Shown here in pieces: positions 1-42,984 of a stretch of 42,984 bases of DNA (within the stretch, counting starts at the first letter, position 1; each line of letters begins with the position of its first letter). The notes beneath the pieces were generated by a model. That model was not told the DNA's origin, searched no databases, and was given only the letters and a program-made list of their open reading frames with translations. Both the position numbers and the translations under genes were made by a program. This DNA is from a virus: IMG/VR virus record IMGVR_UViG_3300045988_157988, positions 1-42,984 of that record; one strand, 5' to 3'.

Positions 1-119
1 ACAATAACATTAAAAATCTTTTTTTCATTTCTTCCTCCTAAAAATTAAATTTATATTAATTATAGTGAAACACCATAATATACAACCTTACCTAAAATTT
101 CAGGTACGCTCATTCCATC
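1..119. repeat. Left copy of the 119-nt terminal direct repeat; identical to 42866..42984. Interpreted as circular-closure overlap.
   Basis: Base-by-base comparison shows 119/119 identity between the first and last 119 nt. The repeat carries the start codon of the lipoprotein gene and the 3' end of the repressor gene. Confidence 0.9.
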
Positions 120-752
120 TTCCATATCACTAAATTTATAAACATTATCTTTATGGTGAGGGTTTGTACTATGTGGTCTAAATATGACACAATCATCTTT
201 TTTAATAAACTCTTTTATACTCCAACTATCCTCATAAGAATACATTACTATATCTCCACTTTCAACATTTTCATAAGGTAATAATTTTTGAATTATAACT
301 AAACTATATTCAGGAATTATTTTATCCATACTGTCTCCTCTAGTTTTTAGGGCTACTAAATTTGACTTACCCGCTATATCTCCAAGTATGGCGTTAGGTA
401 ATTCTATTTCTTTAACTTCTATATCTTGTGAGTATTCTGGCATAATAGGACTGCTACAATTCACACAGATATTATCGTAAAATAACATTGATGTTGTTGA
501 AATGTCTAAATGGGTTTCTGTTTTTTTAAAATCATCTAAAGAAATATTTTGTTTATAGTTTTCTATTTCTAATAATTCTAAAGGATTAATTTTTAATACT
601 TTAGAAATTTCTTTGAATTTTGATAAAGGTAAATCAACTTCTGATTTTTCATATTTACTAATTGAGCTTTCGTGAACTTCTAATTTTTGAGCTAATTCTC
701 TCTTACTCATATTCAAATTTTCTCTATGTTTTTTTATTATATCTCCTAGCAT
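60..752 (-). CDS. CI-like prophage repressor with an N-terminal XRE-type HTH and a C-terminal S24 LexA-like peptidase domain.
   Basis: N-terminus reads SKRELAQKLEVHESSISKYE, typical of an HTH. The C-terminus carries a GDSM serine motif and a downstream lysine consistent with the S24 Ser/Lys dyad. GGAGA RBS on the minus strand; gene runs divergent from cro. Confidence 0.85.
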   Translation of the reverse strand: MLGDIIKKHRENLNMSKRELAQKLEVHESSISKYEKSEVDLPLSKFKEISKVLKINPLELLEIENYKQNISLDDFKKTETHLDISTTSMLFYDNICVNCSSPIMPEYSQDIEVKEIELPNAILGDIAGKSNLVALKTRGDSMDKIIPEYSLVIIQKLLPYENVESGDIVMYSYEDSWSIKEFIKKDDCVIFRPHSTNPHHKDNVYKFSDMEDGMSVPEILGKVVYYGVSL

Positions 753-782
753 AAAAATTCTCCTTTCTTATTATTTAATAAA

Positions 783-811
783 ATTATATCATATAAAAAA
801 AGCAAAATCAA
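783..811 (-). promoter_or_regulatory. Sigma-A promoter for the repressor gene (PRM-like): TTGATT, 17-nt spacer, TGaTATAAT.
   Basis: On the minus strand the -35 TTGATT lies at 811..806 and the -10 TATAAT at 788..783, with an extended TG. It sits about 30 nt upstream of the repressor start codon. Confidence 0.6.
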
Positions 812-864
812 GAACAAAATTCAAATATTTTTGAAAAAAATTTAAAAAAACTTGAATAAAAGTA

Positions 865-893
865 TTGACAATCGAAAAATAGAAGTGTATAAT
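865..893 (+). promoter_or_regulatory. Early lytic promoter (PR-like) with perfect consensus TTGACA, 17-nt spacer, TGtTATAAT.
   Basis: TTGACA at 865-870 and TATAAT at 888-893, with TG at -15/-14. It faces the cro-like gene and is flanked by CTTGAAT (851-857) and ATTCAAG (904-910) half-sites. Confidence 0.75.
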
Positions 894-932
894 ATAATTA
901 AATTCAAGTTTTGTTTAGAAAGGGGTGAGGAA

Positions 933-1133
933 ATGAACATATTTTTATTAAAGGGAAAATTAATAGAAAATCAGAAAACTTATGTTGATTGTGCTAAAGA
1001 ACTTAATATTTCAACATCTACATTTTCTGATAAAATAAATGGTAAAGTTGAATTTAAAATTAAAGAAGCGGTTCAACTTTCTAAATTTTTGAATTTAAAT
1101 GATGAAGAATATTTAAAAATTTTTTTTAATTAA
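933..1133 (+). CDS. Cro-like small HTH regulator.
   Basis: The ORF-track ORF 852..1133 was trimmed to the ATG at 933, which follows the RBS AAAGGGGTGAGG. The 66-aa product contains a helix-turn-helix-like segment (TYVDCAKELNISTSTFSDKING). Divergent from the repressor. Confidence 0.7.
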   Translation: MNIFLLKGKLIENQKTYVDCAKELNISTSTFSDKINGKVEFKIKEAVQLSKFLNLNDEEYLKIFFN

Positions 1134-1135
1134 AA

Positions 1136-1152
1136 ACTTGAATTAAATTCAA
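1136..1152. promoter_or_regulatory. Perfect 17-bp palindrome CTTGAATTAAATTCAAG; candidate operator for Cro or CI.
   Basis: Perfect dyad symmetry (7-3-7) immediately after the cro stop codon. The same half-sites flank the PR promoter. Confidence 0.45.
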
Positions 1153-1175
1153 GATAAAACGGAAAGGGAAACGTA

Positions 1176-1361
1176 ATGGAAGAAAAAATTTTACAAGAAT
1201 TAAAAGAGATAAAAGAAATGCTCCGTATTGTTGCGAGAAATACAGAGCAAAAAGAAATAAAAATTTCTTTAGAAGTATCTAATATTGAAAGTAAAAGCAA
1301 AGTAGCTATTACTAAAGACAATATTAGAATTAAATCAGATAAGATAATAATTGTAGATTAA
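1176..1361 (+). CDS. Hypothetical small protein (61 aa).
   Basis: GGAAAGGGAAA RBS ahead of the ATG. Lysine/glutamate-rich. No recognisable domain. Confidence 0.5.
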   Translation: MEEKILQELKEIKEMLRIVARNTEQKEIKISLEVSNIESKSKVAITKDNIRIKSDKIIIVD

Positions 1362-1409
1362 GGTTGTAGAGAGAGGAACAAAAGCAATGACAAAGAAAGG
1401 AGGTAGGAG

Positions 1410-1565
1410 ATGGAAGAAAAGAAATATAAGGATGAGCTTTTAACTCATATAAAATTTTTAATGAATTATTTAAAAGAAAAACACCATCCACATACTGTAA
1501 TAGAAATTACAATGGATGGCGTAAAGATAAAAGAAACTATAGAAAGTATTCCTATAGAACTCTAG
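1410..1565 (+). CDS. Hypothetical small protein (51 aa); not in the ORF track because it is under 60 aa.
   Basis: Strong RBS AAAGGAGGTAGGAG 6 nt ahead of the ATG at 1410. Translated by hand: MEEKKYKDELLTHIKFLMNYLKEKHHPHTVIEITMDGVKIKETIESIPIEL. Confidence 0.45.
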   Translation: MEEKKYKDELLTHIKFLMNYLKEKHHPHTVIEITMDGVKIKETIESIPIEL

Positions 1566-1764
1566 AATAACGATGAGTTTTATCAAGTCTTGATAGTGCC
1601 GAACCTAGAGATGTTGAGTTAATAAAATCAATATATTCGGCTTGTGAAACGTTGTAATATTGATATATAGCTCCGTTTTTAAATTCAACTTCAAGTGTGT
1701 TGTTTTCCCAGCCTACACTTTGAATTCTACTTGATGAAACATACTGTCTATTCATATAATTCAC
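1552..1764 (-). CDS. KTSC-domain protein.
   Basis: Pattern IQSVGWENNTLEVEFKNGAIYQYYNVSQAEYIDFINSTSLGSA matches the KTSC (PF13619-like) signature (L.V.F.nG..Y.Y..V....Y......S.G). GGGGGTG RBS on the minus strand. Confidence 0.6.
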   Translation of the reverse strand: MNYMNRQYVSSSRIQSVGWENNTLEVEFKNGAIYQYYNVSQAEYIDFINSTSLGSALSRLDKTHRYSRVL

Positions 1765-1817
1765 CCCCTTTCAAGCTAATTATAGCACAAAGGGGAGAAA
1801 AAGAAAGGAAAATAAAA

Positions 1818-2582
1818 ATGAACGATTTACAAATTTTTAGAAATGACAATTTTGGAGAGGTAAGGACTTTGATAGTAAATGATGAGCCTTATTTTGTAGC
1901 AAAAGATGTGGCAGATATATTAGGTTATCAAAATGGTAGCAGAGATATAAATATACACGTTGAAGAAGAAGATAGGCTGAAGTACAAAATCAGTACTTCA
2001 GGTCAATTAAGAGAACAAATACTAATCAATGAAAGTGGTCTTTACAGTTTAATTTTATCAAGTAAGTTACCACAAGCGAAGCAATTTAAAAAATGGGTTA
2101 CAAGCGAGGTAATACCAACGATTAGAAAACACGGAGCATATATGACAGGTGAAACTTTAGAACAAGCCTTAACAAGCCCGGACTTTTTAATTCAGTTAGC
2201 AACAAAACTAAAAGAGGAGCAAGAAAAGAACTTGAATTTACAAGCTATCAATTCAAGATTAGAGGTTGAAAATGAGATAATGCAACCTAAAGCAGAATAT
2301 TTTGATGAGCTAGTCGCAAGAAATTTATTAACTAATTTTAGAGATACGGCAAAAATGTTCCAAATAAAGCAAAATGAATTTATTAAATTTTTACTAGATA
2401 AAAAGTACATTTATAGAGATAACAAAGGTAAGTTATTACCTTATGCTAGTAAAAATACAGGACTTTTTGAAATAAAAGAAACTTTAAACTTTAAGACAGA
2501 TTTTAAAACAACTCAAACACTGATAACTCCGTTAGGACGTGAACATTTTAGAGTTTTAGTAGCTGGTTTAAAAAATAATTAA
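1818..2582 (+). CDS. Phage antirepressor with an N-terminal Bro-N domain and a C-terminal KilA-C domain.
   Basis: FGEVRTLIVNDEPYFVAKDVADILGY is a classic Bro-N N-terminus. The C-terminal AEYFDELVARNLL...GLFEIKE segment resembles KilAC. Start trimmed to the ATG at 1818 behind an AAAGGGGAGAAA RBS. Confidence 0.75.
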   Translation: MNDLQIFRNDNFGEVRTLIVNDEPYFVAKDVADILGYQNGSRDINIHVEEEDRLKYKISTSGQLREQILINESGLYSLILSSKLPQAKQFKKWVTSEVIPTIRKHGAYMTGETLEQALTSPDFLIQLATKLKEEQEKNLNLQAINSRLEVENEIMQPKAEYFDELVARNLLTNFRDTAKMFQIKQNEFIKFLLDKKYIYRDNKGKLLPYASKNTGLFEIKETLNFKTDFKTTQTLITPLGREHFRVLVAGLKNN

Positions 2583-2599
2583 TAATGAGGAGAAAAAAT

Positions 2600-2797
2600 A
2601 TGTATTATGTAAAATCAAAAATTAAGGATTTAGAAATTAATATTGAAATCGAGGACAATGTATATACAAAATGCAATGAATGTGGTCGAGAAATAAGTAT
2701 AGACTTATTTGAACATTTTGATAGTGGTTGTGATTTATGTTCTACCGTTTGTTTTTGTTCAGAATGTTCTAAGAAAATGAAAAAACTTAATAAATAA
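2600..2797 (+). CDS. Small cysteine-rich protein, putative zinc finger.
   Basis: Three spaced cysteine pairs: CNECG, CDLC and CSEC. RBS AATGAGGAG. Confidence 0.5.
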   Translation: MYYVKSKIKDLEINIEIEDNVYTKCNECGREISIDLFEHFDSGCDLCSTVCFCSECSKKMKKLNK

Positions 2798-2815
2798 AGA
2801 AAAGAGGATTTTGAT

Positions 2816-3460
2816 ATGAATAAATTTAAAAAATACTGTCCGAATGTGTGGATAGCTGAATGTGAAGAAGAATACGAGAAAGGCGATATTATAGAGCTTA
2901 CCACAAAATACAATAAAGAAGTTGAATGTGAGGTTTATAACTTTTTAGGAAAGACATCAACCGAAAAATACTTGTATTCAATTGTTAGACTTGAAGATGA
3001 AAGTTATGCAGAAAAAAAAGCGAGAAAGTATAACAATGCAAGTGCTAAAAATATAGCTAAACGTGATGAAAAGTTTAATCAAGCACAAGAGGGCAGAGAT
3101 TTTTTAGTACTTGCAGAACCTATTAAGGTGGGTCATCACAGCGAAAGAGGACACAGAGCATTGCTTCAAAGAAACGAAAATAGAATGCGAAAGGCTTTTG
3201 AGTTTGAAGATAAAGCAAAGGAACAACAACGTAAAGCACAATACTGGGAAGCAAAAGCAAAAAAAATAACTTTAGCAATGCCGGAAAGTTTAGAATACTT
3301 TGAATATGAACTTGAAAAGGCAGAAAAACATCACAAAGACTTAAAATACAATCCACAAAAAAGGCAACATTCTTACGATTTAACTTATGCAAAAAAGGCT
3401 GTAAATGAGTTAAAGAAAAAGGTTGAAATAGCAAAAATGTTATGGGGCGAAAATGAATAG
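2816..3460 (+). CDS. Hypothetical phage protein, possibly DUF3560-like with a VGHHSE motif.
   Basis: GAGGAT RBS. Conserved-looking GHHSERGHRA motif followed by a KE-rich helical tail. The family assignment is from memory and unverified. Confidence 0.4.
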   Translation: MNKFKKYCPNVWIAECEEEYEKGDIIELTTKYNKEVECEVYNFLGKTSTEKYLYSIVRLEDESYAEKKARKYNNASAKNIAKRDEKFNQAQEGRDFLVLAEPIKVGHHSERGHRALLQRNENRMRKAFEFEDKAKEQQRKAQYWEAKAKKITLAMPESLEYFEYELEKAEKHHKDLKYNPQKRQHSYDLTYAKKAVNELKKKVEIAKMLWGENE

Positions 3461-3475
3461 AAAGGGGGTTAGATT

Positions 3476-3826
3476 ATGGACTATTCAAGAGAGTTAATGC
3501 AAAGACTTTTATACAATCAAATGAGCCAGAGTGATTTAGCTAAAATGCTTAATGTAAGCAAATCGGCTGTTAGTCAGTGGGTCAATGGTACAAGTGAGCC
3601 AAGCACAAAGAATTGGCAAATAATCGTTGAAAAGTTACAAGTACCAAATAAAGAATTAAAAAACATCAGCATAAAAAAAGCTAGTGAAATTTTAGGAAAG
3701 AGCGAACAATTTATAAGAATTGGACTTCAAAGAGGATTTTTAGACTTTGGAAAAGCCGTAAAGAATGGTAGCAAATATAATTACCATATAAGCCCATATA
3801 AGCTGATGGAATATGTGGGTGGATAA
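3476..3826 (+). CDS. XRE-family HTH DNA-binding protein.
   Basis: SQSDLAKMLNVSKSAVSQWVNGTSEP is a canonical HTH_3-type helix-turn-helix. RBS AAAGGGGGT. Confidence 0.7.
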   Translation: MDYSRELMQRLLYNQMSQSDLAKMLNVSKSAVSQWVNGTSEPSTKNWQIIVEKLQVPNKELKNISIKKASEILGKSEQFIRIGLQRGFLDFGKAVKNGSKYNYHISPYKLMEYVGG

Positions 3827-3916
3827 AAGAAAAAGTGCGTTTTTAAATCGCAAAATTTAACGCACTTAGCAAAAATAACCAATTAAAGTATATCAAAAAT
3901 AATGGAGGTTGTAAAG

Positions 3917-4126
3917 ATGGAAGAATTACAAAACGATATTATAAATAGTCAAATTTTAAATATTTTAAATAAGAAACGAATTGAAGATAAAATCGAAGAA
4001 AATAGAAAAGTAGAGGTACAAAAAAATGAAAGACGAACAAGTGATAACCGTAGTATTTTTGCTATTGTTATGGGGGTTATTGGGTTTAATTATTTGCTAT
4101 TACTTGTAATAGGAAGATTAATATAA
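3917..4126 (+). CDS. Small protein with a C-terminal transmembrane helix.
   Basis: ATG at 3917 follows a GGAGG RBS. Hydrophobic C-terminus IFAIVMGVIGFNYLLLLVIG. Confidence 0.45.
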   Translation: MEELQNDIINSQILNILNKKRIEDKIEENRKVEVQKNERRTSDNRSIFAIVMGVIGFNYLLLLVIGRLI

Positions 4127-4139
4127 TAGGAGGATTTAT

Positions 4140-6077
4140 ATGCAAGAATTAATTTTAAAAAGTTTGAAATTACAAAATTTCAAAGGCATTAAAGATTTAG
4201 AAATAAACTTTAATGATGAAACAGTTATATCAGGAGCAAATGCAACGGGAAAGACAACGATATTTGACGCTTATAGTTGGTTGTTGTGGGATAAAGACAG
4301 TTTTAATCGTAAAGACTTTAATATAAAGCCTTTTGCAGAAAATGGAGAGGTTAAACATGGTCTTGAAACTGTTGTAACTGGAGTGTTTGAGGTAGAGGGT
4401 TCAATTATTGAACTTATGAAAAATTATCACGAAAAATGGACTAAAAAAAGAGGTAATGCCGACCTAGTTTTTGAGGGAAACACAACAGACTATTATATAA
4501 ATTCTGTACCAATCAAAAAATCAGAATACAATGCAAGAATAGAAAGTTTAATAAGTGAAAGAGAGTTTAATTTATTATCTAATCCGATTTATTTCAATCA
4601 AATTTTAGATAAAAAAGAACGTAGAGATGTATTGTTATCTTTAATAACAGACGTTAAAAAAGAGGACGTTTTAGTTTGTTTTGAGGACTTAAAAGAATTA
4701 GACTTAGACAACTACAAAATTGATGAAATAAAGGCTATGGCAAAAGCTACATCAAAGAAAATTAACAAAGATATTGAAGATATACCCGTTAGAATTTCAG
4801 AACTTGAAAATACAAAGAAAGATTATAACTTTAAAGAACTTGAAAGCGAAAAAACAGAACTTGAAAAAGAACTAAAAAACATTGATAACTTAATTTTAAA
4901 ATCTTCTAAAAGTGCTGATATTATCACAGAGAAAAACAACTTGATACAAGATTATTCAAACAGAATGAGAGATATAAAAAGAGAAGTTGACGACTTTAAC
5001 GAAGATGAAGAAAGAAAGATTTTAAGAAGTTTTAAAGAGAAAAAAGAAATTTTTGAAGATACAAAAAATGAACTTAAGAAATCTTTAAGACGTCAAGAGG
5101 ATAAGCTGGATAACTTAAAAGAAGAAGTTAAGCACTTTGAAAAGTTGATAGCAAAGAATGATGAAGATATAAAAACTTTACGTCAAAAATGGGTTGATAT
5201 AAATTCAAAAGAATTTGACGGAAGTTTAGTTTGTCCGACTTGTAAAAGAGAGTTTGAAGAAGATAAGAAAGATGAGATTTTAGCAGATTTTAACAAGCAT
5301 AAAGCAGAAAATCTTTTAAAACTTGAAAAAGAAGCCAACGAAGTAAAAGAAGAAACAGAAGAATTTACAAAGAAACTTGAAAAGACAAGAAAAGACAAAG
5401 ATGAAGTACAAGAAAGAATTAAAGAACTCGAAAAAGAATATAACGACTTTGGAGAGTTTGAAGATGAAAAACCTGTATTTGTTAAGAAAGAATTACCTGA
5501 TAGTTATTTCAATTTAGAAAAAGAAATTAAAAAAATTAAAGAAGATTTACAGTCTATTTCAGAAAATGACAATACAAATCTTTTAGAAGATAAAAAAAGG
5601 ATAAATGACGAAATAAACGCATTAAATTCCAGAATACAATACAAAGTTTTAAATGAAGAATTAGAACAAAAAATAAACGTTTACATTCAAAAAGAAAAGG
5701 AACTTGCGACGCAATTTGAAGAACAATCAAGAGTATTATATTTGTGTGATGAGTATATCAAAATTTACACAAATTTAGTACAAGATAAAGTTAATGACTT
5801 GTTCAAAGTTGTAAACTTTAGACTTTTTGAAACTCAAGTAAATGGAGAATTAAAAGAAACTTGCGAATCTACAGTAAACGGAGTTCCTTATAGTGATGTA
5901 AATAATGCAGGTAAAATCAACGCAGGTCTTGATGTTATAAATTCATTAAGTAAATTTATGCAAAAGAGAGTACCTATTTTTGTTGATAACGCTGAAAGTG
6001 TAAACAAGTTGATAGACGTAAATAGTCAAATAATAAAGCTATATGTTAGCGAAGAAAAAGAATTAAAAATTAAATAA
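4140..6077 (+). CDS. SbcC/SMC/RecF-like AAA ATPase with coiled-coil; the recombination-associated ATPase that precedes RecT in many phages.
   Basis: N-terminal Walker A GANATGKTT in an SMC_N-like context (LKLQNFKGIKDLEINF). Long central KE-rich coiled-coil with a CPTC zinc hook-like motif. C-terminal Walker B/D-loop-like segment IFVDNAESV. Confidence 0.7.
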   Translation: MQELILKSLKLQNFKGIKDLEINFNDETVISGANATGKTTIFDAYSWLLWDKDSFNRKDFNIKPFAENGEVKHGLETVVTGVFEVEGSIIELMKNYHEKWTKKRGNADLVFEGNTTDYYINSVPIKKSEYNARIESLISEREFNLLSNPIYFNQILDKKERRDVLLSLITDVKKEDVLVCFEDLKELDLDNYKIDEIKAMAKATSKKINKDIEDIPVRISELENTKKDYNFKELESEKTELEKELKNIDNLILKSSKSADIITEKNNLIQDYSNRMRDIKREVDDFNEDEERKILRSFKEKKEIFEDTKNELKKSLRRQEDKLDNLKEEVKHFEKLIAKNDEDIKTLRQKWVDINSKEFDGSLVCPTCKREFEEDKKDEILADFNKHKAENLLKLEKEANEVKEETEEFTKKLEKTRKDKDEVQERIKELEKEYNDFGEFEDEKPVFVKKELPDSYFNLEKEIKKIKEDLQSISENDNTNLLEDKKRINDEINALNSRIQYKVLNEELEQKINVYIQKEKELATQFEEQSRVLYLCDEYIKIYTNLVQDKVNDLFKVVNFRLFETQVNGELKETCESTVNGVPYSDVNNAGKINAGLDVINSLSKFMQKRVPIFVDNAESVNKLIDVNSQIIKLYVSEEKELKIK

Positions 6078-6092
6078 AAAAGGAGATAGAAA

Positions 6093-6971
6093 ATGAACGA
6101 AATTAAGAAAATTGAAGACGGGAAAAAAGCTTTAAGTCCTGCAAACAGAATGAAAGGCTTAGTAAGTAATAATCAAGTACAAGAAATGTTTAAGAACTCA
6201 TTAGGAGAAAATGCAGGAGCATTCTTATCAAGTTTAATAGAATTATACAGCGACCCAACAGGGATGTTGAAAGATTGTAACCCAAACGAAGTTGTTATGG
6301 AGGCGTTAAAATCTGCAACATTAAAACTACCAATCAATAAAAATTTAGGTTTTGCATATATTATACCTTTCAACAAAAGCGAAAAAACACCTAATGGGTG
6401 GAAAAAAACAATACACCCTCAATTCCAAATAGGATATAAAGGTTTCATTCAATTAGCAATGAGAACAGGACAATATAAGACTATAAATTCAAATATGGTT
6501 TATGAGGGAATGGAAGTATCTGAAAATTATCTTACGGGAGAAATTGAAATTAAAGGCAAGAAAAAAAGCGATAAGATAATAGGTTATTTTAGTTATTTTA
6601 AACTTGTAAATGGTTTTGAAAAAATGATTTATTGGACTGTTGAACAAGTTGAAAATCACGCAAAGAAATTTAGTAAATCATATTCTGGTAGAGGTAATAA
6701 AGGCAATGTTTGGACTGATAATTTTGATGAAATGGCTTTAAAAACTGTTACCAAGAGAATTTTATCAAAATATGGAGTTTTAAGTGTTGAATTGCAAAAT
6801 GTAATTCAGGAAGAAACAGACAACGAACTTGCAGAAGAAATAGAGCAAAACGCAAATAAGAAAGAACTTGAAATTGTTGGACAAGTTGAAATTGAAGAAG
6901 TTGTACAAAACGTTGAAGAAATAAGCGATATTTCAAATTTAGAAGAAGTTACGGAAGAAGCTCCATTTTAG
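6093..6971 (+). CDS. recT: RecT-family single-strand annealing protein.
   Basis: FQIGYKGFIQLAMRTGQYKTINSNMVYEGMEV matches the RecT core (QfqiGYkG...l..rsG). Acidic C-terminal tail. Sits next to the ATPase and SSB. Confidence 0.8.
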   Translation: MNEIKKIEDGKKALSPANRMKGLVSNNQVQEMFKNSLGENAGAFLSSLIELYSDPTGMLKDCNPNEVVMEALKSATLKLPINKNLGFAYIIPFNKSEKTPNGWKKTIHPQFQIGYKGFIQLAMRTGQYKTINSNMVYEGMEVSENYLTGEIEIKGKKKSDKIIGYFSYFKLVNGFEKMIYWTVEQVENHAKKFSKSYSGRGNKGNVWTDNFDEMALKTVTKRILSKYGVLSVELQNVIQEETDNELAEEIEQNANKKELEIVGQVEIEEVVQNVEEISDISNLEEVTEEAPF

Positions 6972-6980
6972 AGGTTAAAA

Positions 6981-7700
6981 ATGATTGATGTAAAAGTAAT
7001 AGGCTCAGGTAGTAGTGGAAACTGCTACCTGTGCAATGTCAACGGCACACAATTACTTTTAGAGTGTGGGTTGTCATTTAAAACAATTCAAAAAGCCTTA
7101 AATTTTAAACTTAGCGATGTGTCGGCTTGTCTAGTAACCCACGAACACGGCGACCACTCAAAAGCCGTAAAAGACTTGATGAAAAACGGAATTAATGTAT
7201 ATGCAACAAAAGGAACTTTTGAAGCTTTAAATGTTTCAGGACACAGAGCAATATCTTTTAGAAAAGACAAGGTTGATACTTATTGTTATCATTTTTTTAA
7301 CAGGTTTATGATATTGCCTTTTGAAGCCGTCCACGATGTAAGAGAGCCGGTCAGCTTTTATATACAAGATATACACACAAAAGAAAGCTTGCTATTTATA
7401 ACTGACACAGCATATATCAAGTACAAAATACCAAACGTTGATGTGCTAATGGTTGAGTGTAACTATGTAAAATCAGTAATTGACAAGAAAGTGCAAGACG
7501 GAAAGTTACATCACGTTTTAAGAAATAGAATTGTTAAAAATCATATGAGTTTAGAAACTTTAAAAGAGGATTTAAAACAAGCAGATTTAAGCAATTTAAA
7601 AGAAATGTATGTACTGCATTTAAGCGACAGTAACAGTGATGAAAAATATATTCTGGAAGAATTACAAAAGCTGACAGGAAAATCGATAAAAATAGCTTAA
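6981..7700 (+). CDS. Metallo-beta-lactamase fold hydrolase, the usual phage recombination-module partner.
   Basis: HEHGDH (HxHxDH) motif and a glycine-rich N-terminus VIGSGSSGNCY. Confidence 0.75.
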   Translation: MIDVKVIGSGSSGNCYLCNVNGTQLLLECGLSFKTIQKALNFKLSDVSACLVTHEHGDHSKAVKDLMKNGINVYATKGTFEALNVSGHRAISFRKDKVDTYCYHFFNRFMILPFEAVHDVREPVSFYIQDIHTKESLLFITDTAYIKYKIPNVDVLMVECNYVKSVIDKKVQDGKLHHVLRNRIVKNHMSLETLKEDLKQADLSNLKEMYVLHLSDSNSDEKYILEELQKLTGKSIKIA

Positions 7701-7887
7701 ATTTTAATTAAAGATAATAAGGCACTCAATTATATTAAAAATAAACAAAAATAAAAAATAAACACAAAATTTTAATAATAAGCCTATACTGTAAACGGAA
7801 GTACCAATCACAAACAAAAACACAATTAACAACAAAAATAATTGAGTGTCTTTTTATACAACGAAAAAAACAAAGGAGATAAAGAAT

Positions 7888-8340
7888 ATGAATATAGTAA
7901 TGATAAGTGGACGATTAGTAAGGGAGATTGAATTAAAATACACAAACACACAAGAGCCTATGGCGTTTTGTAAATTTACATTAGCAGTTGATAGAGGAAT
8001 GAGTAAAGCGAAGAAAGAGCAAGCACAAAAAAGCGGACAAGCAGTAGCTGATTTTATTAACGTAACAGTTTTTGGAAAGCAAGCTGAAAATTGCAGTAAA
8101 TTTTTAGCTAAAGGTCGTAACGTTCTGATACAAGGTTCAATCCAAACAGGAAATTATGAAAAACAAGACGGAACTAGAGTTTTTACAACTGATGTATTAG
8201 CTCAAAGGGTTGAATTTATTGATTGGGGAGATAGCAAGAAAAACAATCAAAACAATCAAACAGCACAACCATTCGGACAGTTTGATGAGGGAGTAGAATT
8301 GCCATATCAAGAGGCAAACGATGAAGATATACCATTTTAG
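7888..8340 (+). CDS. ssb: Single-stranded DNA-binding protein.
   Basis: OB-fold N-terminus MNIVMISGRLVREIEL, a Q/N-rich linker and the acidic C-terminal tail DEDIPF. Start trimmed to the ATG at 7888 behind AAAGGAGAT. Confidence 0.85.
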   Translation: MNIVMISGRLVREIELKYTNTQEPMAFCKFTLAVDRGMSKAKKEQAQKSGQAVADFINVTVFGKQAENCSKFLAKGRNVLIQGSIQTGNYEKQDGTRVFTTDVLAQRVEFIDWGDSKKNNQNNQTAQPFGQFDEGVELPYQEANDEDIPF

Positions 8341-8356
8341 TAAATAAGGAGTAAAA

Positions 8357-9211
8357 ATGCAACAAGGATGGATAACATTGCACAGGAGTTTACTTGACAA
8401 TTTTTTGTGGGAAGATAAGCCTTTTACAAAAGGTCAAGCTTGGGTTGATTTGTTACTGAATGCTAATCACGAAGATAAAAAAATTATGTTTGATGGTAGT
8501 GTTGTTGAAGTCAAACGTGGTGAAAAAATAACATCCATTAGGCAATTAAGCGAGCGTTGGGGTTGGAGTACAACGAAAACAAAAAAATTTTTAAACGTGT
8601 TACAAAGTGAAAAAATGTTGACTTATTTTAGTAACAGTAAAAAAACCACCTACACAGTAGTAAATTACAACAAATATCAAGATTTGAATAACAGTAAAAG
8701 TAACACAGAAGTAACACAGAAAAAACACAGAAGTAACACAGAAGTAACACAGAAAAATACAAACAACAATGATAACAATGATAACAATGATAACAAGATT
8801 ATTAATATTTTATCTAACGATAAAATATTTGTGGTACTTTTGCAAAAATGGAATTCACTTCCCGATGTTATTCCAAAAATATCCACACTCAAAAAAGATA
8901 CTCAAAGATACAAGATGTTATCGCAAAGACTTAATGAATACGGGCAAGACAAAGTGATTGAAGCAATAAATAATATCCACAATAGCCCTTGGTTGTTAGG
9001 ACAAAACAATCGAGGGTGGGTAGTAACTTTTGATTGGTTTGTTAGACCTAACAACTTTGTAAAAGTTTTAGAGGGCAACTATTTAGACAAAAAAATAATC
9101 GATAAAAAAGGCAGATACATCGAAGATAGCGACATTTTGACTGATGAGGAAAAAAGGGAAAGAGAAAAAAACAAATATTCTGGAACAGATGAGTTATTTG
9201 ATAAATATTAA
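8357..9211 (+). CDS. Phage replisome organizer / replication initiator (N-terminal phage_rep_org_N-like, C-terminal Phg_2220_C-like).
   Basis: N-terminal pattern W..LHR.LLDN.LW......AWVDLLLNAN...G.V..RGE..TSIRQLSERWGWSTTK.KKFL. The low-complexity linker is encoded by tandem DNA repeats. C-terminus reads WLLGQNNRGWVVTFDWFV. Confidence 0.65.
   Translation: MQQGWITLHRSLLDNFLWEDKPFTKGQAWVDLLLNANHEDKKIMFDGSVVEVKRGEKITSIRQLSERWGWSTTKTKKFLNVLQSEKMLTYFSNSKKTTYTVVNYNKYQDLNNSKSNTEVTQKKHRSNTEVTQKNTNNNDNNDNNDNKIINILSNDKIFVVLLQKWNSLPDVIPKISTLKKDTQRYKMLSQRLNEYGQDKVIEAINNIHNSPWLLGQNNRGWVVTFDWFVRPNNFVKVLEGNYLDKKIIDKKGRYIEDSDILTDEEKREREKNKYSGTDELFDKY
8700..8797. repeat. Iteron array inside the replication gene: about five tandem copies of the 11-mer GTAACACAGAA followed by about 3.5 copies of the 9-mer CAATGATAA.
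   Basis: Direct reading shows 11-bp units at 8700, 8711, 8722 (degenerate), 8733 and 8744, and 9-bp units at 8767, 8776, 8785 and 8794 (partial). Confidence 0.8.
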
Positions 9212-9338
9212 AAAAACATAGCTAATTTTAATTTTATTGTTCTAGGTATGTAATTATACTAAAAATACATTTTAAAACAAAATAGATAGCAAAATTTTTG
9301 ATTAAGAGCATATTAGAAACGATGGGAGATGATGAAAA

Positions 9339-9734
9339 ATGATTTATGATTTAATCATAATGACAAAACCGATGACAAAACAACGTCCACGATTTAACAG
9401 AAATGGGATTGTATTTACGCCCAAACAAACAACGGACTATGAAAAGCTAATCGCCACAAAGTGGAAAGAGAAATACAAGATACCAACTGAAAAGGCTGTT
9501 GAGGTGGATTTATATTTCACTTTTGAAAGACCTAAAAGCTGGACGAAAAAGAAAAGAGAAAATATAAAATTCCACACTTTAAAACCTGACGTTGACAATC
9601 TCGAAAAGGCTATACTGGACGGCTTGAACAAGGTGGCTTTTGTAGATGATAAGCAAGTTTTCAGTGTATCAGCTAAAAAATATTATGCTGATTATAATTC
9701 TATCAGAATTGTGATTACAGAATACGAAGATTAA
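9339..9734 (+). CDS. rusA: RusA-family Holliday junction resolvase.
   Basis: KPDVDNLEKAILDGLN is the canonical RusA catalytic-aspartate motif. About 130 aa. RBS GATGGGAGATGA. Confidence 0.8.
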   Translation: MIYDLIIMTKPMTKQRPRFNRNGIVFTPKQTTDYEKLIATKWKEKYKIPTEKAVEVDLYFTFERPKSWTKKKRENIKFHTLKPDVDNLEKAILDGLNKVAFVDDKQVFSVSAKKYYADYNSIRIVITEYED

Positions 9735-9822
9735 AAAATAAAAAAATATAGCTAATGCGAAGAAATTTAATAAATAAAAATAGTTAGCAATAACAACGTT
9801 TGCAATAAAAGGAGAATTTAAA

Positions 9823-10203
9823 ATGATAAAAATTAAACAAGAAAACACATACAAAGTTTTAAAACCTGAATTATTTAAAGCTGGTGAAATGCTACTAGGA
9901 AAATATGAATTATATAAAAATAATGCTTTTGAAGATAAAAGATATTGCTTTGGTAAAACTTTTGGAACTAAAACACATATTAAATATGGTTCATATAACA
10001 GCTTTCATATAATGTTTATACCAAAAACAAATACATTAAACTTACATTGTAGCAGTTACGGTGGTATGTGTAGCTTTGTGTTTGATGAGAAAGAATTGAC
10101 AAAAAAACATAATAAATGTGATATGGAGTGTATGCAATTTACAATAAATTTTGTCAAAGAACTAATACAAAACGGAATAATTGAATGCCCAAGAAAGGAC
10201 TAA
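9823..10203 (+). CDS. Hypothetical protein, cysteine/histidine-containing.
   Basis: AAAGGAG RBS. No recognisable domain. Confidence 0.5.
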   Translation: MIKIKQENTYKVLKPELFKAGEMLLGKYELYKNNAFEDKRYCFGKTFGTKTHIKYGSYNSFHIMFIPKTNTLNLHCSSYGGMCSFVFDEKELTKKHNKCDMECMQFTINFVKELIQNGIIECPRKD

Positions 10204-10663
10204 AAAAATGTTAAAAGACTTGATTAAAAAAGCTCAAGAAGAAAATTTAGATTATAGAAATATTGAAAAAGAGCTATTAGAATATATTGTTGATAGCGAA
10301 ACAACAGACGAAGATATTGCACAAGCATTAATTGAGATTGAAAAAAGAGGAACGAATATGATAGCAACTAGATTTAATGAAAATTTTAAAATTGAAATAA
10401 GTTGCTATACAAGAAAAATTAAATCTATTAAGATAAGAATTTTTTCAAGATATAATTATCAATGTCATTATAATATAATAGGCACTTTCATATATGATTT
10501 TGCAAATAAAACATTCTTTGTGAAACCTTATAATGAAAGTGATTATGGCGGTTATGGAGATACAACTTATGAAAACCTACTAGAAATGAGAAAAATTTGT
10601 AAATTAATATCAAAAGATACAATTAAAAACACAATAGCAACAAAATTAAGTGAGTTATTATAA
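10181..10663 (+). CDS. Hypothetical protein. The true start may be the ATG at 10207.
   Basis: ORF in series with its neighbours. No recognisable domain. Confidence 0.45.
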   Translation: MNAQERTKKMLKDLIKKAQEENLDYRNIEKELLEYIVDSETTDEDIAQALIEIEKRGTNMIATRFNENFKIEISCYTRKIKSIKIRIFSRYNYQCHYNIIGTFIYDFANKTFFVKPYNESDYGGYGDTTYENLLEMRKICKLISKDTIKNTIATKLSELL

Positions 10664-10857
10664 TGTTAATAAACAATTTAAGCAAAAGAGAATATCTAAC
10701 AAGATATCAAGTAATACAATTAGTTAGCAACTTAAATAAATTAGATGTTCACAAATTCATAACAATACTTGACACTGTTCTACCAGAACAAAAACTGTAC
10801 AAGACTAGATTAATACTGGATACAATAAAATACACAAGGAGGATACAAGATGAATAG
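10663..10857 (+). CDS. Hypothetical small protein.
   Basis: Tightly packed with an ATGA-type overlap with its neighbours. Confidence 0.4.
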   Translation: MLINNLSKREYLTRYQVIQLVSNLNKLDVHKFITILDTVLPEQKLYKTRLILDTIKYTRRIQDE

Positions 10858-11395
10858 AGAAGAAATTATAACAAATATACAAAATAAATTAAATAGTGCT
10901 TATATGATGAAAGATAGAGAAAAAGTAGATGAAATTATCAGAATTGTGTTTGACGAAGTTGAAAAATTAAAACAACCTGTTACATTGGCTGAATTTTTAG
11001 GTTGGGAGGAAAATGAAATTTATATTTTTTTTAATCTTCCATATATGGTTAAAGATGATGAACTTTGCTTTTTAAATAATGAAAATGAATGGCGAACAGT
11101 TACTTGTTATAGAGCTTTAACAGAAATTAAACAACGAGCTAAAAAGGTTGAACCTAAAAAGATTGAACCTAAAAAGTATTATTTTAAATTGAAAGAAGAA
11201 TATATAAAATTTATTTGTAAAGATATTTGTAACAGTTATCTTAATTTTAAGATAGAAGAAAGATTGTACTTTTTAGGTTGCAATGACAATGTAAAATACA
11301 AATTTCAAACAAAATTCACAGATGAAGAAATAAAAAATATCAAGTTACCAGAGCCTTTAACGATTGATATGTTTGAAAAAATAGAGGTGGAGTAG
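10850..11395 (+). CDS. Hypothetical protein.
   Basis: AGGAGGATACAAG RBS. Ends in ...KIEVE immediately before the next start codon. Confidence 0.5.
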   Translation: MNREEIITNIQNKLNSAYMMKDREKVDEIIRIVFDEVEKLKQPVTLAEFLGWEENEIYIFFNLPYMVKDDELCFLNNENEWRTVTCYRALTEIKQRAKKVEPKKIEPKKYYFKLKEEYIKFICKDICNSYLNFKIEERLYFLGCNDNVKYKFQTKFTDEEIKNIKLPEPLTIDMFEKIEVE

Positions 11396-11602
11396 ATGAG
11401 CGTTATAGCGAAAGAATGCATTGTTGGTTACTATGATAAAGATGGAGAATATAATGAAATTGAATTAAAACAAAATAAAGAATATACTATTTCTTTTAAA
11501 GCAAAATTAGAACATACAGATGGAGATTTACTAATATTTAATGCTCATAATTGTATAGAAATAAGTGTTGATGATATCACAGGAATAAACGAGGTGGAGT
11601 AG
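11396..11602 (+). CDS. Hypothetical small protein.
   Basis: Start follows GAGGTGGAGTAG. Ends in ...INEVE. Confidence 0.45.
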   Translation: MSVIAKECIVGYYDKDGEYNEIELKQNKEYTISFKAKLEHTDGDLLIFNAHNCIEISVDDITGINEVE

Positions 11603-11899
11603 ATGAAAAAAATATCAAAAAAAGCGGTTGAGATAGTAGAGAAATACGGTTGTATTGATAAAATTGTAGGGGAAGAATGGGAATATCTTTTAAAACAAAT
11701 AGATAAATTATATCCTGATTTTGCAGTTGACACTGATATTTGGAATATGAGGATAACAAAAGAATATTCTGGAGAATTTGAACAAGACGGACAATACTGT
11801 TCACAATCAACGATTGGAGAATCAGAGGATTGTTTTAGAGGAATTTATTATTTCCCAACAACAGATGGAAGATATTTAGCTGTAAGTTATGATTGTTAA
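11603..11899 (+). CDS. Hypothetical protein.
   Basis: Start follows GAGGTGGAGTAG. Confidence 0.45.
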   Translation: MKKISKKAVEIVEKYGCIDKIVGEEWEYLLKQIDKLYPDFAVDTDIWNMRITKEYSGEFEQDGQYCSQSTIGESEDCFRGIYYFPTTDGRYLAVSYDC

Positions 11900-11912
11900 G
11901 GAAGTGTAGTAG

Positions 11913-12107
11913 ATGAAAATTAATGTTAATTTTACGTTAAATATAGACGTTGATAAATACGCAAAAGAAAATAAAGAACAAGTTGAAAAATTTTTAAATG
12001 CTACAAAAGAAAAACATTTTGAAACAATGTTAAAAATGTTGAACGAAACTTTTGTAACTGATGAATTTACAACTGTTGATATAAACGGTTTAGAAGTGGA
12101 GAGGTAG
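11913..12107 (+). CDS. Hypothetical small protein.
   Basis: Start follows GAAGTGTAGTAG. Ends in ...LEVER. Confidence 0.45.
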   Translation: MKINVNFTLNIDVDKYAKENKEQVEKFLNATKEKHFETMLKMLNETFVTDEFTTVDINGLEVER

Positions 12108-12110
12108 CAG

Positions 12111-12521
12111 ATGAATAATTTAAAATTTAGGGCTTATATCAAGTCTATACAAAAGATTGTTAATGTTACGGAAATTGATTTTAATAACAAAATGCTGACT
12201 TTGAATATAGCGACTAATAAGGTATATCCCGAAACCTCTTATTGGTGGAAAGAAACAGAACTTGCTTTTAGTCAAGTAATCATAATGCAAAGTACAGGCT
12301 TGAAAGATAAAAATGGAAAAGAAATTTTTGAGGGAGATATTTTGAAAACAAGAACAAGAGGTTATGTAATTGTTAGAAAAGAAAACGGAAATACAATGAC
12401 TACTTTTAAAAGTGGAACTAATAAAAGAACAAGTTTAGTTTTAAGCAGTTTTTTAGAAAAATATCAAGTTGTAATAATAGGCAACATATACGAAAATAAG
12501 GAGTTGTTGGAAAATGAGTAA
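12111..12521 (+). CDS. YopX-family protein.
   Basis: N-terminal LKFRAY... and central IMQSTGLKDKNGKEIFEGDIL match the YopX signature (MQyTGLkDknGkeIyEGDI). Confidence 0.8.
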   Translation: MNNLKFRAYIKSIQKIVNVTEIDFNNKMLTLNIATNKVYPETSYWWKETELAFSQVIIMQSTGLKDKNGKEIFEGDILKTRTRGYVIVRKENGNTMTTFKSGTNKRTSLVLSSFLEKYQVVIIGNIYENKELLENE

Positions 12522-13221
12522 CGTAGAACACCCAAAACATTATCAATTTAATGTCAATCTCGAAGCGTTAGATATAATAACGATAGTTACAAAAGATTTT
12601 AAAGGAAAAGTTGCTTTTTGCTTGGGCAATGTTATTAAATATTTAATGAGAGCAGAAAGAAAAAACGGATTAGAAGATTATAAAAAGGCTTTGTATTATT
12701 TGGATATAATAACTTTTTATCAACAAGGGGATAATTATACATCAACAGAAAGATGTATTTTAAGTGCTGTTTTAGATACTTTTGAAGATAAAAAGTTAAA
12801 AGATATTTTGTATAAGGTGTTCTTTTATTATTTTAAAAGTGCAAAAAATGATTTAAAAGAATATATAGACAAAAAAGGAGTAAAGATGAATAGGGCGGAA
12901 CGTAGAAAAAATAAGATAAAGAAAGAGGCTATTTATAATCTCAATCAAAGTCAAATTGATAATTTAAAAGCTAGTGCGACAAGCGAGGCTATAAAATTTG
13001 CAAGTTATCAATTTATGTACTTATCTCTTATGATTTTAAGGGATAAATATGGCTTTGGTAAAAAGAGATTAGGTGATTTTGTTGAAAGTGTTGTTGAATT
13101 GATGGATAGTGTTCAAAAAGATTACTTAACACTTGATGATATGAAAAATGCAATTTATGATGAAACGGGTGTAACACTTGAAGAAGTCGCGAAAGGAGTT
13201 AAAAGAAAATGCAAGAATTAA
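12514..13221 (+). CDS. DUF3310-family phage protein.
   Basis: HPKHYQFNVNLEALDIITIV...FCLGNVIKYLMRAERKNGLEDYKKALYYLD matches the DUF3310 pattern (HY...e.idii......f..gN.iKYl.Ra..K....dl.KA.wYl). Confidence 0.6.
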   Translation: MSNVEHPKHYQFNVNLEALDIITIVTKDFKGKVAFCLGNVIKYLMRAERKNGLEDYKKALYYLDIITFYQQGDNYTSTERCILSAVLDTFEDKKLKDILYKVFFYYFKSAKNDLKEYIDKKGVKMNRAERRKNKIKKEAIYNLNQSQIDNLKASATSEAIKFASYQFMYLSLMILRDKYGFGKKRLGDFVESVVELMDSVQKDYLTLDDMKNAIYDETGVTLEEVAKGVKRKCKN

Positions 13222-13724
13222 ATAAAAAAATAATTGAATGGGCAAAAGAAAGAGAAATTGATAAGAAAGGAACGGTTGAAGGGCAAGTTATTAAGACAAT
13301 AGAGGAAATGTCAGAACTTATCAAAGGGATATGTAAAGATGATATTGATTTAATCAAAGATAGTATTGGTGATGTTTATGTAACATTAGTTATTGGAAAT
13401 ATGTTATCTGTTTATAAAGAAAACTTAGAACATATAGTACAAGCTCAACATATTCGTTTTGAAAATTTTGGTTTTAACAGAAGTGTAAATAAAATTCAAG
13501 AAAAAGCGAGCCATTTAAAAGGTTTAAATGATTATATAAATTATATGGTAAATAATTTATGCTATGGTATATGTTTAAGTGGTATAGTCGCATGGCTTAT
13601 AGATATAGCCGATTATTACAACACAACACTAAAAGAATGTGTGGAACTTGCATATAACGAAATAGCTAACAGGAAAGGCAAAATTATAGACGGTCAATTT
13701 GTTAAGGAAAGTGATTTGAAATAG
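13209..13724 (+). CDS. MazG-like nucleotide pyrophosphohydrolase.
   Basis: IKTIEEMSELIKGICKDD...DSIGDVYVTLVIGNML fits the MazG helix pair (EE..EL..Ai......e.....ElGDvl). Confidence 0.55.
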   Translation: MQELNKKIIEWAKEREIDKKGTVEGQVIKTIEEMSELIKGICKDDIDLIKDSIGDVYVTLVIGNMLSVYKENLEHIVQAQHIRFENFGFNRSVNKIQEKASHLKGLNDYINYMVNNLCYGICLSGIVAWLIDIADYYNTTLKECVELAYNEIANRKGKIIDGQFVKESDLK

Positions 13725-13733
13725 GGGGTAATT

Positions 13734-14183
13734 ATGCCTAGAGAGTATGGAAATCCATTCGTTGAGGATTTTAAAAGAAAGCTAAAAAATTATAAAAATA
13801 TTGAAAATGCTATAACTCAAATAGAGCAAAGACTTGAAGAATTAAAAGCTATAAATGACCCTAAAGGATTTAATTCTAATAGCTTTAATAGTGGTGGCGC
13901 TGACTATAACAAGCAAGAGGAAAAAATGATAAATTATTTAGCTGAAAGTAATAGATTAAATACTCAATTAAAAAATAATAAACTTGATTATTCACTTATT
14001 ACAAAATCTTTTGAAATACTTGATAAGACGGAAAAAATAATAATTGAAGAACTTTATTTTAAACACACAAAGATTGATAAGTTAGAGTTTTTGCTAAGTT
14101 ATGAACGTTCACAAATACATAACATAAAGAATAGAGCAATAGCAAAAATGCTTAATTATATTTATGGTTATGTAACGTGGTAA
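13734..14183 (+). CDS. ArpU-family / sigma-region-4-like late transcriptional regulator.
   Basis: About 150 aa. It is the last gene before the packaging and structural operon. The C-terminal HTH-like segment LLSYERSQIHNIKNRAIAKML resembles sigma-70 region 4. A terminator and a 240-nt gap follow. Confidence 0.5.
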   Translation: MPREYGNPFVEDFKRKLKNYKNIENAITQIEQRLEELKAINDPKGFNSNSFNSGGADYNKQEEKMINYLAESNRLNTQLKNNKLDYSLITKSFEILDKTEKIIIEELYFKHTKIDKLEFLLSYERSQIHNIKNRAIAKMLNYIYGYVTW

Positions 14184-14375
14184 AAAATATTGTATATAAA
14201 ATATAGACTTTTCTATAAACTCCCCACAAAATGTATAGAAAAACGTGTTACAATGATATTGTGAAATAATGAAAACGCATAGAAATCCTCTTATATAAAT
14301 AAATGTAACAGCAAGTGTATTCTGGTTAAACTAATTTTTTAAAAATATTTGCAAAGTTATTTCACAGTACAGCAT

Positions 14376-14406
14376 AAAGCGATGTATTTTATATGTCGCT
14401 TTTTTG
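14376..14406 (+). terminator. Rho-independent terminator between the early/middle and late regions.
   Basis: Stem AAAGCGA/TCGCTTT (14376-14382 and 14396-14402) followed by a T-run. Confidence 0.5.
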
Positions 14407-14431
14407 TTACTAAAAAAGAAAGGTGGATAAG

Positions 14432-14995
14432 ATGAAAATTGAAAAAATAGATATCAATTTACTTAAAGAGTATGATAATAATGCGAAAATTCATACTCAA
14501 GAACAGATTGAACAGATTTGCAATTCTATAAAACAGTTTGGTAATAATGACCCGATAGCAGTTGATGAAAATAATGTAATCATCGAGGGACACGGTCGTT
14601 TATACGCTCTTAAACAGTTAGGTTATGAAGAAGTTGAGATAATTAGATTAACTCACTTAACTGATGAAGAAAAGAAAGCTTATATACTTGCACATAATAA
14701 ATTAACAATGAATACTGGTTTTGATTTTGAAAAACTTGAAAATGAGCTAAAGGATATTAGCTTGGATATGGCTGATTTTGGATTTGATTTAGATAGTGTT
14801 AATATGATTGACTTATTAGAAGAGGATGGGTTTTCAAGTTTATCCGATACAGTTGCAAATTCAGTTGACACTTTTTCGGTTACATTTCAATTTCCTACTG
14901 AAAAGAAACTTGAAATTACAGAATTTATTAAATCAAAAACTAAGAATTATTTTGTTGCAGATATATTAAATAAAATGGAGGAAGAAAAACAATGA
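14432..14995 (+). CDS. ParB-like nuclease domain protein.
   Basis: ParB N-terminal (sulfiredoxin-like) motifs: IDINLLKEYDNNAKIH and IIEGHGRLYALKQLG (a GxHR..A box). The ATG at 14432 follows AAAGGTGGA; the track's GTG start was discarded. Confidence 0.7.
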   Translation: MKIEKIDINLLKEYDNNAKIHTQEQIEQICNSIKQFGNNDPIAVDENNVIIEGHGRLYALKQLGYEEVEIIRLTHLTDEEKKAYILAHNKLTMNTGFDFEKLENELKDISLDMADFGFDLDSVNMIDLLEEDGFSSLSDTVANSVDTFSVTFQFPTEKKLEITEFIKSKTKNYFVADILNKMEEEKQ

Positions 14996-15852
14996 TAGAT
15001 TGTGGTTCACAGTGTTTTTTGTGCGATGTTCCTATAAGATTGGATACATATATGGGTTGTACTCATAATTGTAAGTATTGCTTTGTTTATCGTAAATATG
15101 ATATCAGTAATGTAAAAGTAGCAGGAGGCATTCAAGCATTGAAAAATTTTGTTGTTGGAAAAAGAACACAAGAAACTAAATGGTGCAATTGGAATATTCC
15201 TTTACATTGGGGAGGAATGTCAGACCCTTTTCAACCCTGTGAAAAAAAACATAGGGCGTCGTTTGAATGTCTTAAAATTTTTGCTGAAACTCAATACCCA
15301 TTTATTGTTAGTACAAAGGGCAAATTAATTGCTGATGATGAGTATTTAGAACTTTTAAGCAAGTGTAATGCTGTTGTTCAAATATCTCTTGTTAGTCCTA
15401 AGTATGATAAAATCGAAACTGGATGTCCTACTTATTACGAAAGGATTGAAATAATAAAGAAAGTTGCTCCAAGAGTTAAAAGGATTAACATTAGAATTCA
15501 ACCTTATATGAGAGAAGCAAAAACTGATATTATTAATCATTTAGAATTGTATAAAAATATTGGTGTTTATGGAATTATTCTTGAGGGAATGAAATTTATA
15601 AAAAAGGTTAAAGGTCTTGAAAAACTTGGTGGAGATTACGTTTATCCTTTAAATGAATTGAAATGTGATTTTACAGAAATCAAAGAAAAAGCACATAAAT
15701 TAGGGCTTAAAGTTTATATGGGTGAAAATAGATTGAGAAATATGGGAGATGATTTATGTTGTTGTGGAATTGATGGGTTGAAAGGTTTTAAAGGAAATGA
15801 CTACAACTTAAATCATTATTTGTTTGACGAAAAAAAAAACTATACCTGTTGA
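14992..15852 (+). CDS. Radical SAM protein, SplB/COG1533-like (CxxxCxxC). The C-terminus may be truncated by a frameshift at an A10 tract.
   Basis: GCTHNCKYCF radical SAM cysteine triad. Downstream WGGMSDPFQP...FIVSTKGKLIADDEYLELL resembles the COG1533 DPYQP...TKS motif series. The ORF ends just after the homopolymer at 15830-15839. Confidence 0.55.
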   Translation: MIDCGSQCFLCDVPIRLDTYMGCTHNCKYCFVYRKYDISNVKVAGGIQALKNFVVGKRTQETKWCNWNIPLHWGGMSDPFQPCEKKHRASFECLKIFAETQYPFIVSTKGKLIADDEYLELLSKCNAVVQISLVSPKYDKIETGCPTYYERIEIIKKVAPRVKRINIRIQPYMREAKTDIINHLELYKNIGVYGIILEGMKFIKKVKGLEKLGGDYVYPLNELKCDFTEIKEKAHKLGLKVYMGENRLRNMGDDLCCCGIDGLKGFKGNDYNLNHYLFDEKKNYTC

Positions 15853-16061
15853 AGCGATGAAAAATAGTGGCAGTTCAATGTGTTTCAAAACATTATTTCA
15901 AAATACAGAATCAGGTCCATATTTCAAAAAAAATAGTTTTAAGGATGTTATGGATTTAGTTTTTGTTGATAAAAAATACAGAAAGATTTTAGGAAAATAA
16001 TTAACAATAGAAAGGCATCTAGTAAGGTGTATTTTTAATTACATAGAAAGGAGTGAGCTGA

Positions 16062-16646
16062 ATGGCAAAAGGCAAGTATCAACAATGGCTTGAGCCAGAC
16101 GGCTTGCTTTTAATTGAGGGCTGGGCTAGAGATGGTTTAACAGAGAAACAGATTTGTAAAAATATGGATATTTCTAACTCAACATTAAGTGAATGGAAGT
16201 TGAAATATCCTGTAATATCGGAAGCCTTAAAAAGGAAGAAGGAAATAGTTGATAAAGAAGTTGAGAACGCATTGCTAAAGTCGGCAATGGGTTTTTTTTA
16301 TGAAGAAGAAGTTATCGTCAAAGTTAAGGATAAAGAGGGCAACGAACACGTTACACTAAAGAAAGTTAAACGGTATGAAAAGCCTAACTCAACAGCACAG
16401 ATATTTTGGTTAAAAAATAGACAAAAACAAAGTTGGAACTCTAACAAAGATAAGTTAGATGAAAAAGAACAAGATATAAGAATAAAACATAGTGAAATCA
16501 AGCTAAAACAAGAAGAAATTAACACAGAATTAATTAAGGCTAATACCGAATTAACTAAAGTAAAAACTGATAAATTAAGGGGTATTTCAGATGAAATAGA
16601 AGATTTAGAAGATTTAGAAACTAGGATATATGGTGATGAAAATTGA
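16062..16646 (+). CDS. terS: Terminase small subunit.
   Basis: N-terminal MAKGKYQQWLEPDGLLLIEGWARDGLTEKQICKNMDISNSTLSEWK is the typical HTH of Firmicute phage TerS. Lies directly upstream of TerL with an ATGA overlap. Confidence 0.8.
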   Translation: MAKGKYQQWLEPDGLLLIEGWARDGLTEKQICKNMDISNSTLSEWKLKYPVISEALKRKKEIVDKEVENALLKSAMGFFYEEEVIVKVKDKEGNEHVTLKKVKRYEKPNSTAQIFWLKNRQKQSWNSNKDKLDEKEQDIRIKHSEIKLKQEEINTELIKANTELTKVKTDKLRGISDEIEDLEDLETRIYGDEN

Positions 16647-17935
16647 GGAAGAAAAAGACAATAGATTATCAGTTTTCACAAAAGCATATTGATTATATAA
16701 AAAACTGCTCTACACACGAGTATAACATAGCAGAGGGAGCAATCAGAAGTGGAAAGACTGTTGACCATATCTTTGATTTTGCTCATAGCATAAAGCATAG
16801 TCGAGATAAGTTATTTCTGGTTACAGCTTCAACGGTAGGGCAAGCGAAGTTGGTCGTTGGAGATAGTAACGGATATGGGTTAGAATATATCTTTAGAGGA
16901 CAATCACGATGGAGCAAATATAAGCAGAACGAGGCTTTAATCATAAAGGGTTATGATACAAAGTTTAAAGAAAAGATTGTTATATTTGCTGGTGGTGGTA
17001 AGGCTGATAGTTTTAAGTCTATCAGAGGGAACTCATACGGAATGTGGTTAGCTACTGAAATAAATTTACATCACGAAAATACAATCAAAGAGGCTTTTAA
17101 CAGAACGGCTGCTGCCAAAGATAGAAAAATATATTGGGATTTAAACCCAGACGCTCCTACTCATTTTATTTATAAAGATTATATAGATAAATATACTGCT
17201 AATCATAAATTATCAGTGAATTATGGACACTTTTTAATTGATGATAATATAACTATTAGTAAAGAGCGTTTAGATACAATTAAGGCACAATATTCTCCTG
17301 AAACGGTATGGTATAAGCGTGATATTTTAGGGTTAAGAGTATTAGCAGAGGGATTGATTTATAAAGAATTTGCCGATAATTCTGAAAAATATTTGATTGA
17401 TTATGATAAGAACTATATTACAATAAATGTTGGCGTTGACTTTGGGGGTAATAAGTCAAAACATACCTTTGTTGCTACTGCAATAACAGCAGGATATAAA
17501 GAACTTATTGCATTAGCAAGTGAAAGACACGAACCTGACACTCCAGACACTCTGAATAATCAATTTTTACAGTTTATTAAAAAAATATTAGCAAAATACG
17601 GAAGAATAGATTGTGTTTTTGCAGATAATGCAGAACAAGTACTATTAAGAGGTTTACAAAAGACTTTATTAAACAATAATATAAATATAGCTGTTAAAAA
17701 TTCAATTAAAAATGCGATAGTTGATAGAATTAGGATTGTTAATTCATTGGTTGCAACTGGTCGCTTTTTTTATAAAAAAGATTGTGAAACTTTAGTTAGT
17801 GCTTTGCAGACTGCTGTTTTTGATGAAAAAGAACTTGATGATGTAAGACTTGATGACGGAACAAGTGATATAGATACATTAGACGCTTTTGAATATAGTT
17901 TTGAAAAGTATTTAAAAGCATTGTCAATACTTTAG
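16643..17935 (+). CDS. terL: Terminase large subunit, PBSX family.
   Basis: 430 aa. The N-terminus DYQFSQKHIDYIKN...EGAIRSGKT carries a Walker A. C-terminal nuclease-like region with acidic residues. Confidence 0.8.
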   Translation: MRKKKTIDYQFSQKHIDYIKNCSTHEYNIAEGAIRSGKTVDHIFDFAHSIKHSRDKLFLVTASTVGQAKLVVGDSNGYGLEYIFRGQSRWSKYKQNEALIIKGYDTKFKEKIVIFAGGGKADSFKSIRGNSYGMWLATEINLHHENTIKEAFNRTAAAKDRKIYWDLNPDAPTHFIYKDYIDKYTANHKLSVNYGHFLIDDNITISKERLDTIKAQYSPETVWYKRDILGLRVLAEGLIYKEFADNSEKYLIDYDKNYITINVGVDFGGNKSKHTFVATAITAGYKELIALASERHEPDTPDTLNNQFLQFIKKILAKYGRIDCVFADNAEQVLLRGLQKTLLNNNINIAVKNSIKNAIVDRIRIVNSLVATGRFFYKKDCETLVSALQTAVFDEKELDDVRLDDGTSDIDTLDAFEYSFEKYLKALSIL

Positions 17936-17950
17936 AAAGGGGATAGATGA

Positions 17951-19264
17951 TTGATTAATTTAATTAACGAAATAAGATTAAGATGTGGTTATCAGCGTGA
18001 TTATAGCAATATAGATAATAATTTTAGGCTATGGCTCAATTGTTATCACGGAGAGCCTTTTTGGTTAGATACAAAAGTTAATAAAGAAAGTTTAAATTTG
18101 TGTAGTTCTATACCGTCTGAACTTGCTAGACTTGTTACTTTAGAGTTAGAAACGAGTGTAAGCAATGAGGAGTTAGACGAAATTTATCAAAGAATTATAA
18201 GAAAAATAAGAACTATAACTGAATATGGTTTGGCTTTAGGTGGTGTTGTTTTAAAGCCTTATTTGAAAAATAAACAAATAGAGGTTGATGTAACAACTCC
18301 TGATATGTATGTTATTTTAGGCTTTAACAGTTTTGGAGATATAAAGCATATTGCTTTTATTGATAGACTTAGAAAAGTTGAAAAAGATAGATATGTATAT
18401 TATACAAGGCTTGAAGAACATTTAATAAAAGATAAGTATTTTATAAGAAATACGGCTTATAAGTCGTTTGATGTAACACAATTAGGAACGCAAATATCTT
18501 TAAACAGTGTTGAAGAATGGGCTACATTAAAAGAACAAGAAGTCATTAATAGACAAGAGCCTTTATTTGCTTATTTTAAAAATCCACAAGCAAATAATCT
18601 TGATTTAAGAAGTCAAGAGGGGATAAGTTGTTTTGCAAAAGCTATTTCATTAATACAAGACGCAGACGAACAATATCAAAGGACAATCTGGGAGTATAAA
18701 GGCTCTGAACTTGCTATTGACGCAGATATAACAGTTTTAAAAAATACAGATGAATTGCCAGTAGGCAAGGAGCGTTTATTTAGAAACTTAGGCTCACAAG
18801 TTAAAGATGATTTTTACAATGTTTTTAGTCCTAATATTCGTGATATTAGTTTATTCAACGGACTAAATGAGATATTAAGACAAATAGAGTTTATTTGTGG
18901 ACTTGCTTATGGTACATTTTCAAAAAATACAGAAACAGAAAAAACGGCAACAGAAATAAAAGCAAGTAAACAAAGAAGCTTTTCAACTGTAAAAGATATT
19001 CAAAATGAGCTTGAAAGAACTTTAAGACAATTTGTTGAAATATTAAGTTATTGGCTAAAGATTAGTGAAAAATATGATATAAACTTTGATTTTGACGATA
19101 GTTTAGTTATCGATAGTGAAACCGAAAGAACTGTTAAATTACAAGAGGTGGCAACTGGTATTATAACTAAAGAAAGATATTTACAAGAAGTTTACGGACT
19201 TGAAGATATTGCCGACTGGATACCACAAGAAAACAAAGTAAAAGACGTTTTAGAGGAAGAATAA
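17951..19264 (+). CDS. Portal protein.
   Basis: 437 aa, immediately after TerL. TTG start behind AAAGGGGATAGA, with no in-frame ATG available upstream. Confidence 0.65.
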   Translation: MINLINEIRLRCGYQRDYSNIDNNFRLWLNCYHGEPFWLDTKVNKESLNLCSSIPSELARLVTLELETSVSNEELDEIYQRIIRKIRTITEYGLALGGVVLKPYLKNKQIEVDVTTPDMYVILGFNSFGDIKHIAFIDRLRKVEKDRYVYYTRLEEHLIKDKYFIRNTAYKSFDVTQLGTQISLNSVEEWATLKEQEVINRQEPLFAYFKNPQANNLDLRSQEGISCFAKAISLIQDADEQYQRTIWEYKGSELAIDADITVLKNTDELPVGKERLFRNLGSQVKDDFYNVFSPNIRDISLFNGLNEILRQIEFICGLAYGTFSKNTETEKTATEIKASKQRSFSTVKDIQNELERTLRQFVEILSYWLKISEKYDINFDFDDSLVIDSETERTVKLQEVATGIITKERYLQEVYGLEDIADWIPQENKVKDVLEEE

Positions 19265-19265
19265 A

Positions 19266-20879
19266 ATGTTAAGTCCTGAATATTTAAAAGCTATTCCGAA
19301 CGAGTTAATCAAAGTTTATCAAGAAATAGAAGATGAAATTTTACTTGATATAGCAAGAAGAATAGCTAGAAAAGATGAGGCTGGTTATACTTCAACTTAT
19401 CAATTAAAACAGCTTTTAATTGGAAACAAAGATTTTGAAGAATTAAAGAAAAAGTTAAAGCCTATGCTGTATCATTCTGATGAAGTTTTAGACGAAATAA
19501 TTGAAAATGGCATAAAAACACATTATAACGATGAGCAAAGTATTTATTCTATGGTTGGTAAGTCTTTAGTTAATTTAGATAAAAATAAAGCTGTTTTATC
19601 ACAAATACAAGCTTATAAAAAGGCAATGAAAGAAAACTTAAATAATTTAACAAAGACAATGGGTGTTGCTGTTAATGATGATTTTGTAAATCTTAACACT
19701 TTATACAAGCACGAACTCAATAAAGCTGTTTTATCAACTCAATTAGGTGTTTTAGACAGCACAACGGCTATTAGGAGAGTTGTTAATAATATTGCAAGAG
19801 GTGGAGTTAAGTTTATCAACTATGAGGGTAGTGGTAGAAACTACACAATAGAAAGTGCTGTTGGAATGGTTGTTAGAAGTGGACTTAATCGTTTAAGTGG
19901 CGAAATATCTTTATTAAATGCAGAAGAAATGGAACAAGATTTAATGGAAATATCGGCACATTTAGGAGCTAGACCCTCTCATTCAGTTTGGCAAGGCGAA
20001 ATTGTTAGTTTAAGTGGTCGTGCTGGTTACTTGGATTTACAAGATATAGGTTATGGAGAAACAACTGGATTTCAAGGGGTAAATTGTAGGCATAATTGGT
20101 ATCCTTATTTTGAGGGTTTAAGTTATAGAAGTTACTCAAAAGAGTATTTACAAGAGTTAGAGGATAAGAAAGTATATTATGAGGGTGAAGAATATACTTA
20201 TTATGAGGCTACACAAATTCAAAGACAACTTGAAAGAGATGTTAGAAACTTAAAAAAACGTGTTATGATGTATGATACTGTTGGAGATAAAGAAATGCAC
20301 GCAATACAATCTTTTAAGTTAAAAAATAAACGTGATGAGTATTACAAGTTCTCCGAAAGTGTTGGAATTAATAAAAGACTTGAAAATTTAGGCAAATTCG
20401 GTTATACTAAGTCTGTAAGTGGCAGGTCTGTTTGGGCTAGAAAACAATATGAAGAAGTTAAATCGGGAGCAATAACTGATATATCTAGTAAAAAAGCAAT
20501 AAAACACGCAAAAACAAGATATGAATTTATTAGAAATAATAAGTATGACGTTGAAAAAATTGCTAAAAATACTGGTTATTCAATAGAGCAAATACAATCT
20601 ATTAAAGATTATTTATTCGTAGATGAGCATGATTTGGGCGATAAAAGAAAAAGATTTGACCCTAGTTTTGCTATTTCACAAAGTTGGGATAGATTAACAA
20701 CAGGTAAGTTTGAACCTCACGATTTAACACTAATAAAACACGAAATTATGGAAAAAGATTTAATTAAACAAGGTTATACACAAGATAAAGCTCATAAAAT
20801 AACAAGTCAAAAATATAATTACCAAAAGGAGATGAAAGAATATTATGTTATACTTAAAGAACGTAAGAAAAGAGGATAA
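19266..20879 (+). CDS. Minor capsid / head morphogenesis protein (SPP1 gp7 / MuF-like) with a roughly 250-aa C-terminal extension.
   Basis: Positioned after the portal. N-terminus MLSPEYLKAIPNELIKVYQEIEDEILLDIARRIA matches minor-capsid-protein-2 type starts. A central MuF-like core is followed by a long extra C-terminal region. Confidence 0.65.
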   Translation: MLSPEYLKAIPNELIKVYQEIEDEILLDIARRIARKDEAGYTSTYQLKQLLIGNKDFEELKKKLKPMLYHSDEVLDEIIENGIKTHYNDEQSIYSMVGKSLVNLDKNKAVLSQIQAYKKAMKENLNNLTKTMGVAVNDDFVNLNTLYKHELNKAVLSTQLGVLDSTTAIRRVVNNIARGGVKFINYEGSGRNYTIESAVGMVVRSGLNRLSGEISLLNAEEMEQDLMEISAHLGARPSHSVWQGEIVSLSGRAGYLDLQDIGYGETTGFQGVNCRHNWYPYFEGLSYRSYSKEYLQELEDKKVYYEGEEYTYYEATQIQRQLERDVRNLKKRVMMYDTVGDKEMHAIQSFKLKNKRDEYYKFSESVGINKRLENLGKFGYTKSVSGRSVWARKQYEEVKSGAITDISSKKAIKHAKTRYEFIRNNKYDVEKIAKNTGYSIEQIQSIKDYLFVDEHDLGDKRKRFDPSFAISQSWDRLTTGKFEPHDLTLIKHEIMEKDLIKQGYTQDKAHKITSQKYNYQKEMKEYYVILKERKKRG

Positions 20880-21093
20880 CAGAATAATAGCAGATTATTA
20901 CCCTGAAGATTGGAATGAACACGGTACTGTATCTGTAAATATAAATGATTTAGACGATTTTGAAATGATTTTAAGTAAAACAGATGAAAAAGAATATTCT
21001 GCATATCCTTATGCAATAGAAGCTTTAAACGGTATTAGAAGTATGGCTGAGGGAGAAAGAGAAATAGAAGATTGTATTATAATGTGGCATTAA
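20845..21093 (+). CDS. Small acidic protein whose start overlaps the MuF gene 3' end; candidate immunity or companion protein.
   Basis: 82 aa. Its start overlaps the MuF stop by 35 nt. Confidence 0.45.
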   Translation: MLYLKNVRKEDNRIIADYYPEDWNEHGTVSVNINDLDDFEMILSKTDEKEYSAYPYAIEALNGIRSMAEGEREIEDCIIMWH

Positions 21094-21284
21094 AGGCGAT
21101 ATACTTGTTTGGTATGTTGCTTTTTTAATACAAAAATTAAGGTATTATGTAGATAGCATAGTGCTTTTTTTAATGCCCTAGATATGGCTTTAAACTGTCT
21201 TTTTTTATTGGAATGATAGACCGAAACTATCAACTATTAGGACATAGCAACGTCCGAAAAAGCTAAATAATAGGAGGTTTTTTA

Positions 21285-21830
21285 ATGAAAACAGAAGAAT
21301 TAAAAGCGATAGGCTTAACGGAAGAACAGATTGCAGAAGTATTTAAGTTAAAAGGAAAAGAGATAGGCGAGTTAAATAATAAAATATCAGTTTTAGAAGC
21401 TGAAAAGAACTCACTAACTGAACAGATTAATACAGCTAATGCTGAAATTAGTTCATACAAAGATTTAGATATTGAAACAATCAAAAAGAACGCACAAGAC
21501 TACAAGCAAAAGTATGATGATTTAGTTATTCAATCACAAAACGAAATGAAACAACTACAATTTAATCATACAATAGAAAATGCTTTAACAAAGTCTAATG
21601 CAAAAAATATTAAAGCTGTAAAATCTTTATTAGACTTAGAAACTTTGACTAATTCTAATGACTTAACAACAGATTTAGAAAATGCAATAAATGCTTTAAA
21701 AGAAAGTGAAGCATATTTATTTAACATTGAGGATAATGGCGATTCATCTGTTGGTGGGTCTAATACTTTACCAGCTGGACAAGATTTGTCAAAGATGAGT
21801 TATGAAGATTTTTTAAAAAGCTATAAATAA
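21285..21830 (+). CDS. Scaffolding protein.
   Basis: Coiled-coil, acidic, 181 aa, directly upstream of the major capsid gene. RBS TAGGAGG. Confidence 0.7.
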   Translation: MKTEELKAIGLTEEQIAEVFKLKGKEIGELNNKISVLEAEKNSLTEQINTANAEISSYKDLDIETIKKNAQDYKQKYDDLVIQSQNEMKQLQFNHTIENALTKSNAKNIKAVKSLLDLETLTNSNDLTTDLENAINALKESEAYLFNIEDNGDSSVGGSNTLPAGQDLSKMSYEDFLKSYK

Positions 21831-21851
21831 TTAGAAAAGGAGATTTAAAAA

Positions 21852-22916
21852 ATGGCAAAATTTGACGCAAAAACATTTAATGCAGAGGCTTTTGGTGCTT
21901 ATATAAATGCAGTGCCAAATGTTAGATTGAACAAATTAAAAGAAAGTAAGGCAGTTGTAGGAGACGCAAGGCTTAAAGAAGTATTTAAAAACAATACTCA
22001 AACAGGTACAACTTATGCGACTATTCCATACTTTGGTTTAATTGGTGGAGAGGCGCAAAACTATGACGGAGCTACAACTTTAAGCCCAGACAGAACAAAA
22101 ACTTTTGAACAAGGTGTATTTACCTACGGAAGAATGAAAGGTTGGACTGAGGCTGACTTTTCTTTTGATATAACAGGTGGAACTGATTTTATGGCTAATG
22201 TAAGAAGTCAAGTAATCGAGTTTTGGAACACAATCGACCAAGATGTTATGTTAGCTATTTTAAAAGGTGTTTTCTCTATGAGTACAGCAAAGAAAGGTAA
22301 AGAGTTTGTTACAAAACATACTTATGATATTTCAAAAACAGTAACAGAAGCAACTGATGAAACAACTTTAGTGGGTGCGACAACTTTAAACACAGCTATT
22401 CAAAAGGCTTGTGGAGATAATAAAGCTAAATTCTCTCTTGTTATTATGCACAGTGAAGTTGCTACTAATCTTGAAAATTTACAATTACTTAAATATTTAA
22501 CTTATACTGACGCAGACGGTATTCAAAGAGATTTAGGTTTAGCAACTTGGAACGGAAGAATGGTTATTATTGATGATAGTATGCCAGCAGAAGAAAAGAA
22601 AGGCGCTAACAACTATACTCAATATACAACTTATGTATTAGGAGAGGGTGCTATCGGTTTTGAAGATGTAGGGGCAAAAGTTCCTTTTGAAATGTTTAGA
22701 GACCCAAAAACTAACGGTGGGGAAGATACTTTGATTTCAAGATGTAGAAAAGCTATATCTGTGGCAGGTATTTCATACACTAAGAAAGAACAAGCAAGCA
22801 ATTCTCCAACTAATCAAGAATTAGCAAAAGGAACTAACTGGGAGCTAGTAAACGACGGAACAGAATCAATTAATGATAAAGCCGTTCCAATCGCAAGAAT
22901 TATCTCAAGAGGATAA
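21852..22916 (+). CDS. Major capsid protein.
   Basis: 354 aa after the scaffold. Strong RBS AAAGGAGAT. N-terminus MAKFDAKTFNAEAFGAYIN is typical of siphovirus major capsid proteins. Confidence 0.7.
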   Translation: MAKFDAKTFNAEAFGAYINAVPNVRLNKLKESKAVVGDARLKEVFKNNTQTGTTYATIPYFGLIGGEAQNYDGATTLSPDRTKTFEQGVFTYGRMKGWTEADFSFDITGGTDFMANVRSQVIEFWNTIDQDVMLAILKGVFSMSTAKKGKEFVTKHTYDISKTVTEATDETTLVGATTLNTAIQKACGDNKAKFSLVIMHSEVATNLENLQLLKYLTYTDADGIQRDLGLATWNGRMVIIDDSMPAEEKKGANNYTQYTTYVLGEGAIGFEDVGAKVPFEMFRDPKTNGGEDTLISRCRKAISVAGISYTKKEQASNSPTNQELAKGTNWELVNDGTESINDKAVPIARIISRG

Positions 22917-23316
22917 TAAAGGAGATGATAACTTGGAAAAGTTATTAAATTATGATGATTTCAAAGGTGCTTTAACTGAAAGTACCTTTGATTATCTTTA
23001 TATTTTGACAAAACAAAAATTAGATTTTTACACTTTTAATAGAATTGATTACTCAAAAGAAGATTTAAAAAAATTAGCTATAAATTGCTTAAAAACGCTT
23101 ATTTTTTCACTTAAAGATAAAATGGATATGATTAGTCCTAAAGTAGAAGAAAACGGCAAAATAATTCAATCTGAACACATAGGAGAGCAATCAGAAACTT
23201 ATTACATTCCAACTTTTTCAGAAATAGAAAAATTTATGCAGACACAAGACGAGTATATTGTATCTACAATAAAAACTTTTTTTGCCCATACTGGTTTAAT
23301 GTATAGAGGTATTTAA
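22873..23316 (+). CDS. Head-tail connector / DNA-packaging adaptor (putative). The true start is probably downstream, for example a TTG near 22933 behind AAAGGAG.
   Basis: Positional call only. The track ORF overlaps the capsid gene 3' end. Confidence 0.45.
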   Translation: MIKPFQSQELSQEDNKGDDNLEKLLNYDDFKGALTESTFDYLYILTKQKLDFYTFNRIDYSKEDLKKLAINCLKTLIFSLKDKMDMISPKVEENGKIIQSEHIGEQSETYYIPTFSEIEKFMQTQDEYIVSTIKTFFAHTGLMYRGI

Positions 23317-23317
23317 A

Positions 23318-23671
23318 ATGCTTATTAATGCAGAGGTTACGATTTTTAAAAGAGTTAGAAAAGGTAGAGAGGACAGTTTTGTTCCTCATACTTTTAAGGC
23401 TCATTTTGAAGATTGTAGAGGTATGAATATAACGACAAGTGGTAGAGCTTTGACTGATATTGATAATATTAAAGTCTTTATTCCTCTTAGTGAATTAAAA
23501 GGTTTTAAATGCGAAAAAAACGACTATATTTTAAGAGGTAAAGCAGTAGGAGAGTATAACTCTCTTGAAGAGATAAAAAAACAATATAACGATGTTTTTA
23601 TTATAACGAGTGCTGATACTTTTGATTATGGGAGTGAACATTTAAAGCATTTAAGGATTGGAGCTAAATAA
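23318..23671 (+). CDS. Head closure / head-tail adaptor protein (putative).
   Basis: Positional call only. Confidence 0.45.
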   Translation: MLINAEVTIFKRVRKGREDSFVPHTFKAHFEDCRGMNITTSGRALTDIDNIKVFIPLSELKGFKCEKNDYILRGKAVGEYNSLEEIKKQYNDVFIITSADTFDYGSEHLKHLRIGAK

Positions 23672-24018
23672 TGTTATTTTTAAGAATGTTAAACATTGAA
23701 GATAATTTAGCTAATAGACGGCAATTACAACGTGGAGGAAAGGCTCAAAAATTTGTAGATAGTGAATGTATTCGTAAAATGGATATGTACACTCCTTTCA
23801 GAACAGGTGTTTTAAAAAGTAGTCCAACAACACAATCAAAGATTGGTAACGGACAAATTCAACAAAATACACCTTATGCAAGACGTTGGTATTATACTCA
23901 AGCTAACTTTACAGACGCACCAAGACGTGGTTGTAAGTGGTTTGATAGAATGAAAAATAATCATCGTGATGAGATTTTACAAGGTGTTGCAAAAATTGTA
24001 GGAGGTAAAGGGAAGTAA
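23671..24018 (+). CDS. HK97 gp10-like / minor capsid tail-attachment protein (putative).
   Basis: Positional call. Basic and aromatic composition. ATGA overlaps with both neighbours. Confidence 0.45.
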   Translation: MLFLRMLNIEDNLANRRQLQRGGKAQKFVDSECIRKMDMYTPFRTGVLKSSPTTQSKIGNGQIQQNTPYARRWYYTQANFTDAPRRGCKWFDRMKNNHRDEILQGVAKIVGGKGK

Positions 24019-24455
24019 TGAAAGTTATAATTGAAAGTATAAGAGATTACTTTGATAAATGCCCTCTATTAAGCCCTAATGCTAGACTTAATTTAGATTA
24101 TTTAGGACTTGATGATATAGAATATGGTATTTATTCAGAGCCTACAAATCCACTTCTAAAAAAATATGTTGACGGAGATGAATTAAAGCAATATACTTTT
24201 GTTTTTGCAACAAAAACATTGATGAGTAGTAGTTATGTAACACAGCTTGATAATATAGCTTTTTTTGATAAATTGATTGAGTGGATTTATAAAAGTGTAA
24301 AAGATAAGAAACTTCCAAAACTTGAGGGCGATAGATACGCAATAGATATGGAAGTTTTAACAAATGGCTATTTAATAGCAAATGACGAGGGTAAAGCCCA
24401 ATATCAAATACAAATGAGATTAAAATATTTGGAGGTAAGAAATGGCAACAGATAA
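24018..24455 (+). CDS. Tail completion protein (putative).
   Basis: Positional call. Confidence 0.45.
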   Translation: MKVIIESIRDYFDKCPLLSPNARLNLDYLGLDDIEYGIYSEPTNPLLKKYVDGDELKQYTFVFATKTLMSSSYVTQLDNIAFFDKLIEWIYKSVKDKKLPKLEGDRYAIDMEVLTNGYLIANDEGKAQYQIQMRLKYLEVRNGNR

Positions 24456-24984
24456 AAATATTACTAATTTACAAGAATTTAAAGGTCTTGTTTTAAGAAG
24501 TGGTAAGGTATCATTCTTTAAAGTTAATGAAAAATATTACAGAATGAAAGGTTTTACGGAGTTATCAACTTCAAAAGAGGCACAAGAATACGAAAGAACT
24601 TATGTTGATGAAACTTCATCAAGAACAGATACAACTGGTATTACTTCATCAACTTCATTCGCTTTTGATAAGTACACAGATAACCCAGTACACGAAGCGA
24701 TTCAAGAAATTTTCGATAAAGAAAAAATCGGTAATGACGCAACTTGCGAAATAGTGGTTGTTGACTTTGCTAAACCAGCGAAAACAGCAGGGTTCTATGC
24801 TTTATCAAGAAAATATACAATAGTTGCTGATACTGAGGGAGATGGAACAGACGCTTATCAATATTCAGGAACTTTTAAAGCTAATGGAGCGGTTGAAGAA
24901 GGAACAGCAACAGAAGATACTGACGCTAAAGATTGGTTGGCAATAAAATACACTAAAGGTTTTGAACCTAAAACAACTGTTTAA
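24442..24984 (+). CDS. Major tail protein.
   Basis: 180 aa, T/S/G-rich. Followed by a strong terminator and then the chaperone pair and the tape measure gene. Confidence 0.7.
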   Translation: MATDKNITNLQEFKGLVLRSGKVSFFKVNEKYYRMKGFTELSTSKEAQEYERTYVDETSSRTDTTGITSSTSFAFDKYTDNPVHEAIQEIFDKEKIGNDATCEIVVVDFAKPAKTAGFYALSRKYTIVADTEGDGTDAYQYSGTFKANGAVEEGTATEDTDAKDWLAIKYTKGFEPKTTV

Positions 24985-24996
24985 GTTTAAAAAATA

Positions 24997-25025
24997 AAAG
25001 GTAGTCATAACGGCTACCTTTTTAA
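24997..25025 (+). terminator. Rho-independent terminator after the major tail gene.
   Basis: Stem AAAGGTAG/CTACCTTT with a 9-nt loop and a T-run. Confidence 0.6.
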
Positions 25026-25055
25026 TTTATCAAAATTCAGAAAAGAGGTATTATT

Positions 25056-25424
25056 ATGGCAAAATTTCAAAAAAAAGATAGAAGATTAGTTATTGAGTTT
25101 GGAGAAAATAAGTTTTTTGTTGATGTAATTAACGAAGAATTGCAAAAAGGAATTATTGAATTTTCTGAAAATTCACAAAAAAAAGACAAAAGTATCAACG
25201 ATATAATGCTTGATTTTAAAAAATTAATTGAAATCGTCTTAGGAAAAGGCGCTTATTCATTGATTAAAAAGACAGAATATGACAATAAAGAGTTGAATTT
25301 TTATGAATTAATGGATATTTGCGAGTTTATTTTAGATGAAATAAATAATTATAATGTAAAATTTCAAAAATACAGTCAAGAAATAAATAATAGGTATAAC
25401 AATAAAAATAAATTTAAAAAATAA
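25056..25424 (+). CDS. Tail assembly chaperone (gpG-like).
   Basis: Position between the major tail and tape measure genes. RBS AAAGAGGTA. Confidence 0.6.
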   Translation: MAKFQKKDRRLVIEFGENKFFVDVINEELQKGIIEFSENSQKKDKSINDIMLDFKKLIEIVLGKGAYSLIKKTEYDNKELNFYELMDICEFILDEINNYNVKFQKYSQEINNRYNNKNKFKK

Positions 25425-26038
25425 TGAATATTTTAATAGATAATCTTCCTAAAAAGTTTAAAAATGTAAATTTAAATACAGACTTTAGAAATTGGGTAGC
25501 TTTTGAAATTCTTTTACAAGATAAAAATAAAACTGACGAAGAAAAGTTTGGTAAAATTATTGATTTAACTATAAAAGATAATGTTGAGGTATTACTTTAT
25601 AAGTTAAATGGTAATGAAAAAGAATTTAAAGAGCTTATGGATTATATCTTAAAATTTTATGCAGGTTCTTTTGATGAAAGAGAATTGAAAAGGGCTAGAC
25701 AAAATGAAAGTAAAGAAAATAATAAAAAGTTGATTTATTCTTTTGAATATGACGCAGACTATATTTTTTCGTCATTTTATGAGTGTTACGGAATTGATTT
25801 AACAACAAAAAAAATGCACTGGTGGAAGTTTAAAGCATTATTAAAAGGCTTAAATGAGGAGTGCTTATTTAGTAAAATATTAGGTTATAGGTCAATGAAG
25901 ATAAGTTCTAAAATGAGTAAAGAGGAAAAGAAGTTTTATAAAGAAAAGAAAAGAATTTATGCTTTACCTGATTTAAGAAGTGAGGAAGAAAAAGAGGAAG
26001 ATTTTGCCAATTCATTATTGAATATGTGTGGTGGTTAA
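25424..26038 (+). CDS. Tail assembly chaperone, second ORF (gpT-like), in the -1 frame via a TAATG overlap with no SD of its own.
   Basis: Starts at the ATG inside the upstream stop codon (TAATG). No RBS. This is the classic G/T arrangement. Confidence 0.55.
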   Translation: MNILIDNLPKKFKNVNLNTDFRNWVAFEILLQDKNKTDEEKFGKIIDLTIKDNVEVLLYKLNGNEKEFKELMDYILKFYAGSFDERELKRARQNESKENNKKLIYSFEYDADYIFSSFYECYGIDLTTKKMHWWKFKALLKGLNEECLFSKILGYRSMKISSKMSKEEKKFYKEKKRIYALPDLRSEEEKEEDFANSLLNMCGG

Positions 26039-26040
26039 AA

Positions 26041-26178
26041 TTGAAAAAATGGTTTATCTGCCCATATTGTAAGCAAAAATTGATTAAATACGATGAAAAG
26101 GCAGAATGTAAACTTGTTTTTATAAAATGCAAAAAATGTAAAAAACAAATAGAAATTAATATAAAAAATAATAAATGA
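26041..26178 (+). CDS. Small zinc-ribbon protein (45 aa); not in the ORF track because it is under 60 aa.
   Basis: TTG start behind GGTGG. CPYC...CKKC cysteine pairs. Confidence 0.3.
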   Translation: MKKWFICPYCKQKLIKYDEKAECKLVFIKCKKCKKQIEINIKNNK

Positions 26179-26226
26179 TAAATGAGCCTTTGAGCCTAAA
26201 AACTTATCATTAGAAAGGGGGATTTT

Positions 26227-29200
26227 ATGGCTGATGGTTCATTGATTTTTGATACAAAAATTGACGTTTCGGGGTTTGAAAAAGGTGTCGCAAAGTTAAG
26301 AGGAACAGCTGGTAAAGTTGGTGCTGGTATAGCAAAGTCAATAGGGCTTGCAAGTGCTGCGACAAGTGCTTTAGGTGGTTTTGCTTTAAAAGCAGGAGCT
26401 AACTTTGACGCTGGTATGAGTGAGGTTTCTGCTATTTCTGGAGCTTCTGGAAAAGATTTAGATATGTTAAGACAAAAAGCTAAAGATATGGGAGCTAGTA
26501 CAAAGTTTAGTGCGACAGAAAGTGCAGAGGCTTTAAAATATATGGCTATGGCAGGTTGGAAGCCTCAACAGATGATGAAAGGTCTTGACGGTGTTATAAA
26601 TCTTGCTGCTGCGAGTGGGGAAAATTTAGGTATGGTATCTGATATTGTAACTGACTCTTTAACTGCTTTCGGTATGAGTGCTGAACAGTCGGGAAAATTC
26701 GCTGATGTTTTGGCTGCAACTGCTACAAATGCAAATACCAACGTTGGAATGTTAGGCGAGAGTTTTAAATACGTTGCTCCTCTTTGTGGTGCTTTAGGAT
26801 ATAGTGCAGAAGATACATCGTTGGCACTTGGTTTAATGGCTAATGCTGGTGTTAAAAGTTCTCAAGCTGGTACTTCTCTTAAAAACTCACTTGCAAGACT
26901 TGCAAAACCTACAAAAGAAGTAGCAAACGGGCTTAACCTTGTTGGATTGAGTGCAGAGGAATTACAAGGTATTCCACTTAATGAAGTTTTAAAGAAATTT
27001 AGAACACAATTTAAAAATTTAAGTGCAGATGAAAAGGCTGCTGCTGCGAGTGCTATTTTTGGAAAAGAAGCAATGTCAGGAATGTTGGCTATCATCAACG
27101 CTAGTGATGAAGATTTTAATAAATTATCAAATGCTATTAATAATTCATCTGGCAGTGCTGAAAAAATGGCTAAGATAATGAACGACAACTTAAAGGGAGA
27201 TATAACTATATTAAAAAGTGCTTTAGAGGGCTTTGGTATATCTTTATATGAAAATGTTGATAATCCTTTAAGAAATGTAGCACAGAGGGCGACAAAACAC
27301 ATTGATAAACTTAATGAAACAGTCAAGAAAGATATAAATAAATTACCTGCCGTTATTGGCGAAATAATGGCTGATATTGTAACAAATATAGCTAATTCAC
27401 TACCTAAATTTATTAATATAGGTGTGGATATAATAACTAATTTAATTGAGGGAATTAATAAAAATTCAACACAGATAGCAGATAGTGCAGTTAAGATTGG
27501 CGAAACTTTATTAACTGGTATTATGACGATAGCTGAAAAGTTATTGATTTGTGGTGCTGAAATGGTGCTAAAGGTTGGAGAGGGAATAGCTAAAAGCCTA
27601 CCTAGTTTGATAGATAAGGCTTCTAATATGCTAAATAATCTTTTAAACTATTTCATTCAAAATGTCGATAGATTTTTTACCGTTGGTCTTAATATATTAA
27701 ACGCTCTTGCTGATGGTTTAGGTAAAAATTTACCTAATATAATTCCTAAAATAGTTGAGGCTATTGTTAAGTTAGTTGAGGCTTTTTCAAATAATATAGA
27801 ACGATTTATAGAAGTTGGTTTAAAGATAGTACAAGCAATAGGGCAAGGCTTGATAAATTCAATTCCTGTAATTACTGCTAATGCTGATAAGTTGTTAAAG
27901 GCTTTTGTTAAAATATTTACACTATTTAAAGCAGTAGCTATCGGAAAAAATCTTGTATCTCAATTAGCAAGTGCGATTGTTGGTAAAAAGAACTTAATGG
28001 TGAATGCAGCTAAAGCGTTGATTAATGAATTTTGCTTATATGCAAAAGTGTATAAAGCTCCTTTGATGTCAACTGCAAAATCTTTAATTCACAATCTTAC
28101 ACAACCAATTATAAAGAGTAAAAATTTAGTTGCTAATAGTGGGAAATCTTTAGTAACTACTCTTATAAATTCGATAAAAAGTACAAATATAGGAAGTGCT
28201 GGAATTTCTGTAATAGGAAAATTTACCAGCAGTATAACTGGTTGTCTTGGAAAAGTTGCAAGTGTAGGACTTAGTGTTATAGCTAAATTAGTTGCAGTAT
28301 TAAGCAATCCGATTGGCATTGCAGTTGCAGGTGGGCTTGTTATTGCTGCCTTTTTAGGTAGTTTTGACTTAAATAAAATAGCAAGTAAAGCAGGGGAAAT
28401 GATAGGCTCTTTAATTCGTGGGTTAGGTCAAATGTTACCTAAACTTTGGGAGTTTGTAAAGAATATCGGTAAAGGCATTTTGAAAATGCTTGACCCTAGA
28501 AACTGGGTAAAAGCTGGTTGGAATTTGATAAAAGGTGTTGCAGACGGCATTAGAGGTAAAAAATCTGATGTAGAAGAAGCTACAAAAGAAACTGTTGAAA
28601 ATGGAGCTAATAAAGGGGCTGAAAGTGCTGATGTATCACAAGCCCCTAAAAGGACAGTTGCTGAACTTGTAAAAGGCATTAAAGGTGGCGAGATTGATAT
28701 ATCCGAAGGCTTTAAAGAACTTGTGCAAAGTGGCTTAAGTAATTCACAGATTAATCAAATTGCAAGAGAGGCGGGAAAGTCAACAAATGACAGTTACTTA
28801 CAAGGATTAATCGATAACGGTTCAAGTGGTCTTAAAACGGCTTATAACAACTTAAGAACAACTACAAGTGATGAATTAGAGATAGTTGCAAAACTTGCAA
28901 AATTAAAAGGTATTGATACATTAAACGGCTTTACAGATGGAGTAGCACAAGACGGCACAAAGTTTGAGGAAGTAATTAAAGGCTTAAGAGAAAAAGGCTT
29001 ACATGGTTTTGATTTAGCTGAAAAAGTCTTTGAATTAGGACAAAAAGGTATGTTACGTTATGGAGAGGGCTTACAAGCACAGCAACAATATGTTGAAGAT
29101 AAAGCTAAGTTGATTGCTGAAACAGCTAGAAATCCTCTTGAATTTGCAGAACAAGCATTCTCAAGTGGTCTTATCAACCTACAAAAGTTTGGCGATGGTG

Positions 29201-30549
29201 CTAATGAGGGAATGCAATTTGTTGAACAATATATCCAAAATGGCATTTTGCAAGGTAAAAGTTATTTAGATATAGCTGAAGAATTAAGACAAATGGGTTT
29301 AACTGATATGACGGCTTTTGCTGATGGAACAAACGGAGGACTTATACCGGTTCAAGAGGCTTATGCAAAGTTAAAAGAAATGGGAGTTAGTGAAACTCTT
29401 ATTCCTGAAATTTTAAAATCTAACGGCTATCAAAATATTAGTAATTTAAGTCTTGGCATAGCAGACGGAAAGAGTTTGTTAGAATCGAGTTTGATTACAA
29501 ATATAAACAATCCTTTGTTTAATGAATTACAAAAGGCACAACAACAAGCTGGAGTGGACGGAAAAAACATTGCAGACAATGTAGCAAACGGAATAAGTCA
29601 AGGAAATCCGTATATAGACAATGCGATGAACATTCAAAAACAAATCATTTCAGATAGTTTAGAAGTTAATAAAAACAATGCAGATGTAAAATCTAAAGAA
29701 ATGATGAACAACTTTTCTAATAATGTAAAAAACGGAACTCCACCTATTACAAGTGGCATTAATTCAATGACTAAGTCAGTTGATAGCGATTTCAACAAGT
29801 TAAAAAACAGTTCTAATATCACAATGCAAGGAGCTATGACTGGTATTAATTCATCAGTTCAAAAAGGTTCTAATGATGTTAAGAATAATCTATCTAAAAT
29901 GGCAAAAGGTATTGATACTGATATCACAAAAACATCTGATAAAATGCAAAAAGATACTAAAAATATGATGGATAAATCTTCTGATAACGTGAAAAACGGA
30001 GCTAATAAGATAAATAACGATATTAAAAATATGTGTCAGAGTGCTACAAGTAACATAAATAGTTTTCAATCAGAGTTTTCACACGCTGGTACTAACTTAA
30101 TGTATGGCTTAGCTGGTGGTATTAGAAATGGAAGAAGTTCAGTAATAAATGCAGCCATTAATGTCATGCGTAGTGCTGTAAACGCTGCAAAATATGAGGC
30201 TGGCATACATTCTCCGTCAAGGGTAATGCGTGATGAAGTAGGTATTATGCTTATGAAAGGTTTAGGTATCGGTATTGATAAAGAGGGCAAAAACACAATG
30301 CAAAAAGCTAAAAGTTTTATGTCGGGAATTATTGATAAGATGAGTCAAGGCGTTGACTTTGAAATGAATACATTATTTGACGGAAAAGGTAGTTTTGAAA
30401 GAAGTTTTAACATCACAGAGAACGGAAATCTTGCGGTTGATATCGGCAATGGAAAGATTATTACTATTGTTGAACTTGATAAGAGAGAAGTCGGAAGAAG
30501 TGTATCAGAATATTCAAGCAGAGCAATTTCAAGAAGTAAAAAGAGGTAG
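26227..30549 (+). CDS. Tail tape measure protein, TP901 family, 1440 aa.
   Basis: N-terminal TP901-type TMP core (GASTKFSATESAEALKYMAMAGW). Very long, helical and A/G/S/N-rich. Confidence 0.85.
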   Translation: MADGSLIFDTKIDVSGFEKGVAKLRGTAGKVGAGIAKSIGLASAATSALGGFALKAGANFDAGMSEVSAISGASGKDLDMLRQKAKDMGASTKFSATESAEALKYMAMAGWKPQQMMKGLDGVINLAAASGENLGMVSDIVTDSLTAFGMSAEQSGKFADVLAATATNANTNVGMLGESFKYVAPLCGALGYSAEDTSLALGLMANAGVKSSQAGTSLKNSLARLAKPTKEVANGLNLVGLSAEELQGIPLNEVLKKFRTQFKNLSADEKAAAASAIFGKEAMSGMLAIINASDEDFNKLSNAINNSSGSAEKMAKIMNDNLKGDITILKSALEGFGISLYENVDNPLRNVAQRATKHIDKLNETVKKDINKLPAVIGEIMADIVTNIANSLPKFINIGVDIITNLIEGINKNSTQIADSAVKIGETLLTGIMTIAEKLLICGAEMVLKVGEGIAKSLPSLIDKASNMLNNLLNYFIQNVDRFFTVGLNILNALADGLGKNLPNIIPKIVEAIVKLVEAFSNNIERFIEVGLKIVQAIGQGLINSIPVITANADKLLKAFVKIFTLFKAVAIGKNLVSQLASAIVGKKNLMVNAAKALINEFCLYAKVYKAPLMSTAKSLIHNLTQPIIKSKNLVANSGKSLVTTLINSIKSTNIGSAGISVIGKFTSSITGCLGKVASVGLSVIAKLVAVLSNPIGIAVAGGLVIAAFLGSFDLNKIASKAGEMIGSLIRGLGQMLPKLWEFVKNIGKGILKMLDPRNWVKAGWNLIKGVADGIRGKKSDVEEATKETVENGANKGAESADVSQAPKRTVAELVKGIKGGEIDISEGFKELVQSGLSNSQINQIAREAGKSTNDSYLQGLIDNGSSGLKTAYNNLRTTTSDELEIVAKLAKLKGIDTLNGFTDGVAQDGTKFEEVIKGLREKGLHGFDLAEKVFELGQKGMLRYGEGLQAQQQYVEDKAKLIAETARNPLEFAEQAFSSGLINLQKFGDGANEGMQFVEQYIQNGILQGKSYLDIAEELRQMGLTDMTAFADGTNGGLIPVQEAYAKLKEMGVSETLIPEILKSNGYQNISNLSLGIADGKSLLESSLITNINNPLFNELQKAQQQAGVDGKNIADNVANGISQGNPYIDNAMNIQKQIISDSLEVNKNNADVKSKEMMNNFSNNVKNGTPPITSGINSMTKSVDSDFNKLKNSSNITMQGAMTGINSSVQKGSNDVKNNLSKMAKGIDTDITKTSDKMQKDTKNMMDKSSDNVKNGANKINNDIKNMCQSATSNINSFQSEFSHAGTNLMYGLAGGIRNGRSSVINAAINVMRSAVNAAKYEAGIHSPSRVMRDEVGIMLMKGLGIGIDKEGKNTMQKAKSFMSGIIDKMSQGVDFEMNTLFDGKGSFERSFNITENGNLAVDIGNGKIITIVELDKREVGRSVSEYSSRAISRSKKR

Positions 30550-30551
30550 TT

Positions 30552-31238
30552 ATGGAAGTTATAAATGGTTTAAAATTAGATAAATATAAAGCTAAAATTT
30601 TACAACCTATTAGCATTTTAGGTACAGAAATAAAAAGACAAGAGTTTGAAAGTGCAAATGGAGAGGTCTTTTATTCTGATAAAAAATTAGGTTTAGCTAC
30701 AATTAAATTTAAAATTGAATTAAAAGGCAATAGGTGTGAAATAAAAACTAACAAGTCTAAACTACTTAATGATATTGAAGTTTGTAAATTAGACTTGAAT
30801 GATAGTAGAATTTATGAAGGTCGTTTTATTGAAAGTGGAGATGTAGAGGTTTATAACAATTTTGAAGTTATAGAAATTGAGGGAAAGTGTGCTGTATATA
30901 ACGGTACACTTAATCAACAAAATCAAAAAAGCAACGGCAAAATTGTTTTAAATTTAGAAAGTAATGTAATTACCCCTCTTTTAATTTCTATTAAAGGAAA
31001 TGGTACAAATATTAGCATTAAGAGTAAAACTTTTAATATCTTTATAAAAGAGCTTAATGGAACAATTAAAATTGACGGAAAAGAAAAAACTGTAAAAAAC
31101 GAAACTGGTGCAAATGTGTATAAGTTGGTTGATATGTTTGAATTTCCAAAAACTGATTTTTCAAATAACTTTGAAATAAATATATCTGGTACAGGAAATT
31201 TTGATACAAATATTAGTTATTATGAAAGGTTGATATAA
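30552..31238 (+). CDS. Distal tail protein (Dit).
   Basis: 228 aa, immediately after the tape measure protein. Confidence 0.6.
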   Translation: MEVINGLKLDKYKAKILQPISILGTEIKRQEFESANGEVFYSDKKLGLATIKFKIELKGNRCEIKTNKSKLLNDIEVCKLDLNDSRIYEGRFIESGDVEVYNNFEVIEIEGKCAVYNGTLNQQNQKSNGKIVLNLESNVITPLLISIKGNGTNISIKSKTFNIFIKELNGTIKIDGKEKTVKNETGANVYKLVDMFEFPKTDFSNNFEINISGTGNFDTNISYYERLI

Positions 31239-31239
31239 T

Positions 31240-34200
31240 ATGATTAATATTTTTGATAAAAGTAAAAATAAGGTCTTTATGACTGATAGAATTATAGAGC
31301 CTTTTTTAACTTGTGATATAAATAAACTTGATATACTAACTTTTGAAATAGATAAAGAAAATTTAAAGTATTTTGAGTTAGAGGGTTATGTAGAAACTAA
31401 AGAACAGATTTATGTAATTAAAGATATTGAAGAATTGCAATATACTTTTAAAATAGTAGCTTTACAAGAGATTGAAGAATTTGACGAGTATTTGAATAAT
31501 AAAACTTATCCAACAAAAACACTTGATTTTATGATTAAAGACTTATTGCCCAGTGGTTGGAGTTTAGTTTTTAAAGGAGATACTAAAAAAAGGACTGTAA
31601 CAGGTAATAATATCAATAAATTTAGCTTGATTAATGAAATTATAAAGAAATTTGAGGCTGAAATTAGGTTTGATAACAAAAAGAAAACTGTAACGGTTGG
31701 ATATGATTTAGGAGAAGATAACGGTTCATACTTTACAGATGAATTGAATATAAAAGATATTCACTTTACTGGAGATAGTTATGATTTAGTTACTAGAATA
31801 ATACCAATTGGACGTGATAATCTTGGTATCGAAAAGGTAAATGACGGTAAGCCTTATATTGATAATTTTGAATATTCAAAAAAGATAAAGACTATGTATT
31901 GGGAAGATAACAGATATCTTAATGTGCATAGTCTTTTTGATGATGCAAATAAAAAATTAAAGAAATTATCAACTCCAAATATCACTTATGAAATTGATGT
32001 TATTGATTTAAGTGAGAATTTAAAATATGAATTTCTTAAAATGAATTTAGGGGATAAAGTAACTTTAATCAATAAAAATTCACAAAAAAAGGAACAATTT
32101 AGAATAATTAAGTTAGTAAAATATTTTAAAGACAGTTTTAGAAATGAAATCACTTTAGGAACTAAAGTGCCAGATTTAACAACTGATGAATATAAGTTGA
32201 GGGAAGTTTTTAATGAAAATTGGGAAAAGACAAAGACTTATTTTGAAGTTGTGGATGGTAAAATTACAGGAATTATAGACACAGTAAAATCAAGTGAAAC
32301 TAATATAGAAAAAATGAAATCGGAAGTTATTCAAACAGCTGATGAAATAAAATTAAAAATTTCAAAATATGATGGACTACTTGGAGAAATATCAAAAAAA
32401 CAATCTGAAATCTCACAAAAGACGGATAGTTTAGAAAGTTCTATTTATGAATCTACACAACTTGGAAAAGATAATTTTTTAAAAAATATATCTTTAAATT
32501 TGAGTGATACAAAAGAATTTAAAGAATATTTAAATTTGGAAAATGGTTCATACAGTTTAAAATTTCTATCAAAAGGAGATGTTGAGGTATATTTTGTTGT
32601 ACGTTATAAAGATGAAAATAGAAAATATCAATATAAATATCCTAAAAAGTTTTTAAGTTTAAAAAAAGTTGGAAGAAGCTTTAACGATTTAAGTTTTAAA
32701 GAGCATTTAATTTCTTTTAAAGTTCCAAAATTATATAAAGATATGTATATTTCATATAAAAGCAAAAACGGTGCTGAGTTAAAAGAAATACAATTAGGAA
32801 AATTATTATCTAAAGAAAATGCAGATAGAATAACAAGACTTAAGCAAGATTTAGACGGCTTTAAGTTGACTGCTGAAAATAACATAAATAAGGTTAAAAG
32901 TGAATTTAATGTAAAAGCTGATGAAATAAGTAGTAAAGTTAAAAATGTTGAGAATAAAATTTCAACAGAAATAGCACAATCGACAAATGAAATAAAATCA
33001 ACTGTTAAAGAGATGAAAGAGGATTTAAAGCAATTTAAAAATCTTTGTAAAGAAAGCACTAAAGAAATAAACGGTAATGATATATATTTTGATTGTGAAA
33101 AGTTGTTAAAAGGTCAAAAATACAAGGTTACTTTTAAAGCGAAAGATATACAAAATAACGCAGAATACAAAGTATATAATTCAGATATGAATTATAGAAA
33201 AATATCAGAAAATAACGCTTGGGTTTTTACTCCTAGTCAAGATATAACACAGCTTAATCTTTACAACGGTGGTGGTAGCAATCCGAAAGCTAATATATAT
33301 GATGTACAGATATTTAAGCTGAACGATGACCCTAGACTTGAAGAATTAAAGTCGGAAATAAAGCAAACATCAACAGAAATTAGCTTAAAAGTTTCTAAAA
33401 AAGATATCGTTTCAGAAATCAATCAATCAGCTGAAAGTGTAAAGATAAGAGCTAATAAAATTGAACTTGACGGTGATGTTATAGCAAATAAGCTAACATC
33501 TAAAAGACTTTATGGAAATTATATCGACGGAGCTGTAATAAACGGTGGTACAATAAAAATAGGGAATTATGGTTTTTTACAACCAGCTCAAAATTGTTTA
33601 CAAATAAAAGTTCCTCAAACTCAATATGCTACCTATGGAATAGGAGTACAAATTCACGGAAGAAAAGCTACAAAGAATATTCCAGCTGGAATGTTTATTT
33701 ACAGAGATGATGACTTTGAACGAGGGAATGATATAGGAGATAATGTTGAAGAAATCCTCTTGACTGTAGCCGGGAGAATGCAGGCTTGCTTTAAATTTAA
33801 CGGTCAAGAAATTTCAGGAACACCCGTGATGACTAATTTTTATAAAAATAATCCAGTTGGTGGAGATATGTATGCAATACGATTTATAGGATATGACCCT
33901 CATACTAGGTGTATTTATTTTGATGATGGTACAGGCTCTAGTGGAGCTTGGAGGCTTAGCACAGACTCATCATCTTCTGATATTAGATTAAAGTTTAATA
34001 TAAAAGAAAGTAATCAAGATTGCTTAGATTTAATTTCAAAAATCAATTTTAAAAGTTTTGATTGGAAAAAAGATAAATTTGGCTATGCGAAAGAGCATAC
34101 AAAAACAGGGATAATTGCAGATGAGTTACAAGAACTTGATGATAGTTTAGTTTATACACATACTAACGATGATAAAAAAACAAAATATATTGACGATTTT

Positions 34201-34293
34201 AGACTTTTGGCAGTTACCACAAAAGCAGTACAAGAACTTAATAAAAAAGTTGAGGAACTTCAACTTAAAATAAAGCAATTAGAAGAAAGGTAG
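31240..34293 (+). CDS. Tail-associated protein (Tal) / tail fiber with a C-terminal intramolecular chaperone (Peptidase_S74-like) domain.
   Basis: 1017 aa after Dit. The C-terminus SDIRLKFNIKE...LDLISKINFKSFDWKKD... plus a terminal coiled coil matches the self-cleaving chaperone domain signature. Confidence 0.65.
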   Translation: MINIFDKSKNKVFMTDRIIEPFLTCDINKLDILTFEIDKENLKYFELEGYVETKEQIYVIKDIEELQYTFKIVALQEIEEFDEYLNNKTYPTKTLDFMIKDLLPSGWSLVFKGDTKKRTVTGNNINKFSLINEIIKKFEAEIRFDNKKKTVTVGYDLGEDNGSYFTDELNIKDIHFTGDSYDLVTRIIPIGRDNLGIEKVNDGKPYIDNFEYSKKIKTMYWEDNRYLNVHSLFDDANKKLKKLSTPNITYEIDVIDLSENLKYEFLKMNLGDKVTLINKNSQKKEQFRIIKLVKYFKDSFRNEITLGTKVPDLTTDEYKLREVFNENWEKTKTYFEVVDGKITGIIDTVKSSETNIEKMKSEVIQTADEIKLKISKYDGLLGEISKKQSEISQKTDSLESSIYESTQLGKDNFLKNISLNLSDTKEFKEYLNLENGSYSLKFLSKGDVEVYFVVRYKDENRKYQYKYPKKFLSLKKVGRSFNDLSFKEHLISFKVPKLYKDMYISYKSKNGAELKEIQLGKLLSKENADRITRLKQDLDGFKLTAENNINKVKSEFNVKADEISSKVKNVENKISTEIAQSTNEIKSTVKEMKEDLKQFKNLCKESTKEINGNDIYFDCEKLLKGQKYKVTFKAKDIQNNAEYKVYNSDMNYRKISENNAWVFTPSQDITQLNLYNGGGSNPKANIYDVQIFKLNDDPRLEELKSEIKQTSTEISLKVSKKDIVSEINQSAESVKIRANKIELDGDVIANKLTSKRLYGNYIDGAVINGGTIKIGNYGFLQPAQNCLQIKVPQTQYATYGIGVQIHGRKATKNIPAGMFIYRDDDFERGNDIGDNVEEILLTVAGRMQACFKFNGQEISGTPVMTNFYKNNPVGGDMYAIRFIGYDPHTRCIYFDDGTGSSGAWRLSTDSSSSDIRLKFNIKESNQDCLDLISKINFKSFDWKKDKFGYAKEHTKTGIIADELQELDDSLVYTHTNDDKKTKYIDDFRLLAVTTKAVQELNKKVEELQLKIKQLEER

Positions 34294-34300
34294 GTACAAT

Positions 34301-34924
34301 ATGAGTAAAATTACACATATTATAGCAACGAAATTTGGTGGAGAATGGGACATTAGAGCAATGAGAGATGATTTTCAAGAAATCAAAACTAATGTAAAAG
34401 ATGAATTTAAAGAAAATTTTGAAAGTTTTGTAAATTCTTTGGAAGAAATCAAAACTGAAAAAGAAATTGAAAATGAAATGAAAAACGAGTTATTAAGTAA
34501 GATAACCGAAAATTCAAGTGATGAAGAAAAGTATAAAAACTTAAAATTCTATGATAAGTGGCAAGACAGAAAGAGATATAAAATAGGTGCTATTGTAAAA
34601 CAATTTGTAGCTAATGAGGAATTTTTATTTAGATGTAAAAAAGAACACGAAAGCGATTATGGTATAATGCCTAATTTATCTAATGAGTATTGGGAAAAGA
34701 TACCTAACGGAAAAGAAGAACCACGCAATCCACTTTTACCAAAAGAAAAGCCAGACCTTTATAATAATGAAAAAACTTATAAGAAAGGTACAGAGTTAGA
34801 AAGCGACAGATATTGTATTTTTAATGACAAAGTTTATGAATATGTTGGAGATGAGCCAGCAGACGGTAAAAGTCCATTTTCTTATCCACAACTTTGGAAA
34901 GAAATAGGTAAATGGCAAGACTAA
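34301..34924 (+). CDS. Hypothetical tail or baseplate-associated protein.
   Basis: Position only. Confidence 0.4.
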   Translation: MSKITHIIATKFGGEWDIRAMRDDFQEIKTNVKDEFKENFESFVNSLEEIKTEKEIENEMKNELLSKITENSSDEEKYKNLKFYDKWQDRKRYKIGAIVKQFVANEEFLFRCKKEHESDYGIMPNLSNEYWEKIPNGKEEPRNPLLPKEKPDLYNNEKTYKKGTELESDRYCIFNDKVYEYVGDEPADGKSPFSYPQLWKEIGKWQD

Positions 34925-34971
34925 TGAGGGAGTTTATAACTTCCTCTTTTAAGTTAGAAAGGGGGTAGCAA

Positions 34972-36162
34972 ATGGCATTACAACCGATTAACATCGAGGT
35001 AACTGATGATGTTGAAAATTATATAACGGCTGAAATGGACGCAAAGATTTATTCACAATTAGTAAGCGAGGGAATAGCTAAAGATGTTGGAAATGCTTGT
35101 AAGGTAGTAATTGGCGAAAATGATATAAAAATTCAAAACGGACTTTTTAATATTCAAGGTTACTTTGCAAGTATAAAAGATTTTCATAGTATATCAAAAC
35201 CAGTTCAAAATAATTTTTATGTAAAAGCTAAATTTGTAAAAGGTGTATCTCAAGATGAGTTTACAATCTATACTGATACAGATAGCAATTTAACAAAACA
35301 AGACTTGTTCAACGGTGGTACTATAAGAGAAATACTTATAGCAGAGGTACGCAACAAAAACGAAGTTACAATGAAAAGTGTAAATTTATCTTTAGCAGAA
35401 ATCAGAAACGCTTTACAGAATATCTTGGAAGTTGAAAATCAAAGAGTACAAGCTGAAAAAGAAAGAATTGAAAAAGAAATAGAAAGACAAAGAAATTCAA
35501 CAGAAGTTATATCAAGAGTTGAGGGACTTATACAAACTTTATCTCAAACAGATAGTAACTTAAAAAGTGCTGAACAAAAAAGAGTGCAAGCTGAAAGTTC
35601 AAGAGAAGAAAAAATATCGACCTATACACAAAAGCTTGAAGATTTAAAGCAAGTTAAAAACTCAGTTGATGAATTACAAAGAACTTTAAACGAGCAAGTG
35701 CAGACAGCAACGGGTAAAATTGATGAAATGTCAAGGCTTAACACTTTATTAACTGAATCAGAAGATAAAAGAAAACTATCAGAAACGGAAAGAGAAAAAA
35801 AGATAGCTGAATTTGATAAACTTGTAAAAAGTTTTGATGGGACTAAAATTTCGCAGAGGTTAGATGATTTAAAAACAGATTTAAGAAATGATTTAGATAA
35901 TTTAAAAGAAGATTTAAGCGATAGCATACAAAGTAAAATGGGCGATCTTGAAACAGTTTTTTACAAAGATTTAGGCATTCAAGAAATTAAATTACTAGCG
36001 TTGATAGGAGAACTATGTTCTGATGGAACTAAACCGTTAGACAGACCATTAGGCGATGACCCAACATACTATTCATTAAGAAAAGTAGATGGTAAACTTT
36101 GCATAATAAACGGAACTATAAATGAGTTACAAGAATTTACAAAAACGCAACAAGGAGGTTAA
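34972..36162 (+). CDS. Tail fiber / baseplate protein with a central coiled-coil.
   Basis: Globular N-terminus, a long heptad-rich middle (RVQAEKERIEKEIERQR...) and a globular C-terminus. Confidence 0.5.
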   Translation: MALQPINIEVTDDVENYITAEMDAKIYSQLVSEGIAKDVGNACKVVIGENDIKIQNGLFNIQGYFASIKDFHSISKPVQNNFYVKAKFVKGVSQDEFTIYTDTDSNLTKQDLFNGGTIREILIAEVRNKNEVTMKSVNLSLAEIRNALQNILEVENQRVQAEKERIEKEIERQRNSTEVISRVEGLIQTLSQTDSNLKSAEQKRVQAESSREEKISTYTQKLEDLKQVKNSVDELQRTLNEQVQTATGKIDEMSRLNTLLTESEDKRKLSETEREKKIAEFDKLVKSFDGTKISQRLDDLKTDLRNDLDNLKEDLSDSIQSKMGDLETVFYKDLGIQEIKLLALIGELCSDGTKPLDRPLGDDPTYYSLRKVDGKLCIINGTINELQEFTKTQQGG

Positions 36163-36163
36163 A

Positions 36164-36592
36164 ATGGCTTTAGAGAAAATAACAATAGCAACGGAAGAAA
36201 AACAAGATTTAATTATAGAAAATATAAGTCTTATCAGGGCTGATGTATCACACTTAGCTAATAAAAATGATATAACAGAAATAGAAGCCTTAATTATAGA
36301 CTTGCATTCACAATCTCTTTTACAAATAAAAACAGGTGATAATACTAAAGAAAGTAATTGTAAGTATCTTTTAATAGGAGTTACAACTAGAGATGGAGAT
36401 AGGATTTTTGATAGCTTAACAGCGACTGCTACAACAGGCGATTTAATAAACCAAAATAGTTACAAGCAATGTGTAACTGATAAAACTATACAAATGGGGA
36501 GTAAAACATTTTATTTGCTAGACACGACTGTGATTGTAACTGGATATGATATGTACGGAAGTGAAAGTGCATTAATGTTAAAATTGGATTAG
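36164..36592 (+). CDS. Hypothetical tail fiber-associated protein.
   Basis: ATG at 36164 behind CAAGGAGGT. Confidence 0.45.
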   Translation: MALEKITIATEEKQDLIIENISLIRADVSHLANKNDITEIEALIIDLHSQSLLQIKTGDNTKESNCKYLLIGVTTRDGDRIFDSLTATATTGDLINQNSYKQCVTDKTIQMGSKTFYLLDTTVIVTGYDMYGSESALMLKLD

Positions 36593-36598
36593 TAAAAA

Positions 36599-36739
36599 AT
36601 GGATAAAGATTTTATAATAAATGAACTTGCTTTAAAGATTGCACAGCTTGAAGTCGAAAAAGCATTTTTAAAAAGCGAAAATCAAGACTTAAAAGCAAAA
36701 TTACAAGAAAAAGAAAAAGATAACGAAGTAAAGGCATAG
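36599..36739 (+). CDS. Small coiled-coil ORF (46 aa), XkdX-like position.
   Basis: Translated by hand. Weak RBS. Confidence 0.25.
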   Translation: MDKDFIINELALKIAQLEVEKAFLKSENQDLKAKLQEKEKDNEVKA

Positions 36740-36834
36740 TCTAGCATTAAAAATAAAAAATAATTAAAATTAGGCTATGTTTTAAGCTAAATGTTGAAAT
36801 ATCAATGCTCGAGAAAGGGAAAGGTGATTGAGTT

Positions 36835-37140
36835 GTGGATTTAAGTACAATATCAATAGTTTTAAGTATAATAGGGAGTACAATTGCTTTAATAAAGATG
36901 ATAGGTAAACCTATTATGCAAATTTTAAAGCTTCAAGAAAAGCAAACAAATGGTATAAGATGTTTGCTTAGAAAAGAAATTTTTGAAATAATAAATCGTG
37001 TTACAGAAAGAGGATATATTTTTCAAGATGAACTTGTATCACTTAGAAAACTCTTTATCAACTATAAGGAGTTAAAAGGAAATGGAATAGTAGATAAAAT
37101 GGTAGAAAGTGCTTTAAGTTTACCATTAAAAAATAAATAA
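36835..37140 (+). CDS. Holin-like protein, BhlA/SPP1-holin type: an N-terminal transmembrane segment followed by a coiled-coil.
   Basis: GTG start behind AAGGTGA. One transmembrane helix (ISIVLSIIGSTIALIKMI) and a charged helical C-terminus. Confidence 0.45.
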   Translation: MDLSTISIVLSIIGSTIALIKMIGKPIMQILKLQEKQTNGIRCLLRKEIFEIINRVTERGYIFQDELVSLRKLFINYKELKGNGIVDKMVESALSLPLKNK

Positions 37141-37158
37141 TAAAGGAGAATAGAAAAG

Positions 37159-37416
37159 ATGAAAATTAATTTAAAAGTAAGAATGAAGAATAAGACGTTT
37201 GTAATTACAATGCTAACAACTGTAATAGCTTTTATTTATCAAATATTAGCTATGTTTGAAATTGTAGCACCTATAAATAAAGAACAAGTAACACAAGTTA
37301 TAATGCTTTTAGTAAATATACTTGTAGGACTTGGAATTTTAGTTGACCCGACAACAAAAGGTGTATCAGACAGTGAAAGAGCATTAGGCTATAAAGATTT
37401 AGGTGGAAATAAGTAA
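37159..37416 (+). CDS. Holin, phiLC3 / LLH family.
   Basis: MKINLKVRMKNKTFVITMLT...VDPTTKGVSDSERALGY closely matches the phiLC3-holin family consensus (MKINWKVRLKNKTFW...VTDPTTEGLSDSERA). Confidence 0.8.
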   Translation: MKINLKVRMKNKTFVITMLTTVIAFIYQILAMFEIVAPINKEQVTQVIMLLVNILVGLGILVDPTTKGVSDSERALGYKDLGGNK

Positions 37417-37417
37417 A

Positions 37418-37621
37418 ATGGTCGCTGAATATATTAAAAGAATGTATAAGGAAGATACAGAATTATCCGACAAGATTTTTAAAGCTGAAAGAGGACTTAA
37501 AACGCTTGATTTAGACAAGAGAGAAAAAGAACTTTTAATATCTCAAGTGCAAAAGATGAAAGCATATCAAGAAGTTTTACAAGCAAGGATAAAATATGCG
37601 ATTGAAAAAGGAAAGAAATAA
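37418..37621 (+). CDS. Small helical protein (67 aa) downstream of the holins.
   Basis: ATG at 37418 behind GGTGGA. Confidence 0.4.
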   Translation: MVAEYIKRMYKEDTELSDKIFKAERGLKTLDLDKREKELLISQVQKMKAYQEVLQARIKYAIEKGKK

Positions 37622-37683
37622 TACAAGATTTGCATATAGTGTAGTATGCAACTAAAAATAAAGAAATACACGTCAAGCTGAAA

Positions 37684-37719
37684 AGTGGTATGTGATAATT
37701 AGTTGCATACCACTTTTTA
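37684..37719 (+). terminator. Rho-independent terminator after the holin block.
   Basis: Stem AGTGGTATG/CATACCACT followed by TTTTT. Confidence 0.55.
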
Positions 37720-37792
37720 ACTAAAGAAAGGTTATTTTTAATCACTCTAAAACTTTTTAAGTTACTTATAAGAAATTTTAATATAAAAATTG

Positions 37793-37820
37793 TTGACTTT
37801 TATAAAAAAAGTGGTATAAT
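37793..37820 (+). promoter_or_regulatory. Strong sigma-A promoter: TTGACT, 16-nt spacer, TGgTATAAT (extended -10), driving the DUF3800 gene.
   Basis: TTGACT at 37793-37798 and TATAAT at 37815-37820 with a TG at -15/-14. Confidence 0.65.
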
Positions 37821-37909
37821 ATATGTACAGATAGCGATATACTATACTGTGTACAGCAAGGAAGTGAATTAGAGTTTAAGCGTACTTTTAAGTACGTCAT
37901 CTTGTTGGG

Positions 37910-37933
37910 AATCGTCCATTAGGACGATTTTTT
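37910..37933 (+). promoter_or_regulatory. Terminator-like hairpin plus U-tract in the 5' leader, immediately upstream of the DUF3800 RBS; candidate attenuator.
   Basis: Stem AATCGTCC/GGACGATT (8 bp) with loop ATTA and then TTTTTT. The RBS AGGAG lies 6 nt further on. A second hairpin sits at 37880-37897. Confidence 0.45.
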
Positions 37934-37948
37934 ATTATAGGAGTTAAT

Positions 37949-38638
37949 ATGAATTTGTATGTTTATTCTGATGAATCAGGAGTTTTTGATTATATAAATA
38001 ATAAGTATTTTATATTTGCAGGAATAATCCTTTTTTCTAAAGAAGAAAAAGAAAATTTAGAAAGAAAATATAGAACTATAGAAAAAGATATTTATAAAAA
38101 TAATAACTATGTTGGAGAATTAAAAGCTAAAGTTTTGAAATATAAAGAAAAACGTAGATTATATAATATTTTTAAAAATGCAAATAAATTTTGTTGTATA
38201 ATAAAACAAGAAAAGATTTTAAAAAATATATATTCTGATAAAAAAAGTAAACAAAGATACTTGGATTACGCTTTTAAAATATCGATAAAAGAAGCTTTTA
38301 AAAGTATGATAAAACAAAATTTAATAGATGAAAATGAAATAGATAATATTATAGTATATTGTGATGAACATACAACGGCTACAAACGGAAAGTATGAACT
38401 TAGGGAAGCCTTGCTAAACGAGTTTAAGCGCGGAACTTTTAATAGAGAATGGAATATATTTTATGAACCGTTATTTAAAAATATGAAAGATGTAAAATTA
38501 AAATATTGTAATTCAGAACATACTACTTTAGTAAGAGGAGCTGATATAATAGCTAATAAAGTATATGCAATAGCTGTAAATGAAAACTGGGAAGTTTTAA
38601 GGAATTTAGAAAACATGAATATAAAAAAATTACCATAA
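37949..38638 (+). CDS. DUF3800-family protein (moron inside the lysis cassette).
   Basis: N-terminal LYVYSDESG and C-terminal CDEHTTA...LVRGADIIANKVY match the two conserved DUF3800 motif regions. 229 aa. Has its own promoter. Confidence 0.6.
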   Translation: MNLYVYSDESGVFDYINNKYFIFAGIILFSKEEKENLERKYRTIEKDIYKNNNYVGELKAKVLKYKEKRRLYNIFKNANKFCCIIKQEKILKNIYSDKKSKQRYLDYAFKISIKEAFKSMIKQNLIDENEIDNIIVYCDEHTTATNGKYELREALLNEFKRGTFNREWNIFYEPLFKNMKDVKLKYCNSEHTTLVRGADIIANKVYAIAVNENWEVLRNLENMNIKKLP

Positions 38639-38686
38639 AGCAATTATCAAAAATGATAGTTGCTTTTTTAATGCAAGAAAGGGAAA

Positions 38687-39598
38687 ATGACTATGAATAA
38701 AAACGATAAAATGATTGGGTGGTTCAAAGAAAGACAAGGCAAAGTAACTTATTCAATGAATAATAGAACGGGGAGCAAGAGTTATGACTGTTCAAGTGCT
38801 GTATATTATGCAGTGTGTGAGGCTTTAGGTTTGAAAGTTGAATATCCAAAGAATACAGCAACTTTACCAGAGTGGCTTTTGCGAAATGGCTTTGAAAGAA
38901 TTGCTGTAAATAGTGAGTGGACGGCTGAACGTGGAGATATAGTAATTTGGTCTAAACGTAAAGGTGTTGCTGGAGCAGAGGCACATACAGGAATTTTTAC
39001 AGATAATTCTCATATCATACATTGTAATTATAATGCAAATGGAATAAGCGAAAATACTGAAAATAGCTTGTCAAGTTTATATAATTGGTATTATGAAGTA
39101 TTTAGATTAAACGACAACAGCCCTACTTGGCAATCAAATTCTACAGGTTGGTGGTATGAACATTCAGACGGAAGTTATCCGCAAAGTGAATGGAAAAAAA
39201 TAGACAATGAATGGTACTATTTTGACGAAAAAGGTTACGCTTATCAAAATAAATGGCTTAATTATGAAAATAATTGGTACTATTTTGATAATAGCTGTAA
39301 AATGTGTTTTGGCAAATGGAAGTACATTCAAGAAACTTGGTATTACTTTGATAATGACGGAATAACTTATCAAAATAAATGGTTAAAATATAAAGATAAA
39401 TGGTACTACTTTGATAATAGTTGTAAGATGTTGAAAGATACATTTTTTAATGCAGGAAACGAAAGATTTTATGTAAATAGTGATGGTATTTGCGATTTGT
39501 CTTATACTAAGAAAATCAACAACAAAACTTATGCTTTTGACGAAAGAGGAGCTTTGATAACAAGCAAAGTTATAAACGAAAAAGGCGAAATAGAATAG
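38687..39598 (+). CDS. Endolysin: Amidase_5 (Pal-like N-acetylmuramoyl-L-alanine amidase) with C-terminal choline-binding repeats.
   Basis: The N-terminus GKVTYSMNNRTGSKSYDCSS...ERGDIVIWSKRKGVAGAEAHTGIFTDNSHIIHCNYNANGIS aligns with the pneumococcal phage Dp-1 Pal amidase motifs. The C-terminus has four or more W-Y-Y-F-D repeats (CW_binding_1). Confidence 0.8.
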   Translation: MTMNKNDKMIGWFKERQGKVTYSMNNRTGSKSYDCSSAVYYAVCEALGLKVEYPKNTATLPEWLLRNGFERIAVNSEWTAERGDIVIWSKRKGVAGAEAHTGIFTDNSHIIHCNYNANGISENTENSLSSLYNWYYEVFRLNDNSPTWQSNSTGWWYEHSDGSYPQSEWKKIDNEWYYFDEKGYAYQNKWLNYENNWYYFDNSCKMCFGKWKYIQETWYYFDNDGITYQNKWLKYKDKWYYFDNSCKMLKDTFFNAGNERFYVNSDGICDLSYTKKINNKTYAFDERGALITSKVINEKGEIE

Positions 39599-39618
39599 GG
39601 GCTATCAAGCCCCTTTTT
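39597..39618. terminator. Terminator hairpin between the convergent lysin gene and the minus-strand cassette.
   Basis: Stem AGGGGCT/AGCCCCT, loop ATCA, then TTTTT. Confidence 0.6.
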
Positions 39619-39988
39619 ATTTTTCGAATTTTATTATATTTTCAATATCAAAATTATATTCAGTAGTTGCAAATTCTATTTCTATAAATCCATCTTTTAA
39701 TTCTTCGACTTCTTCTCTTGTAAAAAATTCATTTTCTATAATTTCTTCAAAAGGAAGAATATCTTCATCTTTATATAAATAAAACTCAACTTTACCATTA
39801 CAATTTACAAAAGTTTTTAAAATACAATTTTTATTTTCATTAAATACTTCAAATTCACACAATCTATCATTTTCTTTCCAATCAAAATGTGTTCCGTCGT
39901 TGCCGTTCATATAACGAATTACACTTTCTTTTTTTAAAATTTCATTTATTTTATCTCTCAATTTAATTAATTGTTCTTTCATTTTCAA
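39617..39988 (-). CDS. Hypothetical acidic protein (123 aa), accessory cassette gene 4.
   Basis: Has its own copy of the palindrome-containing promoter. RBS GGAAAGGGGAT. Confidence 0.55.
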   Translation of the reverse strand: MKMKEQLIKLRDKINEILKKESVIRYMNGNDGTHFDWKENDRLCEFEVFNENKNCILKTFVNCNGKVEFYLYKDEDILPFEEIIENEFFTREEVEELKDGFIEIEFATTEYNFDIENIIKFEK

Positions 39989-40014
39989 AATCCCCTTTCC
40001 TTATTGTAATTATA

Positions 40015-40042
40015 TTATAACATATTATTAATAATATGTCAA
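40015..40042 (-). promoter_or_regulatory. Consensus sigma-A promoter TTGACA, 16-nt spacer, TATAAT, with the 20-bp perfect palindrome ACATATTATTAATAATATGT (40020..40039) in the spacer. Copy 1.
   Basis: Minus-strand -35 at 40042..40037 and -10 at 40020..40015. The palindrome was read directly from the sequence. Confidence 0.65.
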
Positions 40043-40062
40043 TACTTTTTTTACAACTTTTT

Positions 40063-40269
40063 TTAAAATTTTTTTAAATTTTCTTTAATTAATTCTTGCA
40101 ATTCTTCCAAATCCTCTTTTTTAGCTAATGCTCGTATAAAACCCCTAGCATTAGAACGTCTGTTTAAATAGTTTTTGTATTCTTTATTTTTTTCAATCCA
40201 TCTTTTGTCAGCTTCTTTTTGTTGTTGAGCAGTTTTGTAACCTTTTCTTTTTTTATCTTTATTCTCCAT
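40063..40269 (-). CDS. Small basic protein (68 aa, K/R-rich); candidate DNA-binding regulator.
   Basis: Last gene of a three-gene minus-strand operon. The GGAGG RBS lies 13 nt upstream of the ATG. Confidence 0.45.
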   Translation of the reverse strand: MENKDKKRKGYKTAQQQKEADKRWIEKNKEYKNYLNRRSNARGFIRALAKKEDLEELQELIKENLKKF

Positions 40270-40270
40270 T

Positions 40271-40570
40271 TTATTTTAAAATCCTCCAAAATTTTTGAAA
40301 AATATTTTGTGCTTTTTCAATTTCAACAAAATTTTCAAAAACATCTTTGCTTAGCGTTGCATCACTCTTGATAACTATATGATGAAAGAAATTACTTTGA
40401 TATTTTGAATTTTCATTATCGTACATTGTAACGATACAATCACAAGCATTTTTATCTAAATCTATAAAGTATTCTTTTTTATTGAATACAATTTTTATTT
40501 TTTGAGTTTTCCCACACTCGAAATCGCTTAAAAATATAGTTTCTTTTTGTAAATCAAATTCTTTTTTCAT
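40271..40570 (-). CDS. Hypothetical protein (99 aa).
   Basis: RBS AAGGAGAT. Middle gene of the operon. Confidence 0.5.
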   Translation of the reverse strand: MKKEFDLQKETIFLSDFECGKTQKIKIVFNKKEYFIDLDKNACDCIVTMYDNENSKYQSNFFHHIVIKSDATLSKDVFENFVEIEKAQNIFQKFWRILK

Positions 40571-40588
40571 AATTTTTTATCTCCTTTT

Positions 40589-40960
40589 TTAATAAATTTT
40601 AACATTACACATTTCATGCATTTTCATAAAAGAATGTTTTTTAAAAGTACATTCACTATTTAATTGTTCTTCTGACAAAAATTCTAAATCTTCAAAAGTT
40701 ATATCATCTTTTTCAAAAAATAAGTTTTCAAATTTTTGTGAATTACTATTATAAGTTTTGAAATATTTTCTTTCTATTTCTGCATTCAAGCAATAAGCCC
40801 AGCTGTGTTCATCTCTCAAAACTCCAAATTCACATTTGAAATCGGGTACATAAATGACTTTATTTTTAGCAACAGCTATAACAAATGTTGAAAATCTTTC
40901 TCCACTTTTAGCATATAGTACATTATCAATTGCAAATCTAACTTTAACACTTTCTTTCAT
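40589..40960 (-). CDS. Hypothetical protein (123 aa), first gene of the minus-strand operon.
   Basis: Preceded by the identical promoter/operator/RBS module (GGAAAGGGGAT). Confidence 0.55.
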   Translation of the reverse strand: MKESVKVRFAIDNVLYAKSGERFSTFVIAVAKNKVIYVPDFKCEFGVLRDEHSWAYCLNAEIERKYFKTYNSNSQKFENLFFEKDDITFEDLEFLSEEQLNSECTFKKHSFMKMHEMCNVKIY

Positions 40961-40990
40961 TTTTATATCCCCTTTCCTTATTATATTTAT

Positions 40991-41019
40991 ATTATAACAT
41001 ATTATTAATAATATGTCAA
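40991..41019 (-). promoter_or_regulatory. Second copy of the promoter: TTGACA, 17-nt spacer, TATAAT, with the same 20-bp palindrome at 40997..41016.
   Basis: About 60 nt of near-identity with the 39985-40045 copy, differing by one A. Confidence 0.65.
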
Positions 41020-41064
41020 CACTTTTTACAAAAAAAATTGAAAAAATTTAAGATTTTTTTATTG

Positions 41065-41092
41065 TTTTTTTTGTTACTTTTTTGTTACTTAT
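41065..41092. repeat. Tandem TTTTTTGTTACTT repeats; candidate integrase arm-type site (one attP arm).
   Basis: TTGTTACTT occurs at 41071 and 41083. It recurs at 41231 on the other side of the int terminator. Confidence 0.35.
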
Positions 41093-41198
41093 ATGCCTAT
41101 TTTTTACACTTTTCAAGTAAAAGTTAAGTTAAGTAAATATTGAAATCAAGCTATTCAGTAACTTTGCAAACTTAACTCAAATATGTTAAAATAATAAT

Positions 41199-41226
41199 AA
41201 AGCGTTGTAATATCAACGCTTTTTGT
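41199..41226. terminator. Bidirectional terminator hairpin downstream of int.
   Basis: Stem AGCGTTG/CAACGCT flanked by an A-run upstream and a T-run downstream. Confidence 0.5.
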
Positions 41227-41248
41227 ATTTTTGTTACTTTTGTGTTAT

Positions 41249-42241
41249 TTATTTTAAAAGATTGATTGTATCTCTAAGCTCATCAAGTGTCTTGTGAGTA
41301 TATACTCTATTACCTACATCTTTACTTTTATGACCCATTAGTAAGTCGATACATTTTTGATTACCTCCTGCACTATCTAATTTACTTCTAAATGTATGTC
41401 TTGTTTCGTGCACTGTATGATGAGGGAATATTTTTTTAAAGTTAGCGCAAAAGGTAACTTTTTTATAATTGTTTATTAAATATTTATTATCTTCGTTGTA
41501 AAATTCTTGTACTATATCAAAGATATAATTGTGAATTGGTATTATTCTGTTTTTTCCGTTTTCTGTTTTTATTCCACCCTTTATAGTTCTTTCTTCAAGA
41601 TTGATATTTTTGTTTTCTATTTTAAAAAGTTCACTTCCTCTCATTCCTGTATAGAGTAACAATAAAATTACTTTGTATGTTAAATTTTGCCTATTATTTT
41701 TAACTTTTTCTATTTCTTCATCTGTTAATATCGTTCGAGTTGTTTCAGGTGTTTTATCAGTAGTTAATAACGATGAATAACTAACTTGTATTATTTCAGT
41801 TTCTAAAGCTAATTTGTCAAGATGATTAAATAAGTTTTTTATTTGTGATTGAGTTGAATAACTTAAATTACTGTTATCTATTATATCTTGTATATCATAA
41901 GACTTTATTTCACGATATACCTTATCATAAAGTGGTTTAACGTGATTGTTATATGCTGATATTAAGCATTTTTGATTACAAATACCTAGTTTATTTAATT
42001 TCTTTTCGTAAAACAACTCCCATAACTCTTTTAAAGTGGTTGTTGACTTGTCTAGGTCATAAGGATTTTTATTATATTCAGCAAGGGCAATATTTGCCTC
42101 TTGTTTTGTTCTATAATAGCCGATTGGCTTTATAATTTGCTTTCCGTCATCACTCCAACCCACAGTGATTTTAGCCATATATGGGTTACGTCTTTTTCCT
42201 GATAGCTTTACAACACTACCGTATCCGTTAGGGTTTCTCAT
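41249..42241 (-). CDS. int: Tyrosine site-specific integrase.
   Basis: C-terminal catalytic region HETRHTFRS...LLMGHKS...VYTH with the R/H-x-x-R/Y pattern. 330 aa, at the edge of the lysogeny module. Confidence 0.85.
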   Translation of the reverse strand: MRNPNGYGSVVKLSGKRRNPYMAKITVGWSDDGKQIIKPIGYYRTKQEANIALAEYNKNPYDLDKSTTTLKELWELFYEKKLNKLGICNQKCLISAYNNHVKPLYDKVYREIKSYDIQDIIDNSNLSYSTQSQIKNLFNHLDKLALETEIIQVSYSSLLTTDKTPETTRTILTDEEIEKVKNNRQNLTYKVILLLLYTGMRGSELFKIENKNINLEERTIKGGIKTENGKNRIIPIHNYIFDIVQEFYNEDNKYLINNYKKVTFCANFKKIFPHHTVHETRHTFRSKLDSAGGNQKCIDLLMGHKSKDVGNRVYTHKTLDELRDTINLLK

Positions 42242-42359
42242 AAAAAAATAGCACTTCCTTTCTTGTCTTTTTTAAAGAAAAATGCTATAATAATCTTGTC
42301 TAGGGATAATATAGCATATTATCTTAAATTAGCTCTCTTATGAGGGCTTTTTTTATTGT

Positions 42360-42893
42360 TTATTTTAAAACCTTTCCGTCATCTGTTTTATAAACTCCGT
42401 CTTTATACATATAGAATTCTTTTTGCTCATTTACTGAAAAATCTTGATTAAAAGTAGCTTCTATTATTAGGCTTGATGTATTTATATAGTAATCTTTTCC
42501 GTTATCTAAAGATAAAACGATATAGTTAATTCCGTTTTCTTTAAGTAAATTATCTAAATATTGTAAAATTTCTTTATGATTTTTTTCTTCAAAAATTATT
42601 GAAGTTGTTATTATTTTTGCAAAACCTTTACATTTTTTTGTTTGATTTTTTAAGATTGCTTTTATATTGTTTTGTTGTTTTTGTTCTTCTTCTTTTTTTC
42701 TTTTTTCTTCGTTTGCTTTTTGTTGCTCAGCAAGATGTTGTTGTTTTTCTTTTTCTTCTTTCTTTTCTTCAACTTTTTGTGTTGGTTGTTGTTTTTGTTC
42801 TGTTTGTTTAACTTCTTCTTTCTTTGTTTCTTGCTTTCCACAAGCTACTAACATTGTACTTGCTAACAATAACATTAAAAATCTTTTTTTCAT
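42360..42893 (-). CDS. Lipoprotein with a KE/Q-rich low-complexity linker; Ltp-like superinfection-exclusion candidate.
   Basis: Signal peptide plus lipobox MKKRFLMLLLASTMLVAC|GK, then a K/E/Q repeat region, then a globular C-terminus. Located between int and cI. Confidence 0.6.
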   Translation of the reverse strand: MKKRFLMLLLASTMLVACGKQETKKEEVKQTEQKQQPTQKVEEKKEEKEKQQHLAEQQKANEEKRKKEEEQKQQNNIKAILKNQTKKCKGFAKIITTSIIFEEKNHKEILQYLDNLLKENGINYIVLSLDNGKDYYINTSSLIIEATFNQDFSVNEQKEFYMYKDGVYKTDDGKVLK

Positions 42894-42984
42894 TTCTTCC
42901 TCCTAAAAATTAAATTTATATTAATTATAGTGAAACACCATAATATACAACCTTACCTAAAATTTCAGGTACGCTCATTCCATC
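42866..42984. repeat. Right copy of the 119-nt terminal repeat.
   Basis: Identical to 1..119. Confidence 0.9.

Follow-up and report, generated by a model that had tools for sequence, protein, structure and literature searches.

The DNA analysed here, hereafter the window, is a stretch of 42,984 nt covering a virus record of IMG/VR (IMGVR_UViG_3300045988_157988); the phage is a siphophage, probably of Parvimonas. Its lysis module contains, between the gene for Sequestin and that for the lysin and with the holin gene upstream of Sequestin, an accessory cassette of 951 nt (37732–38682) that comprises a promoter, a DUF3800-I small RNA, an open reading frame (ORF) for a DUF3800 protein and a terminator; these elements, like the backbone hairpin and the repeat copies described below, lie on the plus strand. 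The Sequestin gene (PF21825), situated between the holin gene and the cassette, was absent from the preliminary description of this locus.

The limits of the cassette are given by a close relative, phage L171, whose holin and lysin are 96% and 95% identical, respectively, to those of the window phage. Its gene order is holin, Sequestin, hairpin and lysin without an insert, and in the alignment positions 37732–38682 of the window are missing at the same junction, which thus represents an empty site. Exact-string searching and the alignment to L171 also revealed an 8-nt direct repeat, AAGAAAGG, with a left copy at 37724–37731 and a right copy at 38675–38682, the latter overlapping the purine-rich ribosome-binding region of the endolysin gene. 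A second copy of the cassette, ca. 90% identical in DNA and extending from approximately window position 37730 to 38687, occurs at other phage loci (L161, L162, and L164), where it occupies a different junction, i.e., between holin and Sequestin. The cassette has a GC content of 23.1% vs. 29.5% for its flanks, which is a modest gap. Across related loci, the genes adjacent to the cassette vary, are found on either strand and are enriched in lysins, holins, integrases, antirepressors, and HTH regulators. The empty site in L171, the copy at another junction in L161 and these varied neighbours together identify the cassette as a moron, an autonomous accessory unit acquired by a temperate siphophage within its lysis module, and for its anatomy and family membership our confidence is high. 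The insertion between holins and endolysin that had been proposed earlier is borne out by the uninterrupted junction of L171 and by the holin-related phage loci, none of which (0 of 39) possesses a DUF3800 gene. When the lysis region was used as query in a distant-mode DNA search of the phage collection, only short fragments of lysin and DUF3800 genes were returned and no close relative. The triple copies in Blautia producta (L144–L146) were considered as a case of mobility of the cassette by itself, but this was rejected as they have flanks of 7–10 kb in common and are, therefore, repeated prophages.

Upstream of the cassette, an 18-bp stem with a U-run behind it (37679–37719) resembles an intrinsic terminator (−25.6 kcal/mol, z −5.25; none of 200 shuffles folded as well). 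The identical hairpin occurs in the empty-site phage L171, directly 5' of the ribosome-binding site of the lysin, and it consequently belongs to the phage backbone and lies outside the insert. The terminator previously placed at 37684–37719 is thus a real hairpin, but it is not part of the inserted unit. Just 3' of the ORF there is a further terminator-like hairpin, with a 13-bp stem and a T-run (38637–38666; −13.9 kcal/mol, z −2.89), which closes the cassette; it is the third of its kind at this locus and one missing from the preliminary description. It is retained base for base in the L161 copy, and of 128 related loci 62 have a similar hairpin with T-run at most 110 nt from the stop codon, against 8 for random control windows from the same loci.

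The predicted promoter at 37793–37820, which had been noted before, is of the sigma-70 type (TTGACT-16-TGgTATAAT), matches the consensus at 11 of 12 positions in addition to its TG extension, and ranks as the second-best site within the 4.5 kb scanned. Its −10 element ends ca. 5–6 nt before the first stem of the RNA, P1. A comparison of 76 non-redundant related loci from several phyla revealed that a TTGACA-17-TATAAT consensus is found at a fixed distance of 6–7 nt 5' of P1 in nearly all of them. An RNA transcribed from the window promoter would begin practically at P1. The promoter and terminators recognizable in the sequence support the self-contained unit proposed earlier.

The transcript predicted to start there begins with the DUF3800-I RNA (37820–37941), which was identified by its match to Rfam family RF02969 (85.9 bits vs. 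a gathering score of 44.2; E 3.7e-12) over all model positions (1–115 of 115), and which scores 90.2 bits with our custom covariance model R1. It is an RNA of ca. 105 nt composed of hairpin P1 (37826–37851), a three-way P2 domain (37854–37907, containing P2a at 37867–37876 and P2b at 37880–37897) whose unpaired bases are highly conserved, and a strong terminator stem-loop (37908–37931) with a U-run ending at 37933. The second hairpin reported earlier, AATCGTCC-ATTA-GGACGATT plus the T-run (37910–37933), ends 6 nt before the ribosome-binding site. The leader (37826–37933) folds into the hairpins described (z −3.51) and every consensus stem of RF02969 can be formed by the window sequence. Hence, the dyad and two hairpins seen previously do exist, but what had been taken for an anonymous leader represents the stems P1 and P2/P2b together with the terminator of an RNA family that was already known. 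Among 76 distinct sequences, 97.9% of the cells are paired and 23 of the 29 base pairs show changes on both sides; the covariation score was not equalled in any of 500 shuffles and collapses when the structure is slid by 1–3 columns. Because of this covariation and its absence from the shuffles, we regard the structured RNA as real. Tandem Repeats Finder detected no repeat in 37793–37948. The DUF3800-I RNA and its link to DUF3800 genes were published in 2017 (Weinberg et al., NAR 45:10811; PMC5737381), without finding self-cleavage and without offering a hypothesis, and in Rfam the family (RF02969) is classed as an sRNA gene. The element in the window is, therefore, a further example of this RNA-protein pair, and the window itself reveals no new kind of element.

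The association of RNA and gene is very tight. Scanning with R1 placed the RNA immediately 5' of the gene, in the same orientation, in 79 of 80 loci from viruses and in 78 of 80 from genomes. As two of the three misses have no upstream DNA, the RNA precedes the gene in 157 of the 158 loci that have it. The sole exception, L132, has five 21-nt direct repeats instead; scanning the viral contigs for this repeat pattern gave isolated chance matches, and no DUF3800 gene was close to any of them. Over 75 loci, the start codon follows the end of the terminator stem at a median distance of 24 nt, too little for another promoter to fit between terminator and ORF, and the terminator hairpins of related loci have a median energy of −12 kcal/mol with 7–8 U after the stem. 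A different arrangement is encountered in Streptococcus phage Javan110 and nine near-identical IMG/VR relatives, essentially a single Streptococcus prophage lineage, where the order is a cI-like HTH gene, DUF3800 and then the DUF3800-I RNA (68.2 bits with the Rfam model), the last with its own promoter (TTGACA-17-TGtACAAT) and terminator. Javan110 comes from S. constellatus KCOM 1650. In Javan632, an annotated Streptococcus prophage from S. uberis C8329, the RNA lies before the gene. Weinberg et al. reported that the RNA may lie to either side of its gene and point in either direction (PMC5737381).

The DUF3800 gene (37949–38638) starts 15 nt past the U-run and is preceded by a ribosome-binding site, read from the sequence as GGAG (37940–37943), 6 nt after that U-run. 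It encodes a basic protein of 229 aa (pI 9.2), which Pfam assigns to DUF3800 (PF12686; E 5.5e-12, 47.1 bits vs. a cut-off of 21), so that the family attribution made previously stands. Its predicted fold is RNase H2/H3-like, with D8 and E9 located at the end of strand 1, D139 and E140 at the end of strand 4 and D199 in the helix after strand 5. The N-terminal DE motif (D8 and E9) is invariant in 24 homologues; D139 and D199 are invariant, too, and E140 is nearly so. The protein may be predicted to be an RNase H2/H3-like nuclease. At the sequence level Pfam returned DUF3800 only, with no membership of RNase H2/H3 or PIWI-domain nuclease families, and a profile search of the PDB gave no meaningful match. 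The protein is not a recognized component of a defence system, since neither PADLOC, a check suggested in the preliminary description, nor NCBIfam matched it. DUF3800 domains do serve type VII retrons as their accessory or effector part (Mestre et al., 2020; PMC7736814) and accompany Cas12a2/Cas12a3 and Cas13 CASK loci (PMC10910872, PMC13594972, bioRxiv 10.64898/2026.08.25.746378). In the literature searched these domains beside retrons, Cas12a2/Cas12a3, and Cas13 have no assigned activity, and in that literature the family is still, as had been stated, without an established function.

With the ribosome-binding site within a few bases of the U-run, the ORF depends for its expression on transcripts that continue past the terminator, and a cassette designed in this way would yield far more RNA than protein. 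The order of genes in Javan110, where the RNA has its own promoter, and the published variety in side and orientation argue for a trans-acting partner of the DUF3800 protein rather than a leader, and we consider this role of the RNA probable. The RNA would then act in trans as a dedicated partner, most likely by binding the basic RNase H-like protein, whose nuclease activity may thereby be restrained or directed. Such a logic would be akin to that of a type III toxin-antitoxin pair, or of a retron in which a non-coding nucleic acid is paired with an effector. Expression of the module in the prophage would not depend on the late lysis transcript, and superinfection exclusion, abortive infection or prophage addiction would seem the most plausible biology. 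For such a guarded-nuclease, defence or addiction function our confidence is rather low. A bolder version, in which the RNA and the RNase H2-like protein constitute an uncharacterized class of RNA-guarded nuclease, a counterpart of type III toxin-antitoxin systems lacking the repeats or of a retron lacking the reverse transcriptase, is speculative and rather doubtful: the abundant structured sRNA would keep the nuclease inactive, the enzyme would be set free if the RNA were lost or displaced when another phage infects, and this release would either protect the lysogen population or make it dependent on the prophage. Taken as one statement, i.e., a moron carrying an RNA-protein module that works by the mechanism proposed, our best explanation has in our estimate an even chance of being right.

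The position of the RNA invites a different explanation, namely that it is a cis-acting attenuator or riboswitch leader that senses a ligand or factor and on that basis either terminates at 37933 or allows reading into the DUF3800 gene. In the protein subfamily of the window the RNA indeed takes the place of a 5' UTR, with its terminator directly before the ribosome-binding site, and its many invariant unpaired bases are reminiscent of an aptamer. Conditional attenuation or antitermination was also what had been proposed at first for this leader. However, when the duplex energy between terminator arms and upstream sequence was compared with that for shuffled arms in 76 sequences, no antiterminator signal was obtained (−6.9 vs. 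−7.0 kcal/mol), neither arm has a conserved alternative pairing, and the terminator abuts P2 without a linker. No riboswitch platform was found for the DUF3800-I RNA; Weinberg et al. considered it improbable that these motifs are riboswitches (PMC5737381), Rfam has the family as an sRNA gene, and in the Javan110 lineage an RNA located downstream of the gene under its own promoter can hardly be its leader. The earlier proposal is, therefore, not supported, and we regard an attenuator or riboswitch leader as quite improbable. Somewhat less improbable, but still unlikely, is that the RNA has no other role than that of an autoregulatory or processing target, the protein binding or cleaving its own leader and so setting its own level. 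This would fit the tight co-inheritance of RNA and protein and the basic, putatively nuclease-like character of the latter, and expression that depends on read-through invites feedback. A strong dedicated promoter and high conservation of the RNA sequence across phyla, on the other hand, exceed the needs of a feedback site, and the Javan110 RNA, being downstream, is not in the mRNA at all.

Two further explanations concern the cassette rather than its leader. Either through RNA and nuclease together or through the RNA acting as a decoy, the cassette might disable a host immune system alongside the anti-Thoeris sponge Sequestin, which adjoins the cassette both in the window and in the L161 phage, with the order swapped. 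The cassette thus lies in an accessory hot-spot of the lysis module. Yet, the module occurs without Sequestin at many sites, i.e., beside integrases and repressors, in a satellite prophage and in apparently non-phage chromosomal contexts, and its constitutive-type promoter suits expression in the lysogen better than early lytic expression, which makes a role in counter-defence, too, unlikely. Alternatively, the cassette could be a selfish mobile nuclease element, resembling a free-standing homing endonuclease or a tiny DDE transposon, in which the protein drives its own spread. Close relatives differ in whether they possess it, the same cassette occurs at two junctions, AAGAAAGG is present on both sides, and the predicted RNase H-like fold would be shared with DDE transposases. 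Reading of the cassette ends for inverted repeats, nevertheless, yielded none, the 8-nt flanking repeat coincides with a sequence resembling a ribosome-binding site, and there is no clear duplication in L161; we consider a selfish element very improbable. A moron with a trans-acting RNA partner remains our preferred reading.

Since 2017, the RNA motifs associated with DUF3800 (I to XI as well as drum and skipping-rope) have ranked among the more puzzling orphans of bacterial RNA. They are complex, widespread and tied to one domain; a literature search on the skipping-rope and drum motifs revealed no functional follow-up study. The window provides a compact and bounded example, a 951-bp cassette with defined ends, an empty site in L171 and a second context in L161, and together with Javan632 (RNA before the gene) and Javan110 (RNA after it) makes the relationship between RNA and protein directly testable. 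If the guarded-nuclease reading were true, the other ten DUF3800 RNA motifs would be alternative cognate guards.

Compared with the DUF3800-I RNA and gene as described (RF02969), the window has the same stems, conserved loops, and 3' Rho-independent terminator, and nothing essential differs. What we add to the 2017 description is a dedicated and conserved promoter, an ORF that depends on read-through, an antiterminator search that detected none, exact limits of the cassette backed by a relative with the empty site, and the placement inside a lysis module. Type VII retrons, which combine a reverse transcriptase, a non-coding RNA and a DUF3800 effector, likewise link DUF3800 to a structured non-coding nucleic acid and are mobile and defence-associated. 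The cassette, however, comprises just one ORF and lacks a reverse transcriptase, and its RNA is DUF3800-I and not msr/msd; a reverse-transcriptase domain was also sought in the flanking ORFs (34972–39988) without success, and PADLOC, including its retron models, gave no match. In its architecture, the cassette may be likened to type III toxin-antitoxin systems (ToxIN, AbiQ/antiQ, CptIN, TenpIN), small two-part modules on mobile elements and prophages that also consist of a promoter, a non-coding RNA, an intrinsic terminator and a protein gene, an order that would likewise set a high ratio of RNA to protein. Their antitoxin, in contrast, is an array of tandem repeats where the cassette has a single structured unit, and their toxin is an endoribonuclease of the ToxN/AbiQ/CptN/TenpN type where the cassette encodes a protein that is DUF3800 by Pfam, is unrelated to toxins of the ToxN type and has a predicted RNase H2-like fold. 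Phage morons, a concept said to go back to Juhala et al. in 2000 and to Hendrix, are reportedly extra transcription units with their own promoter and terminator, lying between genes that are adjacent in a relative. As far as its sequence can tell, the cassette would match them in its own promoter and terminator, in a junction that is contiguous in a close relative and in its distinct base composition; but where the cargo of such morons is a single protein gene, that of the cassette is an RNA-protein pair.

Between the Phage_holin_1 holin (37159-37416) and the endolysin (Amidase_5 plus choline-binding, 38687-39598; both Pfam), the window carries a cassette of promoter, small RNA, terminator, predicted nuclease gene and terminator, a moron inserted in the lysis module. 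The promoter, TTGACT-16-TGgTATAAT at 37793-37820, agrees with the consensus at 11 of 12 positions and has the TG extension. It is followed by a leader whose folding is more stable than that of its shuffled counterparts (z -3.5); the second leader hairpin (AATCGTCC-ATTA-GGACGATT plus a T-run, 37910-37933) is separated by 6 nt from the GGAG ribosome-binding site downstream. The 229-aa ORF (37949-38638) matches Pfam DUF3800 with 47.1 bits (cut-off 21; E 5.5e-12), and a terminator-like hairpin with a T-run (38637-38666) closes the unit. Promoter, structured leader, terminator-like second hairpin and gene are thus as in the preliminary description. The upstream terminator reported there does exist as an 18-bp hairpin with a U-run (37679-37719; -25.6 kcal/mol, z -5.25), but it does not belong to the cassette: since it also occurs in the empty-site IMG/VR phage L171, it is part of the phage backbone.

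The holin and lysin of L171 are 96% and 95% identical to those of the window, its gene order is holin-Sequestin-hairpin-lysin, and no DUF3800 gene occurs between holin and lysin. Its alignment to the window reveals two insertions, one of 50 nt (37624-37673) and one of 951 nt, the cassette (37732-38682). This empty site, the cassette's own promoter and closing hairpin, and the lack of DUF3800 genes at all 39 holin-related phage loci bear out the idea of a self-contained moron. At a second junction, in phage L161, the cassette (corresponding to window ~37730 to 38687) is ~90% identical in DNA and the order is holin, cassette, Sequestin, Amidase_2, i.e., Sequestin and cassette are swapped relative to the window. 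The GC content of the cassette is 23.1%, versus 29.5% for its flanks. Flanking the cassette, an 8-nt direct repeat (AAGAAAGG; 37724-37731 and 38675-38682) overlaps purine-rich ribosome-binding sequence, and we infer that insertion occurred by microhomology recombination, not transposition. Neighbouring genes at ~130 non-redundant loci are found on both strands; the commonest were lysins, holins, integrases, ORF6C/Rha/Bro antirepressor-type proteins, HTH regulators and ERF, a gene set typical of prophage accessory hot-spots. A related cassette (L163) lies next to host genes that group with Parvimonas micra proteins, which points to Parvimonas or a close relative as the probable host.

The interval between holin and cassette holds a 67-aa plus-strand ORF (37418-37621) that matches Sequestin (PF21825; crAss001_48; Pfam E 6.4e-12). 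This family has been shown to act as a phage-encoded sponge for 3'cADPR and to abolish type I Thoeris (bioRxiv 10.1101/2025.07.12.664507), so the lysis cassette contains a predicted anti-defence gene. Between its stop codon and the backbone hairpin lies a plus-strand 6A RNA (RF02925, 37626-37678; 44.2 bits, gathering score 41.2) that coincides with the 50-nt insertion; L165, L168 and L172 have it at that position too (46.6-50.1 bits), and L161 and L171 lack it. On the minus strand, between endolysin and integrase (41249-42241, minus strand), four small ORFs of 123, 68, 99 and 123 aa (39617-40960) have no Pfam, PADLOC or NCBIfam match, while the 68-aa ORF matches phrog_2277. A perfect promoter (TTGACA-17-TGnTATAAT, 12/12; 40042-40014, minus strand) precedes the 123-aa ORF at 39617-39988, and the GC content is only 20-25%. 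The stretch resembles another accessory region of the moron kind. A GC-rich hairpin (AGGGGCT-TGAT-AGCCCCT, 39597-39614) with flanking T-rich runs is called terminator-like on both strands and separates this ORF from the convergent endolysin gene.

Only RF02925 and RF02969, the DUF3800-I RNA, exceeded their gathering scores in an Rfam scan of the whole window. The latter matches 37820-37941 over its full length (85.9 bits, gathering score 44.2; E 3.7e-12). Its stem P1 (37826-37851) is the dyad previously placed at the start site, P2b (37880-37897), within a three-way P2 domain (37854-37907), is the first leader hairpin, and the second (37908-37933) is the Rho-independent terminator that forms the 3' end of this RNA family. 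The window cassette is, therefore, a member of the already known DUF3800-I/DUF3800 pairing, whose RNA family was reported by Weinberg et al. (2017; PMC5737381). In 76 distinct sequences 97.9% of the cells are paired and 23 of the 29 pairs show two-sided changes; none of 500 shuffles scored as high, and displacing the structure by 1-3 columns makes it collapse.

Homologues of the protein number 1586 at E <= 1e-3. For 80 IMG/VR loci and 80 loci of GTDB species genomes, mostly Bacillota with some MAGs labelled Prevotella, Sutterella, Varibaculum and Spirochaetales, our covariance model R1, built on 16 upstream regions, placed the RNA immediately 5' of the gene, in the same orientation, in 79 and 78 cases, respectively. 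Of the three loci missed, L008 and L134 have no upstream DNA, leaving L132, a Phascolarctobacterium MAG locus, as the sole related locus with upstream DNA but no RNA. There, five imperfect 21-nt direct repeats (AAACCACAGnAAnTGACAAAG; 1089-1222) spaced 22-29 nt take the RNA's place, with a T-run and ribosome-binding site 3' of them; this array resembles that of a type III antitoxin or a set of operator sites, and its pattern gave only single chance matches in viral contigs. The chromosome of Blautia producta DSM 2950 carries three copies of the module (L144, L145, L146). They share 7-10 kb flanks at 98-99.6% identity, which rules out duplication of the cassette only and identifies three related prophages.

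The protein itself yields a confident AlphaFold2 model (mean pLDDT 92.8). In 24 homologues, strand 1 ends with the invariant D8-E9-S10-G11 and strand 4 with the invariant D139 and H141 (E140 is almost invariant); the helix past strand 5 carries D199 and N203, also invariant. Many Lys/Arg residues do not vary either, and the pI of the protein is 9.2. Model and residues are consistent with published fold assignments for DUF3800 (PMC7736814, PMC10910872). DUF3800 domains occur in type VII retrons and beside Cas12a2, Cas12a3 and Cas13, although none of these studies demonstrated their activity (PMC7736814, PMC10910872, PMC13594972, bioRxiv 10.64898/2026.08.25.746378). PHROGs assigns the window's protein to phrog_30113; neither PADLOC, a check proposed earlier, nor NCBIfam recognised it.

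The conserved unit includes its transcription signals. The 50 nt upstream of P1, aligned for 76 non-redundant loci, give the consensus TTGACA-17 nt-TATAAT, and nearly all of them have 6-7 nt between the end of the -10 element and P1, so that transcription should begin at the RNA 5' end. The terminator hairpin (median -12 kcal/mol) has 7-8 U among the 9 nt after it, and its stem ends 24 nt (median; range 11-54) before the start codon. A second promoter would not fit in this space, and the ORF would have to be expressed from read-through transcripts. This arrangement could be read as a cis attenuator, and conditional control by attenuation had indeed been proposed. However, the terminator arms pair with upstream sequence no better than shuffled arms (-6.9 versus -7.0 and -7.7 versus -7.0 kcal/mol), i.e., the expression platform customary in riboswitches and attenuators is missing, and the attenuation reading is not supported. 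A trans-acting RNA is argued for by the Streptococcus prophage Javan110 (L311), where the DUF3800-I RNA (3734-3858; Rfam 68.2 bits) lies downstream of the gene with its own TTGACA-17-TGtACAAT promoter and terminator, in agreement with Weinberg et al. (2017; PMC5737381). This argues that the RNA is an independent gene, more than a 5' UTR, and a partner of the protein. Of ten Javan110-like IMG/VR loci (92-100% identical), one of which (L312) is the Javan110 contig itself, eight have a clear downstream match (42-48 bits) and L313 a weak partial one (20.9 bits); in the satellite prophage Javan632 the RNA is upstream. The Javan110 DUF3800 gene, 33% identical to the window's, overlaps the end of a cI-like (Cro/CI-family) HTH regulator gene in the lysogeny module, with the integrase adjacent and the RNA next (2619-3858), a layout that suggests co-expression with the repressor in lysogens. 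As a host-strain-linked prophage, Javan110 is suited to testing the RNA-protein pair.

The cassette's design would yield RNA in excess over protein, and this RNA would act in trans; the most economical model is that it would bind and restrain, or license, a predicted RNase H-like nuclease. The module could plausibly serve lysogen defence or addiction. Rivals of this model, besides the cis attenuator, are pure autoregulation, in which the protein would set its own level through its leader RNA, a selfish nuclease element, and a counter-defence role, to which the adjacent Sequestin gene points. The existence of both a cassette-bearing and an empty allele makes the window an unusually clean natural system for studying this RNA-protein pairing. 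The DUF3800-I RNA lacks a repeat array and its protein is not a ToxN-type toxin, unlike type III toxin-antitoxin systems, and, unlike a retron, the cassette has no reverse transcriptase, which rejects membership in either family. The logic proposed for RNA and nuclease would nevertheless be like that of a type III toxin-antitoxin pair, or of the non-coding nucleic acid and effector of a retron.
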